Positions 1-64,000 of a stretch of DNA of 64,000 nucleotides are shown here, in pieces. The translations under genes were made by a program, and so were the position numbers. The notes under the pieces were generated by a model that did no database searches, was not told the origin of the DNA, and saw only the letters and a list, made by a program, of their open reading frames with translations. How positions within the stretch are numbered: the stretch's first letter is position 1; each line of letters begins with the position of its first letter. Source of the DNA: a virus; the IMG/VR virus record IMGVR_UViG_3300017755_003154, positions 20,064 to 84,063 of that record; one strand, 5' to 3'.

Positions 1-1
1 C

Positions 2-949
2 TTGTGTATTAAGTATATTTCTAATATTACTATCTGTATTGTATGGCGATATTTCAGAATTTTCTGGTTTAAGGTCTTGATCAGTATATACAGGAATGCC
101 AAGTTTAGCACATTGGTGAATTAGATCAGCAATATTTGTAGTATTGTAGAAAGAAGCAACTAAAGCAACCATTAGATCAATAGTTGGATATTCTGTCAAC
201 GATTTAAGATTAGCATAAACTTTAGGCCAAGAAGCATTATGTCTAATATAATCATAAACTTTACCTGTACCATCAATACTCAACAATAATTTTACTTTCT
301 TAAATTTTAGAAGTTTTTGAATTAATGGTTTGTTAAATTTTGTACCGTTAGTTGTAAGTTGAATTTCTAATCCGTTAGCATAATTATTATCAATTATCCA
401 ATCAAGTAACCCCATAAAATATTTACAAGCAGTAGGTTCACCTCCTGTAACTTTCCATAATTCTAATCCTTCTTTAACAAGTTTTTTTGTCCATTTTACT
501 TTTCTTAAACTTTCATCTTCTGTTACTTCTGCCCAACCACTAGCAATCCATGATGGAAATTCAGTTTGATCTTTATACAACTCTTCTAATTGATCGCTAT
601 CTGAAGGTTTACACATTCTACATGCAAGATTACATTTATTGCTATATGCAATATCAAGATATTTAATTTTTATTTCTTCTGTATATCCAAATCTTTCAAG
701 TGCTAGTTGTCTATGACTTACCGTATTTCTTTCTTCTTGTACTTTACATTTTTTACAAATTAAGGGCCAGTGTCCGTCTTTCATTTGTTGACGCATTATA
801 TCGTACATACGTGTTTTCAGACCTTTTTCGTAGTTCGCAAACCGCCAAGAGTTTTCTTTTTCAAATACATGACAACAAGGTGTAGGATGTCCTGTAGACC
901 CTATATATTGATGCATGTAAGGTAAAGGACAATATGTTTTAGATGTCAT
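2..949 (-). CDS. Radical SAM protein with N-terminal twitch/SPASM-like Cys cluster (3' end truncated by the window edge; missing from the ORF track)
   Basis: Hand translation from ATG at 949: MTSKTYCPLPYMHQY...PCCH...ICKKC...YLDIAYSNKCNLACRMC...VTGGEP. Contains CxxxCxxC and GGEP; the start overlaps the stop of 939..2351. Confidence 0.85.
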   Translation of the reverse strand, partial: MTSKTYCPLPYMHQYIGSTGHPTPCCHVFEKENSWRFANYEKGLKTRMYDIMRQQMKDGHWPLICKKCKVQEERNTVSHRQLALERFGYTEEIKIKYLDIAYSNKCNLACRMCKPSDSDQLEELYKDQTEFPSWIASGWAEVTEDESLRKVKWTKKLVKEGLELWKVTGGEPTACKYFMGLLDWIIDNNYANGLEIQLTTNGTKFNKPLIQKLLKFKKVKLLLSIDGTGKVYDYIRHNASWPKVYANLKSLTEYPTIDLMVALVASFYNTTNIADLIHQCAKLGIPVYTDQDLKPENSEISPYNTDSNIRNILNTQ

Positions 950-2351
950 TAAAAATGTCCTTCATTTCTGGAAATGTTTCTGCGAAGGAAATACTACGTT
1001 GCGTGTCACACAAAGTTAAAAATTCTTTCATCTCTGGTAATCGTCTAGACCAGTCTTCACTTTCCATAAATTGTAGCATACCATTTAGTCTGCTGATGCC
1101 ATAACTAGCATTACGCCATTTATCGTAATCAACTTTACCTTTATGCCAACTAGGTACTCCTTTTTCCCAATTTGCTTCCCACCACGGATACCATGCTTCG
1201 TATTTTTTTCTGCATTTTTCTTTAAACCATTTAGGCAAAATTTTAACATTAAGATGTGGTGGATGATAAACAAAATGATAATTTATTGCTCCTGCTCCAA
1301 ACGGCCACATATTAATTTTTTTAAAACCTTGTTCTAGTTTCCATTGAATAAAATCTGGCAAGTAATATATGTTTAGTGCTTGTACTGCACAAGCAACTGT
1401 TACTTCTGTGTTGTTAGGTGTTTCGTTATCTAGTATATGAAACACTTCTTCTTGACGTTTCCAATTACTAGGGTAGCGAATATAATCGTTCATTTCTTTA
1501 ATACTATCAATTGAATAATGAAAACGCACTAGTTTAAATTCTTTCCATAAGTCAAACAAGTCATCACGCCATTCAACACCATTTGAATTATAACGTAATT
1601 CTAAATCTTTTGCATAACCCATTTTAATTGCATGTTCAAGTATTTCGTAGTGTTCTTCAATAATAAGACTTTCACCGCCTGCAAAATATATTTGTTGCAT
1701 ACTTGGCATTTGCTCATAAAACTGTTTCCAAAATGTAGGATTTTGTTTGTGCCAATTGTAACTACTGCCGTTAAAACTTCCTTTGTCTTTCCATTGCATT
1801 GTTTCTTTTAGGCTTTCATCTTGCACTGCTGGAAAAATTGCTTTGTAATCTTTTATCCAACCACTTGAATCGTGTGGTGAACACATAACACAAGCAAGTT
1901 GACATTTGGTTCCAAAACGTAAATCAATATATGCTAATTGTGGAGGTACTGATCCATCTTCTTTTGTATCTGCAACAATTTTGTCAACATCAACTCTTTG
2001 AGCCCAATACGCTGTTTCCCACATACGCTTTGAATTATGGCCTGCGGCTTCTTCCTTGTAACACTTAATACAACTTGGAGGCATTTCACCATTAAGCATT
2101 TGCTTACGCACATTCTTCATATATGTACTGTTCCACGCTGTTTCAAAGTCACTAACATTTAAGTTGTTAGGTCTTCCTTGTTCATCTTTTAATATGCCAA
2201 CTTGTCCTCCATGTTCTTTATCATTTGTAGGACCAACTGAACTTGCATTTGCTGTACAGCATACTCGCATACTACCGTCAGGTCTAGTACTTAAATGTAC
2301 CCAAGGTAGTAAGCAGAATGTTTCTGAGGGATATTTTGTTTTTTCTGTCAT
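939..2351 (-). CDS. Radical SAM protein, N-terminal twitch/SPASM-like domain
   Basis: FCLLPW..RVCC..SCIKC N-terminal Cys set; KCQLACVMC (CxxxCxxC); FAGGES; YNSNG; SIDS..NDYIRYPSNW. Confidence 0.9.
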   Translation of the reverse strand: MTEKTKYPSETFCLLPWVHLSTRPDGSMRVCCTANASSVGPTNDKEHGGQVGILKDEQGRPNNLNVSDFETAWNSTYMKNVRKQMLNGEMPPSCIKCYKEEAAGHNSKRMWETAYWAQRVDVDKIVADTKEDGSVPPQLAYIDLRFGTKCQLACVMCSPHDSSGWIKDYKAIFPAVQDESLKETMQWKDKGSFNGSSYNWHKQNPTFWKQFYEQMPSMQQIYFAGGESLIIEEHYEILEHAIKMGYAKDLELRYNSNGVEWRDDLFDLWKEFKLVRFHYSIDSIKEMNDYIRYPSNWKRQEEVFHILDNETPNNTEVTVACAVQALNIYYLPDFIQWKLEQGFKKINMWPFGAGAINYHFVYHPPHLNVKILPKWFKEKCRKKYEAWYPWWEANWEKGVPSWHKGKVDYDKWRNASYGISRLNGMLQFMESEDWSRRLPEMKEFLTLCDTQRSISFAETFPEMKDIFNDI

Positions 2352-2362
2352 TATATATGTAC

Positions 2363-3424
2363 TTATCTCATGGTTTCTTCATGTATCTGATTGTTGATAG
2401 TGCTAATAATATTTTGTTTACAATGGTGTACACACTTATCAAATATTTCTGTTTGTATTGTATCATGTAAATTACTGTACCAAGGTGAGTCTAAAATTTC
2501 CTGAAAGTTTTTTCCGTTACCAAGGTGAATGTCTTTAAAATTGTATTTTTTATTATAGGTCTTTTCTAAATCTGTTATATGTGCTTCTGTACCCCACCAA
2601 CAGCAAGGAAGCACTGCTCCTTTTACTGTTATATACAATCCTGAATCTAATCCAAAGTAATCTGGTCTTTGAAGTGCTTTACATACAATTTTCTTTGTTG
2701 TTTTCTTTGTATCTAATTCATGTTTGCCTGTGCCTGGAGTTACAATCTTATGTATTCTTGACTTTGTGCCTCTAAATTTTATACGCTCAAATCCTTCATC
2801 AATACTCCGTTGCCTTGCTAGTTCATCTTGATGTTCGTTGTGTTTAAAATATATAAACTGCCAACTTGCTCTACCGCCTGCGGCAATGTATGTTCTAAAA
2901 TTTTCTTGTAGTTTATTCCAGTCTACATTTCTTCTATATAAATGATTAGTGTCTTCTAATCCATCAATACCAAAAATTACATTCAATCGTTGTATTGTTC
3001 CTGGATTTGTAGTGCCGCGCCGAGGTGCTTTTAAATATTGATATTTGTCGGCAAGTTTTCCTAGTTTCCTCCAAAAATCTTTATTCCTTGTACCACCATT
3101 AGTAGCAATGTTAACTTGTAATTGCCGACTAAATATTCCGCTTTCAAAAATCCATTCAATAATATCTAAAAGGTGAGGATTTGTAGTTGGTTCGTCATAG
3201 TTACCGCAAAAATCAATTAGTCTTAGACTCCAAAAAAAGTCTCCGTTGTCAAACCATTTTTTAAATGTTTCTAAACTTACATATGTGTCGTTAATTCCAA
3301 TATGTTGTTTGTCATCTTTTGTTATGCTTTTTTCTCTCGCACACGCCGGGCACCTAGCATTACAATAGTTGCTTATTTCTAATTGTATTTTTTTAACTTC
3401 TTTTATATTAGCAGGCCAACTCAT
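2363..3424 (-). CDS. Radical SAM protein, C-terminal SPASM/twitch domain
   Basis: YCNARCPAC; FCGNYDEP; ATNGG; FGIDGLEDTNHLYR; WQFIYFKHNEHQ; C-terminal C..G..LPCC..C..HC. Confidence 0.9.
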   Translation of the reverse strand: MSWPANIKEVKKIQLEISNYCNARCPACAREKSITKDDKQHIGINDTYVSLETFKKWFDNGDFFWSLRLIDFCGNYDEPTTNPHLLDIIEWIFESGIFSRQLQVNIATNGGTRNKDFWRKLGKLADKYQYLKAPRRGTTNPGTIQRLNVIFGIDGLEDTNHLYRRNVDWNKLQENFRTYIAAGGRASWQFIYFKHNEHQDELARQRSIDEGFERIKFRGTKSRIHKIVTPGTGKHELDTKKTTKKIVCKALQRPDYFGLDSGLYITVKGAVLPCCWWGTEAHITDLEKTYNKKYNFKDIHLGNGKNFQEILDSPWYSNLHDTIQTEIFDKCVHHCKQNIISTINNQIHEETMR

Positions 3425-4092
3425 TTATATCTTCCGAATCCCCAGTACCTTTCTCGGCACCACCAACACTCTTCGCAATGTTTTTCTATATTATATTTTT
3501 CATGTTTTTCCCATGCTTCGCAACTACGAGTAATTGGAAATAATGTATCCATAACTCCTAGTGTATTATAAAGTTCTGCAACACCCTTCTTATCAATATT
3601 AACTAATGGATTTCTTGTTAGCCTATTTTTAGTAGGAAATTTTTTTCCATTCCTGTTATCTGATGGACCTGTATGCGGTAACCATTGTCTATATATTTTT
3701 TTAGGAGGATTAGAAGTAATGCCACTATATATAATCTTTGCTGGCGTATTAGCCCTTGTTTCATCAACCAATGTATCTTGTGACGAAACATACTTGTTCA
3801 ATTGGCTTGCATGACTTGTTTGATGTTCTACAAATATATCTCCAAACTCGTTTTTTAAAAATTCTAGTACACGTTTAGCATATATTAATTGATATTGTTT
3901 CCCTGCAAGTGTAGTTGTAATAGGCATAATCTTAATATCAGGTCTTTCTTCTACAACAAATTTTGATAACATATAACCAACAATAGCACTATCAGCGCCT
4001 CCGGAAACTTTATATCCTAAAGTTGTTGTTGATTCGTCTTCGACTATGTGTATATCTTGTTGGCTATTTTTAATAATCATAATTTTATACAC
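3421..4092 (-). CDS. QueC-like PP-loop ATP pyrophosphatase
   Basis: VSGGADS PP-loop; C-terminal TRSC..HCEECWWCRER Zn-site pattern as in the QueC family. Confidence 0.7.
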   Translation of the reverse strand: MYKIMIIKNSQQDIHIVEDESTTTLGYKVSGGADSAIVGYMLSKFVVEERPDIKIMPITTTLAGKQYQLIYAKRVLEFLKNEFGDIFVEHQTSHASQLNKYVSSQDTLVDETRANTPAKIIYSGITSNPPKKIYRQWLPHTGPSDNRNGKKFPTKNRLTRNPLVNIDKKGVAELYNTLGVMDTLFPITRSCEAWEKHEKYNIEKHCEECWWCRERYWGFGRYK

Positions 4093-4649
4093 TCCACGTT
4101 AGTATATTTTTGGATTATATCACATCTACCTTGTATCCTGTATAATCCAAATTTAATATATAAAATATCTCCACAATTAATTCTTCTTGTTGATCCTATG
4201 TAATCATGGTTAATATAGTAGTCAACGTTTATTGATTTATTATTAGTATATTCTACGTCTGCTTTTAAATTAAATTTTAATTCTGCTGGTACTGGATTGT
4301 GATCTTTTATAGCAGGAAACGAATTAATATTAAAATGTCCGTTTACAATGTTAAGCATACTAGGAGGTATTCCGGGATCATCACACCCATCATGTATTTG
4401 GAATACTGTAGCCCGGTGAGCATGAAATACTATGGGTGTTATAAATTCTACATCTGCTGAAAAATGATACTTACCAATTGCTAACTTACGTGTTGTTACT
4501 TCGTTACGCTCTTTATAGTCTGCTATTTTTATACCACGCTCGTATTGAGGTTTATCATCTGTGTCTACAGTACCTTTTGCGTTTCTAAAAACATATGTAT
4601 TGCCATCCTGCTCATATGTGCTGGACCATACTGGAAAAAAGTCTATCAT
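4077..4649 (-). CDS. Polysaccharide-lyase-like beta-jelly-roll protein
   Basis: RNE, FQIHD and YIKFGLYR motifs resemble the RxE / QIH / YFKxGxY motifs of PL7-type and heparin-lyase-I-like jelly-roll lyases. Confidence 0.55.
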   Translation of the reverse strand: MIDFFPVWSSTYEQDGNTYVFRNAKGTVDTDDKPQYERGIKIADYKERNEVTTRKLAIGKYHFSADVEFITPIVFHAHRATVFQIHDGCDDPGIPPSMLNIVNGHFNINSFPAIKDHNPVPAELKFNLKADVEYTNNKSINVDYYINHDYIGSTRRINCGDILYIKFGLYRIQGRCDIIQKYTNVECIKL

Positions 4650-5614
4650 AATTTCTCCTTAACAAATTTATCTCTTATCTTTTCTGCACAAGTACTTTCA
4701 CACTTAGGAATACGCACATCGTCAGTCCAACTGTCTTTGATACCATTCCAAACTTTACTATTCATTGCTTGATCTAAAGTTACATTTTTAAGATTGATAT
4801 CATACATGTAATCATGCTGTGTAAGTAAATCTTCAAACTTATCTTTATGCTTACCACTAACAGGAAATTCTAACATTTTGCTATTCAAATGACAGCATGG
4901 AATAACATTACCCATATGATTTACAAATATACGTTTTTGATTTGCGTACTTACAACTAATACATGCACGTTCTCCAGGATTACGATCTGCTTTTGCTCTT
5001 TTATGTTTAACTTCTTTAGTATCTTTACGATGACTAATAATAGTTTTGAAATCTCTGAAGCCTTCGTCTTTAGCCATTTGCTTTGCAGTTTCTAGTTGAT
5101 GTTCGTTATGTTCAAAACTAATAAACTGCCAAACACTTTGTCCGCCAGCGGCAATAAACGCCTTAAAATTTTGTTGTACTTTCTTAAAACTTGAACCTTC
5201 TCTGTATACTTCTGATAGTTCATCACTTCCGTCAATACCCCAAGTCACTCTATGACTGCATGTTAATTCTTTTGCTAGTTTTTCCCACCACGCTGTAGTG
5301 CGTAAACTTCCATTAGTAGCAATATTAATATGACATCCCCAACTAGCAAAGTGTTTAATAATTTCATGGAACTGAGGATGACTGCACGGTTCGTCTACAC
5401 TGCCACAAAAATTAATAATCTTCATATTTGGAAACATATGTTTTTGGAACTTTTCTTTTATAGTATCCAAGTCAAGATATGTTTTATTAAGTATGTCGTC
5501 TTTATAATCTGATAGCACACGAAAACAGCCTTTGCATTTAATATTACAAAAACTTGTAAGTTCGATATCAATCCATTCTAATGTTTCACTTGACCATGTC
5601 ATTCGAAGCACCAT
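4646..5614 (-). CDS. Radical SAM protein, C-terminal SPASM/twitch (likely start ATG 5602)
   Basis: FCNIKCKGC; FCGSVDEP; WGIDGS; WQFISFEHNEHQ; GNVIPCC..KCESTC. ATG at 5602 forms an ATGA overlap with the upstream stop. Confidence 0.9.
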   Translation of the reverse strand: MVLRMTWSSETLEWIDIELTSFCNIKCKGCFRVLSDYKDDILNKTYLDLDTIKEKFQKHMFPNMKIINFCGSVDEPCSHPQFHEIIKHFASWGCHINIATNGSLRTTAWWEKLAKELTCSHRVTWGIDGSDELSEVYREGSSFKKVQQNFKAFIAAGGQSVWQFISFEHNEHQLETAKQMAKDEGFRDFKTIISHRKDTKEVKHKRAKADRNPGERACISCKYANQKRIFVNHMGNVIPCCHLNSKMLEFPVSGKHKDKFEDLLTQHDYMYDINLKNVTLDQAMNSKVWNGIKDSWTDDVRIPKCESTCAEKIRDKFVKEKL

Positions 5615-6687
5615 CCTATTATTTTTTTACTATCTGTTTTACGTTTTACATCTAAGTCTAATAAAAATTGTTGCATCTTTTTATTATATTCATCGTCATA
5701 TGCGTAGTCGCTACAAAAATGTTTTAACTCAGGTACAGTAGTAGTTTCTAAAACTTTTTCTACAACACTTGGTTTTAAACAGTTAATTCTCAAATGGCGA
5801 GGAGCATGAAGTTTATGTATATCATATCTGCCATTCCATCTATCTTTAATATTACTAACAAGAGTATCAATGTTAGGTAAATTCATTGCTTGTACAGTTA
5901 TATTAAAGTATATGTCTTCAGTATCAAGTTGCATTAATTCATCTGTTTGTTCTATAAAAGTATTATGATTAGTAGGAAATCTAATTAATTCATTTACATC
6001 ACCCCAACCATCTATACTCATACTAAATTCTAATCTTTTAAACTTTGATAAAATATTTAAAAATTTTGGAGTATTACTTATACCGTTAGTTTGAATCTGT
6101 ATCCTAGTATTTTCACAATTCCATTTGTGCTTAGATAAGTCACCTAAAAATTTATGTACATTTTTCATATAAAAAGGTTCGCCACCTGCTATATAAATGT
6201 ATTCTGCCTTATCTACAACTTTTGTATAGACCCAATCCCAGTCAATATCTTCTCGTACTCTTCCAATATCTCTTAATTTATAATTATACTTCTGCCATAT
6301 TTCTGCATCTTCCATCCATTTGCTACTATTTGCAGGATTGCACATTGCACATTTTAAATTACATGTGTTACTAGGTCTTAGATCCCATCTAATAATACCT
6401 TTGTCAAAACCTTTTTGTAAACTACGCTTTCGTTTGCTTTCTTTGCCTAGTTCTTCATTCCTTATGCAATCTATACACTCTGGACGTTTCCAGTTTGTAG
6501 CAAATTTTTGTCTTATAGCATTAATATAAGGATTAGATAATAAGTCTTCAATATTTTTTACACCAGTTACCTCATCATTTTTAAAGAGACAACATGGTTG
6601 TGCATTATATCCTTGGTCAGTGAGTTCTACATATAAACTATTCACTGATTCTAAGCACTTATATTGCTTCAACTTTTTCATTTTCAT
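5599..6687 (-). CDS. Radical SAM protein, N-terminal twitch/SPASM-like domain
   Basis: YKC..QPCC..ECIDC; TCNLKCAMC; IAGGEPF; QTNG; SIDG..NELIRFP. Confidence 0.9.
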   Translation of the reverse strand: MKMKKLKQYKCLESVNSLYVELTDQGYNAQPCCLFKNDEVTGVKNIEDLLSNPYINAIRQKFATNWKRPECIDCIRNEELGKESKRKRSLQKGFDKGIIRWDLRPSNTCNLKCAMCNPANSSKWMEDAEIWQKYNYKLRDIGRVREDIDWDWVYTKVVDKAEYIYIAGGEPFYMKNVHKFLGDLSKHKWNCENTRIQIQTNGISNTPKFLNILSKFKRLEFSMSIDGWGDVNELIRFPTNHNTFIEQTDELMQLDTEDIYFNITVQAMNLPNIDTLVSNIKDRWNGRYDIHKLHAPRHLRINCLKPSVVEKVLETTTVPELKHFCSDYAYDDEYNKKMQQFLLDLDVKRKTDSKKIIGWCFE

Positions 6688-7765
6688 CTCTTATTTCGTT
6701 ATGATAGGCTTTATTGTAAGCACAAGTTCTAATACATCTTTTTAAATGCTTTGGATGAGTTGGATTCCAACTGTCTCCAAGGATTTTTTTATACCAAGGA
6801 TGTTGCATAATTTCAGTTATACTTTTATCTTTAAGACTATTCCAACCAGTACCGTATTCAGCAAGTTTTTCATTTATATTATCGTTACCCTTTGCCGCCC
6901 AGTCGCTTAAAAAACAACAAGGCCACATTGTTAAGTTAGCCGCAATAAATATTTCTCCTTCGTGTATATATTTGCATTGTATTGTTTGTAATACTTCTAC
7001 TGTTTCTTTTTCTGTTTTATTTTCTTTAGCAATAAACTTATCAAGTTCTTTCACTTGTTCTACTTTACTGTGTTCTTTTTTTCCTGTAGTAGTAATAACC
7101 TTTTCTGTAGTGACAACTTTCTTTTGCTTATGATCTTTCTTTTTAATTTTAGCCGTCCATTGATGGAAACTATTACGCATACCTGTACGAGTTGCAAAAT
7201 TAAATCCTAAACGTTTTGCATGTTCTCTTGCCGCTTCAAGTTCATGTTCATTATGATCAAAAACAATAAACACCCACTTCGCTCGATATACATATTCGCC
7301 TACAGTTTCTACAAAAGCATTCATATTTCTTTCTAATACTTTCCATTTTGTGTTTACTCTGTAAATATGATTAGTTTGTTCATGCCCGTCTATACACCAA
7401 TGTAAATGAAACCGCTTTTCGTGGTCGTGACAAAGTTGCCCTATTTTACGCCACATGTCTGCTGTGCCGACTGCACCATTAGTACTGATGCTACACACTG
7501 CTCCACACAATAATAGATATTCTAGCATTTCAGCAAACTCAGGATGTATTGCAGGATCTCCTAATACCCCACAAAATTTAAATTCTACTCCTTGATAACT
7601 ATTAGGTGGAAAAATTCTTTTTAGATCAGCAAAACTAAAGTCTTGTACTTTAAGTGTTCCGTCAATAGCGGCATCAGTTCTTGCACAACCAGGGCAAGCC
7701 GCATTGCAGTTACTTGTAATTTCTAATTCTACTTTTTTTAAATCAGAAATATCTGTTAAAATCAT
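6659..7765 (-). CDS. Radical SAM protein, C-terminal SPASM/twitch
   Basis: NCNAACPGC; FCGVLGDP; STNG; WCIDG..NHIYR; WVFIVFDHNEHE; MWPCC..RCIRTC. Confidence 0.9.
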   Translation of the reverse strand: MILTDISDLKKVELEITSNCNAACPGCARTDAAIDGTLKVQDFSFADLKRIFPPNSYQGVEFKFCGVLGDPAIHPEFAEMLEYLLLCGAVCSISTNGAVGTADMWRKIGQLCHDHEKRFHLHWCIDGHEQTNHIYRVNTKWKVLERNMNAFVETVGEYVYRAKWVFIVFDHNEHELEAAREHAKRLGFNFATRTGMRNSFHQWTAKIKKKDHKQKKVVTTEKVITTTGKKEHSKVEQVKELDKFIAKENKTEKETVEVLQTIQCKYIHEGEIFIAANLTMWPCCFLSDWAAKGNDNINEKLAEYGTGWNSLKDKSITEIMQHPWYKKILGDSWNPTHPKHLKRCIRTCAYNKAYHNEIRDENEKVEAI

Positions 7766-8844
7766 TTAAACTGCTCCGCATACGGATCAAATTCGCTACC
7801 ACATTTTTGGGCGCAAACGCCTAATTTACCATCGGCAATACTATCTTTTTGCCAACTTGTAGTAATACTATTGATCAATTTTCCGTTAACCACGTGTTTA
7901 ATGTCGTTATCAATAATACTTATGCCATCCTTGCCGCCAGCACTATCTATATGATCCCATACTTGTTCTACACGAGGATCAGCATGCCACCATTTGTACA
8001 TGCGTCCAGCAGTCCAACAACATGGCATTAATAATCCTTCTGCTGTTACAAATATGCTTCCTTGCTTTGCCACCTTACAAGTTATACTACACTTATCTAA
8101 ATAATCTTTCATACTTCCGTAAGATTTTTCAATTTCTTTTTGTTTTAATAATGCTAAATTTTTATTCTTTTCATCTTTAGGCTGTGCTAGATTTTGTGTT
8201 TCAGCACCTTTTCGATTTACTGCTTGGTGTGATGTTTTAGGTTTGATATCACTTGTAATAAATCTACCTGATTTTTTCTTAATAAACTTTTCACACCCCC
8301 ATTGATTAGCAAGTGCTTCTGCTTCTTCAACTTGATGTTCGTTGTGTTGAAATATTAAAAAGTCCCAACGGGCTCTACCGCCTGCGTCAATAAATGCTTG
8401 CATGTTTCTTTCAACGTTATTCCATACAACATTTTGTCTATACAAATGATTAGTATCACGTAATCCGTCAACACTAAAAATTACTGCTCCTCTACGTCCT
8501 ATTACTTGTGCTAATCTTGCCCACCAGTAAATATCTTTAGCACCTGCATTAGTATTCATACTAAGCCACATATTAGGATTATGTTCTCTAAAATATTCAA
8601 ATACTTCTAATGTATCTCGTGCAACAATAGGATCTCCTAAGTTACCACACATATACATTACATTTAATTGCTTAATAAAGTCAGGACTAAACATACGCTT
8701 TGCATCTGCTAAACTAAGTTCAGCATTTGTTATGTGAGGATTATCTGCGCCACCATTCATATTACGGTCGCACATAGGACAAGCCGCTTGACACTTCTGC
8801 GTAATTTCTAAGTGTACTTCTTTTATGTCTTCGTATCTATACAT
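7762..8844 (-). CDS. Radical SAM protein, C-terminal SPASM/twitch
   Basis: KCQAACPMC; MCGNLGDP; FSVDGLRDTNHLYR; WDFLIFQHNEHQ; LMPCCW..VCAQKC. Confidence 0.9.
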   Translation of the reverse strand: MYRYEDIKEVHLEITQKCQAACPMCDRNMNGGADNPHITNAELSLADAKRMFSPDFIKQLNVMYMCGNLGDPIVARDTLEVFEYFREHNPNMWLSMNTNAGAKDIYWWARLAQVIGRRGAVIFSVDGLRDTNHLYRQNVVWNNVERNMQAFIDAGGRARWDFLIFQHNEHQVEEAEALANQWGCEKFIKKKSGRFITSDIKPKTSHQAVNRKGAETQNLAQPKDEKNKNLALLKQKEIEKSYGSMKDYLDKCSITCKVAKQGSIFVTAEGLLMPCCWTAGRMYKWWHADPRVEQVWDHIDSAGGKDGISIIDNDIKHVVNGKLINSITTSWQKDSIADGKLGVCAQKCGSEFDPYAEQFK

Positions 8845-9062
8845 TCGATTACTAGTTTAACATCCTTTCCTGGACCTGTTTCGCTTGGAAGTCCTCCGTA
8901 TGTATTTACATACCAATCAATCACAGCCGCATACCAATTTTGGCTGTTATGATGTGCTTGTTTGTTAAACTGATAAATGTTATTATTAGTTGCTTCCATA
9001 CAACTCAAGGCTCTAGCACTTTCAGTTTGTAGTTGCCTAAGTGTTAGTTTACTTGTATCCAA
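8823..9062 (-). CDS. Small hypothetical protein (79 aa)
   Basis: ATG start; overlaps both neighbours in the same operon orientation. Confidence 0.7.
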   Translation of the reverse strand: MDTSKLTLRQLQTESARALSCMEATNNNIYQFNKQAHHNSQNWYAAVIDWYVNTYGGLPSETGPGKDVKLVIECIDTKT

Positions 9063-12000
9063 TTTTCATATACCTTGTATACTGACCTAAATCAAGTTCG
9101 CCTTCATATAATACTTTTTGCATTGGCGTACTTGAACTAAATTCTTTTAAGTTATTTGAACAGTTCACATGTTCTTTAATTGCAAAGTAATTGTTACTTT
9201 GTAATATAATTAATCTGCTTTCTGGTAGCAGGTTATACCAATCTTTGAAATTATCAATATGTTCACAACTTGTATTAACAATAGTGTGTGGCATATCAGT
9301 CAACGGTATTATTGCACCGTCTAATTTTTCTGTGTTATAGTTGTGTTCAATATAATCAATATGCATAATATCTTGTGTACTTGCTTTAAACTGCCAACCT
9401 TCATTAACTAGATCAGCATTAAACGTTTCTGCAATTTTCCATGCTTCGGGATCAATATCAAAACTACGAATTTTTTCGAAGTCTAATTTTGCTTCTTGCA
9501 TTAATGGCACAATACTAGCATACCAACCTGCACATAAAAATATAGTACCTAATGGTAAATTTAATTTTGTAAGTTCGTCAACCAGCCATTTTTTACTTTT
9601 TAATTGTCCACGGCTCATTACATCTTTGTCATATTCTATTTTGTGCTTGTCTAATATTTCTAATGGTTTTACAAATGCACTTCCTGTATGCTTATCGAGT
9701 ACACGCCACAATGCATGTCTATTATTATCCATAGTTAAATTAACTTCATCAGTTACACTTGGCTCAATACGTTTGACACTCCACATATTTTTATAGAAGC
9801 CTGCCTTTTTAATATCTTCAACAATATTATCTTTATCTTCAATTAGTCTAAACAAACTCATTTCATTTGATTCAACTAGTGCTTTTCGTAAATCATCTGT
9901 TGTATCGCTTTCGTTTATCAATCTAAATAAACTATGTACATTTTTTTCTGTAACTGCTTTACGCAAGTCTTCGTATTCGTCACCTAGTAATCTAAATAAA
10001 CCATGGAAGTTTTTTTCTAATGTTGCTTTGCGTAAATCTTCATAGTCATTGCCTAGTATTCTAAACAGACCGTGTAAATTCTTGTCAATCATTGCTGTAC
10101 GTAAATTATCATGGCTTGGTCCTAACAGTCTGAACAAACTATGCAAGTTATCTTCTGTTACTACTTTACGTAGTTCTTCGTGTTCGTCACCTAACAATCT
10201 AAATAGACTGTGCAAGTTTTCTTCTACCACAGTTTTACGTAGATCTTCGTGTTCATCACCAACAAGTCTAAATAGACTATGCACATTATCTTCAGTTACT
10301 GCTTTTCGTAACTCCTCGTGATCTTCGCCTAGTAATCTAAACAAACTATGTACATTTTTTTCAATATACATTTTTCTAATATCTTCGATATCTTCAATAC
10401 CTTTATTTTCTAAATATCTAAATAAACTGTGATAGTTTCTTTCTTCAACAAATTTACGTAAATCTTCATCTCCAATTATTTTAAGTATGTCTAACATATG
10501 TCCATCGTTATAAAAACGTCTAATATTAGTTACTTTATCACCGTATAATATTTCAAATCTATCTAATAAGTCTACAATAAATGTGTCTCTGGGCGGTAAT
10601 GGTTCATCTTCTTTATATGGAACAGTTTGTTTCCATCCAGTATCTTCTTGTATTTCAACAGGTGCAATATCAACTGGCTTTGTTGTAACTGTGTCAGCAT
10701 CTCTATATAGTTTTTGCCACTCTTCTGTAGTATCAGTAGTTTCTGTAAACTGTTCGTATAGCCAATTAAAATCATTTATTAGCCGAAGGTCAGCCCCGCT
10801 AGAAAGGCCAAACTCCATACCAGCGGTAGCGCCTGCCAAAGCATATTTCCCAAATGGTCTATCGTGTCCCACGGTTGTCCAAGTTTTAAGTCTTTCATTT
10901 GTTTCATTTTCCTTTTGTCTGTCGATTACTTTACTGCTTAATTTTGCACATTCTCTAAATGCACCACGCCAAGTACTGAACTCGCTTGAGTTGAATGCAG
11001 TTATGCAAGATATTCCTTCCATCTTCTTAAATCTATCACTAATACTTGTAGTCATGTCTGGACGACTTGTATCCATATCACGTGTCATTTGCGTAGGAAA
11101 CAATTTTACACCTCCATAGCCATACACTAAATCATTAATAGGATTTTGACTACGCCATACATGCACTGCTCTACTATCTTCTACTTCATAATCAAAATTA
11201 AAATCATCTGCTATAACAGCATCACCGTCTACAATCCAAAACATCTCAGTAGAACAAATATTTGCCGCGGCAATATGTGCTTGATGTATTCCTTTGACTC
11301 CGTGTATACGTTGGGCTCTCGGAAAACGTGTTTTTAACTTATCAAAGTTTTCATCTGCATTTGCTTCGTCATAAGATATCATTACAATATCATATTCTAC
11401 TTTTTTATTAGGAATAAAGTTTGACGAAAAAGTATTAAATTGTGTAGTAGTTGTGCGTATATAAGGATGTTCTGGTCTTGGTGGGTTGCGGTATGTGCTT
11501 TTAAAAAACTTGCTTTGTTGAGCATCTAAGGGCGTTACAGCAATAGGAATATCCAACTGTACTTTTAATCTTTCGCCGTAGTCTTGGCATGCTTCTAGTA
11601 AATCGCTTTCGTCTTGGACTTTTTCTTTCCATAATTTATTCAAGTATTCAAAATCACGAACATTAACATAGTCCCAATCAGTACACATTGTTTTATATAA
11701 GCCTTCTCTTGCTCCATGTATTGCCCAAAGACCGTTTTCTACATCTGCACCTGCCATAGTCCATATATACAAACGTTCTAGATTTTTCCAATGATTGCCA
11801 ATAAGTTCATTTTTTGCTGGTTTCATTCCTTCAATCAGCGACATCTTAACACCTTCACGGAAACCAGCACGCCATGCTTGATGTGGTGTAGCATTATTAT
11901 AGACTGTACTCATTAAACTATTAATTTGAATATATTCTAAATCCCAACAAAAGTCAATACCTGCCGCAATATTATCAGGATCTGCATTTTCGTGAGTTTT

Positions 12001-12381
12001 CATTTTTAAGACTGTTTCTCTATCCCAACATTTTATACCACCATTGCCATAACGCAATCCGTTGATAATATTATCAGCAGTCCAACTAACTACGTGTCTA
12101 GACAGATCCACACCATCTTGAAAATTAATTGTTTGATTTAAAAACTGTTCATCTATTTGATTGTCTCCGTCAATAGTAATAAAACGTTTTGTTTCTGCTA
12201 TGTTTGCACACGCTTTATGAGAAGCATCTGATCCTTCTACTCCGTGTATGCGTTTTGCCCAAGGGGCTTTGGTCAGTAAATCTGCATAATTTTCTTCAGC
12301 ATTTGGCTCGTCATACGACAAGTATATAATGTCGTAGTCTAGAACTTTAAATTGTTTCATCAAAAAATCCGTATGTATCAA
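9049..12381 (-). CDS. Multidomain protein: two tandem GT-A-like glycosyltransferase domains, 23-aa helical repeats and a C-terminal class I methyltransferase-like domain (likely start ATG 12360)
   Basis: Duplicated YD(I)xxxSYDExNAxEN..RIHGVxG..(I/V)DGD..NxINxLxYGxGG(I/V)K..WRxxFRExxK units; repeat array; C-terminal IFLCAGWY..IRSFDID..VNTSCEH. Confidence 0.75.
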   Translation of the reverse strand: MIHTDFLMKQFKVLDYDIIYLSYDEPNAEENYADLLTKAPWAKRIHGVEGSDASHKACANIAETKRFITIDGDNQIDEQFLNQTINFQDGVDLSRHVVSWTADNIINGLRYGNGGIKCWDRETVLKMKTHENADPDNIAAGIDFCWDLEYIQINSLMSTVYNNATPHQAWRAGFREGVKMSLIEGMKPAKNELIGNHWKNLERLYIWTMAGADVENGLWAIHGAREGLYKTMCTDWDYVNVRDFEYLNKLWKEKVQDESDLLEACQDYGERLKVQLDIPIAVTPLDAQQSKFFKSTYRNPPRPEHPYIRTTTTQFNTFSSNFIPNKKVEYDIVMISYDEANADENFDKLKTRFPRAQRIHGVKGIHQAHIAAANICSTEMFWIVDGDAVIADDFNFDYEVEDSRAVHVWRSQNPINDLVYGYGGVKLFPTQMTRDMDTSRPDMTTSISDRFKKMEGISCITAFNSSEFSTWRGAFRECAKLSSKVIDRQKENETNERLKTWTTVGHDRPFGKYALAGATAGMEFGLSSGADLRLINDFNWLYEQFTETTDTTEEWQKLYRDADTVTTKPVDIAPVEIQEDTGWKQTVPYKEDEPLPPRDTFIVDLLDRFEILYGDKVTNIRRFYNDGHMLDILKIIGDEDLRKFVEERNYHSLFRYLENKGIEDIEDIRKMYIEKNVHSLFRLLGEDHEELRKAVTEDNVHSLFRLVGDEHEDLRKTVVEENLHSLFRLLGDEHEELRKVVTEDNLHSLFRLLGPSHDNLRTAMIDKNLHGLFRILGNDYEDLRKATLEKNFHGLFRLLGDEYEDLRKAVTEKNVHSLFRLINESDTTDDLRKALVESNEMSLFRLIEDKDNIVEDIKKAGFYKNMWSVKRIEPSVTDEVNLTMDNNRHALWRVLDKHTGSAFVKPLEILDKHKIEYDKDVMSRGQLKSKKWLVDELTKLNLPLGTIFLCAGWYASIVPLMQEAKLDFEKIRSFDIDPEAWKIAETFNADLVNEGWQFKASTQDIMHIDYIEHNYNTEKLDGAIIPLTDMPHTIVNTSCEHIDNFKDWYNLLPESRLIILQSNNYFAIKEHVNCSNNLKEFSSSTPMQKVLYEGELDLGQYTRYMKIGYK
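9835..10475 (-). repeat. Intragenic tandem repeat, about 69 bp (23 aa) per unit, about 9 degenerate copies
   Basis: Units such as HEELRKAVTEDNVHSLFRLVGDE, HEDLRKTVVEENLHSLFRLLGDE, YEDLRKATLEKNFHGLFRLLGDE. Boundaries are approximate. Confidence 0.9.
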
Positions 12382-12865
12382 AAATCTTTGGCGTATATAT
12401 ACTTACATCGCCACGCTCTTCTTCATAGTTAAAGTTGACTGTATACCCTTTAGTAATTTGTTCTACTGTTGCTGTAAATGTTCTAATTAATAAATGAGGA
12501 TCATTTGCTTTTGTAATACTAAATTTACATTGTTGTCTTGGATTTAACAGCATTTCTTTTTTAACATTTACAACTAATTCCCATTTGTCTGTACGTTTTA
12601 TAATACAATCTCCTATACTTTGTTTAGGTACATGATATATTACATCTTTAATATCATATGTAAATTTAGGTTTTTCATATGCTAGTATTACATATTTCTT
12701 CTGTGCAAGATCATACTTTACAACAAAATTATCTTTCTTGTCAGGATTAGACATAAAGTCAATATATTGGTCTTCATTTACTTCTAAACAAAATTCTGTT
12801 TCAGGAGTATAATTTTGTAAACCAGTAATTCTACTTGTATCTTTATCAAATATTAGCCAGTACAT
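12347..12865 (-). CDS. Hypothetical protein
   Basis: 172-aa ORF overlapping both neighbours. Confidence 0.75.
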   Translation of the reverse strand: MYWLIFDKDTSRITGLQNYTPETEFCLEVNEDQYIDFMSNPDKKDNFVVKYDLAQKKYVILAYEKPKFTYDIKDVIYHVPKQSIGDCIIKRTDKWELVVNVKKEMLLNPRQQCKFSITKANDPHLLIRTFTATVEQITKGYTVNFNYEEERGDVSIYTPKIFDTYGFFDETI

Positions 12866-13659
12866 TTTTCATACCTTGCTAAAATTTTATCACAAAAGTC
12901 TTTTTCAGTATAATGAAAAACGCCATGCTGTTTATGGTTTCCAATTTTAAGTCCGTCATTAAAATACCAATCTACTTTTTCTTGCCAATGCTCACTTGTA
13001 TCTACCCAATTTTGTGCATGTAACTTCATATGTACAAAGTCTATTAAGTCTACTTGTTGAAAGTTGTCATACTCCATAAGTTCTAATACAATGGCCGCAC
13101 ATACATCTATACTACAATGCTTTGGTTTAAATTCTTTACAAAATACATCATAAAAATCTTCCCAATCTTTAATCACAGTTTCTAATAATGCAAAGAATTG
13201 TGCTACACGTTTTGTTTTTTTAAAGTAATACAATCCTGCATACACATTAAATAAATAATTTTGTGAAAATACTTTTCTGTAATACGTGTCGTTGATAGGT
13301 TCTTGTCTGTAGGTAATTGGATTTTGTGTAAAATATAACTCTTCTTTTTCAAATTTTTTCCAATCAATTTTATCTAAAAATAATACATCACTATCAACTA
13401 CAATAGTTTCTTTATATGGACTAAGATTAAATGCTTTCCATCTATTTTCTATTTTCCATTCACTAGACTTTGCCTGATCGTGTTTTAAAACAATTACTTT
13501 ATCAAATATAAAGGCTGTTTTTTCATCAACTTCTTTATCAGTTACAAGAGTGAAATGTTTATTTCCACTATGCATACCGCTCAATGCACACAGATAGGCT
13601 TGTTTTACATAATCATCAGTTGTATTATTTTGTGCAAAGATTAAAATTCCTTTGGTCAT
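12853..13659 (-). CDS. GT8-like / nucleotide-diphospho-sugar glycosyltransferase
   Basis: KGILIFA..YVKQA; LSPYKETIVVDSDVLF (DxD motif); FVHMK; FHY. Confidence 0.75.
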   Translation of the reverse strand: MTKGILIFAQNNTTDDYVKQAYLCALSGMHSGNKHFTLVTDKEVDEKTAFIFDKVIVLKHDQAKSSEWKIENRWKAFNLSPYKETIVVDSDVLFLDKIDWKKFEKEELYFTQNPITYRQEPINDTYYRKVFSQNYLFNVYAGLYYFKKTKRVAQFFALLETVIKDWEDFYDVFCKEFKPKHCSIDVCAAIVLELMEYDNFQQVDLIDFVHMKLHAQNWVDTSEHWQEKVDWYFNDGLKIGNHKQHGVFHYTEKDFCDKILARYEKCTG

Positions 13660-14480
13660 AGTAATTCCTCTAAATTAAACTTATTCATTGCATGTACAGT
13701 CATGTTTTTTGTCTTAATTGGATTGTTGTCTATTATAAATGTAAGTTCATCGTCTTTTATACTATGTAACGTATCCTTGTCAATAGTATAATATAGTTTA
13801 CCTGGCATAGGACCAACAAAATTTGCTTTGCTATGGCCACTCATTATGTGTATACCAATACTAAACGCAAAATCATTACGATATGTTTGTTGTGTTATTT
13901 GATATAACATTCTATAATGCGTCCATTCTTCTTCTATATGCTGTAATAAATCAAAAAATATTTTATTTTGTTTACATTTTGTAAAATATACACAAGTTGC
14001 CCAATAAAAGTCTACACTTGCATCGCTTACTTTATCAAATTCTCTATAATCAATATGTTTTGATTCATTTGCTAAATGATATGCTTTCCTATACATTAAT
14101 AAAGGATTGTTTTGTGTAAAACAGTTTTTATAAGTATCATCACAAATAATAATATCACTATCAATCATTAAAGTTTGATCATATGGAGTTAATTCATAAC
14201 TTAACACCCTTGCATTGTTTTTAAATGTAAGGTGTTTTCCGTTATTACCATTATTGTATAATTTTTTTGTGTATCTTTGCGGAGTATTAAATTTTATTAC
14301 GTTATCAAATACTGAATTATCAATATCCATATCAGTAATTACACTTGTAGGCAAGTCAAGATGCTTCTTAGCACGTTTAGCAACATCTATTGCTTGCTTT
14401 ACGTAATCTATTTCTTCATTGTTAAATGCATGAACAATTATGCCTTTAGACATCAAGAATTCCCTGTACGGTACGTTCAC
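13656..14480 (-). CDS. GT8-like glycosyltransferase, paralog of 12853..13659 (likely start ATG 14453)
   Basis: MSKGIIVHA..DYVKQA; LTPYDQTLMIDSDIII (DxD motif); YRNDFAFSI; VHAMNK. Confidence 0.75.
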   Translation of the reverse strand: MNVPYREFLMSKGIIVHAFNNEEIDYVKQAIDVAKRAKKHLDLPTSVITDMDIDNSVFDNVIKFNTPQRYTKKLYNNGNNGKHLTFKNNARVLSYELTPYDQTLMIDSDIIICDDTYKNCFTQNNPLLMYRKAYHLANESKHIDYREFDKVSDASVDFYWATCVYFTKCKQNKIFFDLLQHIEEEWTHYRMLYQITQQTYRNDFAFSIGIHIMSGHSKANFVGPMPGKLYYTIDKDTLHSIKDDELTFIIDNNPIKTKNMTVHAMNKFNLEELL

Positions 14481-14781
14481 TTTTTATTAATTTTTGATAT
14501 TCTGTATGATAAGTTTTTAACGCAGTTGAATATGCTTCTACTAAAGCATCATAAAATTCACCTCTATTTTTTATTTCAATAGGAGTATTGTTATTATCTA
14601 CAAAAATACAACTGTTAATTGTCTTTAAACTTGCAATGTATTCTCTTGAAGCAGTAAATTGCCCGCCATCATAATAGATTGTAGATTGTTTGTCAAACTG
14701 GTTTAGTAGTACACGCTTTTGATTTTTAAATGTTGTAACATAATCTGCATGTTCAAGTGCTTTTTTTAGACGTTGATCCAT
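14446..14781 (-). CDS. Hypothetical protein, first gene of the modification operon
   Basis: 111-aa ORF with a GGAG RBS immediately upstream. Confidence 0.75.
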   Translation of the reverse strand: MDQRLKKALEHADYVTTFKNQKRVLLNQFDKQSTIYYDGGQFTASREYIASLKTINSCIFVDNNNTPIEIKNRGEFYDALVEAYSTALKTYHTEYQKLIKSERTVQGILDV

Positions 14782-14801
14782 AATTTCTCCATATAATTAC
14801 T

Positions 14802-14830
14802 ATTATACGGCAAAACTGCTAGAAAGTCAA
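14802..14830 (-). promoter_or_regulatory. Sigma70-type promoter for the GT/radical-SAM operon
   Basis: Minus strand: TTGACT (14830-14825), 17-nt spacer, TATAAT (14807-14802). Confidence 0.8.
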
Positions 14831-14833
14831 GTA

Positions 14834-15772
14834 TTAACTGCCAGAATAAGCAGATTGTAATGTGAAAGTAGGAACCGGAGTATTTACATAAACGCCACTT
14901 GCTCTAACAAAGCCTAACTCTGTTGTTAAAGTGCCTTGAACTAGTTCATCAACGTGTGCTGAACCTTTTCCTGTATCATCTCCAATATCTGCTTCGTTCT
15001 GATTTATACGAAATTCTATTACTGTAGTTGATACTTCTCTTCCTCTAATGTAATAGTTGTTATCTGCATAAACACCACTACCTGTTCTTCTAAAAAGTTG
15101 CTGTTCTGAAGAAGTTAATTGAAAATTACCGATTGCACTACCAGTACCAGTACCGCTTGCTGAAGTATAGTTATAACCAAAACTTACTGTGCCTGCATTT
15201 GACAACATAGTTGCCCAATCATTTGTTTTAGAAACATTTCCGCCACTTGCTGAACTAGACAAACTACTTACAAATGTAATAGTACCACCTGCATTAAAAA
15301 AATGTCTACGTGCATCTGCACTAGTAAAAGTTACTCTAAAATAAGCATTTAAATTTTGATTCCAATCTGATGAAAACGAAGATGATACTGAATTACTTCC
15401 TGATGTTGATTGTAATGGTGCTAGTCTAAATCTATTTGGTGATGATTCTAAAGTATTCATTGACTGTTCATAGTCAACAAATCCTTTTAATGTGCCATCT
15501 GGATCATCACTTGTCTCGTCAGCAATTAAATCTCCAATAGCAATAGTAGCAATAGTTCCAGCCGCTTGGTTAGTTTGGTGTCTATTAATTCTATCAATGT
15601 CTGTCTTTAACTGATTTACGTGGGTTGCAGTAACTATTTGGTCTACAGCGACTTGTCCACTTGCTGTAGTTTCACCATAGCCTTCAGTGCCAGAACCGAG
15701 GGCAAGAATATTCTCTACACGAGTCTGTAAAGCATTATATCTAGTTGCGGTAATTAGATCACCAACGGCCAT
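14834..15772 (-). CDS. Putative virion structural (tail/baseplate-associated) protein
   Basis: Ser/Thr/Gly-rich; paralog of 15816..16724 (MAVGDLITA.RYN; ARRHFFNAGG; GFVRASG). Confidence 0.7.
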   Translation of the reverse strand: MAVGDLITATRYNALQTRVENILALGSGTEGYGETTASGQVAVDQIVTATHVNQLKTDIDRINRHQTNQAAGTIATIAIGDLIADETSDDPDGTLKGFVDYEQSMNTLESSPNRFRLAPLQSTSGSNSVSSSFSSDWNQNLNAYFRVTFTSADARRHFFNAGGTITFVSSLSSSASGGNVSKTNDWATMLSNAGTVSFGYNYTSASGTGTGSAIGNFQLTSSEQQLFRRTGSGVYADNNYYIRGREVSTTVIEFRINQNEADIGDDTGKGSAHVDELVQGTLTTELGFVRASGVYVNTPVPTFTLQSAYSGS

Positions 15773-15815
15773 TTAAATCTCCTCTTACGGCAAATACCGT
15801 ATACTATTAATTATC

Positions 15816-16724
15816 CTAAAGACTATTTATGGCCGAAAATGCTGGTGCTGGGGTATCTACATTCGATCCACTTGCCCTTACAAATCCTATTTTGGCTTCT
15901 AAAAGTCCTTGAACTGGTTCATCAATTTTGTAGCCAGATACTGCGGCATCAAAAAATTCGTATTTTATATGTATAGTAGAACTAGTAGGCGCCTTAGCAT
16001 AAAGAATATAATTATTGTTGCCATATACTCCTGTTGCTGATTTTCTATATATTTCTTGGTATGATGTTGTTAAATCAAAATTACCAATACTTTGTACAAC
16101 TCCAGATCCTGAAGTTGTAGTTACATCATAGTTCATATTCACTGTGCCAGCGTTTCCAAGTATTGCGGCCCAGTCTTGACTTTTTGCAACACTATCACCA
16201 CTAGTTGGAGTTCCGCTCAAAGAACTTACAAATGTTAAAGAGCCTCCAGCATTAAAAAAATGCCTACGTGCATTACTATCTGCAAATGACACTTGAAACT
16301 CACATTCAATTGGTGCTGTCCATTGATTTCGTCTTTGAATTACTTCAGCATTATTAAGTGTACTACTTTGAGAGCCTGCTAATCTAAATCTATTGCTTGC
16401 CGTTTCAATAATACTGATAAAATCTTCATAGTCTTTGAAGCCTTCTTTAGTGTCTGCTCCGCTTGTATCTTCAGCAACAGTGTCACCTACTTCTACTTCT
16501 GCAATAGAATTTGGGTTACCACCTGTTTGATGAACAAAAATTTTCTTTAAATCTGTAAACATGGCGTTTACATGAGTTGCATCTATAATAACATTGCTTG
16601 ATACTTGTGAACTAGCGACAGTTTGTCCGTAACCTTCATTAGTTGATCCAACTCCAAGGATTGCTTCTACTCTTCCTTGTGCGTTGTTGTATCTTGCGGC
16701 TGTAATTAAATCGCCAACTGCCAT
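15816..16724 (-). CDS. Putative virion structural protein, paralog of 14834..15772
   Basis: Same motifs; TATAAATA late promoter upstream. Confidence 0.7.
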   Translation of the reverse strand: MAVGDLITAARYNNAQGRVEAILGVGSTNEGYGQTVASSQVSSNVIIDATHVNAMFTDLKKIFVHQTGGNPNSIAEVEVGDTVAEDTSGADTKEGFKDYEDFISIIETASNRFRLAGSQSSTLNNAEVIQRRNQWTAPIECEFQVSFADSNARRHFFNAGGSLTFVSSLSGTPTSGDSVAKSQDWAAILGNAGTVNMNYDVTTTSGSGVVQSIGNFDLTTSYQEIYRKSATGVYGNNNYILYAKAPTSSTIHIKYEFFDAAVSGYKIDEPVQGLLEAKIGFVRASGSNVDTPAPAFSAINSL

Positions 16725-16754
16725 AGCCTACTTCCTTTATATACGTGTTTTAAA

Positions 16755-16762
16755 TATTTATA
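16755..16762 (-). promoter_or_regulatory. T4-type late promoter TATAAATA
   Basis: Plus strand TATTTATA, overlapping the stop of the upstream gene and preceding 15816..16724. Confidence 0.7.
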
Positions 16763-18236
16763 CTTTTAAAACACACTCTATTAACTGCTCAGTATCAGAA
16801 GTACTAGACTCTAATGCTATGCCAACTAACCCATTACTTGCAATAGTTGAAGCACACCCGTCTTGCCATGCATAAACTGCTTGCCCTTTTGAAACTGGAC
16901 CTTTTACTCTTACAGGTACACGACCTTTGAGTGCAACTGCTTGACCGTCGGCCATGCTATTCATTAAGTATGCTGGGTTTTCTGATATAACACCAATTGC
17001 AAAATCACTCACTTTTGCTGGACGAACTTCTTTTTCTCCTCCAACTGCCATTACTGTACCAACTGGCTGATGCTCTGCTGTTTCATAATTTTCTGCTAAG
17101 TCAGCGTATTGTGCTTGTGTTGCTGTTCCTCTAAAAAAGTTTGCATGTAAATCACCTGAACTATCACGTAACGCAGTTGTGTTTGCAATAGCACTTGTGT
17201 CACCTGCATAATCTGAACTACTAAATTTAATTGCACTAGCACTTGTTGCATTACCGTTGAAGTTATCTGCCCAAACATTTGACCATTTAGCAATACTTGA
17301 TCCTAATGTATATGTGCTTGTTGAGCCTGGATTAATACCTGTTGACTGAATTACAACACTATTAGTTTGAACACTATTAGCATTACTTGTTTTAAATCTT
17401 ATAATGTTGTTTGTACCAACTTCATTAGCAATAACACCTTGGTTACCATTTTCAATATAAATGTGTAAGTCGTTTTGGTCACCTACAGTAATACCTGCAT
17501 CTGGAAACCTTACAATATCATCAAACGTTGTTGGTACGCCTGGTGTACTTTGTACAAAACTGCTAGGAAGTAATCCACCTAATCTTAATGCATTGCTCGA
17601 TGTTCCCCAATAATAATGATTAGTTGATGTTACACCGTTTGTTGCGTCTGTAGTATTAACTAATGTTAATCCTTTCTTGATAACATCATAACCTGTAATT
17701 GCATTTGTAGGATCTGTTGAATCAATTGTAAACTCTTGTCCACTGATAATATATATAATTTCATCTTCAATTGTTGCGGCAATTACACTGTGATTAACAT
17801 TTGCAGTATCACGCACTGTTTTACTTTGCATTTGCGTTAAACCTGTACCAGCGCCTTGCGGACCAACTAGTACAAAAGATGTTCCATTGTAAGTGTATAG
17901 TTGACTGTTACCTGAATCCCACCAAAAGTCACCTGCTGTTAAACCAAGTGGCTGTGTGGTTGAAACTTCTGCACCGCCAGTTGTTTTAAACTTTGAACCA
18001 TCGTAGAACTTAATTTTTCCGTTTGTTGAATCATGCCATATCTGTCCGCTAATTGGTTTAGGCGGTTGAGATGTTCCGCTAAAATTTTCTAACAAAAACA
18101 AAAAGTTTTCGTTCTGTATTTCGCCGTATCCGGCGTAGTTCTTACCAACAAACGTTAAGTCTGTTGTAACATCAACGGTACCATCTTGCACTACTACTAG
18201 TGTTGCGCCGCTGTATTTGTTAATTGTATAAGCCAT
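16758..18236 (-). CDS. Tail fibre protein with C-terminal intramolecular-chaperone-like (Peptidase_G2-type) domain
   Basis: Shared N-terminal fibre domain (VGKNYAGYGE..NENF..LLENF..P..GQIW); C-terminal AQYADLAENY..GVISENPAYLMN..VALKGRVPVRV. Confidence 0.7.
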   Translation of the reverse strand: MAYTINKYSGATLVVVQDGTVDVTTDLTFVGKNYAGYGEIQNENFLFLLENFSGTSQPPKPISGQIWHDSTNGKIKFYDGSKFKTTGGAEVSTTQPLGLTAGDFWWDSGNSQLYTYNGTSFVLVGPQGAGTGLTQMQSKTVRDTANVNHSVIAATIEDEIIYIISGQEFTIDSTDPTNAITGYDVIKKGLTLVNTTDATNGVTSTNHYYWGTSSNALRLGGLLPSSFVQSTPGVPTTFDDIVRFPDAGITVGDQNDLHIYIENGNQGVIANEVGTNNIIRFKTSNANSVQTNSVVIQSTGINPGSTSTYTLGSSIAKWSNVWADNFNGNATSASAIKFSSSDYAGDTSAIANTTALRDSSGDLHANFFRGTATQAQYADLAENYETAEHQPVGTVMAVGGEKEVRPAKVSDFAIGVISENPAYLMNSMADGQAVALKGRVPVRVKGPVSKGQAVYAWQDGCASTIASNGLVGIALESSTSDTEQLIECVLKV

Positions 18237-18260
18237 GTTTCAACCCTTTAATTATAACTA

Positions 18261-18268
18261 TATTTATC
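18261..18268 (-). promoter_or_regulatory. Late promoter-like GATAAATA
   Basis: In the short intergenic gap upstream of 16758..18236. Confidence 0.55.
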
Positions 18269-20086
18269 TTACACACTAGATGTTAAGTTTTGACTAAATG
18301 TCCAATTCCCACCTGCTGTGACGTATTCTTTCAACGCTCTAGTTACACTAACTGTAACTACACCCGTTGCATCTGTAAAGCCAATATCTTGTAATACTGA
18401 CTCGTTTTGTACTCCTGCGGCATCTACTGCTATAAATGATTTTGTAGCAACCGCCGCAATATCGATCCCTGTTACACTTGCGCCGCCAAGTGTTGTACAG
18501 TGAATACGTGCAGTTGTACCGTTCGCAACAGTACTTGATGGAACTAAGTCGTTTAAGACCAAACCAATTTGAGTATCATTTAAACCTGTAACATCCATAC
18601 TAAACGAAATTGCAGAACCTGCGATTGCTTCGTCTACATAAACCTTATTTGCTCCATCAGTATCCTGTGTTGGCTGTGCCATCGCAGTAATTTTTTGATT
18701 TGATATATTAAGGTCGCCATTTGGACTAATTGTAATTCCACTAGCGCCTGTTATAGTGCTTCCGTTTATGTTGATGTTATCAACGTCTAATGATGTTAGT
18801 GTTCCTACACTTGTAAGACTTGATGCTGTTACTCCAGTTCCTAATGTTGTTGCATTAAGTACAGAATTCCCTGCAATTTTGTATTCGTTACCTGTAGTAA
18901 CATTAATATTTTCTGTTGCTGTCCAACTGTTTGTTGCTTGTATCCAAGTCCATTTTTTATCTACACCTGTTACTCTTATAACCATACCAGCATCGTCAAC
19001 GCCCGAGTCTGTTAAAAGTGTACTATCACTTGTAATTGCAAGTTCAATTTGTTTATCTTCAACTCGTAATGTGCTTACATCTATACTTGCACTAGAACCT
19101 TCTACTACTAAATTTCCTGTTACACGGATATCACCTGTAACATCTAATGTATACTCTGGTGTGTTATCAAAAATACCTACACGTTTATTTGCCGCGTCTA
19201 TGAATACAGCATCTACTTGCTGTGATCCAGCCGCTGTACTTGTTACTCTAATTGTATAATTTTCATCTAACTGCTGGTTAGCAGTAACAAACGAATTACC
19301 AATTATGCTTTGTACTTGGTTAGCGTTTGGTCCAATAGTAACACCTGCTGAGTTACTTACTGTCAGTGATCCTGTTACTGTGTTATTTGTAGTAGAACTT
19401 ACAAAGTTGTCTGCTCCAACTTTAGTACCGTCTGCTTTAATTAATGCTTTTGCCGCGTCTGCTGTACCTTCAAATAAGAAAGTATCTTTATCAATAATAT
19501 TAATACCTTTTTTGATATTACCTGTAATACCTGTTATTCCATATCCTACTGCTGGAGTAAATTCTACATTACTAATTACAGCGGCTCTAGAAGTAGTTCC
19601 GTCTGTTCCATTACCTAAGTATAAACTTGCAAGTGTACGACTTCTATCTTGGGTATCAAGTACACTTTCAATTCTAAATCCTGTTTCACCTTGACCTGCT
19701 GTATAAATTGGTCCTGCTAATGATAAATCAGTTCCGTCATAAAAGTAAAGTTGGTTGTTGACATTGTCCATCCATAAGTCACCAGCAACCATGTTAGGTT
19801 GTGTTTTTTGCACAAATGGTCCGCCAACTGCTTTAAATACAGTCCCTTCATAAACTTTCAAACGTGCTTCACTAGTATCCCACCAAACTTGTCCTGGTAT
19901 TGGATTAGTTGGTGAGTTTGCATTACTAAAATTTTCTAGTAATTTTATAAAGTTTTCATTAAATGCTTCACCGTATCCGGTGTAGTTTCTGCCTACTAAT
20001 GTTAATGATGTGCTATTAACATCTATAGTACCATCAATTAAATCTACTAGTAATGACCCATCTGTTTTGTTTAGTTTGTATGCCAT
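18269..20086 (-). CDS. Tail fibre / baseplate-attached fibre protein
   Basis: Same N-terminal domain as the neighbouring fibres; beta-rich Thr/Gly composition. Confidence 0.7.
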   Translation of the reverse strand: MAYKLNKTDGSLLVDLIDGTIDVNSTSLTLVGRNYTGYGEAFNENFIKLLENFSNANSPTNPIPGQVWWDTSEARLKVYEGTVFKAVGGPFVQKTQPNMVAGDLWMDNVNNQLYFYDGTDLSLAGPIYTAGQGETGFRIESVLDTQDRSRTLASLYLGNGTDGTTSRAAVISNVEFTPAVGYGITGITGNIKKGINIIDKDTFLFEGTADAAKALIKADGTKVGADNFVSSTTNNTVTGSLTVSNSAGVTIGPNANQVQSIIGNSFVTANQQLDENYTIRVTSTAAGSQQVDAVFIDAANKRVGIFDNTPEYTLDVTGDIRVTGNLVVEGSSASIDVSTLRVEDKQIELAITSDSTLLTDSGVDDAGMVIRVTGVDKKWTWIQATNSWTATENINVTTGNEYKIAGNSVLNATTLGTGVTASSLTSVGTLTSLDVDNININGSTITGASGITISPNGDLNISNQKITAMAQPTQDTDGANKVYVDEAIAGSAISFSMDVTGLNDTQIGLVLNDLVPSSTVANGTTARIHCTTLGGASVTGIDIAAVATKSFIAVDAAGVQNESVLQDIGFTDATGVVTVSVTRALKEYVTAGGNWTFSQNLTSSV

Positions 20087-22110
20087 TAAACTTTCCCTGT
20101 GTAAATTATGTAATTTAAGGACATAAACGGACTTAATGTTTCCATTGCTTGTCCGGTTGTTCCTGCAACACCACCACTTGTGGTTACAGCCTGCCCTGCA
20201 TTTTGTCCTGTTGGTGCATCAAAAGTAATTGATGATACTGGACTGTTTGCATCTTTTGCCGCATCTAATATTGCATAAAACTGTGTACCTTCAACAACTA
20301 AATCATGTTCGTGATCTGGTAAGTTATTTTGTTGTATTGTAACTGTTTCTTGACCGCCACTGTTACCAAGTTCACTACCTTGTAAACCTGTAATTCTACT
20401 TGCCGCTGTTCCGCCCATATCATCTAGACCCATAACAGTTCTACCACGCATATCAGGTAGTGCAAATTTTGCTACACCATTATCACTTAATAATCCTGTT
20501 TGCTTGTATGTAAATCCAATTATTTCAAATAGTTCAGGATAATCTGCTTGTAATATTTCTTGTCCGTAACATAATAACCAAAACGTCGGTGCTGTTGTAC
20601 CTGCATATGGCATCATTACACCTGGTGGATTAACTGGAACTGTTGATAATAAATCTCTTCTACTTACTCTATAAAGTCCAACTTGCCCTTGTACTCTGTT
20701 TAACAAAAATTCGTCACTAGCGTCGACATCACCTGTGTAGGTTTTATTACTAATAAAACTGTTTGCAATAGTTGTTTGAAAAGTTTTTGTGCCACCGCCT
20801 GTTTGTCCGTCAAATATTATAGTTGGCGCACTTACTTCACCTTGTAATTGGAAATTTGTAGAACTAGAAAGTTTGTCTGCACTGCCTGCTCTACCACTTA
20901 CTTGTCCAGTAACGTTACCAGTTAAGTTTCCTATAAAAGTTGTTGCATATATTCCTGTATATTTGTTTGCTAATGATCCAATAGTTCTTGTGTTTGTTAC
21001 ATCTGGAATAATATTTCTAGTTTCTGTATCACCTAGTACATTTATTGTTCCGCCGATATTTAAATCACCTGCAATACCTGTACCGCCTTTTACAATTAAA
21101 CTACCTGTACCAAAGTTTGTACTTGCAGTAGTTCCGTCAATAGTAATTGAATCACTAACTTTAATTTTACCTGTTACATCTAATGCTTCACTTGGTGCTG
21201 TATTATTAATACCAACATTTGTTGTTGAATCAACTCGCATTACTGTCTTTGTAGTACCTTGATCGTTTACACGAAAATCTAAACTAGCACCACTTGTATT
21301 GTGACTAACAACACCAATTTGTCCTTCAACACCTAATGCAACTTGGTTTCCACTACCTAAAATAATACCGTCGTCTGTGTTTACTTTTAATTGTTTTGTT
21401 GTTGTGCTAACAACATCACCACGTAAGAAATTTGCGGCAGGAACCTTTGTACCTGCTACTACTAAATTTTCTGCTTGTTCAGCAGGCCCATAAAATCTTG
21501 CGGCACCATCACCTGTTATATCTGCTGTGCTTAAATTAATACCTGGATTAATTTGACCAAAGCCGTTTATTTCTGCTCTTGCTGTAAATGTATCGGCACT
21601 AATAATTGCAACCGGTTTAGCATTTATATCAACTTGTAGTGCAGTGTACTCTTTATTGTCTTGTGCTAATATAGTTACTGGACTTACACCTGTACTTAAA
21701 CCACCAGCGTACTCCGGACCAATTAGTGTCCAGCCAGAACCTGTATACAAATATAATTGTTGGTTATCAGTATCAACCCAAAGATCACCTGTGGTACTAC
21801 TTGCGGCTTCTGGTTGGTTGGTTGCTTTTTTCAAACCACCACTTGCTACCCAATTTGTTCCATCGTATACTCTAAGTTGTTCGCTACCTACTGTAGTATC
21901 GTACCATAATTGTCCTTCAACTGGATTTGATGGAGAAGATGCGTTAGCAAAGTTTTCTAATATCTTTAAAAAGTTTTGATTAAATTCAACACCATAACTA
22001 GTGGTATTACGTCCAACTAAACTTAAACTAGTTGATACGTTGATTTCATTGTCTTCAACTGTGACGCTACCTTTGTTTGTTACGTCAGTGAAATTAATTG
22101 TATAAGGCAT
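20086..22110 (-). CDS. Tail fibre with phage tail collar domain
   Basis: PPGVMMPYAGTTAPTFWLLCYGQ..YPELFEIIG..FALPDMRGR collar motif; C-terminal PFMSLNYIIY. Confidence 0.8.
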   Translation of the reverse strand: MPYTINFTDVTNKGSVTVEDNEINVSTSLSLVGRNTTSYGVEFNQNFLKILENFANASSPSNPVEGQLWYDTTVGSEQLRVYDGTNWVASGGLKKATNQPEAASSTTGDLWVDTDNQQLYLYTGSGWTLIGPEYAGGLSTGVSPVTILAQDNKEYTALQVDINAKPVAIISADTFTARAEINGFGQINPGINLSTADITGDGAARFYGPAEQAENLVVAGTKVPAANFLRGDVVSTTTKQLKVNTDDGIILGSGNQVALGVEGQIGVVSHNTSGASLDFRVNDQGTTKTVMRVDSTTNVGINNTAPSEALDVTGKIKVSDSITIDGTTASTNFGTGSLIVKGGTGIAGDLNIGGTINVLGDTETRNIIPDVTNTRTIGSLANKYTGIYATTFIGNLTGNVTGQVSGRAGSADKLSSSTNFQLQGEVSAPTIIFDGQTGGGTKTFQTTIANSFISNKTYTGDVDASDEFLLNRVQGQVGLYRVSRRDLLSTVPVNPPGVMMPYAGTTAPTFWLLCYGQEILQADYPELFEIIGFTYKQTGLLSDNGVAKFALPDMRGRTVMGLDDMGGTAASRITGLQGSELGNSGGQETVTIQQNNLPDHEHDLVVEGTQFYAILDAAKDANSPVSSITFDAPTGQNAGQAVTTSGGVAGTTGQAMETLSPFMSLNYIIYTGKV

Positions 22111-22113
22111 CTA

Positions 22114-22731
22114 TTAAACTCCTGACAAACTTTGTACACGCACTGTATAATCAATTTGAACTAATCTGTTTAAACTTTTTTGTACAGGGTGGAAAATAAC
22201 ATGGGTAATTAATCTACCTGTGCCTGATGGGCTATAACTCTTAAGTCCTAGTTCGTCAAACACATAAAGGTTATCTGTATCTGTAGCAGTATCAAATGCA
22301 TCTTGACCTTCTGGTTCACCGTAATCTAACAAACAAGTTACAACAACATCTGTGTAATTTGTTCCACTAACATGACGAGTTTCAATCTTGTTTCTTACAG
22401 GATCTGTGTTGCTTGTACTCCTGTCATCTACTACTTTAGTAAATGTTTGATTATACAAACTTGCATTTGTTCCTGTACTATTTGGAGTTAGGTATGTAAT
22501 TACACCTGTTGGATCAACGCTTGTACCACCGTTACCAAAACTCATTTCGTATATCATCCCTTGACCTTGATTTGCAAGGCTTTCTGCAAGAGCAATACTC
22601 ATATTCTCGTAGTGAATAGCATTACGCTTATCAACATACACTTCGCCAGTTTTAGGGTCATGTATTTTGATATGTCCTTTAACTACTACTCCGCTTTTAT
22701 CATTTAATTTGTCTGTCATGTTTTCTCTCAC
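22114..22731 (-). CDS. Putative baseplate/virion structural protein (likely start ATG 22719)
   Basis: Position within the structural module; AATAAATA late-promoter-like site at 22740-22747. Confidence 0.6.
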   Translation of the reverse strand: MRENMTDKLNDKSGVVVKGHIKIHDPKTGEVYVDKRNAIHYENMSIALAESLANQGQGMIYEMSFGNGGTSVDPTGVITYLTPNSTGTNASLYNQTFTKVVDDRSTSNTDPVRNKIETRHVSGTNYTDVVVTCLLDYGEPEGQDAFDTATDTDNLYVFDELGLKSYSPSGTGRLITHVIFHPVQKSLNRLVQIDYTVRVQSLSGV

Positions 22732-22742
22732 TGCTACTGTAT

Positions 22743-25700
22743 TTATTTAGGTAGTTCCGTTGTTCTTGCCTTAAGAAACTGTGCAACGTCATTTTCTGCA
22801 TCAACTAGGCTTTCTCCTGCTTTTGTCCATGTTTGTCCAATGCGTCTAACCACCGTAACCTTCTGATCTTGCTCTGGTGTAACTGCTAACCCCAATGTAC
22901 TACCACTTAAAGTGAATTCTACTGGTAAAGTTACGTCTCCCTCGGCACTATCTTGTGCAATAAACCTAGTTACAAAGTTACCCGCACTATCTTTAGTGTC
23001 TACTTGATAACTACTTATCGCATTTTTACGAAGTCTGCGTCCAGCAACAAATACTTCAAACTCATTTACACCTTGTGTAGGTGTAAAGTCTAATTCAAAT
23101 GATGCTGTAGTACCATCTGCTGTAAACACTTGTGTAAGTGTTTGATCTGTGTAAGGAGCATTTTCTCCTGGACTTTGATCTCTTACTTCAGTTCCTGAAG
23201 CAATTAATGTGTTTACACCTGTACCTAATGTACCTCTACGTATTTGACGTAAACTATTTCCTTGCTTCACGTAGTACTCAATTCTTTCACCGTTTATAAA
23301 CACAACACCCGGTATTTGTTTCTTTTTACCTGGTTCAGGTAAATCAGAAGCATCTACTAGTTCAATTCTAGTATCCCACCAATTAAGGTCCTGTGCTAGT
23401 TTATACTTATTCGCATCGTCCAATCGCTTGTAGTGAACGCGGTTCAATATATCTTTAAACTGTCTATATCCAAATCTATGAGTTAATTGCTCTTCTCCAA
23501 ATTGTATTATTTCAACTTTGTCATTTGCACTTAATTTTTTAAGAATTTTTACATGTAGTTTATCTTCTTCTAAGTAATAATCAACATTTGGTGCTAATCT
23601 TACGCCATTTATAATTACCCATACATATTCAGAATCTTGTGATTTATTCCTTAATTCTACAAGTCCGTTACTTAAATTAATATATTCTTTAAAGTTAGTT
23701 GTTCCTGGTACAAGCGTAACTCTACTTACTAAGTTGTATTTGATACGCTCAAAATCTTGTATATCATGATTACTAAATGACGTAATTCTTACTGTTTCTC
23801 CTAGAGTAGGTGCTGTATCAAAATATATTTTGCTTCTATCTTGCAAAAATTTGGTACTGCTATCTGCACCAACGCCTACATAACCAAATGCATATTGTCC
23901 ATCAATGCTAAAGAACACATCTAGTTTGTCTCCAACTCCGCCGATACCTGCTGATAATACAACACTATTATTTGAACTATCCCATCTATATTGAACGTTC
24001 TTCACAAGCAACTCATCATTTAAGTAAACTTCAATGTCCTCACCTCTAACACTATTAGTTAAAAATTGCCATTCTTGAATTTGATACTCTCTAGTTGATG
24101 CATTTGTTATTGTAAAGTCTACATTATAACCTGCATCAAGTATATTATTGTTAAGTTCAACAATAGCATTTTGTGCAGTTGGTAATCCGCCAACTAGTGC
24201 TGGGTTAACATCAAATATTGTTGTTGAACCATCACCGATTAGTGTTTGCACATTAGTTGCACTAAAGTTTTTAGCAGTTGTATAAAATAATCCATAATCA
24301 ACAAGTTGCCCTGCTTGCGGTGCTGTGTCAAATGTAATTACAAAATTTTTGTTTGCATCTTCGGATAATGTAGAATTTATTACTACACCATTTATAGTTA
24401 CATAATGACTTACACCTGTTTGATATTTTAAATTAGTAGTGTATGTATTTGTACTTCCGTCTGCAACAAATTTATTAATGTCTAAAATTTTCTGTCCGCT
24501 TACACCCATTGTAACTATGCTTAATACTTTTCCTGCTGTTGGTGCAGTTGTAAATGTTATTGAATCGTTTACGTAATTAATAGTGTAATCTGTGTTAGCA
24601 ACTCTTACATTATCAATACTTACAAAAACTGCTTCACTATTATGAGGATGTATTCCAGTATTATAAGTTTGTGTTACTCCGTCTGTTTGGAAGAATTGTG
24701 TTTGTACATTACTTGTTCCATCATCTGGTCTGTGGAAAACTTTAATGTCAACTGTATCTGAAATTTTTCCTGGAACAAGTTCTTCAGGTCCAGTAGTTGT
24801 CATTGGTGTAATAAATCCGTCACCATCTACAATAATATCACTTGCATCAATACCTTTAGCATTACTATATGATAATGCGCCTCCAGTTAGTTCAGTGTCA
24901 TAACTTGCAGGGTCTGGTTGAAAACTACCATCACTAGTAGTTTTTCTTATTACAAATATATCATCATCTTTTGTTGTTATTCCAAAGTTTTGGATATTGA
25001 TACTTGTCAATACTCCATCACCTGTAATACTTGTCATAACAGCATTTGGATTTGTAGGATTACTTGGATAATTTGCATCATCAAGTCTTACATTATTTTT
25101 ATAAACATTGTAAACTACTCCATCTTCTAACGGTGTAGTCCAAGTAAGTTCTGCTGTTGAACCGTCTAAGTAAAAAATAATGTCTTCAAATGTTGAGTCG
25201 TAAATATCATATGCTTCTACACCAAAGCCTTTTGTTTCAAATCCACCTGCTTGAGAAAAGTCAAAACTTTTTACTTCTACACCACCAAAGTCAACACCCA
25301 TCATAAGTTGTGAAATATCTTTGCCAATCATTCCATCTATTGGTTTATAGTATGACTGTACTCTATCTTGTGCAGTTAATAAGTCAGGCGCTAATTCATA
25401 ATCCACTTTAATTGTTTTTGTCATTAAAGGAGGTGTATCAAATATAATTCTACCGCGTTTTCTATCATAACTTTTAGTACTATCTACATAATTTAAATAT
25501 GAGTATTCACTTTTTAATAATTCTACTCCGTTTATATAAATCTTTACTTTGGCTCCGTTTAAGTTCATTGGCCAACTCAAATTATATACTGCTGTAACGT
25601 TATCTCCAGTAAATGTTTCTGATCTTGCTACTTCTAAATAATAAGGGTTACCACTTACTCTATCAAATCGTGATATAATATGTGTACCTCTAACTTTACC

Positions 25701-28700
25701 ATTTCCAAGCACTGCTCTTGCAGTACATTTAGTTCCGCCATCTTCTACACTACCATTTAGTATTACATCTGGTGATTTCAAATAACCACTACCAGGATTA
25801 GTAACTTCAATTTTATTTACTTTACCATTATTCAAAAATGCTTTTGCTGTAGCGCCAGTACCACCGCCGCCTTCAATACTTACTATTGGAGGTAAAGTAT
25901 AGTTTGATCCTGAATTACCAACTGAAATTTCTTTTATTTGGTATCCACTATTTTCTAACCAATGCTTATCTGGATAAACGCTAGTACTATTTGATACACT
26001 TGTAATTGTATTATTAGAAACTTTAGCATTACTACTTAAAATTTTCTTTTTAGAAAAACTATATCTAGGCGGTAAATCAAAATCTGCAATTATACTATTT
26101 GTAGGATCAGTTTTTTCGTAACTAGAAACATACTCTCTAATTTTAGTTTTAAATGGTTTTACTTCATTAATATAATCTTGGTAATTGTCAATATTGTCAT
26201 TTTTAAATGTAACCTTTTGCATTAAGTCACCAACATTGTGTTGTGCTTTAATAAATGATGTTTTAAATGCCCAGTCAATATTTGGTTGTTCACTAAATGC
26301 GTAACGTATACTTGCAAGAAACAACTCGTTATAATGTACTTCTAAATTATCAACTAAAATATGATCTCTTAGTGTTTCTAAAACTACTCTAGATTCAGTT
26401 ACAGGTTGATTGTCATAAAATGTTGTATCAAATGTATCAGTATCAAATCCAGTTTTGTTTAAACTAGTATTATATAGTTTAGGACTAAATTGAATAGTTG
26501 CATTTTGCTTTCCTATTACTTTATAGTTTTGTGTGTAATCTTCAGTTTGTAAATTTGCAATTTTTTCTAACAGCAACCAACCGCCTGAACCTATTGAGGA
26601 AATTTTAACTGTTTCACCAATATTATTTTCCAAAGCAGATAACTGGTAACTAAAATCAATTAGACTATCAATTTCTGTAAATTCGCTATATCCTGCCGCA
26701 TACCAATCTGCATAATTCCAATATAAATTTGTATCAAAACGTTGACTTACAGTTCTGTTCCATCTAGTACCAGTGTAGTTATATAGCGACCATTTGTTAG
26801 CAACATTTGAATCACTTGCAACAAGTACACTAAAATTCCTCACTGAAAGTGTAGTATTTTCATCATAACCTATACCTGGATCAACAATATTAATTTTTAT
26901 AATTTGTCCTAGTTCATTTATTTCAGATTCTAATACAGCATCTCTACCAATACCTGTCACTGTAATTTTAGGACCTAATCTAGTTCCACCTACAGTTGAA
27001 TCATAAGTTGGATCTACGTATCCTTTGCCAGAATTAGGAATAGCAACACTTGTAATCTTACCATCTACTACTGTTGGTGTTAACAAGGCTGTAACTCTTT
27101 TTGCTATACCAACAAATGCAAGGTCTTCGTATGTATCAATTTTGATATCATATTCTCTTGAACTTGCAAACGGTGCCGGATCACTTTTTGTCAAATCACT
27201 TATATTAAATTCATCAACAATAATATTTTTTATTAGCACATCATTGACTCGTTCAATAACTTCTTTAAATGCTTCTGATTTATTAAGAAACATAGCCTGT
27301 CTTGGATTGTTACTAATACCGTATTTTGCTTTTGCACTTAGTTTAGGATCTGGCACTAATCTAAATTGAGAATCATAACCAATTAAACTGTCAAACCATT
27401 TACGCTCAATATCTCTTGTAGGCTTGCTTGACCCAATACCTTGTGTTAACATCTGATATTCATTATGAATATTTTGGTCAATGTTATCAAGTGTGTAGTA
27501 ACGTAAATTAAATGCAACATTATTACCGCTCAATAATGGCTCACAGTTAAACAACACATATCTATCTTTTGCCATTAGTCCAACAAATCTATGTCCTTGT
27601 CCTACTGGATCTTCTATTAAACGTTTTACATCATACGCAGTAATTTTTCTATTAGCAGTTGTAGGTACAACACGCTTGTTTGCTACCCAATAATAATATT
27701 TCGCTACGCTAGTATTTGAAATAGGATCCCATTTTAATCTTTGAGAATATACACCATCACCGTATCTACTCAACCCACTTACTCCTGAAGCAATACCGTT
27801 TTCGCTATCTGCTAAGGCATCCCATTCACTTGGCAATAAGTCAGTTTCTACCCATTCGTATACTTCTACACTTGTACCAGGAAATACTTCTCCCCAAAAG
27901 TTAGTTTGGTATGTAACACTATTTTGTTGGTAGTTGTAAAATTTAACTGCACTAATATCCCACCATAGTTGGCCTGCATGTTCTGCACCCCAAGCATTAT
28001 CCTCATCAATAACAACAGTATCATTACCTAGACTATATGCCGCAGGATCATAATACGTTTTATATGATAATTCTTGTTCTGCTGGTCCAGCAATTTTGCC
28101 TTGTACTGGATCAATATAATCTAAGTCTTCAATAAGTGTGTTTGTTTGGGTGTTATATAAAAATGCACCTTTTATCTTTGCAATGTCTACTTGATCAATT
28201 GGGCTTCTGTGTGTTTTCCATGCTTTTGCACCTAATGTTTTTCTAAAGTCAATAATCATACCTTGGAATGTAGTAAGATCAGTAACTTCTGGGATAGCAG
28301 AATATACATGGTTTGTTTTCATTAATAAGTTTTTACCAAAATTAACTGCTAATGGTTCGTCAATAACAAATTCTTGTGCAAATAATAATGACTGATTAAT
28401 TCTTTCGTACATGAATACAACACCGCTGTCCATATCTGTTGATTTAAAGTTTGTAAACTCATCATCAAATATAGTTGTATTATTATCAAATGTAGTTGGC
28501 AATTCAATATCGCCATTTAATGATGTAACTGCTAACTGATTACCGTCAAAATTTAAATAAGCACCAAATTGTTCTGCTTGTTCCCCGTTTGGACTAAACA
28601 CTTCTTGGGTTAAAGTAAACGAACCGTCAACAAGCGTATATACATATACTTTACCTTGATCTTTTTTCTTATCATCATTGTAAGGTTCACCAATAGCAAG

Positions 28701-31700
28701 CATTTCTCCATCGTCACTTATGCTTATGCTATCACCAAAGCCTGTAAAAGATCCTGTTGATAAGTCTTCATAAGGTGGTTTAATAGTTTGAGATACCGTC
28801 ATTTGCCCTTCAGGTAATCTTCTATAAACAACAATTACACGCTCTCCTGTACTGTCATTGCCTTGTATTCTAGAACTTACAACTAAAACTTCACCATCTT
28901 TAGATTGATCAAATTTTCTTGCAAAATCTCTAACTCCATATTCAGGATCAAATACATCTTCTCCAATAAGTCTATTTGTACCGTCTGTTGGAATAAATCC
29001 TACATGTGCCGTTCCGTCTGTTACACTTTCCCAATCATCTGCGATAAATGCACTTCCGCTTGCAATATTTCTTTTTGCTTTATACAGTAGACTTCCGTTA
29101 TTAACAATTTCGCCTTCTTTATAGAAAACCTGTGAACTAAACAATCCTCTAAACTCAGGATCAATATCTAACTGCCATTCATATGTACTTGCAACGCCAT
29201 TTTTAGTTTCGCTACCATGCTTAATAAAATGTATACTACCTGCGTTTGATTGAGTTCCATTACCTTTTGATGCAACTAATATTCTATATAACGCACCGTC
29301 TTGGTTAATTTGAATTTCGTCACCAAGTTTTGCATTTGCTTTTCTTTCAGGTACTGTAAAATGATCTACTACATCAAACTGTATTTTTTCATTTAATTGA
29401 TATGCACTAAACATACCTTCTAATTGTAATCCACTTGTAAACGTGCCATTAGCATTTGATACTGGAATATTAGTAACTAGTTGCCAGTCATTATTATTTG
29501 ATGCTGGAATGTTAGGATCACGAGGTATACCTGCAAGTGTAATTTCATTATAGAACCAATATTCAAAATCATCAAGTTGACTAATTGTCGCATCTGGAAA
29601 ATTAGTATCTTCTTCCATAACAATAATTTTACCTATACGTGTGCCTTCTAAACTTACAGCATCTATTCTACCCATTCTACGATCAATAGCACCACGTGAA
29701 CGGAATATATCTGCATCTTGGTTATAAGTGTTTCCTTTGCTCCATGTACCAGTAATATTTTTTACATAAATTCTAACAGTGTTAAACTGTCTTTTATAAA
29801 AAGTTATTTCTGCTGTCGCACCAGTAACTGTATCTTTTACTGTATCTCCTACAATTGGTTCAAAAGGTAATTGATTTGCTTGATCAAACTCATCAAATGT
29901 AAAGTCAATATAGCCATCCCATAAATCATAAACAGTATGTTCTTTATCAAACAACGCTTTGCTCATTACAGTATCAGTAAAGTTTGTATTGCCACTTACA
30001 CTATCTACTGTCATGTTAAATTTACTACCGATACTTAATGTATCAGTAAATGGTTTGTTTCCTCTTACTACCCATAATGGGCTTTCCTGTAATGCAAATA
30101 CTTCTAAAGGATCACCTTCGTAAGTAAGTGTTTGTGCAAACGATGCTTGGTCCATTAAACTTAAAGTAGAACCCGAATTGTTAGCATCTTGTACTGCTAA
30201 CTGTCTAGCATCAGTAATATTATGATAAAAGTTTGGTGTGCTTCTTCCGCTTGCAGTTGTTAACAGATCTTGATAAATTAAACCATGTCCTGGATCAACA
30301 AATATATTTGTACTATCTGCACTTGTAGTATATGTTGGTGTATTAATAAACCAGTAACCACCTAAGCCACTTGTTAAATTAGTATAATCTTCTGTGTAAT
30401 CACCTATACGTATAGTACCAACAAATACTGATCCTGATTGATCGAATGTTCCGTTAACATCCGACAAGTAAACTGTACAAGTTGTTAAATCATTTGCTAC
30501 ATATACTACTTGTCCACTAGCAATAGTACTAGAAAGAGTATCACCAACTTGTGGTAAGTTTACAAAATTTTCGATTACTAATACATTGTCTACTTTATAT
30601 TCAATATTATGTCTGTCACTTAAAAATGCACCTGTTATTGCAGGGAATTCTCCGTCAAACGGTTGAACATCTGTTGACGCACCTTGGATATTTAATTTAC
30701 TAAAATTATTCCATTTAAGAACAATATCGTCGCCGGCTGTACTTCCTTCATACGCATTCAACGGCGCTCTTATAAGCATGTGTGCAACCGGACTGTCGTT
30801 AATTTTATAATTACCAGTTTGTAATAAATTAATAAAAGTACTATCGCTTTGAGAAACAATATCTACATAGGAATCAAAACTGCTAAAGGATATTGCACCT
30901 GTAGCAGGATCAATATTTTGTACTGCTTTATATAAGTTTGGACCATATTTTATAATTTGACCTTTTGTATAAGAAGTACCTTGTTGGAATTCTCCTTTAT
31001 AAAACCCGTATGTATTTGATGCTTGTGGAGAACCAACTACAAGAAATTTTCCATCTGGACTTAATGCTACACTTTCGCCAAATTGCATTGATGTTGTAGG
31101 TGTACTGCCGTCATATGCATCTGCAACATTAGTTGGAGCAGAGATAATTTGATCCAAAACAAAATTTGTACTATCGTTTGGACGCACATATATATGAACT
31201 TCGCCATTTCCTTTAAATGGAATACCTACTGCCATTTTTGTATTGCCATCGTTTACACTTATAGAATGACCGAAGCCGTGTTGTGTACTATCTAATTGTA
31301 ATGTACTTAATACTTTTTGATGTTCTGAATACACTGGAGCATTTTTTAGTACAGTCCATTTATTATTATCATCATTGTCAATCCATATTAATTCATTAGT
31401 TCCTAAATTAGCAGTAACATTTTTATTTGCATCTTTTATGGATGCTGTACGTTGTGTAGTAAAAATAGTTATTGTACCGCTAATATCAATTGTTTCGTCT
31501 ATCTCTTGCCAGTCTTGATTTTCAGTTTCAAAAGTTACATCATTACCTATAACTTTAGTTGCTTTATAAAATCCATCTAATGTTGTAAGTGACGCAGTAT
31601 TTGCATTAGTAATACCAAATATATCACCTACTGCAATATCTCTAGCAGTAAAGTTTAGGCCTAAAGTAATTTCACTTCCAACTGGAGTTACTGTTTCAAT

Positions 31701-34700
31701 TCTTAATTTTGTTTCAGTATGTTGAATAACGTCCCAAGTTTGGTCATTAGTTGCTACCCAGACATAATCGTTTCTGTTTATATCATCAATACTAAATCCT
31801 AGTATTCCATCTTTTGTCAATACTGCACGACTTACATCTTCACCAGTTACGTAACCTACTGTTTTAACATACTCTTCATTAGTATATTTTGTAGGTATTT
31901 TGTTTATATCATAATTTTCTGGTTTTAAGAATACATCATAATTTGGTATTCTATAAATTAAGTCTGTTGGTGCTGTAGGTAATGTTTCAACTAATTCAAT
32001 TGGCTGAGGACTAAGATTAAAATTAGATTCGTTTAATTGCCATTCAATTTCTTCAAAGTTTGTAGTAGCACCGTATTGATTATTTTTTACAGCCCACTCT
32101 TCATAAAAATCAACAGATTCTTTATCTGCACTTGCAAGAGCATCAAATAATTTATCAATACTATTTCGTGATCCTTTATCAGCAATAAATCCTTGATAAA
32201 ATTTATATTGTGATACATCATCGTTTATAATATTTTCTAAATATTGACGCTTTTGATAACCAGTTAAATGTTGAGCGAGTTTTTGTTGCTCAGTATCAAA
32301 GTTATCGCTATCAAGATCATAAAAATCTGTAAACTGATTTATTCTATAATCAAAGTTTGTGTATAATTTTGTTTCAGGACGTCCTTCTAACCTGTTCCAT
32401 TCAGCAGGTATAAATTTTTGAGTGCCTGCAATTTTATTTTTTGCGGCGTAGAAAAATTCCTTATAACGAATAGTATCGCCTATTGCATAATCTCTAAATG
32501 CTTCCCATTCTGTTACCTCTGCTTGATCAAAAACAAATCCTGGAATATTAAGTGTACCGTTCCAATTGGCAGTTCTATATCCCATAACTTTAACACGATC
32601 TTGCCTATATCCAGATGCAGGACTATAAATTACATCTTTAAAGTCTGAAGTATTATCAAGTATAGCAACATGCTCAACTTGCACAAGCGGAAGTTGTATG
32701 TAATATATACCGTCTGCTGTGTTTGCTAAATTAACAGCAAACGTATTTCCTTCTCTAGTAAGCCTTGTAAATGTTTCATCTAACGGTTTCCCTGCACTAT
32801 CTTGCATAGAATAATCATAAAAATTATCATACAAGTTATCAACAACTGAGTACGGTCTTGTAAACTTTATTTGATTAGCACTAGGGCTTAATGCAATAAT
32901 TGTGCCTGCCGCCCAGTTTTGTGTAGTCCAGAATAAAAATTCTTTTGCACTTAGTTTCCAATCTTCAACAGTAGAATTATCTTTATTGTAATAATCAAAA
33001 GCAAAGCCTGCTGTATCAAGTTGTTTTGCATATCCTAATAGGAAATCTACAACTTCTTGGATTTCAGTATATATTGTTCCGTAAGGAACTTCGGTAATTG
33101 TACTTTCAAAGTTTTTACGAAACAATGCTGTTGCCCCGCCTCTTACAGGTATGTCATTAATTTTTTGAAAATTCTTTGCTTCAAAACTAGCACCAGATGT
33201 ATGATCTACAATTACTCTATAAAACTTACTTAAATGTCTTACAAACTTATCTACAGTATATTTTTTATCTTCTTCCCACTCTACAAACGCATCAGATACT
33301 CCACCAACATTTACTGCAGGATCGTTAGTACGTGGAGACGCTTGTTGTATTTTAAATATTGGATTTGCTCTATCATATCCTCTTATAACAAATCCGTAAC
33401 TTTGTTTTTCTATAATTACACCACTATATGAAACTGTATCTACAGGTGAACTTGTGTTTAAAAATATTTTATAATTTTCTTTTGGTAAAAATACATTACC
33501 TTTGTTGAATGGTGTTCTACTATCTAAAACAAATTTCATTTTATTTTGATCTGTAAATGCACCTAATTTCATACCTAATTGGTATTTTAAACTTTTTACT
33601 TGTTCTTTATAATCGTTAGTTGAAATACTACTATTAGATAATGTGTAGTTAACAACATAATCAACTAATCCGCTTGTGAAAACTCTTGTTGTATCTCCGT
33701 AAACATTACTGAAAACTAAATCTGCTAGTGAAATACAACGCTTGTTTTCTGTATAAACAAGTTGTCCTGCAAGATTTCTGCTGATCCTTGATAAATCCCA
33801 ACCTAATGACATTACTTTAGCAGGTTGATTTAATAACCATGATTTAATTAAACTAAACGCATAATCACTGCTGGTTCTCCAAGCATTTTCTGTCGGAGCA
33901 TGATCGCCAAATTTGAAACCTAGTTTAGTATAAGAATTAATATATTCTTTGGCATACTTAGAATCTAATGGACTTAATAAATTTCCACTTTCGTCAACTG
34001 GTATGTGCTTTGTTAAGCCGGGTCTTACATATTTTTCTAGATATTTTGCTGACTTGTTTGGTTCGGCAACTTTTCCTTCTTCAAGATCTTGCCACAGTAT
34101 TAAGTTATTACTTGTGTAAGGAGCCGCACCGTAAACAGTATTCCACCATGTAGGTTTTTCTGCAAAGCCTAACATCTTCCAAGGAGTTGTATGTGGAGTA
34201 TCTGTATCATATGCATTTTTATATACAGAACGCCAAAACCCTGTTAGTGCTTCACCGTTTGGTCCTGACATATATGAATAGTTGTAAGTAAAACTATCAT
34301 TAAGTTCATAAAAATTATTTGAAGTATAATCTAATCCACCTAATGACTCATTCCATTTAACAAAGTCACTTAGTAGTATTTTATTAATGTTATCTATTTT
34401 AAATTTTGTATTTCTGTATGCTCCAGGAACATAATCATTAATATCTAATTTTAAAACATCGTAAGTTGCTTTAATATTATTATAAATTCTTCTTTCAAGG
34501 TCTAACAGTAATGCATCTCTATAATCATTAAATGCAATAGTTCTACTTCCGTCATGTCCAATAATAATATTAGTAGGTGTTCTGTAACTATCATCACTAA
34601 TAATTTCAGGCACATATGCAGGATATAGTCCTAATTTAGTTGGAGTGCTAGGCACATAGTTTCCGTCTGTGCTTTCGTACTCATATATTTCAATTAAGTC

Positions 34701-37565
34701 TCCGTCTGCTTTGGTTGCTGTAATTACAGCAAAACCATCACTATTAAAAGTATAATCTCTACCATATACTAACTGTGCTCCGTTCTGATAAATTGTTACG
34801 GCTTTATTGCTTAATTTAGTTTTATCAAAAGTTTGAGATAAACTAAAAAAATTATTTTCAGTATCATAAACTTTAAATTCTAAACGCTTATTTCCTGCAA
34901 ACGGAACCATGTCACTAAAATAAAACGGATCATTTGTAGTTTTATTTTTTAATGTTTCAGATAAAATTTTATCTACATGTTGTTTGACTGGTCCGTCATA
35001 ACCTAAGTTTTCTGCAACTTGTAGGAAAGTTCTTTTAAATGTTCTAAATTCATTTTTTGCAAAGTCTATTGCTTTAATTACATTTGCATTTTTTGTAGTA
35101 ATATGATATAAAGGATTATTAATAGGGCCTGCATGTTGTACAAACTTTTTACCTACAGTGTTAATATCTCCTAAACTTCCTAAGTTACTGTCTCCAGGAA
35201 ATATACCTTTAAAATCTTCTAAGTCTTCTATCATTGAAAACACATGATCATTAACTTCGCCTAAAGTAAATGTATTTAAATTTACATTATTAGGATTGTG
35301 TTCTAAATTAATTGGAAATTCATAATATCCGTTTTCATTTTTCTCAGTGCTAGAAGATGTTTTGAATATAACACTATCGCCTGCTGATAATTCATTTTCA
35401 AAAACTACTATTGCTTTGCCGTCTTGTCTTGAAATACTATAATCATAAAAATGTTTATTGTTTACAAATACACTACAAGTCAAATCATTAAGATCGCCGG
35501 CATTTTTGTAAACATCAATTTCTAATTGGCTTACAGGACCTTGTACATCATATTGTCTAATAACTTTTTGCTGTGATGAGTTTTTTGCTTTTTGCCAACC
35601 ATTTTTATATGTAAAGGAGTTTAAAGAAGTGTATGTTTTTAGAAATCCTGTATCAGTGTTTACACCTAACACACTTGTTAAATCTTGATATGTAAAACTT
35701 TCAGTAAGCAAATCAAAATTAAAAGTAATATCACCCACATTAGTTAAAGCACGGTATGTAACTACAAATCCTAGTTCTGGGTCTACTGTACCTGATGTGC
35801 CAATTTTGTAACTAAAAACTTTGTTACCTGCAAAAGTTGTTGTCTTATACGTTGTTTCATCTGCAAAACTTATACCATTGCTATCAAACATATCAAACAA
35901 AGGTGATTGATTTACTTTTGTTTTAAGTTGTCCTAATTTCCAACTAGTGCCATCATAGTAATAGTGCTTACCTGCATTACTAGTTCCTTTTTTAACTAAT
36001 ACAACTTCATTTGTTAACGGAGTTGCATCAGTATCTTCAATTAATGCAATTTGAGGGACTGTACTATTATGCGTAATAAACTTAACTTTATAAATTTTTC
36101 CTGTTGCTCTTATATCTTTTTCAGCAGTAAATAAAATTCGCATGCCATCTGTAACGTCAACATTGTCAATATTATATCCTACTGCGCCTTCAACAGTTGA
36201 AAATATATCTGTAGTCAGCGTATCAATTAAATCAATATCATTTTTCTTTTCTGTACCAAAATTGAATAGTTTTAATCCAGAAGTGAATTCTATAATTGGA
36301 CGCTTTGCTCTTTGTGATTGATCAATGCTTACTGACTGTCCATTTACTTCAGCACTTTTTTCGATTACTGATTTATGATACCATTTGTTATTTCTTGTCC
36401 AAGCATTTTTATCTGGGGAATCTCTATTTACAACAATATAATCTTTTGTAATACTATACGAGGCCGCATTACCAAAAGGTAAACTATCAAAGTTATCGTC
36501 GTCAAACGCAATGGGCTTATCATCTGCATACGATAATGCAATTACTAAGTCATCAGTATTAACTAATTTAATTTGTGTACCTACACCTTCTACAATCCAA
36601 CTTCCTGTAGCATACTTTTCAGGTGTTACTTGTCCAACAAAATTTAATTTCATGCCGTTAAGTAATTCTACACCTTTAGATGTTGTATACTTTTTTTGAC
36701 CTATTATTTCTGATTCAACATCAATAGCCGTTGCTTCGTCAACTTCTGCTATTCTGATAATACCACCTGAATTAATATTGTTACTGTTTTGATAATACAA
36801 TCTTGTAGGTGCGTTTAATGGAACTGTAAATGTTAATGTTCCACTTTCAATGTTTGCATTAGTAATACCTGTTTCATATATAGTGTCTGCATCTAAACTA
36901 CGCTCAGTACGAATTGTAAATGGCATATCTGTTGCACTAATATCAAATTTATACGTTTGTCCTTTGTATAATTCTATAGTAGGATTCTGTGTAAGGTCTC
37001 CGTTTATAACGTATGCTAAATTATTTCCGTTGTCAACACTTGTAATAGTGTATGTTCTTGTTACTTCTGTACTTTGTCCTGCAACATTAATTGGTACAGG
37101 GCCGTCTGGCATCCAATAATATTCTCTAAAGTTTGTAAGTTTATCCCAATCAATATTTGGGTTCCATGAATAATATTCTGAACCATTAAGTAAATCATGA
37201 TTATCAACATTACCGCCAAATGCTTTTATTTGATTAATATAATCATTGTAGTCTTTATAAAACGTTACATTGTCATATAAATCTTTGGAGATAACAGATG
37301 GTTCTAATTGGTATGCTTCTCTCGGAACAGAAATATCACCAATGTAATTGTCATTGTTTCTATAAGACTTAGCAGTTCTTCTGCCATAAAATCCATTTAA
37401 CTTTTGTGCAGTGCCTGGTTGTAAAACTTGATCCAGTGTTGCATCTAAAAATTTATTATTTTTTGTAGTGCGAAAATACTTTGGTAATAAACTATTAGAC
37501 TTAAAAGAAGGTTTCTTGCCATCTATTGGTAATGGACTTTCGTTTTGATTATCGTCATAAGCCAT
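22743..37565 (-). CDS. Giant (4940 aa) baseplate wedge / structural protein, gp7-like position
   Basis: Uninterrupted ORF directly downstream of gp6; FG-GAP-like propeller blades, CBM5/12-like W/F..Y..GD.V.Y modules and GSGY repeats. Confidence 0.7.
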   Translation of the reverse strand: MAYDDNQNESPLPIDGKKPSFKSNSLLPKYFRTTKNNKFLDATLDQVLQPGTAQKLNGFYGRRTAKSYRNNDNYIGDISVPREAYQLEPSVISKDLYDNVTFYKDYNDYINQIKAFGGNVDNHDLLNGSEYYSWNPNIDWDKLTNFREYYWMPDGPVPINVAGQSTEVTRTYTITSVDNGNNLAYVINGDLTQNPTIELYKGQTYKFDISATDMPFTIRTERSLDADTIYETGITNANIESGTLTFTVPLNAPTRLYYQNSNNINSGGIIRIAEVDEATAIDVESEIIGQKKYTTSKGVELLNGMKLNFVGQVTPEKYATGSWIVEGVGTQIKLVNTDDLVIALSYADDKPIAFDDDNFDSLPFGNAASYSITKDYIVVNRDSPDKNAWTRNNKWYHKSVIEKSAEVNGQSVSIDQSQRAKRPIIEFTSGLKLFNFGTEKKNDIDLIDTLTTDIFSTVEGAVGYNIDNVDVTDGMRILFTAEKDIRATGKIYKVKFITHNSTVPQIALIEDTDATPLTNEVVLVKKGTSNAGKHYYYDGTSWKLGQLKTKVNQSPLFDMFDSNGISFADETTYKTTTFAGNKVFSYKIGTSGTVDPELGFVVTYRALTNVGDITFNFDLLTESFTYQDLTSVLGVNTDTGFLKTYTSLNSFTYKNGWQKAKNSSQQKVIRQYDVQGPVSQLEIDVYKNAGDLNDLTCSVFVNNKHFYDYSISRQDGKAIVVFENELSAGDSVIFKTSSSTEKNENGYYEFPINLEHNPNNVNLNTFTLGEVNDHVFSMIEDLEDFKGIFPGDSNLGSLGDINTVGKKFVQHAGPINNPLYHITTKNANVIKAIDFAKNEFRTFKRTFLQVAENLGYDGPVKQHVDKILSETLKNKTTNDPFYFSDMVPFAGNKRLEFKVYDTENNFFSLSQTFDKTKLSNKAVTIYQNGAQLVYGRDYTFNSDGFAVITATKADGDLIEIYEYESTDGNYVPSTPTKLGLYPAYVPEIISDDSYRTPTNIIIGHDGSRTIAFNDYRDALLLDLERRIYNNIKATYDVLKLDINDYVPGAYRNTKFKIDNINKILLSDFVKWNESLGGLDYTSNNFYELNDSFTYNYSYMSGPNGEALTGFWRSVYKNAYDTDTPHTTPWKMLGFAEKPTWWNTVYGAAPYTSNNLILWQDLEEGKVAEPNKSAKYLEKYVRPGLTKHIPVDESGNLLSPLDSKYAKEYINSYTKLGFKFGDHAPTENAWRTSSDYAFSLIKSWLLNQPAKVMSLGWDLSRISRNLAGQLVYTENKRCISLADLVFSNVYGDTTRVFTSGLVDYVVNYTLSNSSISTNDYKEQVKSLKYQLGMKLGAFTDQNKMKFVLDSRTPFNKGNVFLPKENYKIFLNTSSPVDTVSYSGVIIEKQSYGFVIRGYDRANPIFKIQQASPRTNDPAVNVGGVSDAFVEWEEDKKYTVDKFVRHLSKFYRVIVDHTSGASFEAKNFQKINDIPVRGGATALFRKNFESTITEVPYGTIYTEIQEVVDFLLGYAKQLDTAGFAFDYYNKDNSTVEDWKLSAKEFLFWTTQNWAAGTIIALSPSANQIKFTRPYSVVDNLYDNFYDYSMQDSAGKPLDETFTRLTREGNTFAVNLANTADGIYYIQLPLVQVEHVAILDNTSDFKDVIYSPASGYRQDRVKVMGYRTANWNGTLNIPGFVFDQAEVTEWEAFRDYAIGDTIRYKEFFYAAKNKIAGTQKFIPAEWNRLEGRPETKLYTNFDYRINQFTDFYDLDSDNFDTEQQKLAQHLTGYQKRQYLENIINDDVSQYKFYQGFIADKGSRNSIDKLFDALASADKESVDFYEEWAVKNNQYGATTNFEEIEWQLNESNFNLSPQPIELVETLPTAPTDLIYRIPNYDVFLKPENYDINKIPTKYTNEEYVKTVGYVTGEDVSRAVLTKDGILGFSIDDINRNDYVWVATNDQTWDVIQHTETKLRIETVTPVGSEITLGLNFTARDIAVGDIFGITNANTASLTTLDGFYKATKVIGNDVTFETENQDWQEIDETIDISGTITIFTTQRTASIKDANKNVTANLGTNELIWIDNDDNNKWTVLKNAPVYSEHQKVLSTLQLDSTQHGFGHSISVNDGNTKMAVGIPFKGNGEVHIYVRPNDSTNFVLDQIISAPTNVADAYDGSTPTTSMQFGESVALSPDGKFLVVGSPQASNTYGFYKGEFQQGTSYTKGQIIKYGPNLYKAVQNIDPATGAISFSSFDSYVDIVSQSDSTFINLLQTGNYKINDSPVAHMLIRAPLNAYEGSTAGDDIVLKWNNFSKLNIQGASTDVQPFDGEFPAITGAFLSDRHNIEYKVDNVLVIENFVNLPQVGDTLSSTIASGQVVYVANDLTTCTVYLSDVNGTFDQSGSVFVGTIRIGDYTEDYTNLTSGLGGYWFINTPTYTTSADSTNIFVDPGHGLIYQDLLTTASGRSTPNFYHNITDARQLAVQDANNSGSTLSLMDQASFAQTLTYEGDPLEVFALQESPLWVVRGNKPFTDTLSIGSKFNMTVDSVSGNTNFTDTVMSKALFDKEHTVYDLWDGYIDFTFDEFDQANQLPFEPIVGDTVKDTVTGATAEITFYKRQFNTVRIYVKNITGTWSKGNTYNQDADIFRSRGAIDRRMGRIDAVSLEGTRIGKIIVMEEDTNFPDATISQLDDFEYWFYNEITLAGIPRDPNIPASNNNDWQLVTNIPVSNANGTFTSGLQLEGMFSAYQLNEKIQFDVVDHFTVPERKANAKLGDEIQINQDGALYRILVASKGNGTQSNAGSIHFIKHGSETKNGVASTYEWQLDIDPEFRGLFSSQVFYKEGEIVNNGSLLYKAKRNIASGSAFIADDWESVTDGTAHVGFIPTDGTNRLIGEDVFDPEYGVRDFARKFDQSKDGEVLVVSSRIQGNDSTGERVIVVYRRLPEGQMTVSQTIKPPYEDLSTGSFTGFGDSISISDDGEMLAIGEPYNDDKKKDQGKVYVYTLVDGSFTLTQEVFSPNGEQAEQFGAYLNFDGNQLAVTSLNGDIELPTTFDNNTTIFDDEFTNFKSTDMDSGVVFMYERINQSLLFAQEFVIDEPLAVNFGKNLLMKTNHVYSAIPEVTDLTTFQGMIIDFRKTLGAKAWKTHRSPIDQVDIAKIKGAFLYNTQTNTLIEDLDYIDPVQGKIAGPAEQELSYKTYYDPAAYSLGNDTVVIDEDNAWGAEHAGQLWWDISAVKFYNYQQNSVTYQTNFWGEVFPGTSVEVYEWVETDLLPSEWDALADSENGIASGVSGLSRYGDGVYSQRLKWDPISNTSVAKYYYWVANKRVVPTTANRKITAYDVKRLIEDPVGQGHRFVGLMAKDRYVLFNCEPLLSGNNVAFNLRYYTLDNIDQNIHNEYQMLTQGIGSSKPTRDIERKWFDSLIGYDSQFRLVPDPKLSAKAKYGISNNPRQAMFLNKSEAFKEVIERVNDVLIKNIIVDEFNISDLTKSDPAPFASSREYDIKIDTYEDLAFVGIAKRVTALLTPTVVDGKITSVAIPNSGKGYVDPTYDSTVGGTRLGPKITVTGIGRDAVLESEINELGQIIKINIVDPGIGYDENTTLSVRNFSVLVASDSNVANKWSLYNYTGTRWNRTVSQRFDTNLYWNYADWYAAGYSEFTEIDSLIDFSYQLSALENNIGETVKISSIGSGGWLLLEKIANLQTEDYTQNYKVIGKQNATIQFSPKLYNTSLNKTGFDTDTFDTTFYDNQPVTESRVVLETLRDHILVDNLEVHYNELFLASIRYAFSEQPNIDWAFKTSFIKAQHNVGDLMQKVTFKNDNIDNYQDYINEVKPFKTKIREYVSSYEKTDPTNSIIADFDLPPRYSFSKKKILSSNAKVSNNTITSVSNSTSVYPDKHWLENSGYQIKEISVGNSGSNYTLPPIVSIEGGGGTGATAKAFLNNGKVNKIEVTNPGSGYLKSPDVILNGSVEDGGTKCTARAVLGNGKVRGTHIISRFDRVSGNPYYLEVARSETFTGDNVTAVYNLSWPMNLNGAKVKIYINGVELLKSEYSYLNYVDSTKSYDRKRGRIIFDTPPLMTKTIKVDYELAPDLLTAQDRVQSYYKPIDGMIGKDISQLMMGVDFGGVEVKSFDFSQAGGFETKGFGVEAYDIYDSTFEDIIFYLDGSTAELTWTTPLEDGVVYNVYKNNVRLDDANYPSNPTNPNAVMTSITGDGVLTSINIQNFGITTKDDDIFVIRKTTSDGSFQPDPASYDTELTGGALSYSNAKGIDASDIIVDGDGFITPMTTTGPEELVPGKISDTVDIKVFHRPDDGTSNVQTQFFQTDGVTQTYNTGIHPHNSEAVFVSIDNVRVANTDYTINYVNDSITFTTAPTAGKVLSIVTMGVSGQKILDINKFVADGSTNTYTTNLKYQTGVSHYVTINGVVINSTLSEDANKNFVITFDTAPQAGQLVDYGLFYTTAKNFSATNVQTLIGDGSTTIFDVNPALVGGLPTAQNAIVELNNNILDAGYNVDFTITNASTREYQIQEWQFLTNSVRGEDIEVYLNDELLVKNVQYRWDSSNNSVVLSAGIGGVGDKLDVFFSIDGQYAFGYVGVGADSSTKFLQDRSKIYFDTAPTLGETVRITSFSNHDIQDFERIKYNLVSRVTLVPGTTNFKEYINLSNGLVELRNKSQDSEYVWVIINGVRLAPNVDYYLEEDKLHVKILKKLSANDKVEIIQFGEEQLTHRFGYRQFKDILNRVHYKRLDDANKYKLAQDLNWWDTRIELVDASDLPEPGKKKQIPGVVFINGERIEYYVKQGNSLRQIRRGTLGTGVNTLIASGTEVRDQSPGENAPYTDQTLTQVFTADGTTASFELDFTPTQGVNEFEVFVAGRRLRKNAISSYQVDTKDSAGNFVTRFIAQDSAEGDVTLPVEFTLSGSTLGLAVTPEQDQKVTVVRRIGQTWTKAGESLVDAENDVAQFLKARTTELPK

Positions 37566-40500
37566 TAGTAACCATATCCTCCGCCACTGTTGCCGCCGCC
37601 GCTGTTGCCGCCGCCACTGCTACTGCTTGAACTACTGCTTGAACTTGTACTACTTGACATAGCACCTGTAGAACTTATAGAACCTGCTTCAGATGCAGAA
37701 CTAACAACACCTGTATTAATTGTTTCTTGACTTGATGTAATAACATTTCCAGTTGCTCTTAATCTACTTGCTGTAATAGCATCTATAATTTCAACATTTT
37801 CTACTGTTGCTGAACTAATAAAAATTTCGTTTGATTCTGATTTAATTTCGTATAAACTACCAAATGATTGACTTTGCTCATTAGGTACAATTACAATACT
37901 AACAATGTCCGGAGTCATTTGATTCATAATATAAGTTGATAATTCACTAAAGTAAAAACTTTCACCAAATTCCCAATTATCTAAATTAAAGTAAACATTG
38001 ATTGCTTCAATTATTCTTGACTTAATATCGTTATTATTTGTAACTACATCTGGATTAGTAACTACTTTAAATGTTGCTTGCAAACTAGTCTCCGCTGATG
38101 AACCAAACAATGGTTTATATTTTACTGGGTGATAAATTATTTCATCACTTATTGATTTAATCTTTTCTAATTCTGTGCCGTAAGTACGATACATTTCATC
38201 ACTGCTTGGTGGTAATGGTTCTGTAAGTCTATCGCCTGCTAAGAATTGTCTATAAGCAATATCATATGTACGTGTTAATAGATAAGAATCCATAATGTTA
38301 CTTGCGGCTGGGTCAATTCTTTGATTATAATCTGCACTATGCAAGTATCTAAATTTTAATCCAGAACGTCCTATATAACCTCTATACTCTTTAGTAATTT
38401 CTATGTTTTTCTTTGTACTGTCTAATTTATAAAATAATTCAGTATCCATTGTGAAGAAAACTTGTCCTGCTGTATACTGTGAATACGCACCAATAGCACC
38501 GGAGTTTGCTTTTACTTTAATTCCTTCAATATTATTATTAACGTACCTATAGTCCTCGACACCGTCACTTGTAGTATATTTCTTTTGGAAAATATATTTT
38601 GATTCAGGATTAACAGTTTCAGCAACAATGTCAATAAATCCTTGCGGATTATCAATAACACCATCATCGTCGGCATCAAAGAAACTTACTTCAATACGTT
38701 TACTATCAACATATCCTTCTGCATCTCTATATTCTTTTACAACTTCCCAATCGTAACTAACGTTAAATGGATTAGATACATCTGGTTTATTGTTGATATT
38801 TAAAACTTCAATTTTGTCTTTAATAATTTTACCAGTTTTGTTATCATAGATTTTATCTGTGCTATCATAGTAAAATTTAATTTCTTGATCACTCTCAAAA
38901 ACGTATCTCATCGTTCTGTATGTAATATCGTAACGCTCGCCATCTGTTTTAAAATACATGATCCAACTTGCATCTAAGTTTTGATTACTCGAGTCTCCAG
39001 TTTTACCTGTACTAAAATTACTTACACTATCAATGTTTGCTTCAGTAATGATTCTCCATTGGCGTGTTTCAACATCATAACGTAAACCGAAAGTATTTGT
39101 TGCAAACGCTTGATCAACTACTTGTGTTTTTACAGCATCTGTAATTATATTTGCTAATTTTGGTCTTATTTCTTGTAGTACTGCTCCAGTAGGAACATTA
39201 TCATTTAGTACAATTGGTCCTAGTCCTGTTGAACCTACTACTGTACCGTCACCGCTAACACTAATAACTTTGGTCCAAATATAATCAATTGCATTAGGAT
39301 GATCTGAAGAACCTGCCATTAATCCGTGTTCATTATTTTTCATAAAATGAAAACCTGTTGGTGCAACAAATTTTAAAAGTGTGCCTGCTTCAACAAATCT
39401 TAAATTGTTTGCTGTAAATGTACCAACTTTAAATGTTACTCCTACACCAGCACCAGCAGTTTCAGGTTGGGTTTTACTTATTAATCCTGTACTTCTATTA
39501 GTATCTTGTGTAGAACTTGTCCATTCAACCCCTAAATCTGATGCAAGAATTTTAGTAAAGTTTTCTAGATAGTAATTATATACTTTTTTATCACGTATAA
39601 TAGGTTCTACTGTATTTGTAATTGCTTGTTCAATATCAGTTGTAGTTACAAAATTAAAACTTGTTTTTAAATTTTTTGTTTCTTTATAAATTATACCGTC
39701 ATTGCCAAATAAATTTGTACTTGAATATTTTCCTGTTGAATCAATTAAATCAAAGTATCTACTAATGCCGCTTGCATTTCTATTAACAGTTTTTACTTTT
39801 ACAATTTCTTGACTTACTCCTAATGGAGCAACATTATAATCTTCAGCAGTTACCATTCTATTTTGTGTATAGAATGTTGATGGAGCATTTGCTTTTATAC
39901 TTTCGTTACTTTCACTTAAACTACTGTTTGAAATTGTATATTTTAATTGTAGTGTTAAATTAAGTGTTTCAGGTACACCAAATTCACTTAGATAAGGAAT
40001 AGCAATTTGTATACCTGTCATTTCACTTGGTTTAATTGTATAACGTTTATTTGCACTTGTACGATATACTACTTTAAATCTGCCTTGTGGTAAATTTCCA
40101 AATACACCGTCACTAAAAATTAAACTAATTCTATCTTGTACTCTTGTTAAAACAGAATATAAGTTTCTAATACTTTTATTAACACTATTGTAAATTACAT
40201 TGTTGCCTTCAACTGAATTTACTTTTGTCCAAAATTCATTTTCACGTCCTTGTTCATCTAATTTAAATAACCAAACATCTTTATCGTTAATATCAGTTGC
40301 ATCAATATCAACTTTTTGATTTGAACTAGGATTGTTAACACTAAATTGACCATCATCTAAAGAACCTTGTTTAAATGTTGCAAAAAATCCTGTGTTTGTA
40401 CTTGCAGGACCTTGTCCATCGTTTTTATATAGGCATGCAAAACTGTTACCAACTAGTGGAATTTCTTCTTCAAGTGCATTCTCAACAATGTCAGTACTTA

Positions 40501-41143
40501 CAACTTCAAACGGTAAACTTTGTCCTTCAATAGTTTTTGAAAATGAATATTTAGGAATATCAGTATTGATACCATTAAATCTATATTGTTCATGTGGTAT
40601 ACCATTTACTGTTGCTTTTTTAGTAGGCTTACCAAAAACTCCGTTTGCCGGTAAAGCGGCATTCATTACTTTAATAAATTGTTCATACCAATTAGAGTTG
40701 CTAGGATCGTTCCAAGTAATTTGTTGTCCTGATAAATTAAAACTGTTAGAATCAACAACATCTTGTGATGTAGATACTGATGTAATTTTTAGTAATCCCT
40801 CAGCGGCTTGATTACGCTTTGGATTATAAGAAAGCAAACGTGCTAAACGTAATACGCTTTCTCTACGTTCTGCTAATTCAAGAAAGTTTTCACGTGCATT
40901 AAGGTCTATACGGAATGAAATATTTTGACCTAAAAATGCAATAAGATCTATTAGTGCTAGGTATTCACTAGATTCAATATAATCATTAAAATCCTCAGGA
41001 TAATTAGTCCTTAGGTAGTTGATCATAGTTCTACGTAAATTATCAAAATCGTAACTTTGGAAATCAGCATTACGATAAGATTGGTATATACGCTTCCAAT
41101 CTTCTGCAACTAGCAGTCTATTTTGTCTGTCTGTGGATGACAT
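37565..41143 (-). CDS. gp6: Baseplate wedge subunit gp6
   Basis: SYDFDNLRRTMINYLR..EDFNDYIESS..LIDLIAF..ARENFLELAERRESVLRLARLLSYNPKR; ESNESIKANAP..QNRMVTAEDY. Confidence 0.85.
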   Translation of the reverse strand: MSSTDRQNRLLVAEDWKRIYQSYRNADFQSYDFDNLRRTMINYLRTNYPEDFNDYIESSEYLALIDLIAFLGQNISFRIDLNARENFLELAERRESVLRLARLLSYNPKRNQAAEGLLKITSVSTSQDVVDSNSFNLSGQQITWNDPSNSNWYEQFIKVMNAALPANGVFGKPTKKATVNGIPHEQYRFNGINTDIPKYSFSKTIEGQSLPFEVVSTDIVENALEEEIPLVGNSFACLYKNDGQGPASTNTGFFATFKQGSLDDGQFSVNNPSSNQKVDIDATDINDKDVWLFKLDEQGRENEFWTKVNSVEGNNVIYNSVNKSIRNLYSVLTRVQDRISLIFSDGVFGNLPQGRFKVVYRTSANKRYTIKPSEMTGIQIAIPYLSEFGVPETLNLTLQLKYTISNSSLSESNESIKANAPSTFYTQNRMVTAEDYNVAPLGVSQEIVKVKTVNRNASGISRYFDLIDSTGKYSSTNLFGNDGIIYKETKNLKTSFNFVTTTDIEQAITNTVEPIIRDKKVYNYYLENFTKILASDLGVEWTSSTQDTNRSTGLISKTQPETAGAGVGVTFKVGTFTANNLRFVEAGTLLKFVAPTGFHFMKNNEHGLMAGSSDHPNAIDYIWTKVISVSGDGTVVGSTGLGPIVLNDNVPTGAVLQEIRPKLANIITDAVKTQVVDQAFATNTFGLRYDVETRQWRIITEANIDSVSNFSTGKTGDSSNQNLDASWIMYFKTDGERYDITYRTMRYVFESDQEIKFYYDSTDKIYDNKTGKIIKDKIEVLNINNKPDVSNPFNVSYDWEVVKEYRDAEGYVDSKRIEVSFFDADDDGVIDNPQGFIDIVAETVNPESKYIFQKKYTTSDGVEDYRYVNNNIEGIKVKANSGAIGAYSQYTAGQVFFTMDTELFYKLDSTKKNIEITKEYRGYIGRSGLKFRYLHSADYNQRIDPAASNIMDSYLLTRTYDIAYRQFLAGDRLTEPLPPSSDEMYRTYGTELEKIKSISDEIIYHPVKYKPLFGSSAETSLQATFKVVTNPDVVTNNNDIKSRIIEAINVYFNLDNWEFGESFYFSELSTYIMNQMTPDIVSIVIVPNEQSQSFGSLYEIKSESNEIFISSATVENVEIIDAITASRLRATGNVITSSQETINTGVVSSASEAGSISSTGAMSSSTSSSSSSSSSSGGGNSGGGNSGGGYGY

Positions 41144-41168
41144 ATCACATTCCTTATTTGTTCATATG

Positions 41169-41195
41169 TATTTATTTGTTTAAGAAAAGTGCGTA
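41169..41195 (-). promoter_or_regulatory. Late promoter (TAAATA) with upstream TACGCAC element
   Basis: Minus strand TACGCAC-N14-TAAATA upstream of gp6. Confidence 0.6.
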
Positions 41196-41201
41196 TATAA
41201 T

Positions 41202-41648
41202 TTATGCTGTAAGACCCGCATCTTCATCAAAGTCCAATCTAAGTTTTTCTGAGATATTATACGGCAAGTATGTAAGTTCCATTTCAATTTGAATGCCACT
41301 TTCATAACTTGTTACTCTAATATTTTCTGCTTGTACACGTGGATCATAGTTACAAATAGTTGTAACATTTGCGGCTATTGCTTCTTTCAAATCATCAGTG
41401 AATGGTTCAAACAATGCGTCCCAAATAATAGTTCCAAATGCTGGATTATGTAGTTTTTCTCCTTGGCGTATATGAAAATGATTAAGTAAATCTTGTTTAA
41501 TTAAAGCAAGATCATATAACGTACTACTTGTATTCTCAGGATTAACTGTAGATAAACCTCTATAAGCCCTGCTTGTTACAACAGGCTTTTGCTCTTGCGT
41601 TGGTTTAATTGCAATTCTATCATATAGATTTTTTTCTAAAGTACTCAT
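41202..41648 (-). CDS. gp25: Baseplate wedge subunit gp25
   Basis: IKQDLLNHFHIRQGEKLHNPAFGTIIWDALFEP..YDPRV; CATAAATA site at 41654-41661. Confidence 0.85.
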   Translation of the reverse strand: MSTLEKNLYDRIAIKPTQEQKPVVTSRAYRGLSTVNPENTSSTLYDLALIKQDLLNHFHIRQGEKLHNPAFGTIIWDALFEPFTDDLKEAIAANVTTICNYDPRVQAENIRVTSYESGIQIEMELTYLPYNISEKLRLDFDEDAGLTA

Positions 41649-41656
41649 ATTGATAT

Positions 41657-41956
41657 TTATGTCCCTACGTTTACAAAGGATGCGCCACTGGTTATTGTAC
41701 CTGCATCACAACCATCGTCGACCCTACCTACTAAAATGCCACAAACTTTTACTACTGCACTTGATCCGTTTATATATTCTACATGGCTAGGACATAAAGG
41801 TGGATTATGAGTATGTGATACTGTTGGATCACCTAATCTAGCAACGTATTTCCCTTGGACTTTTACAAATGTTTGTCCTGGTGCATCTAGTGTAGTTGTG
41901 CTTGTACAACCGTGACCTGTATCTACTGTATCTGTTTCTCTTGCTATTAATGGCAT
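41657..41956 (-). CDS. PAAR-like spike tip protein (gp5.4-like), 99 aa; start corrected to ATG 41956
   Basis: MPLIARETD..GHGC..VKVQGKYVARLGD..H.H..C..H..GSSAVVKVCG..VGRVDD..C..GASFV. The ATG overlaps the upstream stop. Confidence 0.85.
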   Translation of the reverse strand: MPLIARETDTVDTGHGCTSTTTLDAPGQTFVKVQGKYVARLGDPTVSHTHNPPLCPSHVEYINGSSAVVKVCGILVGRVDDGCDAGTITSGASFVNVGT

Positions 41957-42723
41957 TATGTTGTTGAATCCGTTCCTGCTGTTGCTGGTGCTGTACCATC
42001 GATAGCAATATCTGCGTTTGACGGTAAACTCCAATTTCTTTTTATACTTTTTACATATTGACTATTGCTGTTAAATTTATAATTAGAAACTTTAGCATTA
42101 TTACCTTGGTTTCCGCCTAATACTTTAATAACTCCATTTGATGTAATTTCTTGTACGAAACCAATATGGCCTCCTGAACGTTTTTTTGATTTAAAAATTA
42201 TAACGTCCCATTTCCTAATATTTGCTGTATCTCTCCAGTCAACTTCACTTCCCCAATTATACCAACCTTGACTGCTCATTGTTTGAAGCGTAGGAATACC
42301 TGCTGTATATAATGACCAACTCACAAAAGCCGCACACCAAGCATATGCCATAGAACTACTATCTCTTGTATAACTGTTGCCACATACTTTATAACATTCT
42401 AATATTCTTGGATTACCTTCTTTACCGCGTTCTCTCCAATCCTGAGTTAGTACGTTTGTTAAAACTGCATCTAGTTTTTCCCAGCCCGGACCTTCTGGTA
42501 GTGGACCAGGTGTAATATTTGGATCTAATGGAGGCAAATTAGATGTATTTACATATCCTCCATTACCTGCTTGTTGTCCTGGACCTGATCTTGGATAGTC
42601 ACCTTCTAAATCAAATTGTCCATCTGGAAATCTATTTGATTCTATTGTTTCATTCCAATCTGTATTGTCTGCAATTTCTGCTGGATTAACTGTAGGTGTA
42701 AGTGGAATAATTATCTGTCCCAT
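41956..42723 (-). CDS. CHAP/NlpC-P60-like cysteine amidase (TIGR02594-like), putative virion peptidoglycan hydrolase
   Basis: GNPRILECY..AWCAAFVSW..GGHIGFV..VLGGNQGN (Cys-His dyad pattern). Confidence 0.75.
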   Translation of the reverse strand: MGQIIIPLTPTVNPAEIADNTDWNETIESNRFPDGQFDLEGDYPRSGPGQQAGNGGYVNTSNLPPLDPNITPGPLPEGPGWEKLDAVLTNVLTQDWRERGKEGNPRILECYKVCGNSYTRDSSSMAYAWCAAFVSWSLYTAGIPTLQTMSSQGWYNWGSEVDWRDTANIRKWDVIIFKSKKRSGGHIGFVQEITSNGVIKVLGGNQGNNAKVSNYKFNSNSQYVKSIKRNWSLPSNADIAIDGTAPATAGTDSTT

Positions 42724-45335
42724 TATACTACTCCTGAATTCCTTGGATCATTTTGATCAATACCTGCTACAATATTTCTTTTGTTCGGATCTCTAATCCA
42801 GTCTGGATCATACTTTCCGTTTGTTAAAAGTTTTGCTTGTAAATAACCTTGGTCTTTAGGATATCCTAATTCATATCCTCTTTCAGTTCCTGCAATAGCA
42901 TATCTAAAATTACCAAGAGTTCCTCTACCAAAATCTTTATAACGTTCTTTTAAATATGCCGCTGTAACAGCAACCGATTTAGCAACATCAGTAATTAAAA
43001 TAGTAGGATCATCTACAATTTCTACACCGAATGGATTTATTGCTTCATCAACTAATTCTTCTTTTATTAGTCCTGCCGCTTTACCATATCGTTGATAGTT
43101 TGCTTTACCTGTCAACTGGATTAATCCGCGACCGATGTACTTACCTCCGTCACCTGCTCTTGTGTTACCCATGCCTGGTCCAATTTTACTTGTGTAACCA
43201 TAAACAAGTTCAAAGAACGTTGCTTTATCTTTTTTAATTTCTGTAAGTTCTCCATCACTAACTGTTCTTGCATTACTAAAGATTGAACGTATGCGCTCAT
43301 TGCTAGTACCGCTGTAACTTCTTTCAGTTGTTAATTTTAATCCGGATTCTGTTTCTGCTGTTGCAATAGCCGAATAAACTTGTTCTTCTGTAAATCCTTC
43401 AGCAAATAATGCTTTTGCAAATAATCTTGATATTTCTTGTTTGCTAACTTTTACTGGCTCAGGATCTGGTTGAATAGTCGCCGCCGCTATAGGATCAAAT
43501 CTTGCACTACCTTCTGGAGCCCCGCTTGTATTATATGCATTAGGCTGACTACCACTACCTATTACATAACCGCCTGGTGTTCTATTAAATGTATCAGGAG
43601 TACTAGGTGGATATGTTTCTGGAGGATCAACCCCTGCTCTAGTTAAGTCTGGTGTGTATTTCAATGGATCATAATGTTCATGCTCAAACCACGGTTCGTG
43701 TTGTGGAACACGACTTGCTTTAAGTGCAATTTCTGGTGGTGTAGGATCTACAATAAAAGGTGCTGGAGGTATAACTGCCGCCCTTGGATCGTCTGGTACT
43801 AACGGTACAATTTGTTGGATATCGATATCGTTACCATCTGAGTACATTAACATGTTTGTTCCAGCATGTGTTGAAAGTTGATTATCTGTTCTAATTTTAA
43901 GATTAGCAACACTTTTAATATCTAGTGTGTTGCCTGATTTAATTGTTGTTTTTAATTTGCTTGTTTGATGTATTTCTGCACCAGTGTTTGTATAACTACT
44001 TCCTAACGCTTTCATGTGGTAGTCACCGTCTGTAGTAATTTTAACTTCGTTGTGTCCTTCAATACCAATACCTGTTGTACTACCTAATGACAGTTGATCG
44101 CCTGACGAAATATTTTGTTTTTCTACAGCAACCATCATACCGTTCTGATTTGCATATAAAATTAAATCTTCGTTAGTATTAATATTAATGTCTTTACCAC
44201 TGTTTAAACTAAATTGTGTACCTGTAATCATACTAGTACTATCATGTGAACTTGTTCTAATTTTGTTAGCAACTGCATTAATATCTTGACCCGCAGTTAA
44301 ATTAATATCTCTATCTGCTGTAAAGTTTAAATCTTGTTGAGAGTGAACACTTATACTATCTGTACCATAGATATCAATTTTACCATTACTAGTCATTTCA
44401 ATCCAAGCAGTTCCCCTAGAATTTGCAATGTAAATTAAATCTTCTGAATTGTGCATTAATATTTGATGACCTGTTCTCGTACGCATACGAAATAATTCAT
44501 TGTGAGGTCTAGTAACATCTCCGCCTTCTTCTTGTGCTTCAATGTTTGCATATTCCATTGCTGTATCTTTAGGATGCCCTTTTCTCAAAAATTTGTCATC
44601 ACCGTCGTCCATAACAAAACTTGAACCACCTAATCTACTCTTTGGATAATTTAACTTGTTTCCTGTAAATCCTATGTCTGCTTTTGGAGCACCTTCTCTC
44701 TTATCTAATGGTCCTGGAGTACTCCAACCAAAAACTGCACTGGGCAACTCGCGCCTTGCACTAGAACTTGTAAGACCTCTTGTTTCATCATCGCTTAATC
44801 CTGCAACAATATAATTTTTAAGTAAATCTAAATGTGTAGGTTTTCTATGTGTAGTTGGTTCTGTTGTTGGATCTGTAGTTGTAAGTTTATTATATTCTAC
44901 TGCTGGTGCTTTTTTGTTGAAATCTTTTAGTAATGCAGTTGATGCATATCCTGGAGTCATAAAGTTCATAAATTCGTCTTGTACACACCCAATCCAGTAA
45001 CACTTACTAGTATTACCTTCAACAAAAATTACAAGCACTCTTGTACCTACGTCTGGTGGCACAGCCCAAAAGCCATAACTTTGCTGACTGTTTCTATATC
45101 CTTCATTTTTACTATTTCCGCCTACAGGTGTAACACCATAAAATGGACTAAGATAACTTGCTTCAAATACTTGTCCTGAGCGTTCAGGTTGGTTACCAGA
45201 GCCAGTTGACTTTAATAGTTCAACTTGCAATGTACCCATATATTTGGTATCTAAATTGTTTACAATAACTGCTTCAAACGGACCAGTCTGGCTAGTACTT
45301 TTAGGTTTGGATCTACGAATATCTTCATATGCCAT
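42723..45335 (-). CDS. gp5: Baseplate hub / central spike gp5 with C-terminal GH19-type lysozyme
   Basis: N-terminal OB fold (SYGFWAVPPDVGTRVLVIF), RTRTGHQILM, beta-helix repeats; C-terminal AETESGL..DGGKYIGRGLIQLTGKANY (GH19 signature). Confidence 0.8.
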   Translation of the reverse strand: MAYEDIRRSKPKSTSQTGPFEAVIVNNLDTKYMGTLQVELLKSTGSGNQPERSGQVFEASYLSPFYGVTPVGGNSKNEGYRNSQQSYGFWAVPPDVGTRVLVIFVEGNTSKCYWIGCVQDEFMNFMTPGYASTALLKDFNKKAPAVEYNKLTTTDPTTEPTTHRKPTHLDLLKNYIVAGLSDDETRGLTSSSARRELPSAVFGWSTPGPLDKREGAPKADIGFTGNKLNYPKSRLGGSSFVMDDGDDKFLRKGHPKDTAMEYANIEAQEEGGDVTRPHNELFRMRTRTGHQILMHNSEDLIYIANSRGTAWIEMTSNGKIDIYGTDSISVHSQQDLNFTADRDINLTAGQDINAVANKIRTSSHDSTSMITGTQFSLNSGKDININTNEDLILYANQNGMMVAVEKQNISSGDQLSLGSTTGIGIEGHNEVKITTDGDYHMKALGSSYTNTGAEIHQTSKLKTTIKSGNTLDIKSVANLKIRTDNQLSTHAGTNMLMYSDGNDIDIQQIVPLVPDDPRAAVIPPAPFIVDPTPPEIALKASRVPQHEPWFEHEHYDPLKYTPDLTRAGVDPPETYPPSTPDTFNRTPGGYVIGSGSQPNAYNTSGAPEGSARFDPIAAATIQPDPEPVKVSKQEISRLFAKALFAEGFTEEQVYSAIATAETESGLKLTTERSYSGTSNERIRSIFSNARTVSDGELTEIKKDKATFFELVYGYTSKIGPGMGNTRAGDGGKYIGRGLIQLTGKANYQRYGKAAGLIKEELVDEAINPFGVEIVDDPTILITDVAKSVAVTAAYLKERYKDFGRGTLGNFRYAIAGTERGYELGYPKDQGYLQAKLLTNGKYDPDWIRDPNKRNIVAGIDQNDPRNSGVV

Positions 45336-45336
45336 A

Positions 45337-48300
45337 TTATGTTGGTCCTATATTTTTTAAATCTCTATTCAACTTTGCTAACTTAGTTGCATTTGCTGTT
45401 GCTACTGCTTCTAAATTATTTGGTATTTGCATTGCAACTGTAGGTGCTGTATTAGCAAGTTTTTGTAAACCAGGAACGTTACCTACTGTGTCTGTCAATG
45501 TTGTTCCAAACTTTCCTAAAACATCGCTCCCATTTAAATTTACCTGACTTAGTGTGTTACCGGCAAAGGATGTGGCGGCATTTTTTAAATTGTTAAATTC
45601 TGCTCCAATTTTTCCTAGGTCAGCAACCCCAATTTGTTCTTGTATTAATTTTAGTGATGTACCTATTCTGCCAAATGCATCTAGTGCTGGTAATCCTAAT
45701 GACTGTGCTTGCGATGAAACAAGTTCATTTAATCCTTCGTATCCAGGTAATAGTAACTCAATTTCTTTTTTATATGCCGCTAAATTTTCAGTAGCACCAG
45801 TTGTAATTGCCGCATCAGATACTCTCTTAGCATAGTCAACTGCTTTCTCATTCATTGACTCGCTGGCTTTTGTAGTTTCAATAAACGCTCCAAGATTTTG
45901 TGTTTGGGCTTGTTGTGTTTGCGCTCTCACTCTTGTCATTTGTAAAACCGTAGTATACATATTGTTGTTAATTAAATGATTAACTTGATTAACTCTGTAT
46001 AATCCGCTAAAAGTATCTACAATAATTAATTCTTCTGGAAATATATATTTCCCTTTATCAGGATCAAAATCAATCGGAGTTCTAAATAAAACATTAATAT
46101 GCAATTCACCGTTAGCATAATTTGCATGTCCGTCTTGGGTCATATTAATATATGATGTTTCTTTAGCATGATAATTTCCAACACCGTTGTCTGAAAGATA
46201 AAATGGATCTCCCATAATAGTCATATTAACTTTTACCATATCAACTAAAGAATTCATAAGTCTATCATTAAACATTCTAGCAATACCAATTTCAGAATTA
46301 TCAAAACCTGATCCGCCTGCATTACCTGAATTAGTGTTTACTATTTCTGATTGTTTAGCCGCGCCTTCTCCTGTTCCTAATCCGTTTTCGCCAGCATTAG
46401 TTTTATAATTAGGTTCTGGTGCTCCTGTAGTCTGCGTACCTGCCGCTCCTGTAGTTTGGGCCGCAGTTGATGATCCTCTATCTGCTGTGATTGGATAAAT
46501 GAAACTTTTATTATATGCAATTTCAAATTCTAGTATATCTTTATTTTTTCCTGTATAGATATAATTGTACTCTTTTGCCGCTTGTGCTTTGAGTTCTGGA
46601 ACTCCTTTACTTGCGGCAGTGGGTGCTGAAAAAACACTGTGATGAACATAATAAGGAACAATTCTATAAGTGTATACTGATGGTACTTTTCCTGTTTTTG
46701 CTATTTCACTATTAGTAGGTACTGTATAAACATCAGTTTCTACTCTATACCATTTAATATATCCAAATGGATCTTTAACATCTTTTAACTGTTCAGCAAG
46801 TTCGCGCCCATACATGCTTGTAATTAAAACTTCTTCAATTATTTCTTGCAGTCTTGTACCTGCACTAAATTTATATGTTCTAATTTCTCCGTTTAATTTC
46901 ATATTTGATCCTGCACGAGCAAATATAGGATACTTTGCTTGGAAGGCTTCATTTTTCTTTTTTAATTCTTCGTTGTCTTTTGCAATTTGTTCATTTTGTG
47001 CTGTAACCGCTTGTTTTTTAGCAACTAGTGCATCTATTCCTCCTGGTCCAACTACGTTCTTTGGCTCAGGCATTGGCTGTGCTCCGCCTTCAAAAGGACT
47101 GTCAAGCATTTTTGAAGCGCCAATTTCGTTTTGACTAAAAGAACTTGCCGCATATTTTTTCATCATGTCATCTAAACGTCCTGCATTTTTAACATTGCCA
47201 GACATTGTTGCAAGATACTCGTCAAAATTTTCAGGTACAGGTTCTTCACTTCCGCCTATACTCTTCCAATATGCTTCTAAAATTTTTGGACTAGTTACAT
47301 GCTCTTGAGTTTCGTCAATAAATCCTTCATCTGGTCCATAACCCATTGGATTTACTGTAGCAGAATTATTTGTTTCTGCATTTGCTGTAGGACTAAATGT
47401 AGATGCACCTTCTTTTGGAAAAATAATTACAAACTGATCTGCAACATTTACTTGGTCTGCTTGTTGCATTTCTAATAATCTGTTATTCATAATTCCTGTT
47501 ACACTTTTTCCGCCTGTTTGTAAAATTTCTCTTACAGTCCGTCCTGTAATTGCTACGTCTGTTTTAATTTGTTGCACACTATCACGCAATGCACGTTCAT
47601 TCCATGCAATCGCTTCAACTTGATATGTTGATCCACCTTCATTTACTGAAAACTGTGAAGTTGTAAGTGAAATAGGAATAAGTCTTCTTGCATATGGTAC
47701 ATCAACTTGTGTTCCGTCAACTGTCCAACCTTTAAAATCAAGTTGTAAACAAAAACATGCAGTTGTATAGTCTTGGAATCCGGCTTTTGCCGCGGCAACA
47801 CTTAATGCCTGATAAAATAATCCCATGCTATAAGGTTCTAGTACATCAAATGTAATTTTTGTTGCATTACTGTTTGTTCCATAGGATAAACTTGGAGTTA
47901 TGTTTGCTCCAATATCTAAATTGTCAATAAAAAATTCTACATTATTACCTAATGCAATTTCTACTTGTGTTTTTTTCTTTTTTGATCCTGCACCGCCGCC
48001 ACTTTGGCAAACAATATTATCTAGTCCAGTTTTCCTATATGTATTATCAGGATCACTTATTTGTTTATGGCTTAATGCCGCAAGTGTAATAATACAATTC
48101 ATACTTGCAAAATTTTCTAGTTCATTAGGCCACGGAGGTTGTGATTCTCCTGGTACCAAGTGTCCTGCTTTTGTTGTAAATCCTATTGGGCCTGGCTTTG
48201 CATCTAAGTTGCTTTTGAATTCTTTTGGATGCATTGAAGCAAACAAACTTCCGTCTTTTGCAGAATTTGTAAAACCTTCAATTTTTCCTAAAGCGTCATC

Positions 48301-48432
48301 TAAACCTTCTACCTTAAGTTGATTCATGGTATTAGCAATTTGACCTTGTAATTGACCTGCAATTTCTGGAACGGCAGAACTTATTTGATCAAACTTGTTA
48401 GACACTTTATTGACAAGTGATTTAAAATTCAA
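45337..48432 (-). CDS. Putative baseplate hub / tail protein (gp27-like position)
   Basis: Large ORF upstream of gp5; F.V.EPYSMGL; YNYIYTGKN; MTIMGDPFYL; SGLYRVNQV. Confidence 0.55.
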   Translation of the reverse strand: MNFKSLVNKVSNKFDQISSAVPEIAGQLQGQIANTMNQLKVEGLDDALGKIEGFTNSAKDGSLFASMHPKEFKSNLDAKPGPIGFTTKAGHLVPGESQPPWPNELENFASMNCIITLAALSHKQISDPDNTYRKTGLDNIVCQSGGGAGSKKKKTQVEIALGNNVEFFIDNLDIGANITPSLSYGTNSNATKITFDVLEPYSMGLFYQALSVAAAKAGFQDYTTACFCLQLDFKGWTVDGTQVDVPYARRLIPISLTTSQFSVNEGGSTYQVEAIAWNERALRDSVQQIKTDVAITGRTVREILQTGGKSVTGIMNNRLLEMQQADQVNVADQFVIIFPKEGASTFSPTANAETNNSATVNPMGYGPDEGFIDETQEHVTSPKILEAYWKSIGGSEEPVPENFDEYLATMSGNVKNAGRLDDMMKKYAASSFSQNEIGASKMLDSPFEGGAQPMPEPKNVVGPGGIDALVAKKQAVTAQNEQIAKDNEELKKKNEAFQAKYPIFARAGSNMKLNGEIRTYKFSAGTRLQEIIEEVLITSMYGRELAEQLKDVKDPFGYIKWYRVETDVYTVPTNSEIAKTGKVPSVYTYRIVPYYVHHSVFSAPTAASKGVPELKAQAAKEYNYIYTGKNKDILEFEIAYNKSFIYPITADRGSSTAAQTTGAAGTQTTGAPEPNYKTNAGENGLGTGEGAAKQSEIVNTNSGNAGGSGFDNSEIGIARMFNDRLMNSLVDMVKVNMTIMGDPFYLSDNGVGNYHAKETSYINMTQDGHANYANGELHINVLFRTPIDFDPDKGKYIFPEELIIVDTFSGLYRVNQVNHLINNNMYTTVLQMTRVRAQTQQAQTQNLGAFIETTKASESMNEKAVDYAKRVSDAAITTGATENLAAYKKEIELLLPGYEGLNELVSSQAQSLGLPALDAFGRIGTSLKLIQEQIGVADLGKIGAEFNNLKNAATSFAGNTLSQVNLNGSDVLGKFGTTLTDTVGNVPGLQKLANTAPTVAMQIPNNLEAVATANATKLAKLNRDLKNIGPT

Positions 48433-48433
48433 T

Positions 48434-48739
48434 TTATACTCCTAGTACGCTTCTAAGTGTAGGACCTTTTGGTAAAAATATTTTTACGCCTGCTACCATA
48501 TCAAATACAGGGTCTTTTATTGTATCCATATTTCTTTGTGCAAACACCCACCACAATTTACTGTTGCCATATAAATCATGTGCAAGTAAATCTGGTCTAT
48601 GTGTATATTGTGTTTCTATTGTATACAAAAAATCGTCGGATTCTGCTGGAACTGGACGTATTTGAAAATTTCCTAAATACTTATTATCAACAATGTCAGT
48701 ATTTGACCAAGGACTAGTTTTGTTATAAGATGCTGACAT
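48434..48739 (-). CDS. Baseplate wedge gp53-like (LysM-like) protein
   Basis: YTIETQYTHRPDLLAHDLYGNSKLWWVFAQRN..G.KIFLP. Confidence 0.75.
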   Translation of the reverse strand: MSASYNKTSPWSNTDIVDNKYLGNFQIRPVPAESDDFLYTIETQYTHRPDLLAHDLYGNSKLWWVFAQRNMDTIKDPVFDMVAGVKIFLPKGPTLRSVLGV

Positions 48740-49596
48740 TATAAAAATCCTCTTGTGCTAATTAAGTTTCCATTTACAAAATCATTTAAACTAAATTGTT
48801 CAACATGCGCTCTGCTGTATACTGGTTGTAATGTTACAGCCATTAAACTTTGTGTCGGAACCCATGTACCTGGAGCGCCTTCTGTTTCACCTGCACCTGC
48901 ACCTGCGATATTTGTTTTCATATAATCAACATCTTGAGGTAAGTCAACGTTAAAACTTGTAACAACACAAGGAACATTTTTAAATACATATTCTCCATAA
49001 CCATTAAATTTTACAATTGGCGGTGGATTACCGGTATTAGATCCGTTGTCACCATAAAACATTTTAGTAAGTGTTCTTAAAAATGTAACAGCCGCTACCC
49101 AATATTCTGCATCGTCATTTGTTTCAATAAAAAAGTCTCCTGAAACTGTTATAGCGTCCACAGCAGAGTTCTGGTAGTTGTAAAAAGGATAATTAGTATG
49201 TACAGGTTGCATTGAACTATATGATGCACTGTGCGAAAATATTACAGACGGAGTAAACGGAAAAATCATTCGCTCGCCTGACTCAATTAAAGGACTAATC
49301 AACGTGGAATCAAGATCTCTAATTACTGGAGGAATAGAAATACTTACACGCCAATCATTATCACTGGCTTTATCAACAACTTTTGCTTCAGATGATGTCT
49401 TTGATTTAGGAACACCATCTGGTGGAAATGACTGTCCAGCAGGACCATTCATTCGATTCATAGATCCAAAATCTTCTGCATGATGAGGATGTGGAATGAT
49501 TCGTTTTGTCTTTTCTTTGATCTTACTTTGAATAGTGCCAAATTCATCATAAACATGATCAATGTGTGGGTTACGTTGAAAGCGGTTAATACTCAT
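48739..49596 (-). CDS. Baseplate tail-tube cap/initiator (gp48/gp54-like)
   Basis: IFPFTP..Y..HTNYPF..ITVSGDF; PPPIVKFNGYG..FKNVPCVVTSFNVDLPQDVDY..VPT. Confidence 0.6.
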   Translation of the reverse strand: MSINRFQRNPHIDHVYDEFGTIQSKIKEKTKRIIPHPHHAEDFGSMNRMNGPAGQSFPPDGVPKSKTSSEAKVVDKASDNDWRVSISIPPVIRDLDSTLISPLIESGERMIFPFTPSVIFSHSASYSSMQPVHTNYPFYNYQNSAVDAITVSGDFFIETNDDAEYWVAAVTFLRTLTKMFYGDNGSNTGNPPPIVKFNGYGEYVFKNVPCVVTSFNVDLPQDVDYMKTNIAGAGAGETEGAPGTWVPTQSLMAVTLQPVYSRAHVEQFSLNDFVNGNLISTRGFL

Positions 49597-49623
49597 TTTT
49601 ACTCCAGTTAAACTTTATAGTAT

Positions 49624-49650
49624 TATTTAGTTGACTTTTTTAACTACGTA
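49624..49650 (-). promoter_or_regulatory. Late promoter (CTAAATA) with upstream TACGTAG element, driving the baseplate operon
   Basis: Minus strand TACGTAG-N14-TAAATA. Confidence 0.6.
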
Positions 49651-49659
49651 TATTATAAT
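49631..49659 (+). promoter_or_regulatory. Sigma70-type promoter for gp55
   Basis: TTGACT, 17-nt spacer, TATAAT; GGAG RBS before ATG 49690. Confidence 0.8.
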
Positions 49660-49689
49660 ATATGTAATACTTTAAAAACTGGAGCCCTA

Positions 49690-50520
49690 ATGAGAAAAGT
49701 AAATTACTTAAATAACAAAGATATCTTAAAAGAGATACACAAGTCCAAAAGTACATTTTGTAGTTATATGGACAACGATTATGCCGATTTTGACATAATT
49801 TTACTTGATATAGAAAAAATAAACATACGCACTATTGCCGAAGCAAAGCGAAATAAAGCAAAAAAACAGAGTCAACTAGCATTTGAGACAAGAAAAGCGG
49901 CTGGTGAAAAAATAAAACAAGCAGAATGTGAAGTAGATTACAGAAAAATTACAAAAGAAGAACTAATTTTTAGAATTATGACATTTGATCATATTCCAGA
50001 AGAACCCGGACGCAAAAAGAACCCAAAAACAGTAGCAGATACAAAAACAAAACTTAATTTTCCGCCATTTCAACATTATAAGTTTAACGATGCCGGCGAA
50101 TTAATATGTGTAGGCAAAAGTCATTGGGAAGGTGGTATGGAAAATGGTGCATTTAGTAAATCTCACGGTAAAGCAACTAATAAACTTGCTATGATGTGGA
50201 TGAAATTGTGCGATCGCTATGCAACTAGAGGAAATGTGCGTGGATATACGTATAATGACGAAATGCGTGGTCAAGCAATACTACAATTAGCACAAATAGG
50301 ACTTCAATTTGATGAATCTAAGTCACAAAACCCGTTTGCATACTATACTGCGGCTGTAACTAACAGTTTTGTTCGTGTTATTAACCTAGAAAAGCGTAAT
50401 CAGAACATTAGAGACGATATTTTAGAAATGAACAATATGAATCCAAGTTATACTCGTCAGCACCAAGGCGAATGGGAAGCATCACAGAAAAGACAAGAAG
50501 AAATTAACAATAAAAAATAA
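49690..50520 (+). CDS. gp55: Late-transcription sigma factor gp55
   Basis: NYLNNKDIL; GYTYNDEMRGQAILQ..FDESKSQNPFAYYT..NSFVRVINLEKRNQ. Confidence 0.85.
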   Translation: MRKVNYLNNKDILKEIHKSKSTFCSYMDNDYADFDIILLDIEKINIRTIAEAKRNKAKKQSQLAFETRKAAGEKIKQAECEVDYRKITKEELIFRIMTFDHIPEEPGRKKNPKTVADTKTKLNFPPFQHYKFNDAGELICVGKSHWEGGMENGAFSKSHGKATNKLAMMWMKLCDRYATRGNVRGYTYNDEMRGQAILQLAQIGLQFDESKSQNPFAYYTAAVTNSFVRVINLEKRNQNIRDDILEMNNMNPSYTRQHQGEWEASQKRQEEINNKK

Positions 50521-50524
50521 TCAC

Positions 50525-50553
50525 TTGACAACGTTAGGTTTTTAAAGTATAAT
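50525..50553 (+). promoter_or_regulatory. Perfect-consensus sigma70 promoter for gp47-gp46
   Basis: TTGACA, 17-nt spacer, TATAAT. Confidence 0.85.
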
Positions 50554-50578
50554 AATATAGATTAAGGAGTGATTATAA

Positions 50579-51589
50579 GTGTTCAAGAAAGCGGCGGTCT
50601 TTACTGATATTCATCTTGGCCTAAAAGGCAATAGTAAAGTACATAACGATGATTGTGAACGTTTCGTAGATTGGTATATTGCACAAGCAAAAGCCAATGG
50701 ATGCGAAACAGGAATATTTTGTGGCGACTGGCATCATAATAGAAACAGTCTTAACCTTACAACCATGGATGCAACAATACGTTGTATGGAAAAATTAGGT
50801 AGTTCATTTGAAAAGTTTTACTTTTTTGATGGTAACCACGATTTATATTACAAAGACAAACGTGATGTAAACTCGACTGCGTTTGCTACATACATTCCAG
50901 GTATTACATTTATTGATGAAATACACATTGAAGAAGATGTTGCTCTTGTTCCATGGCTTGTTGGTGATGAATGGCGTAAAATTAAAGATATAAAAACCAA
51001 ATATATGTTTGGTCATTTTGAATTGCCATCATTCTATATGAATGCAATGGTACAAATGCCCGACCACGGTGAACTAAAAGCAGAACACTTTGAACATCAA
51101 GAATATGTGTTCAGTGGTCACTTCCATAAAAGACAAAAACAAGGCAAAGTACATTACTTAGGTAATGCATTTCCTCACAACTATGCAGATGCATGGGATG
51201 ATGCAAGAGGAATGATGATACTTGATAGAGAAAATAACAAAGAGCCTGAATATCTAAACTGGGATGACTGTCCTAAGTATAGAACAACTACACTTAGTAA
51301 ACTTCTTGATCCTAATCAAGACATTATTAAAAGTAATATGTATTTGCGTGTTACTATTGATGTTCCGATTAGTTATGAAGAAGCACAATTTATAAAAGAA
51401 ACATATATTACACAATATAAGTGTAGAGAAATTACACTGATCCCGCAAAAGCAAGTCGAGGAAATAAGTACCGACTTAGATATTTCAACCTTTGAAAGTG
51501 TCGATGAAATTGTATCAAAAGAAATTACAGCAATTGATTCAGATAACTTCAATAAAAAAATGCTATTGGACATCTATAACGAACTATGA
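50579..51589 (+). CDS. gp47: Recombination endonuclease subunit gp47 (Mre11/SbcD-like)
   Basis: Metallophosphoesterase motifs TDIHLG, GDWHH, GNHD, GHFE, SGHFH. Confidence 0.9.
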   Translation: MFKKAAVFTDIHLGLKGNSKVHNDDCERFVDWYIAQAKANGCETGIFCGDWHHNRNSLNLTTMDATIRCMEKLGSSFEKFYFFDGNHDLYYKDKRDVNSTAFATYIPGITFIDEIHIEEDVALVPWLVGDEWRKIKDIKTKYMFGHFELPSFYMNAMVQMPDHGELKAEHFEHQEYVFSGHFHKRQKQGKVHYLGNAFPHNYADAWDDARGMMILDRENNKEPEYLNWDDCPKYRTTTLSKLLDPNQDIIKSNMYLRVTIDVPISYEEAQFIKETYITQYKCREITLIPQKQVEEISTDLDISTFESVDEIVSKEITAIDSDNFNKKMLLDIYNEL

Positions 51590-53358
51590 TACGTATTAAG
51601 GACCTAACCGTAAAAAACTTTATGAGTGTGGGTAACCAGACTCAGGCTGTTGACTTTAACAAAGAACAATTAACCCTTGTGCTAGGTGAAAACTTAGATC
51701 AAGGCGGCGATGATAACGGATCGCGTAACGGAACAGGTAAGACCACCATCATCAACGCATTAAGTTATGCGTTGTATGGGGTGGCACTAACAAACATTAA
51801 ACGTAACAACCTTATTAATAAAACTAATAGCAAAGGAATGTTAGTTTCACTTGAATTTGAGAAAGATGGCATAGATTATAGGATTGAAAGAGGACGCTCT
51901 CCAAATATTCTTAAATTTTATATTAATAATCAAGAACAAGAAATGTTAGACGAGTCGCAAGGCGATAGTCGTAAAACACAAGCAGACATTAATGACTTGT
52001 TAGGTATGAGTCATGATATGTTCAAGCATGTTGTTGCACTAAACACATATACAGAACCGTTTTTAAGTATGCGACAAAACGATCAACGTGCTATTATTGA
52101 GCAGTTGTTAGGTATTACTATCCTAAGTGAAAAGGCAGACAAACTAAAAGAAGGTGTAAGACAAACTAAAGAAACTATTACACAAGAAACTTTAAAAATT
52201 GAAGCAATACAAACTTCAAATAGTAAAATAGAAGATACTATTACAAACCTGCAAGGTACGCAACGTGCTTGGCTTGCTAAAAAGCAACAAGACGTAGATA
52301 AGTTAACTAGTGCAATCGACGAATTAGAACACTTAGACGTTAATGCTGAACTAGATGCACATGAAAAATTACAAAACTGGAATGAACACAACAATGCTAT
52401 TTTGGCTCTTAAAAAAGAATTAAGCACACTAGAGCCTGCATTAGTACGTGCTGAGAGTTCTGTAGAAAAAGCAACTAAAGACATTTCAAATCTTGAAGAT
52501 GCAACATGTTATACTTGTGGACAAGAACTACATGCAGACAAAAAAGTAGAATTACAAGCACGTAAAGAAAAAGAATTAGACGAAGCAATTGACTATCGAT
52601 CAGAAATTTCTAAAAAAGTCGATGACGTTACAAAAGGTCTTCAAGAAATTGGTGATATAAATGGCAAGCCAACTACGTACTATGAAACAGCAAAAGAAGC
52701 ATATGAACATAGACAAAACGTTGATAGTTTAAAGACTGCCCTTGAAAATAAAAAGAACGAAGTTGATCCATATCAAACACAAATTGATGAATTGAATAGC
52801 ACAGCAATGCAAGAAGTTGATTGGACTGCAATTAATGAATTAACAAGTTTCAAAGACCATCAAGAGTTTTTATTAAAACTGTTAACAAATAAAGATTCAT
52901 TTATTCGTAAGAAGATTATTGATCAAAACTTAGCATACTTAAACAACAGACTTACATATTACTTGGATAAACTAGGATTGCCGCATCAAGTTGTGTTTAT
53001 GAATGACTTGAATGTAGAAATTACACAGTTAGGTCAAGACTTAGACTTTGATAACTTGTCAAGAGGTGAGCGTAATAGACTTATACTTGGTATGAGTTTT
53101 GCATTTAGAGATGTTTGGGAAAGTTTATATCAGAATATCAATCTATTGTTTATTGACGAGTTGATTGATAGTGGTATGGACACCGCAGGTGTTGAAGGTT
53201 CGCTGGCTGTACTTAAGAAGATGGGTAGAGAACGTCATAAAAATGTATTCCTTATTTCGCACAAAGATGAATTAATTGGAAGAGTTAATCATTTAATGAA
53301 AGTTGTTAAAGAAAATGGATTTACTTCTTATGAAAATGACATAGAGATAGTGGATTAA
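51586..53358 (+). CDS. gp46: Recombination ATPase subunit gp46 (Rad50/SbcC-like)
   Basis: KNFMSVGN; Walker A NGTGKT; CYTC zinc hook in a coiled coil; LSRGE signature; FIDELID; ISH. Confidence 0.92.
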   Translation: MIRIKDLTVKNFMSVGNQTQAVDFNKEQLTLVLGENLDQGGDDNGSRNGTGKTTIINALSYALYGVALTNIKRNNLINKTNSKGMLVSLEFEKDGIDYRIERGRSPNILKFYINNQEQEMLDESQGDSRKTQADINDLLGMSHDMFKHVVALNTYTEPFLSMRQNDQRAIIEQLLGITILSEKADKLKEGVRQTKETITQETLKIEAIQTSNSKIEDTITNLQGTQRAWLAKKQQDVDKLTSAIDELEHLDVNAELDAHEKLQNWNEHNNAILALKKELSTLEPALVRAESSVEKATKDISNLEDATCYTCGQELHADKKVELQARKEKELDEAIDYRSEISKKVDDVTKGLQEIGDINGKPTTYYETAKEAYEHRQNVDSLKTALENKKNEVDPYQTQIDELNSTAMQEVDWTAINELTSFKDHQEFLLKLLTNKDSFIRKKIIDQNLAYLNNRLTYYLDKLGLPHQVVFMNDLNVEITQLGQDLDFDNLSRGERNRLILGMSFAFRDVWESLYQNINLLFIDELIDSGMDTAGVEGSLAVLKKMGRERHKNVFLISHKDELIGRVNHLMKVVKENGFTSYENDIEIVD

Positions 53359-53555
53359 TGACTGACGACACACACGATCTATTAACAAAAGCATATATGG
53401 AGTATTTCAAAGCAAATGAAACATTTGAAGACCGTGTTTCTTACAGGACCCACAGAGCAAGTCGAAAATGGCTTAGAGAAATACGTAAATTAAGTAAAAT
53501 ACGTATGGATGAGATCAACGACAAGTTCAAAACCAAGATCGAGGCAGACAAATAG
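53358..53555 (+). CDS. Small basic helical hypothetical protein
   Basis: 65 aa, translationally coupled to gp46 (TAATG); RASRKWLREIRKLSKIR. Confidence 0.65.
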   Translation: MTDDTHDLLTKAYMEYFKANETFEDRVSYRTHRASRKWLREIRKLSKIRMDEINDKFKTKIEADK

Positions 53556-53576
53556 ACGGTATAGGTATATAAGTTC

Positions 53577-54026
53577 ATGCAGTGGACTTATGGCGGAAAA
53601 AAGATAGACGAAATACCAGACGAATACGAAGGATTTGTTTATCTTATTACTAATACCACTACAGGTCAAAAATACATAGGCAAAAAACTAGCAAAATTTA
53701 AAACTACTAAGCCACCATTAAAAGGCAAAAAAAATAAAAGGCGTGGAACTAAAGAAAGCGATTGGAAAGACTACTGGGGATCCAGTGATAGACTAAACGC
53801 AGATGTTGCACAACTAGGCGCAGACAAATTTACAAGAGAAATACTATACCTATGTAAAGGTAGGGGCGAAATGTCCTACATAGAGGCAAGAGAACAGTTT
53901 GATAGGCGTGTACTTGAAACTGATGAATACTATAATGGTATCATTAATGTTAGAGTAGGCGGATCAGACAAACTCAAAAAGGCATTGCTAGAACAAAATA
54001 TCCAGGCAAAACAATCTAACACCTAA
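53577..54026 (+). CDS. GIY-YIG family endonuclease (Seg/DenA-like, catalytic domain only)
   Basis: GFVYLITN..KYIGKK; Y.GSS; FTREIL..E..YYN. Confidence 0.8.
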   Translation: MQWTYGGKKIDEIPDEYEGFVYLITNTTTGQKYIGKKLAKFKTTKPPLKGKKNKRRGTKESDWKDYWGSSDRLNADVAQLGADKFTREILYLCKGRGEMSYIEAREQFDRRVLETDEYYNGIINVRVGGSDKLKKALLEQNIQAKQSNT

Positions 54027-54027
54027 G

Positions 54028-54490
54028 GTTAGCGGGCCAGTTTATAATACCGCTGAGTAAAAGGCATCCGTAAAGGAGCACTCGTACACGTTGAGCCGCG
54101 TCCGGTAGTAGGGCGGCAGGATTAGCGTAGATTGACTGTTAGCAATCGAAGAACACAACACAGTTCATAAAAACTCTTTAGCAATAGGAACGAAGCGAGA
54201 GGTAGCGTAAGCGATGTCGACGTAGGTTGGGAAAGGTCAGAGCCCATTGAACTAAGTGTATAAACAAATAACCTACTTCCAAGTCTCGGCTGTGGCGAAC
54301 TCACATGAAGTCAAGATTAGATGGAACCAGCGATTAGGTTCCGTCTGACTGAAACAATCTACATGAAGCAATTACAATATTACTTCGTAATATTGCTTTA
54401 ATTCATATTCATTTACTTCTATCATACAAAAAACGAAGTGTTTAGTTTGAGCGTTAAGCGAAAACTTATATCTACGGAGTAGATATACTA
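54028..54490 (+). ncRNA. Candidate large structured non-coding RNA (family not recognised; strand inferred)
   Basis: No credible ORF; about 47% GC over 54031-54350 by hand count; many nested helices, e.g. GTAGATTG/CAATCTAC, GTAGGTT/AACCTAC, AGATGGAACC/GGTTCCGTCT, CAATATTAC/GTAATATTG; GNRA-type loops on the plus strand. Confidence 0.6.
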
Positions 54491-54494
54491 AATA
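54488..54494 (+). promoter_or_regulatory. Late promoter-like CTAAATA
   Basis: Directly after the TATATCTAC-GGA-GTAGATATA hairpin and upstream of 54522. Confidence 0.55.
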
Positions 54495-54521
54495 CAAGTA
54501 ACTACTTTAAGGACAATTAAG

Positions 54522-55286
54522 ATGAATATTCACGAAATAATTTTAGAAGATAGTCGTATTGATGAGAAACCCACAAGTTCAATAGGCAATTTCGCTAAAA
54601 AAATGGCTAGTAAAGTTACAACTGGTGGTGTAAGTGCTAGATTAGGCGGAAGTGCTGAAATGGGTTCTAAAGCAAACGAAATTTATAAAGATCTTGCTAG
54701 ATGGCAAGGTATCAACGGTAAAAACGATAAAAACATGACTGCACAGGATTTAGCGGCATTCATGAAGCAACACAAGTTAAACGCAGGCGGAATAGATTTA
54801 CCTGATGGTGTATTAGGTAAAAAAACAATCGATGCAGTACTAAAGAAAGCAAGTGCAAATGCACTTACAGGCGGAAACGCGGCGGCTTCAACTAAAGCCC
54901 CAGCAGGAGCACCTGCTAGTGGCGGTGGTGTTGGAGGAGCGTTAGGTGCTATGGCTAAAGGTGCAGGCGTAAAAACTCCAAATGTTAAACCAAGCACTGG
55001 TAGCGGTGCAGGTGGTGCAGGCGGTAGTGGAGGCGGAGCAGGTGGCGCAGGTGGTGCAGGAGCACCAGGACCGGCAGGAGCCCCAGGTGCGGCAGGAGCA
55101 GACGGAAAAGATGGAAAAGATGGAGCAAGTGCAAGTCCTAGCACAAGCAAACCAGCAGGTACACCAACTGCAAAAGATCCTAAAGTAACACCGTTAAAAA
55201 ATAAAGGTGGTATTTCACCAGAAATACAAACAATGATTGACAAATTGACGCCAACTGAGAAAAAAGCATTGGCAGGAGCAATATAA
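54522..55286 (+). CDS. Gly/Ala-rich protein with a short collagen-like segment; putative internal head protein
   Basis: MNIHEIILE N-terminus; GAPGPAGAPGAAGADGKDGKDG. Confidence 0.65.
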   Translation: MNIHEIILEDSRIDEKPTSSIGNFAKKMASKVTTGGVSARLGGSAEMGSKANEIYKDLARWQGINGKNDKNMTAQDLAAFMKQHKLNAGGIDLPDGVLGKKTIDAVLKKASANALTGGNAAASTKAPAGAPASGGGVGGALGAMAKGAGVKTPNVKPSTGSGAGGAGGSGGGAGGAGGAGAPGPAGAPGAAGADGKDGKDGASASPSTSKPAGTPTAKDPKVTPLKNKGGISPEIQTMIDKLTPTEKKALAGAI

Positions 55287-57367
55287 TGAAACTGCAAGAA
55301 GTAACATCATACAATTTAAAATCTGCAACTATTCTTAATGAAGGTTGGCAAGACTTAACAGAATCACAAAGACTTTATATTGGTCGTTGGGAAAAAGAAT
55401 TATGGCCTTTGCTAGAACAATATACAAAACTTGCAGAAGCACAACTAACAGCAGATCAAATTGATGCAATTTTTAAAGGTGCAGAAGCACAAGCAAATGC
55501 AGACGGTGACAATAGAAACTTATTAGGTAAAGCGGGTGCTGGAGCGGCCGCTGTTGCAAAACTACCTGTTCAAATGGCAAAAGAAATTGATGCTAAAATC
55601 AACGAACTTGGTAGAATGGCAAAAAATGCAGGTCCAATTAAAAATGCAGATGCAAAGTTTGCACAACTTAAAAAGGATATTACTGCAAAAAACGGTGACA
55701 GTAAAATTGTTCAAGGCATACAAAAAGTAAGTGATTGGGCAAAAGAAAATCCTGGTAAAGCAAGTGTAGCAGTTGGTATTTTAACAGCAGTTGCGGCTTT
55801 TGCCGGTGGACCAGTAGGCGGTGCGGCCGCAGGTTTAATTTTCCGTTCAACAAAAGAATTATTACAAGGTGAAGATCTTTCAAGTGCAGTAGGCAAGTCA
55901 GTTAAGACAGCCGCTTATGGTGCTATTGCAGGTTGGGCATTAGAAGGCATTGGCGATTGGATGGAAGGCATTAGAGCAGAAGCAGTTCCATTTGATAAAG
56001 CAGAAGGATTGACTACAGTAAAAGTTGACTTTACTAAAACTCTGAGTGGTTGGGGATATGAACACGAACAAAATTTAGTTAGTATGGTTGTTCCTGACGG
56101 TCAAGCAGGAGAGTTTGTTGAAATGGTTGAGAAGATGCGTGGGTTAGTAAACGCAGGCAAAGATTCAGAAGGTATTAGAGTGTTTAACAAACTTTGGGCA
56201 TTTACAAAATCATTTGACAAAGCAGAATTCTTAGACAACATGAACGTAACAAATCAAATTGCTAAGTCTGTTGCACAAGCCAACGATACAGCATTACAAG
56301 CAATGACAGCAGTCAATGATGGAATTTCTGCTATTGCACAAGGTAGTATGCAAACAGTTGATGATCCAGCAAAAGCCAAAGGTAAAATGGAAGTCGGCGG
56401 TAAGCCAGTTGAACCAGTGCAAGGCGAATTAGATCTTAAAGGTGGCGGTGCTCCAGCAAAAGCAGAAGCACTTGACATGGAGGAACGTTTTGAACAATTT
56501 TTAGCAGAAGCAGAACCTGCACAAGGTGAACTTCCTTTAAACAATCCAAATACAATGGGTGCTAAAGCAAAGCGTGGCTTAGGAAACTTAGCAAAAGGTG
56601 CATTAGGTGCAGTTAAAGGAGCGGCAGGCAAAGTAAAAGCAGGCGCAAAAGAATTAGGCAGTGTAGTAACTGCAAAAAAACTTAATAAAGCATGGAAAGC
56701 GGCAGGCGAACCTATGGATTCAGCAAGCATTATGAATATACTTGGAGATGCAGGATTAAGTAACGATCAAATTGCAACTATCGGACAAACTGCAAAAGTA
56801 GACCTAAAGCCAGGAGCAAGCAAAGAAGAACCAAAAGCAGATGCTACAGCAGAGCCAAAAGCAGATGCAGGTGCTACAGATGCACCAGCACCAGCAGGCG
56901 GAGATGCACCAGCAGGCGGAGATGCACCAGCAGGCGGAGATGCACCAGCAGGCGATGATAAAGTAAGTTATCCTACAGGCACTCCAGATGATCCAGTAAA
57001 AGCAACCGGTGGAGACTATCCAGACGAACCAGATGCGGCTCCAGCAGGCACTGCATCAAAAGCAGTTGCTAAAGGTGATACTATGAAAGCCAAAGATGGC
57101 AAAGAGTATAAATGGATGGGTGCATTATGGGTAGATGTTGCTACTAATAAACCAATTGGTATTATTCCTTCAATGGCACAAGGCTTACCTAATCCTAAAT
57201 TAGATCCAATTATTGCCGCGGCTAAGAAAGATCCAGCAATGGCAAAACTTATTAAACAGCAGGTTGCATCTAAAGGTGTTGAGCCAGGAACAGCAGGTGC
57301 TCAAAAAGCGGCACAAGCCGGAGTTAAAGGCACAGAACCACTTGATGCAAAAGGTGTAACGGCTTAG
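55286..57367 (+). CDS. Ala-rich putative internal head / ejected protein
   Basis: MKLQEV..ILNE N-terminus; hydrophobic Gly/Ala segment; APAGGD repeats. Confidence 0.6.
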   Translation: MKLQEVTSYNLKSATILNEGWQDLTESQRLYIGRWEKELWPLLEQYTKLAEAQLTADQIDAIFKGAEAQANADGDNRNLLGKAGAGAAAVAKLPVQMAKEIDAKINELGRMAKNAGPIKNADAKFAQLKKDITAKNGDSKIVQGIQKVSDWAKENPGKASVAVGILTAVAAFAGGPVGGAAAGLIFRSTKELLQGEDLSSAVGKSVKTAAYGAIAGWALEGIGDWMEGIRAEAVPFDKAEGLTTVKVDFTKTLSGWGYEHEQNLVSMVVPDGQAGEFVEMVEKMRGLVNAGKDSEGIRVFNKLWAFTKSFDKAEFLDNMNVTNQIAKSVAQANDTALQAMTAVNDGISAIAQGSMQTVDDPAKAKGKMEVGGKPVEPVQGELDLKGGGAPAKAEALDMEERFEQFLAEAEPAQGELPLNNPNTMGAKAKRGLGNLAKGALGAVKGAAGKVKAGAKELGSVVTAKKLNKAWKAAGEPMDSASIMNILGDAGLSNDQIATIGQTAKVDLKPGASKEEPKADATAEPKADAGATDAPAPAGGDAPAGGDAPAGGDAPAGDDKVSYPTGTPDDPVKATGGDYPDEPDAAPAGTASKAVAKGDTMKAKDGKEYKWMGALWVDVATNKPIGIIPSMAQGLPNPKLDPIIAAAKKDPAMAKLIKQQVASKGVEPGTAGAQKAAQAGVKGTEPLDAKGVTA
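56888..56959 (+). repeat. 18-bp tandem repeat (GCACCAGCAGGCGGAGAT x3 plus one variant), encoding APAGGD
   Basis: Read directly from the sequence. Confidence 0.9.
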
Positions 57368-57594
57368 AAAAAAGGCTGTTGTGTTTTCTTTGTAGTTTCT
57401 AAATTTTCTTTGATAAGATCAGAAATTAAATTCCTATCTTCGTAACTAAGTTGGAATGCTTCGTCCATGGTCATGCTACCGCGCATGTACCACATCAGTT
57501 TAAAAATCTCAGACCTAAACTGTTTGCTTTGGCCTTCTAAGTTTTTAACTTCTTCTAGGATCTGTTCAGTCGGCCAACTGACGATCCTTAGGCG
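57364..57594 (-). CDS. gp51-like C-terminal extension in the -1 frame of the gp26-like gene (76 codons; not in the ORF track)
   Basis: Hand translation RLRIVSWPTEQILEEVKNLEGQSKQFRSEIFKLMWYMRGSMTMDEAFQLSYEDRNLISDLIKENLETTKKTQQPFF*; read from the slippery site, with no ATG in the first 33 codons. Confidence 0.7.
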   Translation of the reverse strand, partial: RLRIVSWPTEQILEEVKNLEGQSKQFRSEIFKLMWYMRGSMTMDEAFQLSYEDRNLISDLIKENLETTKKTQQPFF

Positions 57595-57600
57595 AAAAAA
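57558..57600 (-). other. Programmed -1 ribosomal frameshift signal (slippery heptamer plus hairpin)
   Basis: Minus strand T TTT TTC (57600-57594), 6-nt spacer, then hairpin GGATC-G-TCAGTT-GGCC-GACTGA-ACA-GATCC. Confidence 0.7.
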
Positions 57601-58523
57601 TGTGCTTGGTCAAAAACAATTGGCACTTCAAATTTTTCTGGAGCACCTTCTTTAATTTGTTCTTCACTTGAACGTACTTCCATAGGAGGTACTTCAAACT
57701 CTTTCTTTTGTTTTTCAATATGATCTTGTAAGGCTTTAAAGAAAGATTTGTCTGTGTTTTCTAAAAACTCTACAATATGATTTCTATCAGTTACAACAGT
57801 GTCATCGATTTGAATTGAAACAACACTACTAATAACCATTCCTAAAGTTATATCTCTAATTTTATTAAACGTTTCAGTGAATTGTTTTAATTTTGCATCT
57901 TCATCAATTTTATCATTATTAACAAGTGCAAAGATTCTTTGTTCTTCAAATGTTTGCATTGAAACTTGGCTAAATTCTTTGTAATTTAACGGACGGATCT
58001 TACAAACTAAACCATTAAATTCAAATGTATCATTAAACTTAGCATTTGTATACCTATCTAATATTTGTCTTAAGTCAACAGTATAATCTACTGGTTCTTT
58101 TGTATTTGGTGCTGTTGCTGTAATAGTCATATGTTCACCACTTGACGCAATTCTAATAGCAATTAAACATGCATCAATATCAAGACTTGGCATGCCCCAA
58201 ACGTTTTTAATATTAGGAATACAACTTTGAATTAAATCCACTGTTGCTTGACCGCTCAACAATGCATCCGGAGTTTTTAATGCAAGTTCGTCTTTTGCTG
58301 TCATAGCCATAACTGGCAATTCTCCTGACTCAGGCATATCGATACTATTCTCAGGATAGTACATTCCACCACTTGGTAATGATATGTAAATTTTTGGTTG
58401 TCTAAAATGTTTTTGAAGTGGATTAGATCCACCTTCTTTTAGTGTTTTCTTTTGTGCTTCTATCAAAGGATTGATATTATTTCCTTCTTCTTGTCTAAAT
58501 TGTTCTGGGTTGAACTCTGCCAT
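57588..58523 (-). CDS. Baseplate hub assembly protein / tail chaperone, gp26-like
   Basis: NPLQKHFRQPKIYISLPSGG.YYP..MTAKDEL.LKTPDALLSG..IQSCIP..DIDACLIAIRIAS; ends in ..FDQAHFFA. Confidence 0.7.
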   Translation of the reverse strand: MAEFNPEQFRQEEGNNINPLIEAQKKTLKEGGSNPLQKHFRQPKIYISLPSGGMYYPENSIDMPESGELPVMAMTAKDELALKTPDALLSGQATVDLIQSCIPNIKNVWGMPSLDIDACLIAIRIASSGEHMTITATAPNTKEPVDYTVDLRQILDRYTNAKFNDTFEFNGLVCKIRPLNYKEFSQVSMQTFEEQRIFALVNNDKIDEDAKLKQFTETFNKIRDITLGMVISSVVSIQIDDTVVTDRNHIVEFLENTDKSFFKALQDHIEKQKKEFEVPPMEVRSSEEQIKEGAPEKFEVPIVFDQAHFFA

Positions 58524-58534
58524 GTTTATCTCCG

Positions 58535-58575
58535 TATAAATACATTAGTAATTAGTGTATGTATTTATGTGCGTA
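58535..58575. promoter_or_regulatory. Divergent late promoters between the gp26-like and tape measure genes
   Basis: Plus strand TATAAATA at 58535-58542; minus strand CATAAATA (58569-58562) and TACGCAC-N14-TAATTA. Confidence 0.65.
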
Positions 58576-58596
58576 CTTTATAGGATTTAAGGTAAT

Positions 58597-60999
58597 ATGG
58601 CAGGACCAGTAAAAGGAACCATAGGGGGCGATGATGTTACCCTAATTGATGCGGCTACCGAAACAACTCTACTAAAAATACTCGCGGCTATGAAGAAACA
58701 AGGCGGCGGTGGTGGAGGCGGCGGCAAGGGCGGTGCTCAAAGTTCAGAAGAAGAACTAATGGAGATGGCAAAAGCCACTGGTAAAACCACCGATTCATTA
58801 GAAGATTTAGAAGAACAAGTAGAAGAAACTAGCAGTATGCTAGCCAGAGGATTTGGCCAATTAAGCCAAATGGTCCAAGGATTAGCACACGAATTCTTAG
58901 GTGGATCTACATCAATTTCTGATTTTGCTTCACATATTACTGGTGCATTATCTGCTATTCCTATTGTAGGACCACTTGTAGGAGGCGCATTACAGTTACT
59001 AGTAAGTGTCGTTGATCAAAATATTCAAACATTTAGAGAAATGTCACAAGTTGGTGTAGACTTTGGTGCAAGTATTATGGGTGCAAAACTTGCGGCTACA
59101 CAAGCAGGACTAAGTTTAGAAACATTCCAAAACGTAATTTCACAGAATTCAGAATCACTTGCTTTGTTTGCAGGCGGTGCAAGTGAAGGTGCAAAACGCT
59201 TTGCACAAATCAGTGGACAAATACAGAAAAACATGGGACCACAGTTTAGTAAACTTGGTATGACAATGGAAGAAACTGCTGAATATACAGCAGACTATTT
59301 AGAAATGCAAACATCTTTGGGTAGAGCCCAAAAGATGAGCAACAGAGAATTAGAAGCAGGTATTGCTAGTACAGTACTAGAAGTTGACAAACTTGCTAGA
59401 GTAACAGGTAAGCGTCGAGACCAAGTCATGGCAGAGATGAAAGAAAACATGGCTGACAAACGTTTAAAACTTATATTCAACACTATGGAAAAAGGTGCTC
59501 AAGAAAATCTTAACGGTGTGTTGACAATGATGGGATCAGCAAGTCCGGACCTTAAAGATGCAATTACAGAAATGGTTGCAACAGGCGGAGTACCTTTAGG
59601 TGAAATGGGTCAAGACTTAGTGCGTTTAAATCCGCAGTTAGCGGCAATGTCAGAAGGCTTGAAAAACGGTACTGTTACTCAAGATCAGTTTATGGCAGAG
59701 ATTAGAAAAACTGCTGAGATGGCAGACAATCTAAGTGATGCACAAAAAGAACAGTACTCAACACTAGCGGCAATGGGTAGTAGCGTTGGTAGTGCTATTA
59801 TTGAAATTATTGGAATGAAAAATGCAGGTAAAAATTTAACTGATGCACAAAAACAACAACTAGAAGCATTTGAATCAAGAGAAAAAGCAACAGCAGATTT
59901 TGAACGTGTATTACAAGAAACTAAAAATAAAATTTATGATGCATTAATTAGTTCAGGAATCTTTACAGAAATTTCAGAATTAATGGGCTCATTTACTACT
60001 TGGTTAGCAAGTCCAAATGGTACTGCTCGTATTATGGAATTTACAAATAGTATTTCTACTAAGTTTAAAGAATTACTAGAAGCATTTAAGTCAGGTAACT
60101 TAATGCAATATGTTAAAGATATGTTAGCAACTGGTCTTTCTGGTTTAGGCGGAATGATTGGTAAGTTAATAGGTGGCATATTTGGCGGCGGTGGTGAAGA
60201 AGAAACAGCAGATGGAGCAGGAGGCAAAGAGAAAAAAGCAGGTGGCGGTATATTTGTTGGGTTAGATAGTGCATTAGAAAAACTAGCAGGACTAGTTGCA
60301 GTTGGTGGTGTAGTTTATCTTGCTATTAAAGGATTCCAATCATTATTAATGGGCTTTGCAAATCCAACAGTAATATTAGGTGCAGGTGTATTAGCAGGAT
60401 TATTAATAGGTACAGGCGCGGCAATAAGATTAGCAGGTGACGGAATTAGTGCGGCAGGCGATGGTGTAGAAAAAATGGCGGCAGGCGTTGAAAGAATGTC
60501 CCAAGTTAAAGATACAGCCAATTTAGCAAACGTTGCTGAATCCCTAGGTGCATTAGGTAGTGCTATGTTAGGACTAGCCGCAGGTGGTATACTAGATAGT
60601 ATAGCAAGTTTCTTTGGCGCTAGTTCACCATTTGATAAAATGGTTGAAGGAATTAACAAATTTAGTAAAATTGACGCAAATGCAATTAGTAATTTAACAG
60701 GTGCAAGTAGTGGACTTGCAAATTTAAAATCATTTACAGATGGTTTAGATGCAGACGGTGTTAAAACTTATGCTCAAGCATTAAAAGAACTTGCTGAGGC
60801 TATGAAAAAACTAAATGTAGTGCTTGCAGACTCAAATAGTAAGAGAAAAGAAAGCGGATATTCAGTTTCTGACTTACTCAAATCTGAAGGCGGATTAGGC
60901 GGTGGTGGCATAAGTAGTAATACATTAGAACAACTTATGCGTACTAACAATACATTGCTAGGAAAAATCCTGGAGAAAAACCCAGAGAGTGCATATTAA
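58597..60999 (+). CDS. Tape measure protein (putative)
   Basis: 800-aa Ala/Gly/Met-rich helical protein with hydrophobic segments, between the gp26-like gene and the portal. Confidence 0.65.
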   Translation: MAGPVKGTIGGDDVTLIDAATETTLLKILAAMKKQGGGGGGGGKGGAQSSEEELMEMAKATGKTTDSLEDLEEQVEETSSMLARGFGQLSQMVQGLAHEFLGGSTSISDFASHITGALSAIPIVGPLVGGALQLLVSVVDQNIQTFREMSQVGVDFGASIMGAKLAATQAGLSLETFQNVISQNSESLALFAGGASEGAKRFAQISGQIQKNMGPQFSKLGMTMEETAEYTADYLEMQTSLGRAQKMSNRELEAGIASTVLEVDKLARVTGKRRDQVMAEMKENMADKRLKLIFNTMEKGAQENLNGVLTMMGSASPDLKDAITEMVATGGVPLGEMGQDLVRLNPQLAAMSEGLKNGTVTQDQFMAEIRKTAEMADNLSDAQKEQYSTLAAMGSSVGSAIIEIIGMKNAGKNLTDAQKQQLEAFESREKATADFERVLQETKNKIYDALISSGIFTEISELMGSFTTWLASPNGTARIMEFTNSISTKFKELLEAFKSGNLMQYVKDMLATGLSGLGGMIGKLIGGIFGGGGEEETADGAGGKEKKAGGGIFVGLDSALEKLAGLVAVGGVVYLAIKGFQSLLMGFANPTVILGAGVLAGLLIGTGAAIRLAGDGISAAGDGVEKMAAGVERMSQVKDTANLANVAESLGALGSAMLGLAAGGILDSIASFFGASSPFDKMVEGINKFSKIDANAISNLTGASSGLANLKSFTDGLDADGVKTYAQALKELAEAMKKLNVVLADSNSKRKESGYSVSDLLKSEGGLGGGGISSNTLEQLMRTNNTLLGKILEKNPESAY

Positions 61000-61008
61000 G
61001 GATAAAGA

Positions 61009-62754
61009 ATGAGTTGGAAAAAATATTTCACACCAGTACCAACAGGAGATAATCCAGGAGGAAATTACAGTCCTCTAGGTGGTGGTAGAGGGGGCAGTGG
61101 TAATGCAGGGCCAGCACGTACAAACTATAGTTCGTATTTGCCAGATGTTTATGTAGGCGCTCCTAACAGAGTTGAGCGTTACGGACAATATAATACTATG
61201 GATTTAGATAGTGAGGTAAATGCCGCACTTGACATCTTAGCAGAATTTTGCTCACAAAAAAATTCACAAAACAAAACACCTTTTGTATTAGACTTTAAGA
61301 AAAAAGCAACTACATCAGAAACAACAATTTTACAACAATATCTACAGCAGTGGAATAAAATACAAATGTTTGATACACGCATGTTTAGAATTTTGCGTAA
61401 TGTATTTAAATATGGAGATCAATTCTTTATTAGAGATCCAGAAACTAAAAAGTTATTTCATGTTGATTCAGCAAACGTAGCAAGAATTATTGTTAATGAA
61501 TCAGAAGGCAAAAAACCACAACAGTATGTAATTAAAGATTTTAATTTAAATTTCAAAGACATGGTTGCAACAACACCTTTCCAAACTAATGGAAATGTTA
61601 CAGGCGGCGGTGACGGATACTTAACTGGTGGCGTAAGAGGAATGGTCGGCCAAGCACCTAGACAGAGCGGAAGTAGATTCCAAGAAGGTGAAGGCGAAGT
61701 TGCTATTGATGCAGAAAATGTTGTACACCTAAGTTTATCAGAAGGACTAGATAACAACTTTCCATTTGGTAACAGTTTATTAGAAACAATATTTAAAGTA
61801 TACAAACAAAAAGAATTATTAGAAGATGCGATTATTATCTATCGTGTACAACGTGCGCCAGAGCGCAGAGTATTCTACGTTGATGTGGGTAACATGCCAT
61901 CGCACTTAGCGATGCAGTTTGTAGAGAGAGTTAAGACGGAAATACATCAAAGACGTATCCCATCGTCAACAGGCGGAGGCACTAATGTCATAGACAGTTC
62001 ATACAATCCGTTGTCAATCAATGAAGATTACTTTTTCCCACAAACAGCAGAAGGGCGTGGATCTAAAGTTGAAACACTACCAGGCGGTACTAACCTAGGC
62101 GAAATTGACGACTTACGTTATTTTACAAACAAACTTGTTAGAGGTTTACGAATTCCTAGTTCATATTTGCCAACAGGAGCAGACGATTCAGCCGCACAAT
62201 ACAATGACGGAAGAGTCGGAACAGCATACATTCAAGAATTAAGATTTAATACATATTGTGAAAGATTACAAGGATTGTTAATCGAAGATCTAAATCAAGA
62301 ATTTAAAAGATACTTGCTTGAGAAGGGCGTAAACATTGATACAGCAATGTTTGATATTAGATTCCAACCACCACAAAACTTTGCGGCTTATAGACAAAGT
62401 GAAATTGATAATGCACGTATTCCTACATTTACACAAATGAGTGCAATACCTTATGTTTCAAATCGTTTTGCTATGAAGCGTTACTTAGGACTAAGTGAAG
62501 AAGAACTTACTGAAAACGAAAGACTATGGCGCGAAGAAAATGATGAAAATATTACTCCACCACCAACAGATGCAGGCGGTGAACTTAGAGGCGCAGGCGT
62601 TAGCGGTGCAGGCATTGATGCAGACATGGCTGGTATGGAAGAAGAAGTTCCTGGCGGTGAAGCACCGATTGATGGAGGTGCAACTGATGCACCAGAAACA
62701 GCAACCGGTGGCGAAGGCGTTCCTCAAGAAGGCGCAACTGACGTAACGGTATAA
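61009..62754 (+). CDS. gp20: Portal vertex protein gp20
   Basis: LLEDAIIIYRVQRAPERRVFYVDVGNMP; EDYFFP..GRGSKVETLPGG..LGEIDDLRYF..LRIPSS. Confidence 0.93.
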   Translation: MSWKKYFTPVPTGDNPGGNYSPLGGGRGGSGNAGPARTNYSSYLPDVYVGAPNRVERYGQYNTMDLDSEVNAALDILAEFCSQKNSQNKTPFVLDFKKKATTSETTILQQYLQQWNKIQMFDTRMFRILRNVFKYGDQFFIRDPETKKLFHVDSANVARIIVNESEGKKPQQYVIKDFNLNFKDMVATTPFQTNGNVTGGGDGYLTGGVRGMVGQAPRQSGSRFQEGEGEVAIDAENVVHLSLSEGLDNNFPFGNSLLETIFKVYKQKELLEDAIIIYRVQRAPERRVFYVDVGNMPSHLAMQFVERVKTEIHQRRIPSSTGGGTNVIDSSYNPLSINEDYFFPQTAEGRGSKVETLPGGTNLGEIDDLRYFTNKLVRGLRIPSSYLPTGADDSAAQYNDGRVGTAYIQELRFNTYCERLQGLLIEDLNQEFKRYLLEKGVNIDTAMFDIRFQPPQNFAAYRQSEIDNARIPTFTQMSAIPYVSNRFAMKRYLGLSEEELTENERLWREENDENITPPPTDAGGELRGAGVSGAGIDADMAGMEEEVPGGEAPIDGGATDAPETATGGEGVPQEGATDVTV

Positions 62755-62757
62755 ATA
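62750..62757 (+). promoter_or_regulatory. T4-type late promoter TATAAATA
   Basis: Overlaps the portal stop codon; 5 nt upstream of ATG 62763. Confidence 0.65.
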
Positions 62758-62762
62758 ACAGT

Positions 62763-63011
62763 ATGATACTTAGAGAACTATTTTATTTTGACAAAGAAAC
62801 ACTTGAGCCTGTAGAAGACAAGCGTTATTCTGCTACAGATGATCAATCTCCAGTAGACTTTGATTCAACACGTAAAACAAGACTCACACTTCGCCAAATT
62901 AATCGTGCAAGATTAGCCGCAGAGGTACATAAAGAAGAGCAAGTTAAAGACTTGCATTTTGTAAGACAAATGTATGGCATAGCGGCAAACGCAGAGGCCG
63001 GCGGAGTATGA
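62763..63011 (+). CDS. Small head-module hypothetical protein
   Basis: 82 aa; MILRELF N-terminus; TRKTRLTLRQINRAR..VRQMYG. Confidence 0.7.
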   Translation: MILRELFYFDKETLEPVEDKRYSATDDQSPVDFDSTRKTRLTLRQINRARLAAEVHKEEQVKDLHFVRQMYGIAANAEAGGV

Positions 63012-63014
63012 TAA

Positions 63015-63617
63015 TTGAGTATAGCCTTTGTATTAGGTAACGGATTAAGCCGAAGCCGAATTCCTTTAGAACCTCTTAGAAAATTTGGAACTATCTATGC
63101 CTGTAATGCAGTTTATAGAGAATTCAAACCTGACTATCTCATTGCTGTAGATACTAAAATGGTCAACGAAATTGTACAGTATAGATATCATAAAGAAGGG
63201 CAAGTTTGGACAAATTATAATAAGTCTTATGAAAAATATAATGGACTTAACTATTTTGAGCCTAGTAAAGGCTGGAGTAGCGGACCTACAGCATTAGACC
63301 TTGCTAGTGACCACGGACATGATACAATCTATATTTTAGGATTTGACTATCAGGGCATAGGTCCTGAACATAAACGTGTTAATAACTTATATAGCGGTAC
63401 GCCTAATTACAAGCGAGAACACGATACATCAACTTATTACGGCAATTGGTTACGTCAAACTACTACTGTATTACAGAAAAATTCAAAAAAGAGATATATA
63501 AGAGTAGTAACAAACGAAATGAGTTTCATACCGGAACCTTTTGATAATTTTGCGAATATATCGCATATTACAGTGGAAGATTTAGCGAAATCTTTCAATT
63601 TTTCGTTGAATCCGTAA
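63015..63617 (+). CDS. Maf/MptE-like (DUF115-type) transferase-fold protein
   Basis: AFVLGNGLSR..YACNA..PDYLIAVD..SSGPTAL.LA..IYILGFD; TTG start. Confidence 0.6.
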   Translation: MSIAFVLGNGLSRSRIPLEPLRKFGTIYACNAVYREFKPDYLIAVDTKMVNEIVQYRYHKEGQVWTNYNKSYEKYNGLNYFEPSKGWSSGPTALDLASDHGHDTIYILGFDYQGIGPEHKRVNNLYSGTPNYKREHDTSTYYGNWLRQTTTVLQKNSKKRYIRVVTNEMSFIPEPFDNFANISHITVEDLAKSFNFSLNP

Positions 63618-63642
63618 AAATGGTTCGTTTTGAGCCTATATC

Positions 63643-63671
63643 TACGTACTTTTCTTAATAAATAGTAAATA
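63643..63671 (+). promoter_or_regulatory. Late promoter region (two TAAATA) with upstream TACGTAC element
   Basis: TACGTACTTTTCTTAATAAATAGTAAATA upstream of 63721. Confidence 0.6.
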
Positions 63672-63720
63672 ATAATGACAGCCTTACCGTAAGGTAATTT
63701 TATTTTAACAGGAGAAAACA

Positions 63721-64000
63721 ATGGCAGATCTAAACAAGTTCGAGAACATGCTCGAAAAACTAGTCAATGAAGATCGCGCTGGAGCAGAAGAATTATTCCA
63801 CGAGATTGTAGTTGAAAAATCAAGAGAAATTTATGAAAACCTACTAGAAAACGATCTAGAGGAAACTGACAAAGAAGTTGAAGAGTCTGATAAAGACGAA
63901 GAAACTAAAGAGTCCACAAAAGATGAGGACACTAAAGAGTCAGCAGACGAAGACTTAGACGAAGCAACTGACGAAGAAGTTGATGAGTCAAGCGACGATG
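63721..64000 (+). CDS. Highly acidic prohead core/scaffold-like protein (truncated by the window edge; not in the ORF track)
   Basis: AGGAG RBS; MADLNKFENMLEKLVNEDRAGAEELFHEIVVEKSREIYENLLENDLEETDKEVEE...; located after the portal. Confidence 0.7.
   Translation, partial: MADLNKFENMLEKLVNEDRAGAEELFHEIVVEKSREIYENLLENDLEETDKEVEESDKDEETKESTKDEDTKESADEDLDEATDEEVDESSDD

What the first reader, a model, noticed from the sequence alone, without database searches (positions are those of the whole stretch)
53577..54490. Minimal GIY-YIG nuclease followed immediately by a ~450-nt highly structured non-coding region: a candidate nuclease-ncRNA system or new large RNA class
Seen: this is the only long intergenic gap in a gene-dense window. 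It begins at the nuclease stop codon and is about 47% GC over 54031-54350 (hand count), clearly above the AT-rich background. A long-range 8-bp helix GTAGATTG (54127-34)/CAATCTAC (54355-62) encloses GTCGA/TCGGC (54216-20/54286-90), GTAGGTT/AACCTAC (54222-28/54270-76), GGG/CCC, TGTG/CACA and ATGGAACC/GGTTCCGT (54321-28/54337-44). The loop sequence GGTCAG (54235-40) is complementary to CTGACT (54345-50), a possible pseudoknot. Flanking hairpins are AGCGG/CCGCT, GCCGC/GCGGC, CAATATTAC/GTAATATTG and TATATCTAC/GTAGATATA. G-U pairs and GCAA/GTAA loops favour a plus-strand RNA. The 149-aa nuclease has a basic insertion (KPPLKGKKNKRR) but no C-terminal NUMOD/HTH DNA-binding modules of typical Seg/I-TevI homing enzymes. 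Established: HEARO/omega-RNAs partner with compact nucleases, and phages carry large ncRNAs of unknown function. Inference: the RNA may scaffold or guide the nuclease, be a ribozyme, or prime replication beside gp46/47. I cannot assign it to a known family.
Basis: partly seen in the sequence, partly recalled or inferred. Interest (0 to 1): 0.86.

Follow-up and report, generated by a model that had tools for sequence, protein, structure and literature searches.

The report
Twin-box phage RNA beside nuclease slot
The gene-free stretch behind a small DNA-cutting enzyme gene of this uncultured marine giant phage encodes a real, knotted RNA of about 440 bases that carries one short word twice, always changed in step, but nothing shows that it guides the enzyme and its job is unknown.

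Summary
Window 54027-54521 is the only long ORF-free gap, at 47% GC against a 34% background. It encodes a plus-strand structured RNA of about 440 nt.

More than 240 IMG/VR contigs carry homologues. A 62-pair model, with two crossing helices, is 93.4% paired; 34 pairs change on both sides, and 0 of 500 shuffles reach this.

Two 8-nt boxes, at 54303-10 and 54361-68, vary in parallel between phages. Their first 7 letters are identical in 66 of 78 distinct RNAs.

Rfam gives no hit for the window. In one subfamily, however, the 5' third is the catalogued Polynucleobacter-1 motif (RF01718).

The RNA follows the GIY-YIG gene wherever upstream DNA is present (130 of 146 loci; the other 16 are cut). 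In a second sample it does so in 99 of 105 loci, and five others carry an unrelated PDDEXK_15 nuclease in that place. Homologous GIY-YIG genes in cultured phages have no such RNA.

My reading is a self-standing RNA gene at the end of the gp47-gp46 recombination module, read by an unknown partner, not a nuclease guide. This scan found the same family earlier on other DNA.

The parts
53577..54026 (+). Small stand-alone GIY-YIG nuclease gene (149 aa). It holds the catalytic domain only and occupies the 'nuclease slot' directly before the RNA.
   Evidence: Pfam PF19835 at E 2.3e-35. phrog_447 at E 2.5e-39. tblastn finds homologues in 784 phage records. No PDB sequence match.
54027..54465 (+). The structured non-coding RNA as a whole. 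The 5' end abuts the stop codon of the upstream ORF. The 3' end is approximate.
   Evidence: DNA is conserved at 68-99.8% across loci. Covariation supports the fold. G-U pairs favour the plus strand. Contigs from RNA libraries of 4 studies lie on 53.6-54.3 kb and bridge the stop codon. In L189 the same 5' start follows the stop codon of an inserted ORF.
54027..54158 (+). Variable 5' domain. Hairpins: AGCGG 54031-35 / CCGCT 54050-54, GCCGC 54095-99 / GCGGC 54113-17, and GATTG 54130-34 / CAATC 54143-47.
   Evidence: Coordinates. The GATTG/CAATC hairpin has 4 of 5 pairs with both-sided changes. Two domain types are visible in A1 and A2. The equivalent domain of relative L234 is Rfam RF01718 at 100.6 bits. 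The window itself gives no RF01718 hit.
54159..54258 (+). Long-range helix HA: CACAGTTCA 54159-67 pairs with TGAACT..GTG 54248-58. It encloses Pa, Pb and the 5' strands of Pc and PK1.
   Evidence: 7 of 9 pairs change on both sides and 96.1% are paired. Found without prior assumption.
54168..54173 (+). Nearly invariant A-rich joiner, TAAAAA(C).
   Evidence: Invariant A columns in A2.
54174..54201 (+). Hairpin Pa: CTCT 54174-77 / AGAG 54198-201 plus GC 54181-82 / GC 54195-96. Its 12-nt loop AATAGGAACGAA (54183-94) is nearly invariant.
   Evidence: 3 of 4 outer pairs change on both sides and 99.5% are paired. The loop GGAAC is complementary to GTTCC at 54338-42. In L081 the two are GAAGC and GCTTC, a single compensatory case.
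54203..54214 (+). Hairpin Pb (TAGC GTAA GCGA). This is the site of insertions of 0 to about 100 nt in relatives.
   Evidence: Alignment A2. The closing pair is CG in 43, UA in 36 and AU in 11 sequences.
54222..54276 (+). Helix Pc: GTAGGT 54222-27 / ACCTAC 54271-76. It crosses HA, so the two form a pseudoknot. It encloses Pd: TGGG 54228-31 / CCCA 54243-46.
   Evidence: Pc is 98.8% paired, with UA changed to GC in 7 sequences and GC changed to GU or AU in 14. L081, L075 and L088 read GCAGGT with ACCTGC or ACCTGT.
54235..54350 (+). Candidate pseudoknot PK1: GGTCAGA 54235-41, in the Pd loop, pairs with TCTGACT 54344-50.
   Evidence: 100% paired across 94 sequences. There are only two one-sided, wobble-compatible changes. 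It is plausible but not proven.
54282..54318 (+). Helix Ph: AGTCTC 54282-87 / AAGATT 54313-18. It encloses box 1.
   Evidence: 4 of 6 pairs change on both sides. Only 77.8% are paired on the MAFFT alignment, which is poor in this stretch. Compensatory variants can be read.
54300..54310 (+). Twin box, copy 1: CTC + ACATGAAG (word at 54303-10).
   Evidence: The word varies between phages in step with copy 2.
54322..54343 (+). Hairpin Pg: TGGAACC / GGTTCCG, with a variable loop.
   Evidence: 100% paired, with 1 both-sided and 3 one-sided changes. Other subfamilies have a GC-rich hairpin with a GCAA-type loop at the same place.
54358..54368 (+). Twin box, copy 2: TCT + ACATGAAG (word at 54361-68), 58 nt after copy 1.
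   Evidence: The first 7 letters match copy 1 in 66 of 78 distinct RNAs. 543 of 624 cells are identical, against a shuffle mean of 414.9 (sd 9.0); 0 of 2000 shuffles reach the observed value.
54375..54395 (+). AT-rich 3' hairpin with a CTTCG loop, followed by GCTTTAATT. It may be a terminator or a stabiliser.
   Evidence: 7 of 7 or 8 of 8 pairs change on both sides. The consensus terminator scan did not call it, because it lacks G-C pairs.
54445..54465 (+). Tail hairpin: GTTT [GAGCGTTAAGCGA] AAAC, with a conserved loop.
   Evidence: Conserved in all 15 sequences of A1. The stem covaries: TTGAC/GTCAA in L124 and L131.
54467..54494 (+). Hairpin TATATCTAC / GTAGATATA running into CTAAATA (54488-94), about 27 nt before the ATG of the next gene. 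It is probably a late-promoter region and not part of the RNA.
   Evidence: Stem pairs covary. CTAAATA is conserved. That it is a late promoter rests on recalled knowledge of the T4 late-promoter consensus.

Best explanation
The gap encodes a self-standing, plus-strand, multiply pseudoknotted non-coding RNA of about 440 nt, a family that earlier notes of this scan call 'twin-box RNA'. It is carried by uncultured marine and aquatic giant T4-like phages related to PA5oct, Phosso and Atu_ph07.

Shown here:
- The RNA begins directly after the stop codon of the preceding small nuclease gene.
- Contigs from RNA libraries run across that junction.
- Its core is a long-range helix crossed by a second helix, carrying several hairpins.
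- The same 8-nt word is displayed twice: once inside a helix-closed loop and once in a joiner 58 nt downstream.

Inferred:
- It is made as the tail of the gp47-gp46-orf65-nuclease transcription unit.
- The two boxes are read by one lineage-specific outside partner, most simply a nucleic acid by base pairing, since the boxes stay identical to each other while differing between phages.
- The nuclease is not that partner. The small GIY-YIG protein more likely fills the phage's structure-specific nuclease ('resolvase') slot beside Mre11/Rad50, where PDDEXK_15 sits in relatives.

What the RNA does after binding its partner is not known. Its genomic company points to replication or recombination.
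For: Reality of the RNA:
- A 62-pair model is 93.4% paired, 34 pairs change on both sides, and the covariation score is 0.217 against at most 0.049 when partners are slid; 0 of 500 shuffles reach it.
- GNRA and UUCG loops, and G-U pairs that would be C-A on the other strand.
- Indels of 1-2 nt in the core, and stop codons in all frames.

Twin boxes: (66 of 78 RNAs; 0 of 2000 shuffles). The boxes also change in step within the close window-type group, in L199, L209, L175 and L180.

Not a nuclease partner:
- GIY-YIG homologues without the RNA. Neither model matches the whole genomes tested: R1 on 5 and R2 on 5.
- PDDEXK_15 replaces GIY-YIG before the same RNA in 5 loci.
- L279 (PDDEXK_15) shares the window's word.
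- ORFs are inserted between nuclease gene and RNA in L353 and L189.

Slot idea:
- PDDEXK_15 is single-copy and lies beside gp46 in PA5oct and Phosso. It is absent from 5 large GIY-type contigs and from Melnitz.
- PF19835 is absent from 3 PDDEXK-type contigs.
- Melnitz and ACG-2014f have no Endonuclease_7 domain.

Transcription: RNA-library contigs from 4 studies cover the region, and 3 of them bridge the stop codon.
Against: - No partner was found. No sequence complementary to the boxes lies within about 1 kb in 17 loci or anywhere in the 64-kb window.
- The shuffle controls ignore relatedness between sequences.
- PK1 rests on invariance only. The loop-to-GTTCC pairing rests on a single sequence.
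- Logan contigs cannot show strand, ends or a single transcript, and DNA carry-over in RNA libraries is possible.
- Linkage to a nuclease gene is very tight: 130 of 146, 99 of 105, and 59 of 62 loci long enough to judge. It survives where the nuclease-RNA pair lies in another gene neighbourhood (L215; gp46 reversed beside L237). That pattern would also fit a functional pair.
- The contigs used for the 'mutually exclusive' argument are 3-66% complete.
Confidence: 0.5

Rival explanations
1. Nuclease-RNA system. The RNA binds the small nuclease, which has no DNA-binding domain, and aims it, with the twin boxes acting as a short guide or as the protein's docking sites.
For: - A small nuclease gene is always directly upstream where the DNA reaches that far.
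- The pair stays together in a different gene neighbourhood (L215; gp46 lies reversed beside the pair in L237).
- Both nuclease types are catalytic domains of about 150-170 aa.
- cDNA contigs bridge the gene and the RNA.
Against: - Close homologues work in phages with no such RNA: Melnitz is 71% identical.
- Two unrelated folds would have to use the same RNA, and L279 and the window share one box word.
- The boxes are only 7-8 nt long.
- No target was found in the window.
- ORFs inserted between nuclease gene and RNA are tolerated (L353; L189).
Confidence: 0.12
2. Selfish neighbour. The RNA gene is a very conserved phage gene, and free-standing homing endonuclease genes (GIY-YIG, and sometimes PDDEXK) have settled next to it because they cut its sequence in genomes that lack them, as Seg and Mob genes do in T4.
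For: - The best Pfam match is the SegE family.
- Different nuclease families occupy the same site.
- The RNA core has invariant blocks of 7-14 nt, and about 30 nt if single variable columns are allowed, which would make good homing targets.
Against: - The nuclease is nearly universal and intact rather than sporadic: 130 of 146 loci, the other 16 being cut.
- It lacks the C-terminal DNA-binding modules of Seg enzymes.
- No RNA-bearing locus without a nuclease gene was seen; such a locus would be the expected target allele.
- PDDEXK_15 also sits beside gp46 in PA5oct, Phosso and probably EJP2, where no such RNA was detected.
Confidence: 0.15
3. Replication or recombination element acting on DNA. 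The region is an origin or an R-loop primer site. The twin boxes are iteron-like repeats for a lineage-specific DNA-binding protein, such as the small basic orf65 product.
For: - It lies at the end of the gp47-gp46 module, and a small basic protein gene (orf65) is nearly always nearby.
- Direct repeats that stay identical within a replicon but differ between replicons are typical of iterons (recalled knowledge).
- Cultured relatives have a gene-poor stretch of about 1 kb at the corresponding place.
Against: - Compensatory changes that pass through G-U, together with GNRA and UUCG loops, point to a folded RNA.
- There are only two boxes, at fixed places within the fold.
- tblastn detects no orf65 in L258 and L269, which nevertheless have the RNA.
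Confidence: 0.12
4. Cis-acting untranslated region: a 3' UTR that stabilises or controls the nuclease mRNA, or a leader for the late genes downstream.
For: - The RNA starts at the stop codon.
- It ends in hairpins before a late-promoter-like CTAAATA.
Against: - A pseudoknotted core of about 300 nt with long invariant single strands is far more than such roles need.
- The upstream gene can be replaced or separated from the RNA.
- The downstream gene varies: p254 is undetectable in most loci.
- The box words do not match the start regions of the downstream genes.
Confidence: 0.06

Closest known systems
Polynucleobacter-1 RNA motif (Rfam RF01718; Weinberg et al. 2010, PMC2864571. I saw only the Table 1 row; Additional file 1 is closed.)
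   Same: In relative L234/L242 the first 137 nt after the GIY-YIG stop codon match the whole 141-position model at 100.6 bits, against a gathering score of 37. That RNA also carries the twin-box module found by model R2. The window's RNA starts with the same kind of hairpin (GGTTAGCGG...CCGCT) at the same place.
   Different: The window itself, and the window-type locus L164, give no RF01718 hit, even at E<=10 for the window. The catalogued motif covers at most the 5' third. The pseudoknotted core and the twin boxes are not part of it. Its listed range is Burkholderiales and fresh water/estuary, with function unknown.
GOLLD (RF01998), ROOL (RF03087) and OLE: large 'ornate' bacterial and phage RNAs (PMC12286853, abstract seen)
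   Same: Each is a large, intricately folded non-coding RNA that is often phage-borne, was found by comparative genomics, and has no known function.
   Different: There is no Rfam match. This RNA is smaller (about 440 nt), is tied to a nuclease slot beside Mre11/Rad50 genes rather than to tRNA clusters, and carries two co-varying identical boxes.
Group I introns carrying GIY-YIG homing endonuclease genes (for example T4 td with I-TevI; recalled)
   Same: A GIY-YIG gene next to a structured RNA in a T4-like phage. A long-range helix crossed by a second helix, with an A-rich joiner after the first strand, recalls the P3/P7 topology.
   Different: There is no Rfam Intron_gpI hit. There is no split host gene: orf65 ends in its own stop codon and the next gene has its own start. 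The upstream and downstream genes vary. The 5' strand of the second pseudoknot sits inside a hairpin loop.
HEARO / omega-RNA with IscB or TnpB (Rfam RF02033; recalled)
   Same: A compact nuclease gene next to a large structured RNA.
   Different: The nuclease families differ (GIY-YIG or PDDEXK, not RuvC/HNH). There is no Rfam hit and no long variable guide segment. Homologous nucleases exist without the RNA.
T4 Seg-type free-standing GIY-YIG endonucleases (Pfam PF19835)
   Same: The catalytic domain matches the SegE family model end to end.
   Different: The protein is only 149 aa, with no C-terminal DNA-binding region. It is nearly universal in this lineage. It belongs to phrog_447, a family of proteins of about 148 aa found in 784 phage records.

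Membership tests
Rfam RF01718 Polynucleobacter-1 | Covariance-model score at or above the gathering score of 37 bits. | tested here: not met
   The window gives no hit at E<=10, either over 53000-55000 or over 54027-54420 alone. Window-type locus L164 gives none at E<=1. Positive control: relative L234/L242 scores 100.6 bits.
Rfam RF01718 Polynucleobacter-1 | Same position and 5' start as in a confirmed member: directly after the nuclease stop codon, with a first hairpin of the GGYTAGCG...type. | tested here: inconclusive
   The window starts GGTTAGCGGGCC...CCGCT at 54027. L234 starts GGCTAGCGCAGGCC at 12 nt after its stop codon. The resemblance was judged by eye only.
Twin-box RNA family (this scan's working name; not in print in the searches) | Module of box 1, hairpin, T-N-TG-R-C-T, then box 2, detected by model R2. 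| tested here: met
   The window scores 61.5 bits at 54295-54372. The window was in the training set of R2, so it matches by construction. Loci not used in training (for example L256, L251, L292, L269, L279) score 52-76 bits.
Twin-box RNA family | The two boxes are identical within one RNA but differ between RNAs. | tested here: met
   66 of 78 distinct RNAs have identical first 7 letters. There are 22 and 27 distinct 8-mers for copy 1 and copy 2.
Group I intron | Match to Rfam Intron_gpI. | tested here: not met
   No hit at E<=10.
Group I intron | Interrupts a gene whose exons flank it. | tested here: not met
   orf65, the nuclease gene and p254 are complete ORFs. The neighbours vary.
Group I intron | Guanosine-binding P7 and self-splicing. 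| not testable with these tools
   This needs biochemistry.
HEARO / omega-RNA guide systems | Adjacent IscB or TnpB gene, and a variable guide at one end of the RNA. | tested here: not met
   The neighbouring gene is GIY-YIG or PDDEXK_15. There is no Rfam hit. The only lineage-specific words are the two 8-nt boxes.
Seg-type homing endonuclease | GIY-YIG catalytic domain. | tested here: met
   PF19835 at E 2.3e-35, residues 3-123.
Seg-type homing endonuclease | C-terminal DNA-binding region, and sporadic presence among close relatives. | tested here: not met
   The protein is 149 aa with no further domain. It is present in 130 of 146 loci, the other 16 being cut off.
Intrinsic terminator (3' hairpin 54375-95) | G+C-rich stem followed by a T run. 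| tested here: not met
   The consensus scan finds 0 terminators in 53200-54700. The stem is A-T rich, but it covaries.

The most novel reading that the evidence does not exclude
The RNA is the sequence-reading part of a phage recombination or replication machine. Its two identical boxes base-pair with a lineage-specific nucleic-acid partner, for example two sites on replicating phage DNA or on another RNA. The RNA thereby places the interchangeable small nuclease of the neighbouring slot (GIY-YIG or PDDEXK_15) at that partner. This would be an RNA-programmed structure-specific nuclease unrelated to Cas, IscB or TnpB systems.
Probability: 0.08. Interest if true: 0.95.

Novelty: new variant of a known kind. 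Interest (0 to 1): 0.72.

Why it matters
Large, intricately folded RNAs of unknown function are rare, and each has opened new biology. This one is widespread in uncultured aquatic giant phages. It has a covariation-backed pseudoknotted core. It also offers an unusual, experimentally usable handle: two identical short words that mutate together, which implies a single sequence-specific reader waiting to be found.

The result also shows that a motif catalogued in 2010 (Polynucleobacter-1) is only the first third of a much larger RNA in some members.

Finally, it suggests that a phage protein family widely mis-annotated as 'NAD synthetase' (phrog_447, a small GIY-YIG protein) fills the same genomic slot as PDDEXK junction-resolvase-like nucleases.

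Tried and rejected
Known RNA family: Rfam scans of the window at E<=10 gave only chance-level snoRNA, U2, U7 and S-element hits. ARAGORN found nothing.

Decayed gene or coding region: no ORF above 60 aa in the gap. Homologues differ by 1-2-nt indels.

Internal partner for the boxes: no full or 6-nt complement (G-U allowed) lies at a consistent place within about -450 to +620 nt in 17 loci. No other copy or complement exists in the window with up to 1 mismatch. There is no relation to the start region of the next gene. The apparent match of the CTTCG hairpin loop to the box does not covary (read).

Helix flanking box 1: it is not better than partner-shuffled controls overall.

PK1 across subfamilies: I could not align it reliably by eye and left it as unproven.

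Cultured relatives:
- R1 found nothing in Melnitz, PA5oct, Phosso, S-SRM01 or phiN3.
- R2 found nothing in Melnitz, PA5oct, Phosso, S-SRM01 or ACG-2014f.
- R2 gave only a chance-level hit in EJP2 (E 0.6).
- nhmmer with the A2 profile found nothing in six loci.
- RF01718 found nothing in PA5oct, Phosso or Melnitz.
So the claim in earlier notes that look-alikes sit in lab-grown E. coli and Pseudomonas giant phages was not reproduced with my models.

PA5oct's four published ncRNAs lie elsewhere in that genome (PMC7318152, passages read).

Parts of the stretch without cover in the RNA-library contigs (54318-54418 in all four runs) prove nothing.

My automatic twin-repeat finders were noisy or circular, and I did not use them as evidence.

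Prior print: the searches found no description of this RNA. Two sources may hold pieces or details: PMC10690425 (passages read), which lists 8,495 IMG/VR candidates of 29-151 nt in supplements I could not open, and Additional file 1 of PMC2864571, which is closed.
Full report
**What is there.** The window is part of an 84-kb IMG/VR virus record. Around the finding, all genes lie on the plus strand:
- gp47-like (50579-51589);
- gp46-like Rad50 (51586-53358);
- a 65-aa basic ORF, 'orf65' (53358-53555);
- the 149-aa GIY-YIG gene (53577-54026);
- a 495-nt ORF-free gap (54027-54521);
- a 254-aa and a 693-aa protein of unknown family.

gp46 is closest, at 43-49% identity, to the giant phages PA5oct, Phosso and Atu_ph07.

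GC is 47.2% over 54031-54350 against 34.5% for the window. This is the only internal gap above 300 nt, and every quoted word sits where stated. The single-sequence folding signal is weak: z is -2.27 on the plus strand and -1.75 on the minus strand. Rfam and ARAGORN find nothing.

**Conservation.** Loci fetched through the downstream protein showed the same gene order and 68-99.8% DNA identity across the gap. In L011, for example, the gap is 91% identical while p254 is 59% identical.

Together with the earlier loci, 146 loci carry it. A GIY-YIG gene lies directly upstream in 130 of them. In the other 16 the locus begins at most 285 nt before the pattern, so the gene cannot be seen. The same pattern hit three contigs in MAGs. 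These show the phage gene order and look mis-binned.

**Structure.** An unbiased scan of 98 distinct sequences, followed by a count on 94 aligned sequences (A2), supports these elements, in window coordinates:
- hairpin GATTG/CAATC, 54130-34/54143-47;
- long-range helix HA, 54159-67/54248-58 (7 of 9 pairs change on both sides);
- an A-rich joiner;
- hairpin Pa, 54174-77/54198-201 plus 54181-82/54195-96, with a nearly invariant 12-nt loop;
- variable hairpin Pb, which takes insertions of 0 to about 100 nt;
- Pc, 54222-27/54271-76, which crosses HA and so makes a pseudoknot;
- Pd, 54228-31/54243-46;
- Ph, 54282-87/54313-18;
- Pg, 54322-28/54337-43;
- the 3' hairpin, 54375-82/54388-95 (all pairs change on both sides).

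Taken together, the 62 pairs are 93.4% paired. 34 pairs and 373 cells change on both sides. The covariation score is 0.217, against 0.108 in shuffles (0 of 500 reach it) and at most 0.049 when partners are slid by 1-3 columns.

Pairs that are mostly G-U (for example 92 of 94 at one PK1 pair and 72 of 94 in Pg) would be C-A on the other strand. GNRA and UUCG loops are common. Both point to a plus-strand RNA.

PK1 (GGTCAGA 54235-41 with TCTGACT 54344-50) is always pairable, but it shows only one-sided changes. The Pa loop GGAAC could pair with GTTCC at 54338-42. In the most divergent window-type sequence (L081) the two read GAAGC and GCTTC. That is one compensatory case only.

GTCGA/TCGGC stays open.

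**A larger family.** Eighty loci fetched through a GIY-YIG alignment were searched with a model of the window-type core, R1 (153 positions). It matched 43 of them. Seven of these were weak hits, all at the same distance behind the gene. With filters off, more weak hits appeared at that same place.

Reading these gaps showed several divergent subfamilies with the same layout.

A second model, R2, covers only the box-hairpin-box module. It matched 59 of the 80 loci, always on the gene's strand, with the module starting about 215-610 nt behind the stop codon. Of the 21 loci without a match:
- 18 end before the module could appear, 546 nt or less behind the stop codon;
- L225 looks like a divergent member by eye;
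- L230 and L238 have other DNA behind the gene.

So 59 of the 62 loci that reach far enough have the module.

**Twin boxes.** The window has CTC-ACATGAAG at 54300-10 and TCT-ACATGAAG at 54358-68.

I extracted box positions from a model-based alignment of 84 hits, which are 78 distinct RNAs. The first 7 letters of the 8-nt word are identical between the two copies in 66 of 78. Most of the other 12 are divergent members that the model misaligned.

The variable positions agree between the copies in 73, 71, 72 and 68 of 78 RNAs. There are 22 distinct words for copy 1 and 27 for copy 2. 543 of 624 cells are identical, against 414.9 (sd 9.0) after shuffling copy 2 among the RNAs; 0 of 2000 shuffles reach the observed value. 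Because the sequences are related, that count is not a probability.

The change also recurs inside the close window-type group, as GAAG to GATG, ACAT to ACGT, and ATGAAG to ATAATG.

I found no complementary partner:
- none within about 1 kb;
- none in the window;
- no link to the next gene's start region.

**Relation to the nuclease.** The GIY-YIG protein belongs to phrog_447. That family has 784 phage records by tblastn, many of them annotated 'NAD synthetase'.

In Melnitz (71% identical), S-SRM01, phiN3 and ACG-2014f the homologue is followed by at most about 150 nt of spacer. R1 matches none of Melnitz, PA5oct, Phosso, S-SRM01 and phiN3. R2 matches none of Melnitz, PA5oct, Phosso, S-SRM01 and ACG-2014f. 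As a positive control, R1 scores 164.8 bits on the window's own record. The basic insertion is shared by these RNA-less homologues.

A second, nuclease-blind sample came from a pattern taken from the hairpin of other subfamilies. It again hit at least 120 contigs. Of the 105 loci with at least 900 nt upstream:
- 99 have the GIY-YIG gene within 1200 nt;
- L353 has it 1357 nt away, with a 320-aa ORF in between;
- five (L258, L269, L279, L297, L357) have instead a protein of about 169 aa.

That protein matches Pfam PDDEXK_15 and phrog_244 'RusA-like Holliday junction resolvase'; two of the five were scanned.

PDDEXK_15 is single-copy and lies next to gp46 in PA5oct and Phosso. It is found in the two PDDEXK-type contigs tested. 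It is absent from Melnitz and from five GIY-type contigs of 169-236 kb that are 47-66% complete. PF19835 is absent from three PDDEXK-type contigs, which are only 3-18% complete. Melnitz and ACG-2014f have no Endonuclease_7 domain.

I infer that the two nucleases are alternative fillings of one slot beside Mre11/Rad50, plausibly the phage's branch-cutting enzyme. L279 (PDDEXK_15) shares the window's box word, so the word is not read by the nuclease.

Two observations point the other way. The RNA was never seen without a small nuclease gene upstream. In L215 the GIY-RNA pair follows a different, structural-looking gene, and in L237 gp46 lies reversed downstream of the pair. So a functional pair cannot be excluded.

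**Expression.** Twenty public runs hold part of a 3-kb stretch around the RNA, ten of them on record as RNA. I laid Logan contigs of four metatranscriptomes from four studies. All four cover 53.7-54.2 kb. Contigs X12-6 (53928-54204), X3-18 (53772-54108) and X13-11 (53970-54119) run from the nuclease ORF into the RNA.

Contigs cannot show strand, ends or expression level, and conserved sequence attracts relatives' contigs. This is therefore only a hint of co-transcription.

In L189 the same RNA start (GGTTAGCGGGCC) follows the stop codon of an ORF inserted behind the nuclease gene.

**Known relatives.** After my own analysis I consulted the scan's earlier notes. The same family had already been reported many times on other genomes as 'twin-box RNA'. 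Those notes named Polynucleobacter-1 (RF01718) as the closest catalogued motif.

I tested that lead. L234/L242 match the full RF01718 model at 100.6 bits, directly behind the GIY-YIG stop codon. The window and the window-type locus L164 do not match. So the catalogued motif is the 5' domain of some subfamilies only.

The 2010 paper lists it in one table row, with unknown function, and no other paper in the library names it.

The earlier notes' claim of look-alikes in cultured E. coli and Pseudomonas giant phages was not reproduced with my models. Those phages do have a gene-poor stretch of about 1 kb beside the PDDEXK endonuclease gene next to gp46.

**Verdict.** This is a real, large, pseudoknotted phage RNA. 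It is new to the catalogues apart from a partial overlap in some members. It has a striking pair of co-varying boxes and a very tight, but not nuclease-family-specific, link to a small nuclease gene.

The guide-RNA idea is not supported, and the function remains open. My best reading is a self-standing RNA of the recombination/replication module that presents its word twice to one outside partner.

Noticed in passing
window 53358-53555: A 65-aa basic ORF ('orf65', ...RASRKWLREIRKLSKIRMDEI...) lies between gp46 and the nuclease gene in nearly all related loci (39-98% identity). It has no Pfam or PHROG match. It may be a small nucleic-acid-binding protein.
   Followed up: partly
window 54467-54494: A covarying hairpin, TATATCTAC/GTAGATATA, runs into a conserved CTAAATA about 27 nt before the ATG of the next gene. 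It resembles a T4-type late promoter with an upstream TACGNAG word, as another first-reader note on this window describes for minus-strand sites.
   Followed up: no
L155 6518-8030 (PA5oct), L156 6911-7924 (Phosso), L363 6651-7810 (EJP2): In three cultured giant phages, a gene-poor stretch of 1-1.5 kb lies beside the PDDEXK-type endonuclease gene next to gp46. EJP2 there has GAGTGAAACGAAGTGAACGA, which resembles the tail element of some marine members. My RNA models did not match.
   Followed up: partly
phage records (for example NC_028945.1, NC_047714.1): The small GIY-YIG family (phrog_447) is annotated 'NAD synthetase' in many GenBank phage records and in PHROGs. This looks like a propagated mis-annotation.
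   Followed up: no
L157-L159 (MAG contigs JBDNIA010000124.1, PBPT01000016.1, PBPT01000082.1): Contigs filed under a Crocinitomicaceae MAG and a Neomarinimicrobiota MAG carry the phage order gp47-gp46-orf65-GIY-RNA. The latter contigs are 335 kb and 153 kb, and their modules look the same (both GIY genes 74.5% identical to the window's; near-identical RNA stretches). They look like giant-phage DNA binned with bacteria.
   Followed up: partly
window 54900-55200: The middle of the 254-aa protein is a Gly/Ala/Pro-rich low-complexity stretch with GC up to 0.62. This explains why tblastn matches only its ends in relatives.
   Followed up: no
L238 1501-3428; L001 (Melnitz): In Melnitz-like contigs the GIY-YIG gene has no RNA behind it. 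In L238 it faces a reversed orf65-like gene and gp46. In Melnitz it follows nrdB.
   Followed up: partly
run X3, loose end at window 54252: One RNA-library contig ends in what looks like Illumina adapter sequence, directly after a variant of the stretch following helix HA. It comes from a short insert and is not evidence for an RNA end.
   Followed up: no
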